Shown here: piece by piece, positions 1-28,370 of the stretch
How the letters are laid out: each line of letters opens with the position of its first letter
Numbering within the stretch: position 1 is the stretch's first letter
Origin: Candidatus Aenigmatarchaeota archaeon
Lineage (GTDB): Archaea > Aenigmatarchaeota > Aenigmatarchaeia > QMZP01
NCBI GenBank assembly: GCA_043811635.1
Contig: JBDRNB010000016.1
Location: forward strand, 1 to 28,370
Direction: 5' to 3'
Length of the DNA: 28,370 nucleotides
Translations under genes and position numbers: made by a program
The notes under the pieces: model-generated
The model's input: only the letters and a program-made list of their open reading frames with translations
Told to the model about the DNA's origin: nothing
Databases searched by the model: none

Positions 1-61
1 TTGAGGAGCCGAGCGAGATCTTGAAAACCTACTATCATTCGCAGAGAACAACCTGAACATC

Positions 62-502
62 ATGCAGGCAGAGCTTACAAACAAGGCAATAGAAAGGCTT
101 TTCATGGAGAACAAGTTCAACATAGCAGCCGGGATGATCATAGTTCTGATAGTTTCATACCTTGTCACACAGATCATGATACCCTACATAAGGCTGGGAA
201 GAGGATTGAAGAGGATGATCGACGAGGAAAAGACGCTTGTAAGCACACGAATAGCAACAGAGAAACAATATTTCTCAAGGAAGATCGACGAAAAAACATT
301 CAACCTGATGATGATACAGGGGCAGGAAAAGGTGCTGAAAACAAGATCAAGCATAAGGCAGATGAAGGAGACACGTGGCACCATTGTCAAGTCAAAGCTG
401 ACACCTACAGCAATGTATAATTGGATCAAGGCGGGCCCAAGAAAGCTCGCAGATAAATTCCACGGAAAACCCAAGACTGTTTTAAACCCGAAAAATAAAT
501 AA
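62..502 (+). CDS. Hypothetical single-pass membrane protein (possibly the C-terminal part of a longer gene cut at the window edge)
   Basis: One hydrophobic segment (IAAGMIIVLIVSYLV) followed by a basic/coiled region; host-like codon style; the frame is open back to nt 5 with TGA at 2-4. Confidence 0.6.
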   Translation: MQAELTNKAIERLFMENKFNIAAGMIIVLIVSYLVTQIMIPYIRLGRGLKRMIDEEKTLVSTRIATEKQYFSRKIDEKTFNLMMIQGQEKVLKTRSSIRQMKETRGTIVKSKLTPTAMYNWIKAGPRKLADKFHGKPKTVLNPKNK

Positions 503-509
503 TAATTAT

Positions 510-1238
510 ATGGAAAGATCCAGGGTTTCCACAGGCATATCCGGATTAGATGAAAAGATGCAGGGTGGTTTCTTCTCAGGAAGCTCAAACCTAATAGTAG
601 GAAAAACAGGAACAGGCAAGACCTCATTCTGCGCATCCTTCTTAAGACACGGCGCACTGATAGAAGAGCCTGGTGTTTATGTAACAACAGAACAGAGGGA
701 AGATGATATAAGGGGGGATATACTTGCAACCTTTGGCTGGGACATGAAGCAGCTAGAGACAAAAAAGATGATCAAGTTCATCTCCATACAGCCTATATTT
801 CCCAGCAAAGCAATGACCTTGGATGACATAAACAAGATAATCAAAACCTACATCTACGACATCCTGGATAAGATAAAGACAAGCGTGAATGAAATCAAGG
901 CAAAGCGTATTGTTGTAGATTCCATATCCATCATGGAAATGTTCATACGTGACGAATACTTGTCGAGAGTGGGCATGATGCAGCTCATAGAGAATCTGAA
1001 GAAGCTGGGAGTGACGTCTGTCCTTACAGGAACCATACCAGAGACTTCAGAGGCATTATCAAGCGGCGGCATAGTGGAATATATAGTAGACACAGTAATC
1101 AAGCTGGACTTCGTTCCTGTCGCTGAGGAGTTCAAGAGAACGCTGACAATCAGGAAGATGAGAAGAACAGATCACTCAACAATGATACACCCATTCGACA
1201 TAGCCAAGTTCGGCCTGAAGATAATTGAAATCAAGTAG
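510..1238 (+). CDS. Single-domain KaiC-like / RecA-superfamily ATPase
   Basis: N-terminal RVSTGISGLD, Walker A GKTGTGKT, YVTTEQ, Walker B IVVDS, C-terminal IRKMR motif. Confidence 0.9.
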   Translation: MERSRVSTGISGLDEKMQGGFFSGSSNLIVGKTGTGKTSFCASFLRHGALIEEPGVYVTTEQREDDIRGDILATFGWDMKQLETKKMIKFISIQPIFPSKAMTLDDINKIIKTYIYDILDKIKTSVNEIKAKRIVVDSISIMEMFIRDEYLSRVGMMQLIENLKKLGVTSVLTGTIPETSEALSSGGIVEYIVDTVIKLDFVPVAEEFKRTLTIRKMRRTDHSTMIHPFDIAKFGLKIIEIK

Positions 1239-1260
1239 AAAATGATTAAAAACAGCTGTA

Positions 1261-1935
1261 TCAAAGTTCATTCTTTTTGATGACTATACCTTTTGGTGTA
1301 ATTTCAAATGGATACACATCCTTTCCATGATTAGTCCCACGCATCTTTCTTATCAAGAGGCTTCTTGCATCCAGCCCACCGATGCCTAAATAATTAAGAA
1401 CAACCACAGTGTCCACTGAAAACTCCTCTACACCGAATCTTGAGAGCGAACTAGATCCTTCTGGTATCTCAGAAATAATAAGGGATGTACACCCTGCATT
1501 CTTCAATGTCGCTATGAGGTTCATGATCCTTCGTCTTATCTGCGCGATCTCACCTATGACAAGTCCCATGACAGCAACAGAGTCTATAACAATCCTCTTT
1601 GCCTTGAGGTTAGACAGTTCATCTATGATGACAGATCCTATATTATTTACCTGCGCAGGATCATGATAAATAATCTTACAAAGTCCTTTCTTCTCAAACT
1701 TCCCAAAATCCCATCCAAACAATAAGCCATCCTGTTTGATGGCATCAGCGCTTTCCTCAAGAGTTATGTATATACATGATTCCCCTCTTTGAAGACCTTC
1801 CCACAGAAACTGAGAAGAGAATATGGTTTTTCCTGTGCCTGTACCGCCTGTGATAAGGTTAACAGAGCCATCTATAAATCCTCCACCAATTAATGGGTCG
1901 AGACCATGAACACCACTCTTCACTCTTTTAATCAT
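1261..1935 (-). CDS. Single-domain KaiC-like / RecA-superfamily ATPase
   Basis: RVKSGVHGLD, Walker A GGTGTGKT, YITLEE, Walker B IVIDS, IRKMRG motif. Confidence 0.92.
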   Translation of the reverse strand: MIKRVKSGVHGLDPLIGGGFIDGSVNLITGGTGTGKTIFSSQFLWEGLQRGESCIYITLEESADAIKQDGLLFGWDFGKFEKKGLCKIIYHDPAQVNNIGSVIIDELSNLKAKRIVIDSVAVMGLVIGEIAQIRRRIMNLIATLKNAGCTSLIISEIPEGSSSLSRFGVEEFSVDTVVVLNYLGIGGLDARSLLIRKMRGTNHGKDVYPFEITPKGIVIKKNEL

Positions 1936-1964
1936 GATTTATCTTTGTTTGGATTACTTAAAAA

Positions 1965-2969
1965 TCACTTGTTTAAATCAGAGAATGTCCCTTCAACAAC
2001 CGCTTGAGACTCTATCAAAGAAAAAGGCTTCAAACCAAACTCCTCTTCCCTCATACTCCTCATCAGTTCCCTGTACACAACAAAGATATGTTCAACACCA
2101 CGGAACGTTGCAAGAGGGTCTGATTGATCTATTCCAGTCAATCCCTTCAACACTGGAACAGTGAATTGATCGCTTAACATCCTATATGGGTCTCCTCTAT
2201 GCGCATATAAGGAATTCATGGCGCCAAAGCCATCTGATTCAACATCAATCATCCTGTCCACCAAATATTCCACATCTTGCGTAGATACAAGATCAATATC
2301 TCCAAACACCTCACACTCAGTAGCTATTGAATCCAATACACGTGCTGCCTCATCCACATGCCTATACATGGCTTCCCTGAAGCCTTGATTGTCAGTGTAC
2401 GTTTCCACATCACCTGCTTTGAGCTTCTCAATTGCAGTTTGAACACCCCTTTTTGCAGCATACAAAGCGGCCTTTCTGGTATAATTCTCTGCCTGCTGTA
2501 CGATATTCACCTTTCCAACCTGCATCTTACCTGGAAGGAAATTAGACACCAACTCTGTCAAAAAAGTCGCCACACTGACAACAGCCTCTCCTGCTTGTAA
2601 ACTAGAAAAATTCTTGTACCTTTCAGCCCGTTCCCTCATCACAGCTGGAAGCCCCCTCTCTATATAATACATAAACTGGCCAGCAGTAGCAATGTCACGA
2701 TTGCCATTAATTCTAATATCACCATCAGGCTCAACAACAATCCAGAGGTTATTCATGTCTTCATAAACCTCTGGAACCACAAACGGGTGTGCTCTGACCA
2801 TGTCTCCATTATCAAGCATGACCCTGTAGCCATCAAGCACAGTACCATATCCTTTATACCTGTTCATGAATTCAGCAAATGTATAGTCACCTGCCTGAAT
2901 AGAAGACGTGCCCATGACTAAAGCTGCCGTAACATTCCCTACATTTCTCAAAGACGATCCTAGTCTCAT
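1965..2969 (-). CDS. Hypothetical protein, 334 aa, with a possible N-terminal export signal
   Basis: Long ORF filling the gap between KaiC-2 and the prenyltransferase; N-terminus MRLGSSLRNVGNVTAALVMGTSSIQA; no recognised motif. Confidence 0.7.
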   Translation of the reverse strand: MRLGSSLRNVGNVTAALVMGTSSIQAGDYTFAEFMNRYKGYGTVLDGYRVMLDNGDMVRAHPFVVPEVYEDMNNLWIVVEPDGDIRINGNRDIATAGQFMYYIERGLPAVMRERAERYKNFSSLQAGEAVVSVATFLTELVSNFLPGKMQVGKVNIVQQAENYTRKAALYAAKRGVQTAIEKLKAGDVETYTDNQGFREAMYRHVDEAARVLDSIATECEVFGDIDLVSTQDVEYLVDRMIDVESDGFGAMNSLYAHRGDPYRMLSDQFTVPVLKGLTGIDQSDPLATFRGVEHIFVVYRELMRSMREEEFGLKPFSLIESQAVVEGTFSDLNK

Positions 2970-3019
2970 AATTGATTCCTGTAAGAAAGTTTTTTAAATA
3001 CTAGCCCAAATTGCTTGTT

Positions 3020-4081
3020 ATGGATGACTTTTTCGAGTTTCTGAAGAAAAACAAAAAGTTTGTAGATTCTATAATAAAGAAACATGTGCCAGAGAAGTGG
3101 GATGACAAATACCTGGAATGGCTTCTGGGAAAGCCGTCTTACACATATGATTCTGTTGCCTTGACAAAATCACTCGCAGAACCCATGTGGGACTTCCTAA
3201 ACAGAGGAGGAAAGAGATGGAGGCCAGTGATGTTCCTACTTTTCACAGAAGCACTTGGAGGGAACATGGAAAAGGCAAGTGACATAGCAATTATACCAGA
3301 GCTGGTGCATGAGGGATCTATAATGGTCGATGACGTCGAGGACCTGGGAGAGATGAGAAGAGGCAAGCCATGCACCCACAAGATATTCGGAGTTGACATT
3401 GCAATCAACACAGGAAACATGATGTATTACATACCACTGATAATCTTAATCAAGAACATACCAAAACTTGATGATGAAACCCGCCTAAGGATGTACAATA
3501 TATACACACAGGAGATGATCAACCTGTCTGCTGGTCAAGCTATGGACATATGGTGGCATAAAGGAAAGGCATCGAATGTAACAGAGAAACAGTACATGCA
3601 GATGTGCGCATATAAAACAGGCACGCTTGCACGCATGGCAGCCAGGCTTGCAGTAGCCTTGTCCAAGGGCACAGATGAACAGGAGGAAAAGATTGGAAAG
3701 ATAGCAGAGACATTCGGTGTCGCATTCCAGATTCACGATGACATATTGAGTGCAACAAGCAAGGAGTTCTCTGACAAAAAGGGATACGGAGACGACATAA
3801 CAGAGGGCAAGAGATCCCTGATGGTGGTGCACGCACTACATCATGCATCAAAAGAGGAAAGAAGCGAGCTATTATCAATCCTGGATTCACATACCAGGGA
3901 CAAGGAGAAGATAGACAGGGCCATTGAAATCCTTGTGAATACAGGATCAGTCGAGCATGCAAAGAAGACAGCAAAGGAGATCATGTCAAATGCTTGGGAA
4001 GGAGCTAATGTGATACCAGACTCTCCTGCCAAGAAAAATATAAAAAGACTGGTGGACTATCTAATAGAGAGAACAATATAA
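3020..4081 (+). CDS. trans-Isoprenyl (probably geranylgeranyl) diphosphate synthase
   Basis: GGKRWRP, first Asp-rich motif DDVED..RRG, GQAMD, KT, second Asp-rich motif FQIHDD..DDITEGK. ATG at 3020 preferred over TTG 3011; TATA-like TTTTTAAATA at about 2991-3000. Confidence 0.93.
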   Translation: MDDFFEFLKKNKKFVDSIIKKHVPEKWDDKYLEWLLGKPSYTYDSVALTKSLAEPMWDFLNRGGKRWRPVMFLLFTEALGGNMEKASDIAIIPELVHEGSIMVDDVEDLGEMRRGKPCTHKIFGVDIAINTGNMMYYIPLIILIKNIPKLDDETRLRMYNIYTQEMINLSAGQAMDIWWHKGKASNVTEKQYMQMCAYKTGTLARMAARLAVALSKGTDEQEEKIGKIAETFGVAFQIHDDILSATSKEFSDKKGYGDDITEGKRSLMVVHALHHASKEERSELLSILDSHTRDKEKIDRAIEILVNTGSVEHAKKTAKEIMSNAWEGANVIPDSPAKKNIKRLVDYLIERTI

Positions 4082-4117
4082 GTTATTTATAACATATACA
4101 ACAATATACGAGATATT

Positions 4118-4285
4118 ATGGGTATAGCATCCACTCTCAGAAAATACATAAGGGTACTCCAAGTAGCTAGAAAGCCAAACAAAGACGAATTCACAATGTC
4201 TGCAAAGATATCAGCCATTGGCATAGTGCTTATAGGTGTGATAGGATTTGGTATATTCTTGGCATTTATATTCCTCGGCGTCTAA
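4118..4285 (+). CDS. secE: Protein translocase subunit SecE (Sec61-gamma); not in the ORF track
   Basis: Translated by hand: MGIASTLRKYIRVLQVARKPNKDEFTMSAKISAIGIVLIGVIGFGIFLAFIFLGV (55 aa). It has the RVL..ARKP..EF motif plus a C-terminal TM helix and sits in the canonical position before spt5. Confidence 0.95.
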   Translation: MGIASTLRKYIRVLQVARKPNKDEFTMSAKISAIGIVLIGVIGFGIFLAFIFLGV

Positions 4286-4294
4286 AGGAGCTAT

Positions 4295-4759
4295 ATGATC
4301 TACACAATACGAACTACATCAGGAAGAGAGGACATTGTGATAGACCTATTAACAACCAAGCTGAGCACATCTGATCTTAATGTGAAGTCTGTTTTTCATC
4401 CAGCAGAGATCAAGGGGTACATATTCATAGAAGGGGAACTCGGAGACATACACAAGGCAATGAAAGGACTTATGCATGCACGAGGACTGATAGAGAAGCC
4501 CATAAAGCTTGAAGAGGTTCAGCACTTCCTGGAATCAAAGAAGACAAAAACAATTGTCAACAAGGACGACACAGTGGAGATCATGGGAGGCCCATTCAAG
4601 GGCGAGAAAGGCAAGATCAAGAGGATAGACCAGGCAAAGGACGAGGTAACCATAGAGCTGCTTGAGGCAACAATCCCAATCCCAGTCACAATCGCAACTG
4701 AATTCATCAAGATCATCAAGAAAGCAAAGACAGAAGAGGCTGAAGAAGGAAGCGATTAG
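4295..4759 (+). CDS. spt5: Transcription elongation factor Spt5 (NusG family)
   Basis: NGN domain (IYTIRTTSGRE, KGYIFIE) and KOW motif (VEIMGGPFKGEKGKI); SD AAGGAG just upstream. Confidence 0.96.
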   Translation: MIYTIRTTSGREDIVIDLLTTKLSTSDLNVKSVFHPAEIKGYIFIEGELGDIHKAMKGLMHARGLIEKPIKLEEVQHFLESKKTKTIVNKDDTVEIMGGPFKGEKGKIKRIDQAKDEVTIELLEATIPIPVTIATEFIKIIKKAKTEEAEEGSD

Positions 4760-4764
4760 TTCTA

Positions 4765-4812
4765 CAAAAACCTTTAAATAACATCGAGATTATGAATTAA
4801 CCAATACAGGTG
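4765..4812 (+). promoter_or_regulatory. Putative BRE/TATA promoter and SD for rpl11
   Basis: CAAAAA (4765-4770), TTTAAATA (4773-4780), AGGTG at 4808-4812, ATG at 4817. Confidence 0.6.
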
Positions 4813-4816
4813 TACT

Positions 4817-5410
4817 ATGGCTAAGGAAACAATCGAAGCATTGGTTGAAGGTGGCAAGGCATCAGCAGGCCCACCACTTGGTCCCGCACTCGGGCCGATG
4901 GGCGTCAACACTAAAAAGGTAGTGGAAGACATAAATGAGAAGACTGCCGGCATGAAGGGAATGAAGGTGCCTGTGAAGGTGATAATCGACACCGCTACAA
5001 AGGAGTATGAGATAGTTGTAGGAACACCTCCTGTTGCAGCATTAATCAAGAAGGAGATCGGAATAGACAAGGGGTCAGGAAAAGCAGGAGAAGTCAGAGT
5101 AGGAGACATCTCAATGGAGCAGGTGAAAAAAATAGCAAAGACCAAGTTTGGTAGTGATGATAAAATGTATGTAAATCAGGTACTCGGAACATGCAGAAGC
5201 ATGGGAATTACTGTTGGTGAAGGCGGATTGAGCACAGAGGAAGAGAAGGCTGCAAAGGAAAGCACTGTGCAGGAGAAGAAGGAAGCAAAGCCGGCTGAAG
5301 GTGAAGCAGCTGAAGGTGAAGCAGAAGGCAAGTCTGCAAAGGATAAGGAAGAAGGAAAGGAAGAAAAATCAGAAGGCAAGGACAAGAAGCCTGAAGGTAA
5401 GAAGAAGTAA
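4817..5410 (+). CDS. rpl11: 50S ribosomal protein L11 (uL11) with a long E/K/A/G-rich C-terminal tail
   Basis: VEGGKASAGPPLGPALGPMGVN, VGTPPVAALIKKE, GTCRSMGI. Confidence 0.97.
   Translation: MAKETIEALVEGGKASAGPPLGPALGPMGVNTKKVVEDINEKTAGMKGMKVPVKVIIDTATKEYEIVVGTPPVAALIKKEIGIDKGSGKAGEVRVGDISMEQVKKIAKTKFGSDDKMYVNQVLGTCRSMGITVGEGGLSTEEEKAAKESTVQEKKEAKPAEGEAAEGEAEGKSAKDKEEGKEEKSEGKDKKPEGKKK
5294..5323 (+). repeat. Exact 15-bp tandem duplication GCTGAAGGTGAAGCA x2 (AEGEA x2) in the L11 tail
   Basis: Read directly: 5294-5308 is identical to 5309-5323. Confidence 0.95.
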
Positions 5411-5448
5411 CTTTTGTGTATTTAAATTTTACTGTTTTTTAGATAATC

Positions 5449-5883
5449 ATGAAGCATCTAGACATAACATTCTGGGCGTTATTCATTGTAATAGGAGCAG
5501 CTGTTATAACCAGCAGCTTGATCAATACAATTATAGTAGACATACTACTAGGCCTAGTAATCATAATACTTGGTGTTCACAAGCTCTCCCAGGAGTTTAC
5601 GGCAAAAAAGATCACAGAGAGTCAAGAGCAGTCACAAAAGAAGATCAATCACATACTAGAGTGGCTTGACAAGAACTACAAATACACAAAGAACATGAGC
5701 GAAAGGAACGACATCAGATTTGACAAGATTCACCAGAAAAACAAGGAGACTGGGGATAGTGTAGAAACCAAGTACAGAGAGCTCGCGAAGAGGATGTTCG
5801 AGCTGGAAAACATACTAAAAGAACTATCAAGAGCCCTTCTGTCCAAAGAAGAGGTTCGAAGCGGCAGAAGGAAAAGCTTATAA
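5449..5883 (+). CDS. Hypothetical membrane protein (two N-terminal TM helices plus a coiled-coil) inside the ribosomal cluster
   Basis: Hydrophobic hairpin ITFWALFIVIGAAVITSSLI / IIVDILLGLVIIILGV, then heptad-like charged helices; TTTAAAT at 5421-5427 upstream. Confidence 0.8.
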   Translation: MKHLDITFWALFIVIGAAVITSSLINTIIVDILLGLVIIILGVHKLSQEFTAKKITESQEQSQKKINHILEWLDKNYKYTKNMSERNDIRFDKIHQKNKETGDSVETKYRELAKRMFELENILKELSRALLSKEEVRSGRRKSL

Positions 5884-5942
5884 GTGAAAAATTTCATATA
5901 ATGATATCGGATCCGTGTGTACTACTTAGGTAGGAGGATAGA

Positions 5943-6569
5943 ATGAAGACATTAGAAGCAATCAAGAAAGTGAAGGAACAATCAAAGGAAAGAAAATTCA
6001 AACAAACATGGGATATTTCTATAGGTCTTAAAGGCCTTGATTTGAGAAAACCAGAGAACAGACTAAACACCGAATTCGTTCTTCCAGAAGGTCGTGGTAA
6101 GGAACAGAAGGTAGTTGTCATAGCAGATTCCATTGCAAAAGAGGCAGAGAACCACGCAGACAAGGTTGTGACAAAGGAAGAGCTTGAATCAATCATTTCT
6201 GACAAGAAGAAGATAAAGAAGTTAGCTGATAGCTACGATAGATTCTTATGTGAAGCCAGCTTGATGGCACAGGTAGGAAAGCACCTGGGTGCTATTTTGG
6301 GACCCAGAGGAAAGGTTCCAAAACCAATGCCACCAAGGGCAAACCCAGAGCCATTCATCAAGATGGCGAAGAGGACAATCAGGATCTCCCTGAGAGACAA
6401 TCCAGTTATTCATATTTCTGTAGGAACAGAGGACATGGAAGATGAGAAGGTTGTAAAGAACATAGATGCTGTTCTAAACTTCATCAAGGAGAAGCTGCCC
6501 AAGGGACAGACAAACATCAAGTCTGCATACCTGAAACTCACAATGAGCAAGCCTGTGAGGTTGGAGTGA
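5943..6569 (+). CDS. rpl1: 50S ribosomal protein L1 (uL1)
   Basis: RKFKQTWDISIGLKGLDL, LGAILGPRGKVPKP, KLTMSKPV; SD AGGAGGA upstream. Confidence 0.97.
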   Translation: MKTLEAIKKVKEQSKERKFKQTWDISIGLKGLDLRKPENRLNTEFVLPEGRGKEQKVVVIADSIAKEAENHADKVVTKEELESIISDKKKIKKLADSYDRFLCEASLMAQVGKHLGAILGPRGKVPKPMPPRANPEPFIKMAKRTIRISLRDNPVIHISVGTEDMEDEKVVKNIDAVLNFIKEKLPKGQTNIKSAYLKLTMSKPVRLE

Positions 6570-6570
6570 T

Positions 6571-7626
6571 ATGTCAGAAAAGAAAGTACCTGAAAAGAAG
6601 AAGCAAGAAGTTATTGATGTGAAAAAACAGTTTCAGAAATACTCAGTAATAGGACTGCTTGACATGCACAAACTTCCAGGCAAGCAGCTGTTCGAGATAA
6701 GGAACAAGCTTAAAGGCGAAGCAACAATACGAATGGTTAAGAAGAGGCTGATAAAAATCGCGATTGGAGAAATCAATCTGAAGAACATAGGCGAGCTTGT
6801 TGACAGGATAAAGGGAGAGCCAGCTCTGCTATTCAGCAATACAGATCCATTCAAGCTAGCACGGATAATAAGCAAATCCAAATCACCAGCAGCGGCAAAG
6901 CCAGGAGATATTGCACCCAGGGACATAGTTGTGAAGGCAGGTCCAACGCAGCTTGCAGCAGGTCCTGTGATAGGTGAATTGCAGAGGGTGAAGATACCTG
7001 CAGGCGTGGAAGGAGAGAAGATCAGCATAAAAAAGGACACAACCGTTGTCAAGGAGGGACAGGTAATTGAGAAGCCGGTTGCTGATATAATCAGCAAGCT
7101 TGGTATAGAGCCAATGGAGATTGGACTCACACTCATATCAGTCTGGAATGATGGAACAATCTATGACAAGGACATACTATTCATACCAATGGAAAAATAC
7201 ACAGAGGATCTGCTAAAGGCATATTCAAATGCATTCAATCTTTCACTTGAGCTGGGATACCCAACAAAATACAACCTACCTGTGCTCATATCCAAGGCAC
7301 ACAGTGAGGCATATGCGTTGGCAATGGAGACAGGCACACTAACAAAGGAGACACTGGGACCACTGCTGCTAAAGGCCCAGGCCCAGGCAGCAGAGCTCGA
7401 AAAGAAGGCCGGAGACCTCAAGCCAGCAGAGGAGGCCAAGGAAGAGGCCAAAGACGATGCCAAGGATGTAAAGAAAGAGGATAAGGACGAGAAAAAAGAG
7501 GACGCAGCCAAGAAGGAAGAAAAGATATCAGGAAATGATGAGAAGAAAGAAAAGGCTGACGACAAGAAAGCAGATACAAAGCCTGAGAAATATGATGATA
7601 AAAAATCACAAAAGAAAAAGGAGTAA
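6571..7626 (+). CDS. rpl10: 50S ribosomal protein L10 / aP0 (uL10) with a K/D/E-rich tail
   Basis: [41 protein letters not shown]; three spine-helix repeats. Confidence 0.96.
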
Positions 7627-7628
7627 TT

Positions 7629-7934
7629 ATGGAATTAATATACGCAAGTCTGTTGCTTCATGACGCGGGAAAAGAGATCACAGAAGAGAACGTCAAGAAA
7701 GTGATAACTGCAGCAGGTGGAAAGGCAGACGCTGCAATGATAAAGGCATTGGTTTCAAACCTGAAGGAAGTTAACATAGAAGAAGCCATCAAGAACGCAG
7801 CATTTATGTCAGCACCAGCAGCACCAGCAAGCGGTGGAGCACCAGCAGAGAAAAAGGAAGAAGAAAAAGAAGAAAAGAGCGAAGAGCAGAAATCAGAAGA
7901 AGCAGCAGCTGGATTGAGCAGTTTATTTGGTTAG
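7629..7934 (+). CDS. rpl12: Ribosomal stalk protein L12 / aP1
   Basis: [17 protein letters not shown], Ala/Glu hinge, C-terminal [12 protein letters not shown]. Confidence 0.97.
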
Positions 7935-8013
7935 ATTATTTAATTTAGCTATGAAATCCAGCCATCTTCCTATTGATACCTCGGCCTGTGCTGCTGAAAA
8001 TGGTAGTTGCAGC

Positions 8014-9483
8014 TCAATCGAACATTCTTTTTCCATGGTATTTTCCAAAAACAGTTTCTATTATCTTTCTACTCTCACCAGTATAATGTGCAGGATCGCT
8101 CATATCCCTTATCACGTCTTCATCAAAACGTGAATTTATTCTATCATCTGCTAATAGAGCATCTGCATAGGGCGTTCGGTTTCTGAAAGCAGTAGTTGCA
8201 AGTTCAGCTGCAATTTCATGTGCTTCATCCCACGTTAGAGGAGCATCCGTTCTTCTAGCATCTGTTAGATGAGTCATCACATTCCTGGATGTTGTAACAC
8301 CATATGATCTATCAATTCGTTCTTTGGCGCGCTCTTCATCAAGAATGAGCTTAGACATCACGTCAGCCATCCTTCTAATAACATGATCACCGAATTTGAA
8401 CATATCATCGAAATAGATTCTATCTGGGGCAGAACCAACAAGATCACGCGCATAATCAAATATACATGTAGACAAATTGTAAGCAACAGGACCTATCATA
8501 TATCTTGCAAACCCCTCAGCTTGTTCCTCAGCTGTTTGATTACCTCCTTTCAAATCCTTTTGTGGCATCGAAGATGATCCCTTTTTCTTCAATGGGAATG
8601 TAAAAAGTCTGGAATCATCCCCTCTATGAAACCTTACATTATGTGCTAAATTACCTACACTCTGTCCCACTAAAGAAAGCATCATAGGAGTCAAGGTCAG
8701 CATTTCCCTTGAAGGAACCTGTGCAGAAGCATCCATATATTGTAAACCTAATTTCTTACAATATAATTCCTGGAGCAATGGACCATCAAAACCACTAGCT
8801 TTTGCCTCATGGAAATTTCCAGTGGCATCAGACCATTTCCCATAGAGTTTTTCATCATGCACACGCTTTAATTCTTCAAGACAAAATTGCAGTGTCTCAG
8901 CATAAAAGGCAAACGGCCTTCCAACATGTGAAGACAATGCATCATTAAGATGAGTCAAATCTATGCTAGGTTTGTCAGACCAGTCCAAATAAGCTCTTTC
9001 GAGTGTTATATCTCTAAGATTCTCACCAGAATCTATTATTGTTCTTATAGCGTCCCTTATCTGAAGAGCTTGTGTTGTCACAGTTGTGCATGCACTTGCC
9101 CTGAATTTATTGATATATCTACCTGCTTCTGGGCTAACAACACCATTCCATCCCCTGTTAATAGCTATTACATCATGTCCAGTATCAGCTTCTATAGCTC
9201 TGATAACGTCAGCACCAATAACATCTACTTTGGCTTTTCTCACCAGTTCATCTGTAATCTCAGCAGAAATAAAATCAGGATCAACTTCTCTTATAGTTTC
9301 AATAGAAGCAGCCTGTGAGTCCAAACTATACTGAAATGTCGCTTCATCTCCCCATATACCTCGTTTAATACCTACACCACACATTTCATCTGTGCCGTAT
9401 CTACCATGCGATAGTCTAGCAGAATCAATCTCTCTAATATCATGGTGTTTTGGTTCGGTCCTTTCTAACACAGGCTTGGTCAT
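8014..9483 (-). CDS. purB: Adenylosuccinate lyase-like protein (fumarase/aspartase superfamily), divergent
   Basis: GRYGTDEM, HDVIA, THL, GKWSDATG, AQV.SRE, signature SSSMPQK...N...E, RD......DR. Confidence 0.82.
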   Translation of the reverse strand: MTKPVLERTEPKHHDIREIDSARLSHGRYGTDEMCGVGIKRGIWGDEATFQYSLDSQAASIETIREVDPDFISAEITDELVRKAKVDVIGADVIRAIEADTGHDVIAINRGWNGVVSPEAGRYINKFRASACTTVTTQALQIRDAIRTIIDSGENLRDITLERAYLDWSDKPSIDLTHLNDALSSHVGRPFAFYAETLQFCLEELKRVHDEKLYGKWSDATGNFHEAKASGFDGPLLQELYCKKLGLQYMDASAQVPSREMLTLTPMMLSLVGQSVGNLAHNVRFHRGDDSRLFTFPLKKKGSSSMPQKDLKGGNQTAEEQAEGFARYMIGPVAYNLSTCIFDYARDLVGSAPDRIYFDDMFKFGDHVIRRMADVMSKLILDEERAKERIDRSYGVTTSRNVMTHLTDARRTDAPLTWDEAHEIAAELATTAFRNRTPYADALLADDRINSRFDEDVIRDMSDPAHYTGESRKIIETVFGKYHGKRMFD

Positions 9484-9558
9484 AAATTCAAATTAATAAT
9501 AAATTTTAAATACAGAAGCGCGAATCAAAACTTAAATCTCCCCCTGCGTAACTATTCA

Positions 9559-9572
9559 TAAACATGTGTTTA
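9559..9572. promoter_or_regulatory. Palindromic operator-like site 1, TAAACA-TG-TGTTTA
   Basis: Perfect 6-2-6 inverted repeat, 13/14 identical to the core of site 2. Confidence 0.7.
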
Positions 9573-9589
9573 CAGTATATACTTTTTAG

Positions 9590-9607
9590 TATATAAACCT
9601 TTATATA
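9590..9607 (+). promoter_or_regulatory. TATA box TTTATATA (9600-9607) inside the palindrome TATATAAA-CC-TTTATATA
   Basis: Read directly; about 33 nt upstream of the HTH ATG at 9640. Confidence 0.6.
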
Positions 9608-9620
9608 TTAATAAAATTAA

Positions 9621-9640
9621 TTATAAACAGGTGTTTATAA
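9621..9640. promoter_or_regulatory. Palindromic operator-like site 2, TTATAAACA-GG-TGTTTATAA, overlapping the SD and start codon of the HTH gene
   Basis: Perfect 9-2-9 inverted repeat containing AGGTG; its last base is the A of ATG 9640. Confidence 0.75.
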
Positions 9641-9867
9641 TGAGAAAGGAACCAGCGAAACCAGAACTCATCAATAAAATTTTACAAGAGCTTAGCAAAC
9701 ATCCAGAAGGCGTCTGGATAAGAAAACTAGCTCGAAATATCAAGGAGCCTCTAGCCACGGTTTACAAATATGTAATCAGAGAGGATTACTGTGGAAAATA
9801 TATTACAATGGAGAAGAGAGATAATGAGCTTGGCGGGCATTTGATGATTAAAAGAAAAGGTGAATAA
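9640..9867 (+). CDS. Small helix-turn-helix DNA-binding protein (75 aa)
   Basis: GVWIRKLARNIKEPLATVYKYV helix-turn-helix pattern; SD AGGTG before ATG 9640; its stop abuts the next ATG. Confidence 0.8.
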   Translation: MRKEPAKPELINKILQELSKHPEGVWIRKLARNIKEPLATVYKYVIREDYCGKYITMEKRDNELGGHLMIKRKGE

Positions 9868-11013
9868 ATGGAAGAACATAAAAGAGAATACAGTCTATGG
9901 GACTTGCCTGAAAAGAATGTGTACGTTAAGATTAAAGAAGACATAAGGTTAGACTTTTTTAACTTTATCAAATCTAATCATGGTGGAGCAAAAAAACTAT
10001 CTAAATCCTGCAAAAATATAAAACTAACTAATTCGCATATATATAATTGGAGAAGGGGTATTAATTTTATTCCTTTAGAAATTCTCAACAAATTCTTATC
10101 AATTCTAGAAAAAAAAGACAAATTGCGATATCAAAATCTTATTTCAACAAATATAGAAAAATTAAAATCAGGTTCGAACAGTAGAAATATTTCCAATGTA
10201 AAATTTCCAATAAAGTTTTCAACAAATTTAGCTAGAATAGCAGGTCATCTAGTGGGTGATGGTGGTATAAGCGCTACAGGAGAAGAAAAATATACTACCT
10301 ATTATTCTAATAAATGTTACGATTTGATTAAACTCTTTAAAGATGATATAGAAAAAAATTTTGGTAATATAAAAATCTATGTATTTTTTGATAAAAGATA
10401 TAAAGTTTTTCAAATTAAACTTCCCAAAATAGTAGGAATAATCTTAGCTCAATTTTTTGGATTTCAGGCAAATGACTTAAAACATGTCCCAAAAGTAGTA
10501 TCACAATCGGATAAAATATACAAATCATTATTTTTACAAGCTTTATTTGATGATGAGGCCAACGTAGATAAGAGTGGCCGTAAAATAACTATTATGATGA
10601 CAAACAGGAAAATAATAAGAGATGTTAAATGCATACTTAATTCTCTTAATATAACAACAGGCGAAGTAAAAGAAATAAAAAAAACAAAAGATAACAGGCA
10701 ATCCATTTTTGGATTTTATATTACACATAATAAAAATTTCCTAGAATTTCATGAAGAGATTGGTTTTTCACATCCAAATAAAAAAGCCAATTTAAAATCA
10801 TTAATTGAAGATTATCACCCTCACTATGAAAATGGTGAGATGGACAAAAACATTATTAAATTGTTAAGAAATAAAAGAATGACAGCACTAGAATTGTCCA
10901 TCGAATTAGAAAGATCATGTTCCAGAACAAAACAAAAATTACAAGAACTAGAAAGAAATAATATAATAAAGGCGATTGTTGCCAAACAAAACCTAAAAAT
11001 ATATCACATGTAA
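9868..11013 (+). CDS. Free-standing LAGLIDADG (DOD-type) endonuclease-family protein with N- and C-terminal HTH-like segments
   Basis: Motif 1 LARIAGHLVGDGGI, K.VP (DLKHVPK), motif 2 FLQALFDDEANV, IGFSHPNKK block; C-terminal MTALELSIELERSCSRTKQKLQELERNNII. No intein splicing residues. SD AGGTGA at 9858-9863. Confidence 0.85.
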   Translation: MEEHKREYSLWDLPEKNVYVKIKEDIRLDFFNFIKSNHGGAKKLSKSCKNIKLTNSHIYNWRRGINFIPLEILNKFLSILEKKDKLRYQNLISTNIEKLKSGSNSRNISNVKFPIKFSTNLARIAGHLVGDGGISATGEEKYTTYYSNKCYDLIKLFKDDIEKNFGNIKIYVFFDKRYKVFQIKLPKIVGIILAQFFGFQANDLKHVPKVVSQSDKIYKSLFLQALFDDEANVDKSGRKITIMMTNRKIIRDVKCILNSLNITTGEVKEIKKTKDNRQSIFGFYITHNKNFLEFHEEIGFSHPNKKANLKSLIEDYHPHYENGEMDKNIIKLLRNKRMTALELSIELERSCSRTKQKLQELERNNIIKAIVAKQNLKIYHM

Positions 11014-11022
11014 GAGGTTCAA

Positions 11023-13890
11023 ATGGATAAATCAGTAATAATTAAAAAATTTCAGAAAGATCCAAAGAAGTACTGGGAAGTAGAGCTCTTTAGAGAGAAG
11101 GGATTTGTCAGAAGGCAATGCGAAACATGCAAGAAATATTTTTGGACACTTAATTCTGATAGAAAAACATGCGCAGATTCCACATGCGAACCATATGGAT
11201 TCATAGGAAAGACAATCACAGCCGGCAAATGGAATTATGTAGAGACATGGAAGATGTTTGAGAAATTTTTTGTCAGGAATGGCCACGAGTCAATCAAGAG
11301 ATACCCGGTGATAGATCGTATAAGGCCTGACCTGTACTTCACCATAGCCTCTATCCAGAACTTCCAGCGGATAGACAACGGAAATATGAGCTTTGTGTAT
11401 CCAGCTAACCCACTTATTGTTCCCCAGGTATGCCTGAGATTCAATGACATAGCATCGGTAGGAGTAAGTGGAAGACATCTCACATCCTTTGTCATGCCTG
11501 GACAGCATGCATTCAACTACCCAAAGGAAGGATACTTCAAAGACAGATGCATGGAGCTTAATTTCAATTTTCTTGTTGGTGTGATGGGCATACCACAAAA
11601 CGAATTGATATACGCAGAGGACATGTGGTCAATGCCAGGAGCCTTTGGCCCATCTATTGAAACCTTTAGTAAAGGGTTAGAACTTGTAAACCATGTTTTT
11701 ATGCAATTTCAGCCTAGTAATTCTACTTTCAAAGAGCTTCCAATAAAGGTAATAGATACCGGTTGGGGATTAAATAGGCTGGTTTGGTTTTCAAACGGAA
11801 CCAATACCATGTATGAATCCACATTCGGACCAATGATAGACCGAATGAAGAAGAGCTGTGGAATAGAGCTCAAGCCTGGCTTATTCTCAAAATACTCAGA
11901 GCTTGCTGGAGCACTTGACATATCAGAGATCAATGACCCTGAAAAGGCAAAGAAGAAGATAGCAGACGCTCTAGGCATCTCCTTGAAGGAGATGAATGAC
12001 AGAATAAATCCAATGACTGCTGTTTATGCAATAGCAGACCATATAAGAACGCTACTCTTCGCCATAACAGATGGAGGCATACCATCGAATATTGGAGGAG
12101 GATACAACCTGAGGGTCATACTTAGAAGAGCTCTTTCATTCATAGATGAATACAAGCTGAATATTGATCTGTACAATGTTGCAGAAGAGCATGCAAAATT
12201 CCTGAAACCCATATTCCCTGAACTGACAGAATCGCTTGAGAATGTGAAGAAGATACTGGAGATAGAGAAACAGAAGTATGATTCAACAATAGAGAATGGA
12301 AAAAACATAATCGCAAAGCTTCTGCAGAAGAAGCAGGAGATCACAGAAAAGAAGTTCATAGAGCTTTATGAATCCCATGGGATATCACCTGAGATCATAT
12401 CAAAGGAAGCAGATGTTCCAATACCAGGCTCCCTGTACTCAAAACTAACAGCGGGGCATGAATCTATAAAGGAGAAGAAAAGCAAGATTGACATAGGGGT
12501 AATGGAGCCGACAGAAATCTTATTCTACAAACAACCTGATAAAAAAGAGTTCACAGCAAAGATTCTGAAGGTGATAGACAAAAAGCATGTGATTTTGGAC
12601 AAGACCTTGTTCTACGCGCGTTCAGGAGGCCAGGATTGCGATCAGGGAACGCTCAACGGAAAGAAGGTATATAATGTGGAGAAGATTGGGAATGTGTTTG
12701 TACATGATGTTGAGAAGCCAAACTTCAAGGCTGGAGAGATTGTTTCAGGAAAGATAGACTGGCATAGAAGAAAGCAGCTTATGCAGCACCACACAGCTAT
12801 TCACCTACTTAACGGAGTCACAAAGAAGATCCTAGGCAGTCATGTCTGGCAGGCTGGTGCAGAGAAGACTGTTGAAAAGGCACACCTGGACATCACACAC
12901 TACAAGCCGCTTGCACAAGAAGAGCTGGACAAGATAGAGGAGGAGGCAAACAATATAATAAAGAAGAAGATACCCACAACTTCAGCATGGCTTCCAAGAG
13001 GAGAAGCAGAAGGCAAGCATGGACTTGCCTTATACCAGGGAGGGGTTGTTCCTGGAAATGAGATACGTGTATTGGAGATACCAGGAACAGATGTGGAAGC
13101 ATGTGGAGGAATACATGTACACAACACAGGAGATATAGAGCAAATGATAATCATAGGTTCAGAGCGAATACAGGATGGGATAAATAGAATAACAATCAAG
13201 GCTGGCGCGGCAGCAGATGCATATCTCGATCACACATTCGCGATAGCAAACAACATAGTTGAGATAATAAAGAAGCTTGAGATCATAAAATTCTCTGAGA
13301 AATTCTCCAAGAAGCTTACAAGGGAGATCGCATTCAAGGAACTGCAGAAATGCGCACGTCTGTTCTCAGTCTCAGTGGACAAGCTCGAGAAGACAATCAC
13401 GAAATTCTATGTGGACATACTTGAGCAGAGGAATAACTTAGACCTGATGAACAAGCAGGTTGGTGTATCATCCAAAACACTTGAAAAGAGAAAGGCAGAC
13501 ACGTTAGAGGATGCATGTAATTATCTGTTTGAGTTGTGGAAGGAGCAGAGGAAGGAGACAGAAAATCTTACCAAGGAGGTATCAGGTAAGGTTGCGGAAA
13601 AGCTAGAGGAAAAGATCAAGGACAAGCAGATCGTGGAGATGATACAGGGTGACAGAAAGGAATTGATCAGCACTGCAGACTCCCTGATCAAGGGACACCC
13701 AGATATAACCATAGTGCTTGCCAATCACATAGGAGACATCATCTGCAGAACAGATACAAAGGACGCAAGCCAGGTTCTGGAGATCATCACCAAACAAGCA
13801 GGTGGGACAGGCGGCGGCAGAAAGCATTTCGCACAGGGAAAGATCGAAGTCTCCAAACTACTGAAGATAATAGAGAATATCAGGGTGTGA
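11023..13890 (+). CDS. alaS: Alanine--tRNA ligase, archaeal type
   Basis: N-terminal C..C...C....C, FTIASI, CLRFNDI..VG.SGRH, IDTGWGLNR, AIADH.R, editing motifs HHTAIH and CGGIH, C-terminal GGGR..FAQG. Confidence 0.98.
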   Translation: MDKSVIIKKFQKDPKKYWEVELFREKGFVRRQCETCKKYFWTLNSDRKTCADSTCEPYGFIGKTITAGKWNYVETWKMFEKFFVRNGHESIKRYPVIDRIRPDLYFTIASIQNFQRIDNGNMSFVYPANPLIVPQVCLRFNDIASVGVSGRHLTSFVMPGQHAFNYPKEGYFKDRCMELNFNFLVGVMGIPQNELIYAEDMWSMPGAFGPSIETFSKGLELVNHVFMQFQPSNSTFKELPIKVIDTGWGLNRLVWFSNGTNTMYESTFGPMIDRMKKSCGIELKPGLFSKYSELAGALDISEINDPEKAKKKIADALGISLKEMNDRINPMTAVYAIADHIRTLLFAITDGGIPSNIGGGYNLRVILRRALSFIDEYKLNIDLYNVAEEHAKFLKPIFPELTESLENVKKILEIEKQKYDSTIENGKNIIAKLLQKKQEITEKKFIELYESHGISPEIISKEADVPIPGSLYSKLTAGHESIKEKKSKIDIGVMEPTEILFYKQPDKKEFTAKILKVIDKKHVILDKTLFYARSGGQDCDQGTLNGKKVYNVEKIGNVFVHDVEKPNFKAGEIVSGKIDWHRRKQLMQHHTAIHLLNGVTKKILGSHVWQAGAEKTVEKAHLDITHYKPLAQEELDKIEEEANNIIKKKIPTTSAWLPRGEAEGKHGLALYQGGVVPGNEIRVLEIPGTDVEACGGIHVHNTGDIEQMIIIGSERIQDGINRITIKAGAAADAYLDHTFAIANNIVEIIKKLEIIKFSEKFSKKLTREIAFKELQKCARLFSVSVDKLEKTITKFYVDILEQRNNLDLMNKQVGVSSKTLEKRKADTLEDACNYLFELWKEQRKETENLTKEVSGKVAEKLEEKIKDKQIVEMIQGDRKELISTADSLIKGHPDITIVLANHIGDIICRTDTKDASQVLEIITKQAGGTGGGRKHFAQGKIEVSKLLKIIENIRV

Positions 13891-13891
13891 C

Positions 13892-14524
13892 ATGATCGAT
13901 GTTATTATTATTTTAGGTGGCGGTCTTGATTCAGATGGATCCCCACATAAATGGGTTAAAAAAAGACTTGACAAGGCATTAGAAGAGTACACAGGCAAGG
14001 AGTATGTAATGACATGCACAAGAGGAACCGTGCACAAGCCGCAGATGCTAGATAATAAAGGATTTCCAGTAGATGAATGCATTCCCATGGCACGTTATCT
14101 GGAAAAGAAGGGAATACCATCTCAGAATATACTTTTAGAAAACATGTCATTTGACACCATAGGCAATGCATACTTCTCGAGGATGATACACGTGGAGCCC
14201 ATGAGACTGAAAAACATACTGATCATAACATCTGAGTTTCACATGCCACGCAGCATGGAGGCCTTCAGATGGGTCTACAACTTGACACCAACACTAATTG
14301 AATACAATCTTGACTTCATGTCAGTATCTGATGAAGGAATAGATCCTGATATACTGAACCCACGAATGGAAAGGGAGAGGCAGAGCATCAAAAAACTGCT
14401 CAATGCAGAAAAGAACATCAAGACACTACAAGGCTTCCACAAATGGTTCTTCACAAAACACGAGGCGTATGCCTTTGGAAAAAAACCAGAACGAATTACA
14501 GGCAAAGAAAGGGAAACATACTAA
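13892..14524 (+). CDS. YdcF / DUF218 (ElyC/SanA-like) family protein
   Basis: IIILGGG, ENMSFDTIGNA, IITSEFHMPRS. Confidence 0.88.
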   Translation: MIDVIIILGGGLDSDGSPHKWVKKRLDKALEEYTGKEYVMTCTRGTVHKPQMLDNKGFPVDECIPMARYLEKKGIPSQNILLENMSFDTIGNAYFSRMIHVEPMRLKNILIITSEFHMPRSMEAFRWVYNLTPTLIEYNLDFMSVSDEGIDPDILNPRMERERQSIKKLLNAEKNIKTLQGFHKWFFTKHEAYAFGKKPERITGKERETY

Positions 14525-15516
14525 TTATTGGTCACATAATTGTACACAGTCTGAGATATCTTGCTTATGATTCTATTTGCTTCGGCCTCGTTTGTATTCT
14601 TGCTCATTATACATATCAGATAATACTTATTTGAGTAAACTATGCCACAGTCATGGTAGCTTCCAGTCTTCTCTTCAATTCCTATTTTATGAGCAACCTT
14701 TACATTCGATGGTATGCCTGCTTTCAATTGGCTATTGAATATAGTATCAGAGAGGTCAGATAGCAACATCTGGGAAAAGGGCCTCCTAAGATAACTGGAC
14801 AAATACAGAGAACGAAATGCATTGGAATATTCTTTTGGAGATATCAAATTGGCTTCTTGTGAGTCAGTTTTGAAGAACGTTCTCAGAGGCAGTCCCATGG
14901 AAAGTGATGCTTCGACCAAATCATCTATAGTAACAATCCTTTTCAATACATTCGAAGCTGTGTTATCCGATTCTTTTGCAGTCATTTCTATTAGTTCATC
15001 TACTGTTAATGCCCTGCCTGCTCCTCTTAATGCGAGGTCACCGAAATTATAGTCCAAGTCTTCTGGCAGCACTTCCAATTTATCATCCAAATTCAGATCC
15101 CCATTTTCCACCTTTTTGAGTATGGATGCTATTGTGGTCACTTTAATAAGACTTCCGGGATTGAATTTTTCCTTTTCATTTATACCAATCCATGCGCCAG
15201 AATTAAGATCCTCAAAATAAAACCCATAATCTCCTTCAGTTTTTTCTTCTAGAATGTCCGCTACCAATATTCTTAGAGGTTTATAATACACAGCTATCTC
15301 CTTTTGTTCCTCTAGGAATTCCTTAGTTGTCAAATCCGCTATATAAGGACTTAAAAAATCATAATTCTGATCCTTTGAATCAAGAAGTACGGTAGAACTA
15401 TACACAGAGCTGCCTATAAAAAGGGAGTTGTAAAGCAGCACTATATTGAAGAAAGCTAGGATAATAATAAGAGTATATGGAAACAAATCCCTTCTTCGAT
15501 TGAATAATATACTCAT
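14521..15516 (-). CDS. Membrane-anchored serine hydrolase, class A beta-lactamase-like fold
   Basis: N-terminal TM helix; SxxK (GSLIK), SDN (ESDNTA), KTG-equivalent HKIG. ATG 15516 chosen because AGGTGA lies just upstream. Confidence 0.88.
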   Translation of the reverse strand: MSILFNRRRDLFPYTLIIILAFFNIVLLYNSLFIGSSVYSSTVLLDSKDQNYDFLSPYIADLTTKEFLEEQKEIAVYYKPLRILVADILEEKTEGDYGFYFEDLNSGAWIGINEKEKFNPGSLIKVTTIASILKKVENGDLNLDDKLEVLPEDLDYNFGDLALRGAGRALTVDELIEMTAKESDNTASNVLKRIVTIDDLVEASLSMGLPLRTFFKTDSQEANLISPKEYSNAFRSLYLSSYLRRPFSQMLLSDLSDTIFNSQLKAGIPSNVKVAHKIGIEEKTGSYHDCGIVYSNKYYLICIMSKNTNEAEANRIISKISQTVYNYVTNN

Positions 15517-15564
15517 GATCACCTGAACGTACAAAATAATATAAGATAAGAGAGATTTAAATAT

Positions 15565-16638
15565 CTACTTCTTCATATAAACAGTCTGCGTCGGGAATGC
15601 GAATTCTATCTTTGCCTTCTCGAATTCTTCGAGGATCTTCATGTTGATTTCACCTTGGATATCTCTCCACCTTGACGTGTCTTTGATAAAGCAGATAACA
15701 AGAATGTTCAGGCTGAAGTCCTTGAACTCAGAGAGCGTCACGCTTGGATCATTCTCGCAGTCGTCTCTTAAATTTATAATCTTCTTCACGATCTCCATTC
15801 CCTTCTTCAGCTTCTTGGGCGGGGTGTTGTATGTGACTCCAAGGCTGAACATGTATTTTCTTAAAGGGGCTGAAGCTATGTTCTCTATGATGCTATTGGC
15901 CACCTTGCTATTTGGTATTGTAACAAGCCTCTTATCCCAGTTTCTTATCCTGGTATGCCTCACACCAATCTCTTCCACAACACCTGAGACATTTTCCACA
16001 TTCACAGCATCCCCGACCTTGAACGGCTGCGAAGTGATGATTGAGAAGCCGCCAAAAGCGTCTGATATGGTCTCTTTTGCAGCGAATGCAAATGCAAGCC
16101 CACCAACACCAAGGCCAGCTATAAGAGCTGTCACATCATACCCGAAGTTGTCGAGTATTATGATCAGGAACAATGCTATTACAGCGAATTTCGCAAGCTT
16201 GCTCAGAAGAGGGACAAGCTGATCATCAAGCTTTGTGTCGCTCTTGCTTGCAACCGTCCCAATACACTCCCTTATCACAACATCAATCACCTTTATAATC
16301 ACATACATGATGAGCAGTGTGATCAGTATCCCAATCACACTGGACGCAAAAGATGCTATTTCTGGAGTCAATGTGAGAAATTGCATTCCAACAAGAAGGC
16401 CTGCAATAAACAATCCTCCAATCAGAGGTTTTTGTATCAGTTGAATAATAATATCATCCATCCTGGTCTTTGTTTTTGCTGTTATCTTCGATACATAATT
16501 TTTGAATATATAGTAGATGATTTTTGCGATTATCACGAAGACTATGATAGTAATGAAAAAGAACGCATACTGTGCTATTGTGCTTCCAAAATACAGCTGG
16601 CTTCCAAATATATCAGTCAAAGATCCTAGCTCAATCAT
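15565..16638 (-). CDS. mscS: Small-conductance mechanosensitive channel (MscS family)
   Basis: Several N-terminal TMs, ALIAGLGVGGLAFAFAAKE pore helix, PFKVGD, IPNS, FAFPTQT. ATG 16638 follows GGGAG. Confidence 0.95.
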   Translation of the reverse strand: MIELGSLTDIFGSQLYFGSTIAQYAFFFITIIVFVIIAKIIYYIFKNYVSKITAKTKTRMDDIIIQLIQKPLIGGLFIAGLLVGMQFLTLTPEIASFASSVIGILITLLIMYVIIKVIDVVIRECIGTVASKSDTKLDDQLVPLLSKLAKFAVIALFLIIILDNFGYDVTALIAGLGVGGLAFAFAAKETISDAFGGFSIITSQPFKVGDAVNVENVSGVVEEIGVRHTRIRNWDKRLVTIPNSKVANSIIENIASAPLRKYMFSLGVTYNTPPKKLKKGMEIVKKIINLRDDCENDPSVTLSEFKDFSLNILVICFIKDTSRWRDIQGEINMKILEEFEKAKIEFAFPTQTVYMKK

Positions 16639-16639
16639 A

Positions 16640-17101
16640 CTATTCAAACTCCCTAAGCAGGCATTCCCTTGGCTTCACAGGCGAGATTGTACAGAATTTA
16701 TCTGTGATCAGTTCCTCTGTTACATCATCCTCAATCTCAGTAACACTGCCTCCAATCCCTGTCATTCTTAAGGAAGTATCATTGCCTACAACAGCCTGAA
16801 GCACCATGTAACCTTGATATCTGTTTGCAACATTCTCCAGTAGCTGCTTATCCTCAAGGCAGCTCTCACAATCCTCTTCGTATATATATTGCATAAGAAC
16901 CATGCCGTTCTGAAGTATATACAATACTTCGCCCCTATCAAGATCCCTGTAGACAACTGTGGGTATCTGAACTGTTTGATCATCTCCAATCTCTTGGGAG
17001 CTTCTTCCCATAAGCTGGAGGCCTGCAAATCCAGCCATTGAAGCAAGCATGACTATCCCAATAATAGCTGCCATTATCTTGTTCCTTGTATGTTCTTCCA
17101 T
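16640..17101 (-). CDS. Membrane-anchored thioredoxin-like CxxC protein
   Basis: N-terminal hydrophobic anchor, YIYEEDCESC after a beta-strand, and a second Cys pair near the C-terminus. Confidence 0.65.
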   Translation of the reverse strand: MEEHTRNKIMAAIIGIVMLASMAGFAGLQLMGRSSQEIGDDQTVQIPTVVYRDLDRGEVLYILQNGMVLMQYIYEEDCESCLEDKQLLENVANRYQGYMVLQAVVGNDTSLRMTGIGGSVTEIEDDVTEELITDKFCTISPVKPRECLLREFE

Positions 17102-17203
17102 AATATCAATATCACGTTCCCCTTTATATAATTAAGCGTACAATTAGCGTATATTCAGTCGCATATTTAAAAATGTTTGGCGTTCAAAACTTAACTGGTT
17201 GAT

Positions 17204-18241
17204 ATGGATACAGGAATTGTAAGTTACGGGGCATATATACCCAGGCTTCGCATTTCAGTAGAGGAGATAGCGCGGGTCTGGGGAGAGGATCATAACAACA
17301 TAAAGAACGGCCTTAGAATAGAGGAAAAGAGCGTTCCAGAAATGGATGAGGACACAATAACACTAAGCGTTGAGGCTGGAAAGAACGCTTTGTTAATGGC
17401 AGGAGTAGATCCAAAGAAGATAGGAGCCCTGTTCATAGGGTCAGAATCACACCCTTATGTTGTTAAGCCATCTGGAACAGTGGTTGCAGATGCTCTTGAT
17501 ATCGGTCCTGATCTAATGGTTGCAGATTTCGAGTTTGCCTGCAAGGCAGGAACCGCTGCAATACAATGCTGCTACGGCCTTGTGAAATCAGAACAGATAG
17601 AATATGGGATGGCCATAGGAGGGGACACCTCACAGGGAAGGCCAGGCGATGCCTTAGAGTATACTGCATCAGCAGGAGCAGCAGCATTCATAATAGGAAA
17701 AGATCCCATAGCGACATTAGATAACATGTATTCATACACGACAGATACAAGCGATTTCTGGAGAAGGGAAGGAGAAGCCTACCCGCGGCACGGCGCAAGG
17801 TTCACAGGAAAGCCAGCATATTTTTTGCATGTTTTAAAGGCCACTAAAACCCTGCTTGAAAGGACATCTATGCAGCCAAAGGACTTCAAGTATGCGGTTT
17901 TTCATATGCCTAATGGAAAGTTTCCAGAAACAGCAGCCAAGAAACTTGGATTCACAAAAGAGCAGATAGAACCAGGCCTGGTTGTGAAGAGGATTGGAAA
18001 CACCTATTCAGGCTCTAGCCTCCTTGGCCTGGCAGCTATTCTGGATATAGCAAGCCCAGGAGACAAGATACTTGTCACATCATATGGCTCAGGTGCAGGC
18101 TCTGACTCATTCTGCTTCACAATAACAGACAAGATCACCTCATCACGTGGCAAGACCCCACGAATAGAGGATTACATAAAGGACAAGCAGAACATAGATT
18201 ACGGAACATATGCAAGACTCAGGGGGAAGTTAAAAGGATAG
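17204..18241 (+). CDS. mvaS: Hydroxymethylglutaryl-CoA synthase, archaeal type
   Basis: [10 protein letters not shown], catalytic [46 protein letters not shown]. Confidence 0.96.
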
Positions 18242-18242
18242 T

Positions 18243-18551
18243 ATGGACAGACAGATGGACACAAGGGTAACGGATTATGTTAAAAAACAGATAGGCTGGA
18301 ACCCTCGAAATGGAGAAATAACTTTACATTGTTATGAAGATTCACTTATTGTAAATATTCATAAAAATGATGCGGTAGGATCTTTTTCATTCAATACTGG
18401 TAATAGGTATTTAACACCTTTTGAAAAAAGAAGATTCCTTTATTCACAGATAACACCATTCAGGGAAGAGTTCGGACCAAATATAATACATCTGGTTTTA
18501 GATGGAGAAATTTTTGATGAAGTAGATTATGGAAGGAGATTTGGAAGATGA
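18243..18551 (+). CDS. Hypothetical 102-aa protein inserted between HMG-CoA synthase and thiolase
   Basis: Starts 1 nt after the HMGCS stop; its TGA overlaps the thiolase ATG (ATGA); AT-richer codons; no motif recognised. Confidence 0.7.
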   Translation: MDRQMDTRVTDYVKKQIGWNPRNGEITLHCYEDSLIVNIHKNDAVGSFSFNTGNRYLTPFEKRRFLYSQITPFREEFGPNIIHLVLDGEIFDEVDYGRRFGR

Positions 18552-19699
18552 AAAGAGTAGCTGTTGTTGGCGTTGGTATGACAAAGCAGGATGAGCACTG
18601 GGACAAATCCATCAGGGACTTGTCCATGGAAGCTGGAGCCTCAGCTTTGCGTGATGCTAAACTAGAAGGAAAGGACATACAGGCCCTATATATTGGAAAC
18701 ATGTCCGCAGGCAGGTTTGTTGGACAAGAACATCTTGCCGTACTGGCAGCAGATCAAGCAGGCCTGCTTCCAATACCTGCAACAAGATGCGAGGCAGCTT
18801 GTGCCTCAGGATCCCTGGCATTCAGAAAGGCATATTTGTCCATACTGTCAGGAGAGTATGACATTGTCATGGTTGGCGGAACAGAGAAGATGACTGACAT
18901 AAAGGGAACAGGAGCAATAGCAGCTCTGATGGGAGCTGGTGATAGTGAATGGGAATCGTCCATAGGACTCACATTCACTGGCCTGTATGCAATGATGGCC
19001 AGGGCATATATGAACAAATACGGCCTTACAAGAGATGAGTTGTCCTTGGTTCCTGTGAAAAACCATAAACACGGCCTAAATAATCCATATGCTCAATTCA
19101 ACTACGAAGTTACAATAGAGCAGGTTTTGAAATCTGCTCTGATAGCAGATCCTTTGAGATTACTTGATTGTTCTCCAATAACAGATGGATCTGCTGCACT
19201 GATACTTGCATCAGAAGATGTGGCAAAGAGATTCGAGAATCCAGCTTGGATTCTGGGTTCAGGTCATGCAAGCGATACACTGGCACTGCATAATAGAAAG
19301 AGCATCACAGAGATCGTATCAAGCCAGATAGCAGCAAGAAATGCGTATGAAAAAGCAGGGCTTAGACCTGAAGACATAGATGTGGCAGAGGTTCATGATT
19401 GCTTTAGCATAGAAGAGATAATTGCATATGAAGATCTGGGATTTGCAGAGAGAGGTAAAGGTAAGGATCTCTTGATAAACAAAGAAGTGGAAGTCGGAGG
19501 AAGAATACCAGTCAACCCAGATGGCGGACTGAAGCTGGGACATCCTGTCGGTGCGACAGGAATAAAGCAGATCATAGAAATAACAAGACAGCTTAGAGGA
19601 GACGCCTTCAATCAGGTAAAGGATGCAAGGATAGGACTCACTCATAATATAGGAGGAACCGGAGCAACAGCCATTGTTCACATATTCGGTAAGGAGTAG
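18548..19699 (+). CDS. Acetyl-CoA C-acetyltransferase (archaeal thiolase)
   Basis: EAACASG (catalytic Cys), GTEKM, KNH, CSPITDG, EVHDCF, GHPVGATG, HNIGG. Confidence 0.95.
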   Translation: MKRVAVVGVGMTKQDEHWDKSIRDLSMEAGASALRDAKLEGKDIQALYIGNMSAGRFVGQEHLAVLAADQAGLLPIPATRCEAACASGSLAFRKAYLSILSGEYDIVMVGGTEKMTDIKGTGAIAALMGAGDSEWESSIGLTFTGLYAMMARAYMNKYGLTRDELSLVPVKNHKHGLNNPYAQFNYEVTIEQVLKSALIADPLRLLDCSPITDGSAALILASEDVAKRFENPAWILGSGHASDTLALHNRKSITEIVSSQIAARNAYEKAGLRPEDIDVAEVHDCFSIEEIIAYEDLGFAERGKGKDLLINKEVEVGGRIPVNPDGGLKLGHPVGATGIKQIIEITRQLRGDAFNQVKDARIGLTHNIGGTGATAIVHIFGKE

Positions 19700-19701
19700 A
19701 T

Positions 19702-20106
19702 ATGCCTGGTAGATCATCTGTTCCAATGTTCTGGAGACTGAAGAAAGCCAAATATGGATTAGTTGGAACAAAGTGCGTCAATTGCAGTTCTCTTTATTTT
19801 CCACCAAGACCCCTATGTTCAGAATGTAGAAGCAAAGGAAAGATGGAGGACTTTCAGTTTTCAGGAGAAGGAGAGATAACATCCTTTACAATTATAAGAG
19901 TTGCCCCAGAAGGATTTGAGGCCTACACACCATTTGCAGTTGGAATGATAAAACTAATAGAAGGACCAAATGTTGAAGGACAGATTGTAGGTAATGTGCA
20001 GAATGTTGAGGTTGGAAAAAAGGTAAAAACAGTCTTCAGAAAGATGCACGAAGACAATCCAGACGGCTTGATATACTACGGTTTGAAGTGGAAGATCGTT
20101 GATTAA
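19702..20106 (+). CDS. DUF35 Zn-ribbon/OB-fold scaffold protein
   Basis: CVNC...PPR..CSEC rubredoxin-like knuckle, G.ITSFT, VG.KV...FRK; canonical position after the thiolase. Confidence 0.95.
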   Translation: MPGRSSVPMFWRLKKAKYGLVGTKCVNCSSLYFPPRPLCSECRSKGKMEDFQFSGEGEITSFTIIRVAPEGFEAYTPFAVGMIKLIEGPNVEGQIVGNVQNVEVGKKVKTVFRKMHEDNPDGLIYYGLKWKIVD

Positions 20107-20158
20107 GGTAAATTGCCCATATAATTAGGTAATATAGTAACAAAAATTGTCTCAAGTC

Positions 20159-20180
20159 GTCGGCCGACTATTTTTATATA
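20159..20180 (+). promoter_or_regulatory. Perfect palindrome GTCGGCCGAC directly upstream of the TATA box (TTTTTATATA) of minD
   Basis: 10-bp palindrome at 20159-20168; TATA at 20171-20180. Confidence 0.55.
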
Positions 20181-20239
20181 CTAAATCCAATAAAAACATG
20201 TAATATTTGGATCAGCCAAATTTAGATAAGGGAATATAT

Positions 20240-20977
20240 ATGAAAAAGGTAATTGGTGTTTTCTCTGGAAAGGGAGGAGTCGGGAAAACAGTGTGCGCCC
20301 TTAACATCGGCTTAGCAATCCATGAGTTTGGTGACAAGATTGTCCTGATGGATTGTGACTTGAAACATCCAAACATGGCCTTGCATTTGGGACTGCACGA
20401 TTTCCACACAACTGTGCAAGATGTGTTAGAAAGAAGAATAAGTCCTCTGGAAGCAATTAGCATTCATAATTCAGGATTGAGATTCATACCAGGCTCCATA
20501 GCGCTTAGAAACTTTGAGTACGACAACAAATATTTCAAGGAATCTCTCGATGACATAAACAATCTAGTTTTATTCGACGGGCCATCAGGTTCAGAAGGAA
20601 ATGCACTTGCCTTGCTAGAGATATGCGATGAGATCATTATTGTTACAAGTCCAGACATACCGGCTGTCACAGATGCAATGAAGATTATACAGATTGCAAA
20701 TGATATGGACAAGAGATCAATAAGCATGATAATAAACCGGGTTCAGAAAAAACACGAACTGGATATAAAACATATAGAGGATGCATGCAAGGTTCCAATA
20801 CTAGGAATAGTGCCAGATGACAAGAATGTTAAAAGAGGATTGCACCAGAGGCTTCCTGTTACTTTGTACAAGCCCTTTTCAAACTCATCCATAGAGTTCA
20901 GAAGGATTGGAGCTGCAGTGGTTGGAAGGAATTATTCACCGCCAAGATTCTACAGAATAAGAAGACTATTCCATTGA
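20240..20977 (+). CDS. minD: MinD/ParA-family ATPase
   Basis: Deviant Walker A GKGGVGKT, MDCDL, DGPSG, VTSPD, INRV, VPDD; basic amphipathic C-terminus FYRIRRLFH. ATG 20240 preferred over TTG 20207. Confidence 0.9.
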   Translation: MKKVIGVFSGKGGVGKTVCALNIGLAIHEFGDKIVLMDCDLKHPNMALHLGLHDFHTTVQDVLERRISPLEAISIHNSGLRFIPGSIALRNFEYDNKYFKESLDDINNLVLFDGPSGSEGNALALLEICDEIIIVTSPDIPAVTDAMKIIQIANDMDKRSISMIINRVQKKHELDIKHIEDACKVPILGIVPDDKNVKRGLHQRLPVTLYKPFSNSSIEFRRIGAAVVGRNYSPPRFYRIRRLFH

Positions 20978-21409
20978 TTCTTCAGAATGAACATTAACAA
21001 TAGACTTACCAATATCTCCTTCTAGCATGTAGAATCTGTTTCTACCAACCTTAACACCCTTCACAATGCTCTCTAGCTCAAGCTCCCGTAGATACTCGTT
21101 TGCGCGAACCCTTGAAAGGTCAATAAGCTTTGCAAGTTGAACAGGTCCAAGCTTCTTATGCTTCTTGAGAAGGTTTATAATTTCTCTTTTTGTTCTTATC
21201 TTCTTAGGGCTCTCTCCCTTCTTCTTAATACCTACAACAAACTCCTTCAGCTCGTCAAACTTCTCGCTCAGGGCCTCAATGTCTGTGTGTATCCTATTCA
21301 TATACTCTACCCTGTTCTGAGGAAGACTAAGAGAGCTCTTTTCTATAGCATGCTTTATCTCAAGCAGCGTGACCAAATCCGTTTTCTTGGCAGAATTTTC
21401 CTTTCCCAT
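20966..21409 (-). CDS. Coiled-coil plus C-terminal winged-HTH protein (putative transcription regulator)
   Basis: REIINLLKKHKKLGPVQLAKLIDLSRVRANEYLRELELESIV...GRNRFY; convergent 12-nt overlap with minD. Confidence 0.85.
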   Translation of the reverse strand: MGKENSAKKTDLVTLLEIKHAIEKSSLSLPQNRVEYMNRIHTDIEALSEKFDELKEFVVGIKKKGESPKKIRTKREIINLLKKHKKLGPVQLAKLIDLSRVRANEYLRELELESIVKGVKVGRNRFYMLEGDIGKSIVNVHSEESME

Positions 21410-21420
21410 AATGATACATA

Positions 21421-21453
21421 TATGTTCGTCGACAGATTTAAATTAATGTCGAC
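21421..21453 (-). promoter_or_regulatory. Promoter of the wHTH gene: TTTAAAT TATA flanked by the inverted repeat GTCGACA-N12-TGTCGAC, with downstream element TCGACGAACATA
   Basis: GTCGACA at 21428-21434 and TGTCGAC at 21447-21453; the TATA lies about 27-33 nt from ATG 21409. Confidence 0.7.
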
Positions 21454-21593
21454 TTGTCAAGAACTTCTCCTCTATTATCTTATTTTTACATTCTTTATAA
21501 GATTACTCCATTCGTGAAAAGGCTTCAAATCATTTCTCAGATCAAATAAACTTATTAGGAACAATAGTGAACTAAAAGAAGACTTCTAAGGTC

Positions 21594-21609
21594 TTTTCAG
21601 GCCTGAAAA
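21594..21609. promoter_or_regulatory. Perfect 16-bp palindrome TTTTCAGGCCTGAAAA
   Basis: Read directly; 12 nt upstream of the TTATAT box of the surface-protein operon. Confidence 0.6.
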
Positions 21610-21621
21610 ATCCCTCAAAGA

Positions 21622-21642
21622 TTATATCCTTCGACGAATATA
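21622..21642 (+). promoter_or_regulatory. Promoter of the surface-protein operon: TTATAT followed by TCGACGAATATA
   Basis: Same TATA-to-element spacing as in the divergent wHTH promoter; 11/12 match of the element. Confidence 0.65.
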
Positions 21643-21665
21643 CAGTTGTTTAAGGCGCGCTATAT

Positions 21666-22568
21666 ATGAGGGTTGCTAATATAGATAGTTCTCGTGGAAT
21701 GAAGAGTAGTTTGAGGAGTAATTCCAAGTTATTCAGCCTATTTCTTGTCGTTCTCATGCTACTTATGGCAACCCCCATAACTATTATCATTGCACAACAT
21801 ACAGATTTCAACGAATCTTTTTCTTCAATCACAGGGAATGTCGGACAGCCAAAAACCCTCATAGAATCTCAGAATTCTACTGACACGTCACCTGATCAGA
21901 TGCAAGAGCTTCAACCTCCATTTGAGCAGCCAGAGAATGAAACCGAGAATGTTGAATTACCAGAAAGCCCATCTCAAGGGGAAAATGAGACAGAGCCAGA
22001 AAACACTACAATAGAAATACCAGAAAACATAACACAACCAGAAAATGAGACACAAGCGAACATAACCATAGAACTACCAGAAAACGAGACAGAGCCGATT
22101 AATGAGACAATCAACGATACAGAAACACCAATAGAAAACATAACCATAGAATTGCCAGAAAACGAGACATACGAAAACGTAACAATAGAAACACCAGAAA
22201 ACGAAACGCAACCAGAAAACGATACAGAAACACCGGGAATACCAGAACCAGTTATACCGCCAAAGATAGCGAGACCGATACCAGATTTCCCTGCACTTGC
22301 TGTTGGTATAGATTCACAAGACAAGATCACAAGAGGAGAGTCATTCACAGCTACATCAATTGTTACCAACAGCGGTTTAGGGGATGCAGAGAACGTGATA
22401 ATAACGTGGGACCTTCCACAGGGGTTCTCAATACTGAGTGGTTTTGAAGAGCATGGCTGTGGTGAGATACAACCGAACTCTTTCTGTGAATCAATTATAG
22501 AGGTGTTTGTTTCCTTGGATGCAGACCTTGGAAAGTCTAAGTTAAGAGTAAGGGTGAGCTATGAGTAA
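21666..22568 (+). CDS. Secreted protein with an N-glycosylation sequon-rich P/E/N/T linker and a C-terminal Ig/CARDB-like domain
   Basis: Basic n-region and hydrophobic h-region ending IIIA-Q; PENET/NITIE repeats; C-terminal beta-sandwich pattern (VTNSG.GDA.NV.ITW.LP.G). Alternative start ATG 21699. Confidence 0.85.
   Translation: MRVANIDSSRGMKSSLRSNSKLFSLFLVVLMLLMATPITIIIAQHTDFNESFSSITGNVGQPKTLIESQNSTDTSPDQMQELQPPFEQPENETENVELPESPSQGENETEPENTTIEIPENITQPENETQANITIELPENETEPINETINDTETPIENITIELPENETYENVTIETPENETQPENDTETPGIPEPVIPPKIARPIPDFPALAVGIDSQDKITRGESFTATSIVTNSGLGDAENVIITWDLPQGFSILSGFEEHGCGEIQPNSFCESIIEVFVSLDADLGKSKLRVRVSYE
21930..22235 (+). repeat. Degenerate coding repeats PENET / NITIE(L/I)P (14 N-x-T sequons in 102 aa)
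   Basis: Recurrent ccagaaaa(c/t)gagaca and aacataaccatagaa units; sequons counted from the translation. Confidence 0.9.
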
Positions 22569-25500
22569 GGAAAAATCACAGGCACATATCTTCGAGCTCT
22601 TCCTACTCACCTTTTTCTTTCTGCAAGCTGGACTGCTAGCGTTTTTAGGCATTTACGGCCTTGTTTTCCTTGGCATCACAGGATCTGGATTCGCAATTTC
22701 AAAGAGACTGAAGAGCTCACACACAGCACAAGCAGAGATGCTTGTTGCAATTGTGTTCCTCGCCCTGATATCCACTGTTGCCATAGCACAGACAGTTAAT
22801 CAGACATTCACCAATGATAGTATTACAGGCCTGAATATAGGAAAGGATCTTAATAGAATTGTATACAAAACCAAGGACATCGAGGTCTGGGCAAACACAG
22901 AGATTATTCTAGACATCAACGAGACAAATGACACATTCATAGGAAAAGCACAGCTAGTTCTTGACAATGGCGACCCACTATCTAGTGAGATTATCAAGAT
23001 CTATCTAAATGGTGAGAAGAGACTGGTTCAGGACACAGACGAATATGGGGCAATCGAATTCATTCTGCAAAAGCAGAGCGGCCTGAACGTGATAAGGGCT
23101 GTATTCGATGGAAATCCAGATGCCTATTACAATCCATCAGTGGACGAGTTCATATCAGGGATACCGGAAAACGAGACAGAGCCCGTGAATGAAACAGAAC
23201 CTGTGAACGAGACAGAGCCAATTAACATCACAAAACCAATAAATGAGACCATTAACGAAACATATATCATCAGCATCGAGAGCATAGATGTTCCAAAAGT
23301 CATAAACGAGAGCTTTGAGATCGGCGTGAATATACTTTCCAATTTCAACACATCAGCCACAGTCTCAATCAACCTCTCAATTCAGACATACGAAGAAGAT
23401 ATTATACTTGTAGAGGATATACTAACACAAACAACATTCGAGTTCCAGCCAATAGAATGCGGAAAGTATGTAGGTCAGATCCTTGTTGAGAGTGAAAATG
23501 CAAATGATTATGATGAATTCACTGCTGTCGCAGCATGTGAGATAAATGACACCAATATAACAGGGAATCTAACAAATCTCACAATAACAGATCTTGGTTT
23601 AATCCAGGGCGAAGCCAAAATCAACCAGCTTGTTCCATGGTACAAGACGATTGAGGTATTCAATCCAAATGATGTTGAAGTGGAGGACATAGAGATTGAG
23701 GTTGAGCTTCCAGAGTCAGCTGAAGACATCAAAATAAAGAGGATACCCAAAAGCAACAAAATAGCGAGTGCTGTTGCCATTGAGATCAAGGAAGGAAAGC
23801 TGAAGGACAAGATCAAGGCAAAAGAGAAGGAGAAATATCAGATTGAGTTCTACACAGCTGCTCCAGAAAAAGTAGAGCAGGAAACACCTGAGGGGAAGAT
23901 AGTAACAATATCACATAATGAAGAATTGCATTACACGAATGTTGAAGCAAGTATTCCAATACCTGAAATAGAAAGCGAAATAGAGATAAAGAACAAGGAA
24001 TCATTTGCAGGAGATGAGATACCAGTTTTTGACATCTATACAGGAGAACAGACAGACATCTTCTGGGTGGGAGGAAGCACTGAATTGTTTGAAGATATAA
24101 CCCGGGTAACCTATGATGATGCTCATCAAGCAAGATATGAAGATTCTGATGGTAATGGGATTAATGATTTGTTTGTTTGGAATGTGCCAACATTGTCCAA
24201 TCAGACATACCTGATAAACAAGACAAACGAGATAAACATAACAATTAAGATAACAGATCTGAATGGAAACGATCCTGGAATTGAATACGATGTTCAAAAC
24301 AGAGAATATGGCTACTCTTTGAGCCTAGCTAAGAGGGGATTCAAACCAGGGACCTACAAATTGATAGTAGAAAAAAATAATATCTCCTTAGAAAAGCAAT
24401 TCACTTGGGGACTTATTTCAGTTAATACATTGGCAATATCGTGCCAAAAATGCACACTTGGAAAATCAATTTTCTACCCAGAAGAAATACTAAAAATTGG
24501 AATGATTGTATTGAATGAAAATGGAACGCCATCTGCAGGTATGGATGTCTTGTTAACAGTGACAGATCCTGATAATAAGTCATACACATTCTGGACAGGA
24601 AATAATACAATCACAGAGGGTAAAAGAGGAGAATACTTTGCAGAATTCGAAACAACAGTTGAAGGAACATACACAATGTCTGCAAAAACACTCCTTCTCG
24701 GGCATGAGGTTAGCATAGACTCATACTTCCTTGTTCAAGAATCTTATGACTTCGAGATATTGAGAGACACTGTAATGACATTGGATCCAAGATTCGATGA
24801 ATTTGAAACCACATTCTATATATATCCTAACATAGATGGCGTGGATGAGTTCACAGTAATAGAGCATCTTCCAAGTGACTTCAGCATAGTATCGACCAAC
24901 AACGCAACAATAATAGAAAACGAAACTGAGATCTTGCTCATCTGGGAAAACATCACAGAAGATATAGATGCATCCTATTCAGCACAAATACCATGGAACT
25001 GGCCTTGGCTGTACAGAGTTGGTAAAGTTGAAATAATTTATGATACCCCGACAGGCACACATTCATATGAAGAGGGGAGGGAATGGCTGTTGGCAGTTGA
25101 CCCTGCGGATGATATAGGTTTGATAGCATATGGAACCACTATAGACAACGCGCCAAGATACAGGTTCTGGAATGGAGACGAATGGAGTGGCGAGGCGAGC
25201 GCGAATGATGTTGGTGGAGAGATAAGATGGACGCATGTAAGGAGTTCGCCTAAATTCTATGAAGAATTCATAATCGGCACTGCAGATGATGCTGGGGACA
25301 TCAATCTACAGACATATAACGGAACAGGATTTGATCAGCTCACAGAAGTGGAAACAGAATCACCAACAACAAATAGATCATTTGACGTGGAGTATGAACA
25401 ATTATCAGGACAGGCAATGGTCGTCTATTCAGACGGAACACCAATACCAAAATACAGAATTATGGAAAGGGGAACCCGCGTCTGGGAATCTGAATCCTCT

Positions 25501-28370
25501 GTACCACAGACACTAACAACAAGCCCGGTTGCACATATAGAAGTGGTAGAAGATCCGAATTCAGATCAGCTTGCTGTGTTCTGGACAGACTCGGATCCAG
25601 CTTTAAGCTTCATTATATGGAATGGAACAGAATGGCTCTGCGAGCCTTCAGTTCCTATATCAGCTTCTGTTTTTTCAAACGATTTCAAACAATTTGATGC
25701 TGCATTCGAGAACTCAGGCGATCTTGTTGTATTATTTGATAATTCAGCTGAGAGTGATGGCAACCTAGAGCATGCAGAAATTGATACAAGCGATTGCAGC
25801 GTCACTTACGGAGAAGTTGCAACGTGGCTTGATGATGGAGATCAAATCGATATTTCAGCAAAGCCAGGAGAGGATATAATACTAGGAGCACAGAGAGACG
25901 CACCCGCTGATGACATTCATGCCGGTGCATGGGACGGTGATACATGGGCTGTTTTTTCAGCTTCAGATGGAGGAACAGAGACGGATGAAGTCAACAGCCA
26001 CATGTATGTCGCAACTGGCTGGGTCGGAACGTCTGACATAGGTATGTTTGCATATGCAGACGCCAATGTTGTAACAGTCAGATATTTCCACTACAATTCA
26101 TCAGATAGCACATTTGATGCTGCCGTAGGCACTTGGACTTCAGGAACACCAGGAACAACAGATTTCGAAAACATAAGAATGATTGGAGGTGGAGAGACAG
26201 CTGAAGAATTGCTGTACATACTTGTTGACAATGCAAATGACATCTGGGTTAAGAAATACAACCAGACACATGGATGGCAGGATACAGAAGGCGGAGCAGC
26301 ATTAACTACGGTGGGAAGCGCTGACGGAGATTACATGCTTGTTGATTTCGCCTACAAGAGTGTACAAACAGATGATATGACTGTGTTGGATATTGTTCCT
26401 CTTGTAAAGGGAGTTCCTACAACAGATATTTCAGAAGGATCAAATGTAAGCTTTAATGTAACTTTAAGGGAGGAGGCTGGCACAGGTCTAAATCCAGTCA
26501 ATGTAACACTGACCATATACGATTCTAGTTTCAATCTGGTGTACAACGAATCTGTATATAATCTGAATTATGAAGCTGATGTCCAAATGGATGCAAATCT
26601 AACGAACCTGAGCACAACAGGTCTTTCAGGCTCCTTCAATGCAACTGCTTATGTATATTGGAATGGGGGAAATAACAACAGAACTGAACACAAATCATTC
26701 AATATACGAACAATATCTATCAATCCATCATATCCTGTTGGTCAGTGCCTAAACATGCCATTTGTGATGAATGTGACACTTTCTAATAATTGGCCTGTGG
26801 AAATTATAGCAAATGTCACAGCCTATGAGGACTCTGACTTTGGGTTTACACCAGAAGTAAGGGTTGTTAGAATACCATCATTCTCAAGCAACATGACAAA
26901 CTTCTCTTTAACAACACCTTCTGCAGGACAGGATTATGTATTGAATATTTCTGTAAACTATACAAATGGCAATGGTGATTTCAAGGTAAGAAATGGTTCT
27001 TTGACATTCAAGATTCCTGGCCCTCTGATAAAGATAACAAGAGAATCTCCGTCAAAGGTGGGCACCACTACAGCAATATACCCAAGATTTGTCATACATA
27101 ACTATGGTTGCGAGATTGCGGAAAACATACAGTTCAATGAGACTGTGAACCCAAGTTTCAGTGTAGATTCTGCTTATACATTTGGTCAGGGGGCAATAAA
27201 CATTACGACCCTGTCAGATTCCTCTACTAGAATCGTATGGAACATATCACGACTCGCGATAAACGAATTCTTCATAGTAGATTACAAGTTATCATCCACA
27301 TCAACTACCACAGGCAACCTGGGAAAATGGCAGAGTATGTGGTACGACACAAGTTCAAATGAATTTACATCTGAGGAAGATGAACAGTGGTCACTATATT
27401 CTGAGTCAAGCGCCATATCTCATTTCGAATTTAATCTCACTGTTGGTAATGCGTCATTTGACAGAATAGTAAAACCAAACAAGACATATGTATACAATCT
27501 AACTGTGAAAAACACAGGTAAAGCAACAGCAACTACATATGGAACAAACATAACAATCCAGGTATTTAAAAGACTCAAGGACTATCTGAACCAGAACTGG
27601 TCATTAGATGATACCTGTGACTTATATGATGCAGGCACTGGAGATTGGGATTCATCTGAACATACAATAAACTGGACTCTTCCCGAGAATCTAGTTGTAG
27701 GAGCTGAAACTTACCTGTACTTCACTCTGAACTGTTCCAGAAACGACACAGAAATCAAAATAAAAGCAACTGCAACAAACTTTGATGTGCCTACAACAGG
27801 AGCCACGGAGTACTGCGATGCTACAACTTATAGCGCTGACGGTTCAAACACAGAGGACTGGAACCATACTTTCACAAAGCCTGCAGGAATGCCAGACAGC
27901 GGCTATGTTACATACACAAAACTCTCAGGCGGTGCTGCAACATCAGCCACTTGTTTAGGAAATTCAGGCAACTGGGATAATACAGACTGGGGTAGAGCTG
28001 AGTTATATAATGATACTGTCACAGGAAAATATACTGCATGGTATTACCATAACCCCCCTGATATAGGTATTGGAAGTCCGCTTATCTATGAAGCAACATC
28101 CCCTGACGACTTCAACGGAAGCCAATACAAGACAGTTGCAAACAATCTCACCCTTAGAATGACAGGTAACAGAGCTCCAGGTGAATGGTTATGTGTTGTA
28201 GAAGTTTGTTACAAGTGGGCATGGCTTGCAGATCAACAGGAAACCCAGGAGCTATTTGTAAAGGTCAGGGACAATAATCCGGCTAAAATACAAAACGACA
28301 CACTCATGGCGGATTTTGACTGGGGCCAGTTATTTAATTTCACAGTCCAGGTTTATGACGAGAATGGTGA
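22561..28370 (+). CDS. Giant cell-surface glycoprotein (>=1936 aa, 3' end outside the window); not in the ORF track
   Basis: Frame +1 translated by hand from ATG 22561 to the window end without a stop. N-terminal hydrophobic segments, abundant N-x-S/T, DSDGNG Ca-binding-like loop, KSIFYPEE macroglobulin-MG2-like segment, W(N/D)GxxW repeats, Ig-like repeats. The start overlaps the upstream stop (ATGAGTAA). Confidence 0.92.
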   Translation, partial: MSKEKSQAHIFELFLLTFFFLQAGLLAFLGIYGLVFLGITGSGFAISKRLKSSHTAQAEMLVAIVFLALISTVAIAQTVNQTFTNDSITGLNIGKDLNRIVYKTKDIEVWANTEIILDINETNDTFIGKAQLVLDNGDPLSSEIIKIYLNGEKRLVQDTDEYGAIEFILQKQSGLNVIRAVFDGNPDAYYNPSVDEFISGIPENETEPVNETEPVNETEPINITKPINETINETYIISIESIDVPKVINESFEIGVNILSNFNTSATVSINLSIQTYEEDIILVEDILTQTTFEFQPIECGKYVGQILVESENANDYDEFTAVAACEINDTNITGNLTNLTITDLGLIQGEAKINQLVPWYKTIEVFNPNDVEVEDIEIEVELPESAEDIKIKRIPKSNKIASAVAIEIKEGKLKDKIKAKEKEKYQIEFYTAAPEKVEQETPEGKIVTISHNEELHYTNVEASIPIPEIESEIEIKNKESFAGDEIPVFDIYTGEQTDIFWVGGSTELFEDITRVTYDDAHQARYEDSDGNGINDLFVWNVPTLSNQTYLINKTNEINITIKITDLNGNDPGIEYDVQNREYGYSLSLAKRGFKPGTYKLIVEKNNISLEKQFTWGLISVNTLAISCQKCTLGKSIFYPEEILKIGMIVLNENGTPSAGMDVLLTVTDPDNKSYTFWTGNNTITEGKRGEYFAEFETTVEGTYTMSAKTLLLGHEVSIDSYFLVQESYDFEILRDTVMTLDPRFDEFETTFYIYPNIDGVDEFTVIEHLPSDFSIVSTNNATIIENETEILLIWENITEDIDASYSAQIPWNWPWLYRVGKVEIIYDTPTGTHSYEEGREWLLAVDPADDIGLIAYGTTIDNAPRYRFWNGDEWSGEASANDVGGEIRWTHVRSSPKFYEEFIIGTADDAGDINLQTYNGTGFDQLTEVETESPTTNRSFDVEYEQLSGQAMVVYSDGTPIPKYRIMERGTRVWESESSVPQTLTTSPVAHIEVVEDPNSDQLAVFWTDSDPALSFIIWNGTEWLCEPSVPISASVFSNDFKQFDAAFENSGDLVVLFDNSAESDGNLEHAEIDTSDCSVTYGEVATWLDDGDQIDISAKPGEDIILGAQRDAPADDIHAGAWDGDTWAVFSASDGGTETDEVNSHMYVATGWVGTSDIGMFAYADANVVTVRYFHYNSSDSTFDAAVGTWTSGTPGTTDFENIRMIGGGETAEELLYILVDNANDIWVKKYNQTHGWQDTEGGAALTTVGSADGDYMLVDFAYKSVQTDDMTVLDIVPLVKGVPTTDISEGSNVSFNVTLREEAGTGLNPVNVTLTIYDSSFNLVYNESVYNLNYEADVQMDANLTNLSTTGLSGSFNATAYVYWNGGNNNRTEHKSFNIRTISINPSYPVGQCLNMPFVMNVTLSNNWPVEIIANVTAYEDSDFGFTPEVRVVRIPSFSSNMTNFSLTTPSAGQDYVLNISVNYTNGNGDFKVRNGSLTFKIPGPLIKITRESPSKVGTTTAIYPRFVIHNYGCEIAENIQFNETVNPSFSVDSAYTFGQGAINITTLSDSSTRIVWNISRLAINEFFIVDYKLSSTSTTTGNLGKWQSMWYDTSSNEFTSEEDEQWSLYSESSAISHFEFNLTVGNASFDRIVKPNKTYVYNLTVKNTGKATATTYGTNITIQVFKRLKDYLNQNWSLDDTCDLYDAGTGDWDSSEHTINWTLPENLVVGAETYLYFTLNCSRNDTEIKIKATATNFDVPTTGATEYCDATTYSADGSNTEDWNHTFTKPAGMPDSGYVTYTKLSGGAATSATCLGNSGNWDNTDWGRAELYNDTVTGKYTAWYYHNPPDIGIGSPLIYEATSPDDFNGSQYKTVANNLTLRMTGNRAPGEWLCVVEVCYKWAWLADQQETQELFVKVRDNNPAKIQNDTLMADFDWGQLFNFTVQVYDENG
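23164..23262 (+). repeat. NETEP(V/I) coding repeats in the giant protein (6 sequons in 33 aa), similar to the repeats of the upstream gene
   Basis: PENETEPVNETEPVNETEPINITKPINETINET; shares gaaaacgagacagagcc with the upstream gene near 22080. Confidence 0.9.

What the first reader, a model, noticed from the sequence alone, without database searches (positions are those of the whole stretch)
9484..11022. AT-rich HTH + free-standing HTH-LAGLIDADG-wHTH cassette fused transcriptionally to alaS
Seen: a compositionally foreign block with a 75-aa HTH gene whose stop abuts a 381-aa protein. That protein has two LAGLIDADG motifs with the acidic residues kept (GDG, DDE) and the K.VP lysine, is flanked by HTH-like segments and has no intein or intron context. 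alaS begins 9 nt downstream and no separate alaS promoter is visible. Established: LAGLIDADG folds act as homing nucleases or, when domesticated (WhiA), as transcription factors; restriction-modification systems use a small upstream HTH C-protein to time nuclease expression. Inference: either a self-regulated free-standing homing unit that has captured the promoter of an essential gene, which makes it hard to lose, or a domesticated regulator. This is the best candidate for an undescribed system in the window.
Basis: partly seen in the sequence, partly recalled or inferred. Interest (0 to 1): 0.75.

Follow-up and report, generated by a model that had tools for sequence, protein, structure and literature searches.

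The report
Homing cassette replacing the alaS start
A selfish two-gene DNA element (a small repressor plus a LAGLIDADG nuclease) appears to have inserted into the first codons of the essential alanyl-tRNA synthetase gene of a tiny DPANN archaeon, and it keeps that gene working without splicing because it carries its own replacement start of the gene.

Summary
A 75-aa winged-helix gene (9640-9867) abuts a 381-aa HTH-LAGLIDADG-wHTH gene (9868-11013), and alaS starts 9 nt later. The block has 25-28% GC against 40-45% in the flanks.

Comparative evidence favours a mobile homing element over a domesticated regulator:
- Only 2 of 84 alaS-bearing genomes of the order carry it, and 4 of 118 genomes in an Aenigmatarchaeota order.
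- A same-genus pair shows a filled site (G049) and an empty site (G050).
- Cassette and alaS trees disagree (AU p 6e-4 and 9e-6).
- The catalytic Asp/Glu residues are invariant, and decayed copies exist.

New finding: the element sits inside the alaS 5' coding end. In G049, L005, L003 and L065 the native promoter and first 11-24 alaS codons survive as a remnant upstream of the cassette. The working alaS downstream begins with a different, AT-rich, cassette-type N-terminus. An rpL44e-associated paralog (L068) has the same layout.

A palindrome (TAAACA-NN-TGTTTA) sits just before the small gene in all 12 loci. It occurs only twice in this genome, on either side of the cassette TATA box, which suggests autoregulation.

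The closest analogue is the fungal mitochondrial mobile ORF that replaces gene 3' ends. Cleavage, operator binding and transcript starts are untested. The window's own copy has no remnant.

The parts
9525..9539 (+). Candidate remnant of the native alaS promoter (TCAAAACTTAAATCT)
   Evidence: This 15-mer is identical to the sequence 21-35 nt upstream of the alaS ATG in the cassette-free genome G050. It is nearly identical to the sequence upstream of the alaS remnant in G049. Assigning it as a promoter is inference.
9558..9573 (+). Distal operator palindrome ATAAACATGTGTTTAC
   Evidence: It is one of only two exact TAAACA-NN-TGTTTA sites in the 822-kb genome. With one mismatch allowed, the window holds 3 matches against 0.19 expected by chance. 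A distal copy at about -80 is also present in L004, L010, L065 and L163.
9596..9609 (+). Cassette BRE/TATA box (AACCTTTATATATT)
   Evidence: It lies between the two operators. A homologous GAAAyCTTTAtATA element sits at the same position in all cassette loci. Its promoter function is inferred.
9623..9638 (+). Proximal operator palindrome ATAAACAGGTGTTTAT, ending 1 nt before the small gene's ATG
   Evidence: It is conserved at -4 to -17 from the small gene's start in all 12 loci that carry this gene. These include loci with different nuclease lineages and solo copies of the small gene.
9640..9867 (+). 75-aa winged-helix protein, the putative autorepressor of the cassette
   Evidence: Alignment A3 has 12 homologs with 58% mean column identity. 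The AF2 model (pLDDT 85) is a minimal wHTH. There are no Pfam, NCBIfam, PADLOC or PHROGs hits.
9868..11013 (+). 381-aa free-standing LAGLIDADG protein: N-terminal helical/HTH domain (about residues 1-110), double-motif core (about 115-320) and C-terminal wHTH (about 324-381)
   Evidence: Pfam LAGLIDADG_3. AF2 pLDDT 92, with fold matches to I-DmoI, PI-PfuI and PI-TkoII. D131, D228, D229 and P208 are invariant, and E230 and K205 are at least 90% conserved. The family has at least 420 clusters (50% identity) at E<=1e-30.
10993..11007 (+). TATA-like sequence inside the nuclease gene's 3' end (codons for NLKIY), a possible internal alaS promoter
   Evidence: yTAAAAATATAT lies 15-35 nt before the alaS start in the clade-A orthologous loci W, L005, L004, L009, L063, L003 and L010. 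It is not obvious in G049 or L065. It may only reflect the conserved wing peptide and AT-rich codon use, and its function is untested.
11013..11018 (+). Shine-Dalgarno-like AGAGGT before alaS
   Evidence: SD-like GGAGG/GAGGT/AGGT lies 5-10 nt before the alaS start in W, L005, L004, L009 and G049. In L003, L009, L004 and L010 the nuclease gene overlaps the alaS start by 8-14 nt. Cassette-free alleles have a TATA box about 25-30 nt before the ATG, so they look leaderless.
11023..11094 (+). Cassette-borne replacement 5' end of alaS (about codons 1-14, at most 1-24)
   Evidence: GC is 0.21 for codons 1-14 and 0.29 for codons 1-24, against 0.41 for the next 100 codons. The N-terminus MDKSVIIKKFQK... 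is of the type shared by cassette-bearing alleles in unrelated hosts. It differs from the native ML/FTKxSLKKEF type. In G049 against G050 the first 22 or so codons are about 50% identical and the rest about 80%.
11023..13890 (+). alaS (archaeal alanine-tRNA ligase, 955 aa), the host gene
   Evidence: TIGR03683 at 1e-254, plus tRNA-synt_2c, tRNA_SAD and DHHA1.

Best explanation
The block 9596-11094 is a mobile, splicing-independent homing element of DPANN archaea.

Proposed mechanism (inferred unless marked otherwise):
- The 381-aa LAGLIDADG protein is a monomeric double-motif enzyme with extra N-terminal HTH and C-terminal wHTH DNA-binding domains. It most likely cuts cassette-free alaS alleles in the conserved 5' coding region, around codons 14-25.
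- Repair from a cassette-bearing allele copies in the element: cassette promoter and operators, the small wHTH gene, the nuclease gene, then a new SD, start codon and first 14-24 or so alaS codons.
- Relative to the native gene, the element therefore lies inside the coding sequence, like an intron or intein. Function is restored by re-starting the gene rather than by splicing.
- The displaced native promoter and 5' codons remain upstream as a pseudo-remnant. That remnant also supplies the left homology arm for further homing.
- The 75-aa wHTH protein probably binds the two palindromic operators on either side of the cassette TATA box. The proximal operator overlaps the expected transcript start. 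This would autoregulate the small-gene/nuclease(/alaS) transcript and keep nuclease expression low.
- alaS is translated from an SD on the polycistronic RNA, and possibly also from an internal TATA-like promoter.
- Imprecise loss would destroy an essential gene, so the element should be hard to lose.

Shown: the anatomy, fold, conserved catalytic residues, patchy fixed-site distribution, filled/empty pair, remnants, tree incongruence and operator conservation.
Inferred: cleavage, the cut site, operator binding, the transcript structure and the role of the remnant as a homology arm.
For: 1. Fixed site with patchy presence. alaS was found in 84 of 91 genomes of the order, but only G000 and G049 have the cassette before it. 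In an Aenigmatarchaeota order only G091-G094 of 118 genomes do. All nine other alaS-type loci place the nuclease gene from -14 to +10 nt of the alaS start, whatever lies upstream.
2. Filled and empty sites within one genus. G050 has P0-P1-alaS with a 98-nt spacer. G049 has the native alaS promoter and 14 native codons (37/42 nt identical to G050, all 5 differences synonymous), then the cassette, then an alaS whose first 42 nt are only 28/42 identical to G050.
3. Remnants of the native alaS 5' end lie upstream of the cassette in L005 (z 13.5), G049 (z 8.5), L003 (z 9.0, 24 codons) and L065 (z 3.4). The rpL44e-type paralog L068 has the same design (z 19.5).
4. Cassette-bearing alaS alleles share a distinct AT-rich N-terminus across hosts.
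5. Phylogeny. Cassette-bearing alaS alleles fall in at least 5 places, with cassette-free sisters. One clade for them is rejected (delta-lnL 355, p-AU 6e-4). Hosts of the 100/99-supported nuclease clade A are not a clade either (p-AU 9e-6). Identities to the window are mosaic for nuclease/small protein/alaS: G049 40/75/55%, L005 64/53/79%.
6. The nuclease gene is AT-richer than alaS in all 7 loci compared.
7. Catalytic D131 is invariant and E230 is at least 90% conserved. The fold matches active archaeal homing endonucleases.
8. Decayed copies exist: matches with stops in the order and a fragmented THEP1-type copy in G115 against an intact one in G165.
9. The operator palindrome is conserved in all 12 loci and occurs only twice in the genome.
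10. Paralogs sit directly before other housekeeping genes: Lhr/DEAD helicases, thrS, rpL44e, hjc, pop5, arcTGT, carB, minD and a THEP1 NTPase.
Against: - No cleavage, binding or transcript data exist. No RNA runs hold this sequence.
- The window's own copy has no detectable alaS remnant, so its insertion history is inferred from relatives. The same is true of L004.
- The working alaS downstream of the cassette still carries an apparently complete copy of the presumed target region. How the host allele escapes cutting is not explained; no consistent 'immunity' substitutions were seen.
- Within nuclease clade A the topology is largely compatible with the alaS tree apart from L009. Some vertical inheritance with loss is therefore likely.
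- Non-monophyly of the alaS-associated nucleases is only weakly supported (p-AU 0.028, with the group named after the tree was seen).
- The cassette was identical and present in four DNA runs from 2016-2024, and no empty allele was seen. Those runs are contigs only.
- The alaS tree itself does not follow the genome family codes, which complicates using it as a species proxy.
- Most paralog cassettes show no remnant.
Confidence: 0.74

Rival explanations
1. Domesticated LAGLIDADG transcription factor (WhiA-like). On this reading, the 381-aa protein has lost mobility and, together with the small wHTH protein, regulates alaS. It is vertically inherited as part of an alaS operon.
For: - It has two extra DNA-binding domains (N-terminal HTH, C-terminal wHTH), and WhiA appears among the fold matches.
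- It is tightly coupled to alaS, with a 9-nt spacer here and 8-14-nt overlaps in relatives.
- The copy is intact and unchanged in samples from 2016-2024.
- Part of nuclease clade A is topologically compatible with the alaS tree.
Against: - It is absent before alaS in 82 of 84 genomes of the order and in about 114 of 118 genomes of a second order.
- One genus holds both a filled and an empty site.
- The catalytic acidic residues and the lysine are conserved, unlike in WhiA.
- Native alaS 5' remnants and foreign replacement 5' ends are present.
- The gene is consistently AT-rich compared with its host.
- Decayed copies exist.
Confidence: 0.1
2. The cassette is a mobile passenger, but the LAGLIDADG protein does not drive its spread. 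On this reading, the block moves only because alaS 5' regions are exchanged by ordinary recombination or gene transfer among DPANN archaea. The nuclease would then be inactive, or would serve another role such as a nicking, maturase-like or defence function.
For: - alaS itself does not follow the genome family codes, which suggests frequent alaS transfer.
- No target site could be identified, and the host allele keeps the presumed target region.
- No biochemical data exist.
Against: - In G049 only about the first 22 codons are foreign, while the alaS body is native (about 80% identical to G050). The cassette therefore moved without alaS.
- Paralogs are placed in the same way, immediately before other conserved genes (Lhr/DEAD helicases, thrS, rpL44e, hjc, pop5 and others), and the same replacement layout is seen at rpL44e (L068). 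This points to an element-encoded, site-specific mechanism.
- The active-site residues are under conservation.
- No PADLOC defence family matches.
Confidence: 0.12
3. Assembly or binning artefact. On this reading, the AT-rich block is a chimeric join of foreign DNA into the alaS contig.
For: The sharp drop in GC. The genome is a fragmented metagenome-assembled genome of 117 contigs, 75% complete.
Against: - Independent contigs from four runs in three studies cover the junctions at 99% identity or more. One 1608-nt contig spans 9632-11239 and another spans 10955-11422.
- The same gene order occurs in at least 10 independent assemblies.
Confidence: 0.02

Closest known systems
Fungal mitochondrial mobile endonuclease ORFs (mORFs) that create 'gene hybrids' (Allomyces macrogynus atp6; Glomus atp6/atp9/cox2/nad3; Rhizopus atp9; Mortierella cox2), as described in PMC3630166
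   Same: - A free-standing LAGLIDADG (or GIY-YIG) gene is inserted inside a conserved protein-coding gene near one end.
- The element carries a foreign copy of the displaced terminal codons, which keeps the gene functional without splicing.
- The native terminal segment stays next to it as a remnant.
- That remnant is more like the gene of close relatives than the inserted copy is. Here the figures are 37/42 against 28/42 nt. In Glomus they are 91-98% against 64-81%.
   Different: - The layout is a mirror image: the 5' end (promoter, start codon, N-terminal codons) is replaced, not the 3' end. The element must therefore also supply translation-initiation signals, and perhaps transcription-initiation signals.
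- The host is an archaeal chromosome, not a mitochondrial genome.
- The targets are alaS and rpL44e, possibly among other housekeeping genes.
- The nuclease carries extra HTH and wHTH domains.
- A dedicated small wHTH gene with paired operators accompanies it.
I-DmoI / I-Tsp061I and intein LAGLIDADG endonucleases (PI-PfuI, PI-TkoII) of archaea
   Same: A monomeric double-LAGLIDADG core fold (TM 0.70 by target to I-DmoI), with an acidic residue at the end of each LAGLIDADG helix and a conserved lysine.
   Different: It is not inside an rRNA intron or an intein. It has no Hint domain. It has added N-terminal helical and C-terminal wHTH domains. Sequence identity to these enzymes is only 14-20%.
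Free-standing homing endonuclease genes of T-even and other phages (seg, mob, F-CphI; 'intronless homing')
   Same: A free-standing nuclease gene lies next to a conserved gene that it probably targets, and it spreads with co-conversion of flanking sequence. This comparison rests on my own knowledge of that literature and on the general description in PMC6083498.
   Different: Phage elements sit in intergenic regions and are GIY-YIG, HNH or EndoVII-type enzymes. Here a LAGLIDADG enzyme in a cellular archaeal genome lies within the target's coding region and brings a duplicated, replaced 5' end.
WhiA (DUF199), the bacterial domesticated LAGLIDADG regulator
   Same: A double LAGLIDADG scaffold joined to a C-terminal HTH-type DNA-binding domain. 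It appears among the fold matches (ranks 40, 49, 50).
   Different: WhiA has lost the catalytic acidic residues and is vertically conserved. This protein keeps those residues and is patchily distributed.
C (controller) proteins of restriction-modification systems
   Same: A small HTH gene lies immediately upstream of, and is coupled to, a nuclease gene. Two palindromic operator copies sit at its own promoter, one distal and one over the transcript start.
   Different: It has a winged-helix rather than an Xre-type fold. There is no methyltransferase. It acts at an archaeal TATA/BRE promoter. Binding and timing functions are untested.

Membership tests
LAGLIDADG homing endonucleases (monomeric, double-motif) | Two LAGLIDADG helices forming the core of a pseudo-dimeric alpha-beta fold | tested here: met
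   Pfam PF14528 at 8e-11. The AF2 model has pLDDT 92, with helices 119-129 and 216-230 each followed by beta strands. Foldseek probability is 1.0 to I-DmoI, I-Tsp061I, PI-PfuI and PI-TkoII.
LAGLIDADG homing endonucleases (monomeric, double-motif) | Catalytic acidic residue at the C-terminal end of each LAGLIDADG helix | tested here: met
   D131 (GDG) is invariant. E230 (DDE) is conserved in at least 90% of 16 homologs and is Asp in the exception. K205 is at least 90% conserved.
LAGLIDADG homing endonucleases (monomeric, double-motif) | Site-specific double-strand cleavage of the element-free allele | not testable with these tools
   This needs purified protein and cassette-free alaS 5' substrates.
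LAGLIDADG homing endonucleases (monomeric, double-motif) | Mobility: presence/absence polymorphism at one fixed site, and a phylogeny incongruent with the host gene | tested here: met
   Present in 2 of 84 and 4 of 118 genomes. G049 is filled and G050 is empty. AU tests give p 6e-4 and 9e-6.
LAGLIDADG homing endonucleases (monomeric, double-motif) | Residence in a self-splicing intron or intein (usual for archaeal members; not strictly defining) | tested here: not met
   It is a stand-alone ORF with its own start and stop. It has no Hint domain and no intron context.
Terminal-replacement mobile ORFs ('gene hybrid' mORFs of fungal mitochondria) | Endonuclease ORF inserted within a conserved coding gene near one terminus | tested here: met
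   Relative to the native 5' remnants, the cassette lies after codons 11-24 of alaS in G049, L005, L003 and L065, and after codon 23 or so of rpl44e in L068. It is at the 5' end, not the 3' end.
Terminal-replacement mobile ORFs ('gene hybrid' mORFs of fungal mitochondria) | The element carries a foreign copy of the displaced terminal codons, which completes the gene | tested here: met
   The cassette-type alaS N-terminus is shared across unrelated hosts and is AT-rich. G049's first 22 or so codons are about 50% identical to G050, against about 80% for the rest.
Terminal-replacement mobile ORFs ('gene hybrid' mORFs of fungal mitochondria) | The native displaced segment persists as an adjacent remnant that is closer to relatives than the inserted copy is | tested here: inconclusive
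   This is met in G049 (37/42 against 28/42 nt) and in L005 (39/54 to G043, against 20/54 to its own new 5' end), and also in L003, L065 and L068. It is not met in the window's own copy or in L004, where no remnant was detected.
WhiA-like domesticated LAGLIDADG regulators | Loss of the catalytic acidic residues | tested here: not met
   The residues are retained and conserved.
WhiA-like domesticated LAGLIDADG regulators | Broad vertical conservation within the lineage | tested here: not met
   A close ortholog is present in 2 of 91 genomes of the order.
C-protein-type nuclease controllers | Small DNA-binding gene upstream of and coupled to the nuclease gene, with paired palindromic operators at its own promoter | tested here: met
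   Its stop abuts the nuclease ATG. The operators are at 9558-9573 and 9623-9638. They are conserved in 12 loci and unique in the genome. Binding was not tested.
C-protein-type nuclease controllers | Partner methyltransferase / restriction-modification context | tested here: not met
   No methyltransferase lies in or next to the cassette. No PADLOC match was found.

The most novel reading that the evidence does not exclude
A large, undescribed family of free-standing archaeal LAGLIDADG homing elements, with at least 420 protein clusters (50% identity) at E<=1e-30. They invade the 5' coding ends of essential genes (alaS and rpL44e; paralogs also sit directly before thrS, Lhr, hjc and other housekeeping genes). 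Instead of splicing, they survive by supplying a replacement promoter-proximal start and N-terminal codons. The displaced native 5' end serves as the left homology arm, and a dedicated winged-helix autorepressor controls the nuclease through twin operators. Such elements could also drive the exchange of 5' gene segments, and possibly of whole alaS alleles, among DPANN archaea.
Probability: 0.55. Interest if true: 0.8.

Novelty: new variant of a known kind. Interest (0 to 1): 0.72.

Why it matters
Homing endonuclease genes are thought to persist in essential genes only by hiding in self-splicing introns or inteins, or by sitting between genes, as in phages. The one documented exception is the 3'-end replacement elements of fungal mitochondria.

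This cassette would show a third strategy in cellular prokaryotes: insertion into the 5' coding end, with a carried-in replacement start. It would also show that the strategy is widespread in DPANN archaea.

If true, it would:
- add a mechanism for mosaic housekeeping genes and for gene transfer in ultrasmall archaea;
- explain an unannotated, abundant protein family;
- provide a set of monomeric LAGLIDADG enzymes with two accessory DNA-binding domains, plus a compact archaeal repressor/operator pair. Both are directly testable and could be useful as tools.

Tried and rejected
- Dimer prediction for the 75-aa wHTH protein (complex prediction): no verdict, so it is not evidence either way.
- PADLOC and PHROGs scans of both cassette proteins: no hits. 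Pfam and NCBIfam give nothing for the small protein.
- Search for RNA data: only DNA runs hold the sequence, so transcript starts could not be mapped.
- Laying contigs of four runs gave no cassette-less allele. The one 'joint' (10219-10659) and the loose ends come from other organisms' LAGLIDADG genes.
- Remnant search upstream of the window's own cassette, of L004, and of most paralog cassettes (Lhr, thrS, hjc, pop5, arcTGT, carB, minD, NUDIX, HIT, THEP1, and two of the three rpL44e loci): nothing above shuffled controls.
- Attempt to find fixed 'immunity' substitutions between cassette-bearing and cassette-free alaS codons 12-30: none were evident by eye.
- Monophyly test of the alaS-associated nucleases: only marginal rejection (p 0.028), with the group defined after seeing the tree. 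'Several nuclease lineages target alaS' is therefore left as likely, not shown.
- The intein and intron readings were rejected because there is no Hint domain and the ORF is separate.
- The sigma-70 promoter scanner was not used because archaeal promoters are outside its scope.
- Earlier-findings look-up by sequence: nothing found.
Full report
**What is at the coordinates**

The window is contig C16 of a 0.82-Mb, 75%-complete archaeal genome. A same-family relative, G049, is deposited as a 'Nanoarchaeota archaeon', so this is a DPANN archaeon.

Between the divergent purB-like gene (8014-9483, minus strand) and alaS (11023-13890) lie two coupled plus-strand ORFs:
- A small ORF whose conserved start is ATG 9640, giving 75 aa. 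Its stop is at 9865-9867.
- A 381-aa ORF at 9868-11013.

alaS begins 9 nt later. GC falls to 0.25-0.28 in the block, against 0.39-0.46 on both sides.

**The proteins**

The 381-aa protein:
- It matches Pfam LAGLIDADG_3 (8e-11), has a weak C-terminal TrmB-type wHTH match and has no intein domain.
- Its AlphaFold2 model (pLDDT 92) shows an N-terminal helical domain, a double LAGLIDADG core and a C-terminal winged helix.
- Foldseek places the core with PI-TkoII, PI-PfuI, the Tli VMA intein endonuclease, I-Tsp061I and I-DmoI (TM about 0.70 by target). WhiA ranks lower.
- In a 16-sequence alignment, D131 (GDG), D228 and D229 are invariant. E230 and K205 are at least 90% conserved. The active site of a cutting enzyme is therefore kept.

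The 75-aa protein has no family match. It folds as a minimal winged helix (pLDDT 85; TM about 0.7 to Z-alpha, ArsR/SmtB and MarR domains).

**Always before alaS, but rarely present**

- Homologs of 46-64% identity all lie directly upstream of alaS. The nuclease gene often overlaps the alaS start by 8-14 nt. The upstream neighbours are unrelated from locus to locus.
- In the window's order, alaS was found in 84 of 91 species genomes. A close nuclease ortholog, placed before alaS, occurs only in G000 and G049.
- In a second order, which contains deposited Aenigmatarchaeota, only G091-G094 of 118 genomes carry the alaS-type cassette.
- G050, in the same genus as G049, has P0-P1-alaS with a 98-nt spacer. 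G030 has the same arrangement with a 54-nt spacer. These are empty sites.

**The element lies inside the alaS 5' coding end**

- Upstream of the G049 cassette lies the native alaS promoter region, followed by 14 native alaS codons (MFTKESLKKKFSDD). These codons are 37/42 nt identical to G050, and all five differences are synonymous. They run straight into the cassette TATA box.
- The alaS downstream of the G049 cassette starts with a different sequence that is 28/42 identical to G050. Its first 22 or so codons are about 50% identical to G050 at the protein level, with GC 0.23 against 0.37. The rest is about 80% identical.
- Equivalent remnants of a native-type alaS N-terminus lie upstream of the cassette in L005 (z 13.5 against shuffles), L003 (z 9.0; 24 codons with an internal stop) and L065 (z 3.4). 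None is detectable in the window or in L004.
- Cassette-bearing alaS alleles in unrelated hosts share an N-terminus of the form MDK..LIK.FQ..P..YW. Cassette-free alleles start ML/FTK.SLKKEF.
- In the window, alaS codons 1-14 have GC 0.21, against 0.41 further in.
- An rpL44e-associated paralog in an Aenigmatarchaeota genome (L068) has the same design. A 26-codon rpl44e remnant lies 96 nt before the nuclease gene, and a complete rpl44e lies 22 nt after it (z 19.5).
- The element thus behaves at the DNA level like an intron or intein insertion. It restores the gene by carrying a new SD, start codon and N-terminal codons.

**Phylogeny**

- On a 50-row alaS tree the ten cassette-bearing alleles fall in at least five places, each with cassette-free sisters: W+L005 with G043/G042, G049 with G050, and L004 with G045.
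- Forcing the cassette-bearing alleles into one clade costs 355 lnL units (p-AU 6e-4). Presence changes at least 5 times on the tree.
- The nuclease tree has a 100/99-supported clade A: W, L005, L004, P0004, L003, L009, L010 and L063. The hosts of clade A are not a clade on the alaS tree (p-AU 9e-6).
- G049 and L065/L080 carry nucleases from the sister clade, which also holds rpL44e- and THEP1-associated copies. One clade for all alaS-associated nucleases is only marginally rejected (p 0.028, tested post hoc).
- Module identities are mosaic. Against the window, G049 shows 40% (nuclease), 75% (small protein) and 55% (alaS). L005 shows 64%, 53% and 79%.
- The nuclease gene is AT-richer than alaS in all seven loci compared.
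- Decayed copies exist: matches with internal stops in the order, and a fragmented THEP1-type copy in G115 against an intact one in G165.

Together these results fit repeated horizontal invasion, decay and loss. They do not fit a fixed, vertically inherited regulator.

**Regulation**

- A palindrome with consensus AT(A/G)AACA-NN-TGTT(T/C)A(T/C) ends 4-15 nt before the small gene's start in all 12 loci that have this gene. These include loci with other nuclease types and solo copies.
- In the window a second copy lies 65 bp upstream. A BRE/TATA element (9596-9609) sits between the two copies.
- The exact motif TAAACA-NN-TGTTTA occurs only at these two places in the 822-kb assembly. With one mismatch allowed, the window holds 3 matches against 0.19 expected by chance.
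- The simplest reading is autorepression by the wHTH protein, with the proximal site over the transcript start. This is inferred, not shown.
- A dimer prediction for the small protein gave no verdict.

**alaS expression**

Three points bear on how alaS is expressed:
- Cassette-bearing alleles have an SD-like sequence before alaS, or overlap the nuclease gene. This argues for translation from a polycistronic RNA.
- The 15-mer at 9525-9539 is identical to the alaS promoter region of G050. The native promoter may therefore still feed the cassette.
- The conserved C-terminal NLKIY codons form a TATA-like sequence (10993-11007) about 25 nt before the alaS ATG. An internal alaS promoter cannot be excluded.

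No RNA runs hold the sequence. Contigs from four DNA runs (2016-2024) carry the cassette unchanged and show no empty allele.

**The wider family**

- A profile search of 1.84 billion representatives finds 420 clusters at E<=1e-30 and 2912 at E<=1e-10. The best 150 listed are mostly full-length proteins of about 300-400 aa.
- Deposited titles place members in Woese-, Pace-/Nano-, Aenigm-, Micr- and Iainarchaeota.
- Sampled full-length paralogs sit directly before other housekeeping genes, with overlaps of 4-29 nt or gaps under 30 nt. These genes are Lhr/DEAD helicases, thrS, rpL44e (three loci), hjc, pop5, arcTGT, carB, minD, a THEP1 NTPase, and NUDIX and HIT genes.
- One subfamily instead lies beside mre11-rad50.

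**Comparison with known systems**

- The closest described analogue is the fungal mitochondrial mobile ORF. It inserts near the 3' end of atp6, atp9, cox2 or nad3, brings a foreign C-terminal segment and leaves the native C-terminus as a remnant. That remnant is more like close relatives than the insert is (PMC3630166).
- The present element is the 5' mirror image. It lies in archaeal chromosomes, has an HTH/wHTH-extended nuclease and carries its own repressor-operator module.
- Full-text searches for free-standing archaeal LAGLIDADG elements and for homing endonucleases in DPANN found no description of it.
- It meets the structural and evolutionary criteria of a LAGLIDADG homing endonuclease. 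Cleavage is untested.
- It fails the criteria for a WhiA-like domesticated regulator.
- It resembles C-protein control only in layout.

**Verdict**

The 'domesticated regulator' half is not supported.
- Confidence is about 0.74 that this is a mobile homing cassette using 5'-end replacement.
- The main gaps are biochemical proof of cleavage, the unexplained immunity of the host allele, the absence of a remnant in the window's own copy, and unknown transcript starts.

Noticed in passing
L164 (G040:C4) 1501-1758 and L165 (G041:C59) 1459-1716 (minus strand): Solo copies of the small wHTH gene (56-60% identical to the window's in alignment A3), with the same operator palindrome, lie about 300 nt upstream of ftsZ and have no nuclease gene. 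They may be relics of a lost cassette or a recruited regulator.
   Followed up: partly
L162 (G077:C1), minus strand, 824-1728: The same small wHTH gene and operator are followed by a different, short (224-aa) LAGLIDADG ORF and then an FKBP-type isomerase gene, next to a tRNA 3' end. The repressor module seems to be shuffled between nuclease types.
   Followed up: partly
alaS tree: alaS does not follow the genome family codes. For example, f1 genome G022 groups with f6 genomes at 100% support, and G041/G044 (f1) group with the Aenigmatarchaeota-type cassette-bearing alleles. This suggests transfer of alaS itself among DPANN lineages, possibly helped by the element.
   Followed up: no
L002 = G000:C60:2645-6448: The window's genome also holds a 1082-aa open frame with an internal LAGLIDADG domain that is 31% identical to the cassette nuclease. 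It is presumably an intein-containing gene. Many such long frames occur across the order.
   Followed up: no
L181 (JASEGQ010000004.1) 6359-6526: A 55-aa NTPase_1 (THEP1) fragment lies about 1.6 kb downstream of the cassette-linked THEP1 gene. It may be a displaced piece of the native gene.
   Followed up: no
L006 6001-6948 and L183 3001-4179: One subfamily of these LAGLIDADG proteins lies beside the mre11-rad50 genes, in one case 31 nt after the rad50 stop, rather than before a gene start. This may be a 3'-side variant.
   Followed up: no
L042 (G049:C70) 767-1604, minus strand: Besides the cassette, G049 has about 1.1 kb with two unknown minus-strand ORFs (197 and 99 aa) between P1 and the alaS remnant. 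G050 lacks this stretch.
   Followed up: no
window 9640-9720 against alaS 11023-11100; L010: The N-terminus of the small wHTH protein weakly resembles the alaS N-terminus. In L010, KGILEQLVSHPKGIWIRKLAREL aligns with KNLIKKLQSNPQRYWKVKLFDEL (z 4.4). This may be chance.
   Followed up: no
It is probably unrelated.
   Followed up: no
window 8014-9483, minus strand: The purB-like gene scores well below the purB equivalog cut-off (180 against 326 bits), so it may be a divergent lyase rather than a true adenylosuccinate lyase. L005 has a 521-aa minus-strand ORF in the equivalent position, plus a phosphoribosyltransferase gene that the window lacks.
   Followed up: no

Follow-up and report, generated by a model that had tools for sequence, protein, structure and literature searches.

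Two transcription units that diverge from one intergenic spacer in the window, meaning here the whole 28,370-nucleotide stretch of Candidatus Aenigmatarchaeota DNA under analysis, carry a similar short sequence beside their TATA boxes. One of them encodes a small winged helix-turn-helix (wHTH) protein, P0001, and the other a set of large surface proteins. The question raised by this locus is whether the shared sequence is an operator through which P0001 controls both units. On the sequence evidence assembled below, P0001 probably autoregulates and co-regulates the surface operon through TCGAC(A) sites. The window belongs to a metagenome-assembled genome (MAG) of 821,894 bases in 117 contigs (G000), and the genes concerned are the following.

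20240 to 20977, plus strand: archaeal MinD-type ATPase gene, minD (NCBIfam minD_arch, 1.2e-48, below the family cutoff)
20966 to 21409, minus strand: wHTH gene encoding P0001, 147 aa (open reading frame and translation)
21666 to 22568, plus strand: surface operon gene 1, encoding P0002 (alternative start ATG at 21699)
22561 to 28368, plus strand: giant surface protein with an MG2 domain, more than 1936 aa, open at the 3' side at the window end (open reading frame and domain search)

P0002 consists of a membrane or signal helix, a linker rich in N-x-T sequons and a C-terminal NPCBM_assoc/DUF11-like domain, and the reading frame of the giant protein overlaps it by 8 nt. The surface operon is divergent from the wHTH gene across an intergenic spacer of 256 bp, compared with 100-165 bp in most relatives. 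The minD gene is convergent with the wHTH gene and overlaps its 3' end; its likely start is the ATG at 20240, and the start MKKVIGVFSGKGGVGKT agrees with relatives. Directly upstream of minD, positions 17204-20106 hold in a row genes for an HMG-CoA synthase-like protein, a thiolase and a DUF35/OB-fold (ChsH2-type) protein, which constitute the archaeal acetoacetyl-CoA/HMG-CoA trio, with a small unassigned reading frame between the first two; the same trio also stands ahead of minD in three related loci (L013, L016, L018). All six runs listed as containing the window stretch are DNA, from groundwater or biofilm metagenomes in three studies, no RNA run being among them; contigs from four runs over 21200-21900 are all identical to the window and thus carry no variation that could serve as a footprint. 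An Rfam scan of 20100-21750 returned no meaningful RNA element.

An earlier sequence-only reading of the window had described the two promoters as sharing a TATA box and a downstream element, and the strings that it gave for them, on the minus strand at 21446-21421 and on the plus strand at 21617-21642, are indeed located there. A promoter matrix trained on the leaderless genes of the MAG renders both TATA assignments plausible, with scores of 9.2 for the wHTH gene and 5.5 for the surface operon. TATA-like hexamers in this genome peak sharply at -29 from the start codons, and the genome consequently appears to use mostly leaderless mRNAs. The resulting promoter elements and candidate operators are these.

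21421 to 21433, minus strand: O1, candidate operator GTCGACGAACATA between the TATA box and the wHTH start codon (sequence, uniqueness)
21436 to 21442, minus strand: TATA box TTTAAAT of the wHTH promoter (promoter matrix)
21447 to 21453, minus strand: O2, candidate operator GTCGACA just upstream of the TATA box, in the BRE position (inverted repeat)
21621 to 21627, plus strand: candidate TATA box ATTATAT of the surface operon, preceded by purine-rich AAAG (promoter matrix)
21630 to 21642, plus strand: O3, candidate operator TTCGACGAATATA, 2 nt past the candidate TATA box (sequence; nTCGACA in relatives)

At the wHTH promoter, the minus-strand score of TTTAAA (21437-21442) exceeds the training median of 7.8, and the hexamer starts at -33 from the ATG, the genome-wide mode being -29. 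From the matrix-scored TATA box and the leaderless spacing, O1 lies between the box and the start of a leaderless or near-leaderless mRNA, placed 2-6 nt ahead of the ATG; with the TATA box (21436-21442) on one side and the ATG (21409) on the other, it occupies the position typical of archaeal repressor sites, which is also that of GTCGA(N)CGACAAT in relatives. The second half-site TGTCGAC, which had been noticed on the other side of the wHTH TATA box, is present as a perfect GTCGACA-N12-TGTCGAC (21428-21434 / 21447-21453), O2 thus being the inverted partner of 21428-21434, with perfect 7-nt arms and a 12-nt spacer. Because the box is palindromic, TTTAAA scores 8.7 on the plus strand as well. 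A GTCGAC arm is found downstream of it in each direction, and the box could serve as a bidirectional promoter, with one transcript running rightward through the 200-bp spacer.

At the surface operon, the TATA box is only a moderate match. TTATAT at 21622, with its 5.5 against the training median of 7.8, stands at the 19th percentile of the training promoters and above the 99th percentile of the background; other TATA-like sequences are found nearby, and it outscores the two such candidates near the surface gene (21637, 21661). A leader of approximately 15 nt is predicted for the surface operon from this box, and O3 lies downstream of the TATA box only if TTATAT at 21622 is the one in use.

The two promoter sites stand out from the rest of the genome. 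In the window, TCGACGAAYATA with at most one mismatch matches only at 21421-21432 on the minus strand and at 21631-21642 on the plus strand; the chance expectation is 0.09, and two matches were reached in 0 of 100 shuffles. A repeat search recovers the two promoter segments as an inverted pair with arms of 21 nt, which are 81% complementary and separated by 180 nt. The genome scan that had been suggested for the shared motif, run on the 821,894-base MAG, finds TCGACGAAYATA at the two promoters only, the full TTAWATCNNTCGACGAA pattern gives the same two matches only, and the four remaining TCGACGAA octamers all lie inside coding sequence. Furthermore, GTCGAC occurs at 18 sites in the MAG, about seven-fold fewer than the approximately 128 expected from base composition, and two of these 18 stand 20 bp apart, flanking the wHTH TATA box.

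Such a resemblance could also arise as a by-product of local duplication, or by chance in AT-rich DNA, and would then carry no regulatory meaning. Duplication within the spacer is visible at 21499-21514, a degenerate direct copy, 75% identical, of the surface-promoter segment 21618-21633, located 119 bp upstream of it; judging from this copy, the divergent promoters may have been moved apart by a duplication, and the spacer does exceed the length seen in most relatives. Against this explanation, the 12-mer is CG-rich and unique in a genome that is depleted in GTCGAC, and both the core and its TATA-adjacent placement are kept even in distant relatives, where the remaining intergenic DNA can no longer be aligned. 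Already contradicted by these comparative data, it is very improbable.

The comparative data comprise an order-level comparison of 27 wHTH loci and a phylum-wide scan of species-representative genomes, which provided 78 loci, 75 of them distinct. Homologues of the wHTH protein occur in 26 of the 61 genomes of the same order, this genome counted; in a genome of the same genus that is 80% complete (G001), neither the wHTH gene nor the window DNA was found. Most of the 78 scan loci are titled Candidatus Aenigmatarchaeota or uncultured archaeon, together with single Micrarchaeota and Thorarchaeota records. Over the 100 nt that precede the wHTH start, TCGAC/GTCGA is present at 21.6 per kb compared with 1.74 per kb elsewhere in the loci, a 12-fold enrichment that involves 67 of the 75 distinct loci, and control 5-mers of the same composition show no comparable enrichment (the next best reaching 22 vs 162); since kin are not independent, these statistics overstate the significance. 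The pattern extends over families that show no other alignable intergenic DNA.

The commonest form of the wHTH promoter is TTTAAATT-GTCGA(N)CGACAAT, followed by a leaderless ATG 14-17 nt after CGAC, with the TTTAAATT TATA box at -29, the leaderless distance. Among the 24 order-level loci having a CGAC core, the core is located 14-20 nt before the ATG in 23, and the paired GTCGA(N)CGACA form is present in 20. In other clades, GTCGA stands once or twice immediately ahead of the TATA box (L043 and L112-L115 have their site upstream of it), and in three loci arrays of 5-8 TCGAC sites extend across the intergenic region (L103, L111, L119). The divergent neighbour of the wHTH gene is a P0002 homologue in 46-48 of the 78 loci, and nearly all the homologous surface-gene promoters consist of a TATA-like stretch, N1-5 and TCGACA. 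The check that had been put forward, whether relatives retaining the genes also retain the motif, is thus passed: TCGAC-type sites beside both TATA boxes recur across Aenigmatarchaeota, and by this recurrence the two sites represent a single genuine cis-element linked to the wHTH gene.

The long consensus first proposed for the two promoters survives in part. Its TCGAC(A) portion is kept in relatives, and the rest is specific to this genome; with TCGAC(A) as the conserved core, the 12-mer is therefore a variant of this genome that is common to both sites. The base after TCGAC is G at both sites here and mostly A in relatives, and the two sites here agree at 7 of the next 11 positions, compared with 1-5 in 29 of 32 relatives. 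This extra identity fits the reading of both sites by one protein. Local duplication could partly account for it as well, given the degenerate copy at 21499-21514 and the unusually long spacer.

In the AlphaFold model of P0001 (pLDDT 80), a pair of long helices forms the N-terminal part and a winged helix the C-terminal part, and in the family alignment the recognition-helix signature LSRxRxxEYL is invariant. When variants of this helix (LSRVRANEYL in this clade, LSRTRCSEYL elsewhere) were compared by eye with operator variants, no clear pattern emerged. Pfam HTH_24 (PF13412) matches residues 72-117 with 21.4 bits (E 1.8e-4), just under the gathering cutoff of 21.9; P0001 resembles this wHTH type and falls short of curated membership. 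The ArsR/SmtB model NF033788 gives 23.6 bits, below its cutoff of 55. Membership of Lrp/AsnC was considered and rejected: the wHTH is C-terminal, the RAM (AsnC_trans_reg) domain is absent, and similarity to Lrp is confined to the HTH part (PDB E 0.03-0.06; NCBIfam 15.7 vs a cutoff of 233). The best Foldseek matches are wHTH proteins of the ArsR/SmtB/MarR type (CadC, SmtB, CzrA, AdcR; E 4e-5 to 1e-3) with modest TM-scores of 0.4-0.6, and the similarity of the model to the ArsR/SmtB fold appears generic. By its predicted fold, P0001 would be a DNA-binding wHTH protein of the ArsR/MarR type. It belongs to a new wHTH family, as yet without a name, that is nearly confined to Candidatus Aenigmatarchaeota.

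Whether P0001 is the protein that reads the sites must be weighed against the possibility that they are real operators bound by another factor, the wHTH gene being one target among others. The TCGAC core is short, binding by P0001 is a prediction, and Aenigmatarchaeota encode further small HTH proteins, and in many relatives the surface protein itself contains a second, fused HTH. Approximately 29 of 48 loci encode a surface protein of this kind, with a cytoplasmic wHTH domain at the N-terminus, before the membrane helix (L015, L027, L028, L052, L056, L069, L098 and L104 are among them), and in L015 this domain shares 37% identity over 57 aa with the wHTH of P0001. The fused HTH, however, goes with a different palindrome, TTGTACA-N-TGTACAA, which stands between the TCGACA site and the start codon. 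By exact pattern it is found in 21 of the 29 fused-HTH loci, with variants in several others, and in 0 of the 19 loci that lack the fusion. At the present locus the fused HTH and the TGTACA palindrome are both absent, while the TCGAC sites remain, and in the relatives a TCGAC site is present with and without the fused HTH.

Furthermore, throughout the phylum the TCGAC motif tracks the promoter of the P0001 family, even where no surface gene was detected beside the wHTH gene (L053, L054, L068, L090). A motif that follows a regulator's own promoter is the usual signature of autoregulation, and the presence of TCGAC at the own promoter across the P0001 family points to such control. Because TCGAC(A) is independent of the fused HTH and its TGTACA palindrome, and is present in loci without a surface-gene neighbour, it is assigned to the free wHTH protein. 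P0001 is consequently taken as the presumed binder of the sites, and a different binding factor seems unlikely. In many relatives, the surface protein with the fused wHTH is itself a candidate membrane-tethered autoregulator.

With P0001 as the putative binder, regulation at the locus can be pictured as follows. P0001 would recognise the TCGAC(A) core and bind GTCGACGAACATA at its own promoter, together with the inverted GTCGACA on the far side of the TATA box. Bracketing of the TATA box and BRE in this way would keep off RNA polymerase and/or TFB, resulting in negative autoregulation, which O2, in the BRE position, would reinforce. P0001 would also bind TTCGACGAATATA, 2 nt past the candidate TATA box of the operon encoding the sequon-rich membrane protein and the giant MG2-domain protein, and expression of the surface operon would thereby be tied to the level of P0001.

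The direction of these effects depends on site position. Archaeal regulators bound downstream of the TATA box block recruitment of RNA polymerase, and those bound upstream can activate (PMC4706686); the rule invoked by the sequence-only reading, that a repressor downstream of the TATA box blocks RNA polymerase, agrees with this source. By the positional rule of PMC4706686, O1 implies autorepression, and repression at the wHTH gene's own promoter follows firmly from the position of the site. Repression of the surface operon by P0001 is provisional: it is expected because O3 lies downstream of the TATA box, provided that the TATA at 21622 is the one used. In the closest relatives, a second TATA-like sequence, GCTATATA, is located 18-30 nt further downstream at the surface gene; if a downstream TATA of the GCTATATA type is a real promoter, O3 becomes an upstream site, and activation is possible. 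The regulatory interpretation given in the sequence-only reading is thus supported in part, by strong comparative evidence, its notion of a switch for the surface proteins being a suggestion.

A third related site may exist at the promoter of the neighbouring ATPase gene; neither this site nor the conserved link to MinD formed part of the sequence-only account of the two promoters.

20155 to 20169, no strand assigned: palindrome AGTCG-TCGGC-CGACT, possible third related site (sequence and operator matrix)

This palindrome is located 1 nt upstream of TTTTTATATA, the TATA box of the minD promoter. With 14.7 bits at 20157, it is the second-best match in the MAG to the relatives' wHTH operator matrix, and it resembles GTCGGCCGACA, the operator form in L017/L072. 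Of the 78 loci in the phylum-wide scan, 8 have minD behind the wHTH gene in one operon, and 5 have it convergent with that gene, as here. MinD is found beside the wHTH already in four order-level loci (L004, L006, L007, L025), and it is present in part of family f1.

These observations allow P0001 to be viewed chiefly as a site-specific DNA adaptor of a MinD/ParA-type ATPase, comparable to the centromere-binding proteins AspA, SegB and HpaB of ParA systems, with the TCGAC cluster as a positioning or segregation site that doubles as an operator, and with control of the surface operon as secondary or incidental. Archaea are known to possess small DNA-binding proteins that act as adaptors of ParA-type ATPases and contact the ATPase via the N-terminus (PMC13722703), and P0001 possesses a long helical N-terminus. 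The adjacency of the two genes, the related palindrome at the minD promoter and the arrays of TCGAC sites in some relatives are all consistent with such a role; AspA structures also occur among the Foldseek matches, though as generic wHTH matches at ranks 19 and 24. In addition, the predicted complex of MinD with the wHTH protein scores 0.51, compared with 0.00 for the best of three controls, with runs that agree on at least 57% of contacts and a partner pLDDT of at least 65. In the calibration of this score, 58 of 80 solved complexes attained the mark, as did 2 of 110 mismatched pairs, and the passes at or below 0.60 comprised 7 of the 80 solved complexes and both mismatches; according to the tool calibration, such weak passes are more often wrong than right, and as the complex was computed with custom alignments, the calibration counts hold only roughly.

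The distribution of minD speaks against the adaptor as the main function. A search out to 3 kb found no MinD homologue at 60 of the 78 loci, although these retain the TCGAC sites and the surface gene. In L013, L016 and L018, minD lies behind mevalonate-pathway genes and has its own TATA box without TCGAC. The ATPase is of the MinD type and not of the ParA type by NCBIfam, and this genome contains only three sites and no repeat array. Taken together, an adaptor role of P0001 is possible but secondary on present evidence, and as its chief function it is rather unlikely. Slightly less probable again is a dual-purpose P0001, which would bind its operators as an autoregulator and also bring the MinD-type ATPase to the TCGAC sites clustered in front of the surface operon. 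If this were true, positioning or segregation machinery would be linked to the expression or the site of synthesis of the giant surface proteins, which presumably serve DPANN cells in host attachment. The preferred reading of P0001 as an autoregulator that also controls the surface operon leaves minD as a further potential target.

Targets elsewhere were sought in the MAG with a TATA-then-TCGAC pattern and the relatives' operator matrix, and beyond the locus and the minD promoter, these scans gave coding or unconvincing matches. The best further candidate target (C41:291) was discarded, as no clear gene lies downstream. In five relatives' genomes, the composite GTCGA-N1-2-CGACA with a TATA box is found only at the wHTH locus, apart from one extra intergenic copy in G055. 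The latter, recorded with L029 (G055:C3:70301), is a second TATA box with GTCGACCGACA between two convergent genes, 4.6 kb from the wHTH locus, with no obvious reading frame downstream. The loose pattern TATA-N1-5-TCGACA is no commoner in the relatives' genomes, those without the wHTH included, than its reversed control; a regulon can therefore not be defined from the TCGAC core alone.

To our knowledge, nothing is known experimentally about gene regulation in Aenigmatarchaeota and most other DPANN archaea, and a literature search on regulators, MinD or surface-protein control in Aenigmatarchaeota found no paper. The present finding provides a concrete predicted regulator-operator pair that is kept across the phylum Aenigmatarchaeota, and marks the surface operon and perhaps minD as likely controlled together. 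The giant surface proteins of Aenigmatarchaeota and other DPANN archaea are prime candidates for host attachment. With this locus, a DPANN phylum has for the first time a regulatory module that can be tested directly, without the need for cultivation.

Among known archaeal regulators, MDR1, LrpA and Phr also act from sites downstream of the TATA box. The closest parallel to the proposed module is TrmBL1/Tgr of Thermococcales with its TGM motif, a sequence-specific wHTH regulator whose effect is set by the position of the site relative to BRE/TATA (PMC4706686). In terms of that scheme, O1 lies between the TATA box and the transcript start, O2 and the minD site at or upstream of the BRE, and O3 after the candidate TATA box. 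Unlike TrmBL1, P0001 has no Pfam TrmB match, and its domain order is reversed, with the helices first and the wHTH C-terminal. Its motif is the 5-6 nt TCGAC(A), tandem or inverted, whereas the TGM of TrmBL1 is TATCAC-N5-GTGATA. Moreover, in contrast to the global regulon of TrmBL1, the apparent regulon of P0001, as predicted from sequence alone, is local and includes its own gene, the divergent operon and perhaps minD.

Similarity is also evident to the ArsR/SmtB and MarR-type repressors, which give the best structural matches to the P0001 model; these are small, typically autoregulating proteins with operators that overlap their own promoters. The N-terminal pair of long helices in P0001, in contrast, is not the ArsR dimerisation layout. 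With AspA-ParB-ParA of pNOB8, SegAB, and HpaAB of Haloferax volcanii (PMC13722703), the locus shares a Walker ATPase of the MinD/ParA superfamily beside a small site-specific DNA-binding protein. In such segregation cassettes, palindromic sites upstream can double as an operator, and the N-terminal helix of the adaptor is thought to contact the ATPase (PMC13722703). The components differ, however: SegB and HpaB are of the ribbon-helix-helix type, AspA depends on ParB to bridge it to the ATPase, and the ATPase here is of the MinD type. The constant partner of P0001 is the surface-protein operon, which belongs to no known partition cassette, whereas MinD is found within 3 kb in 18 of the 78 loci. 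Mechanistically, autoregulation by a wHTH protein from an operator next to the TATA box is a textbook case in archaea, and consequently the value of the finding resides in a new family, a new motif and a biological target rather than in a new principle.
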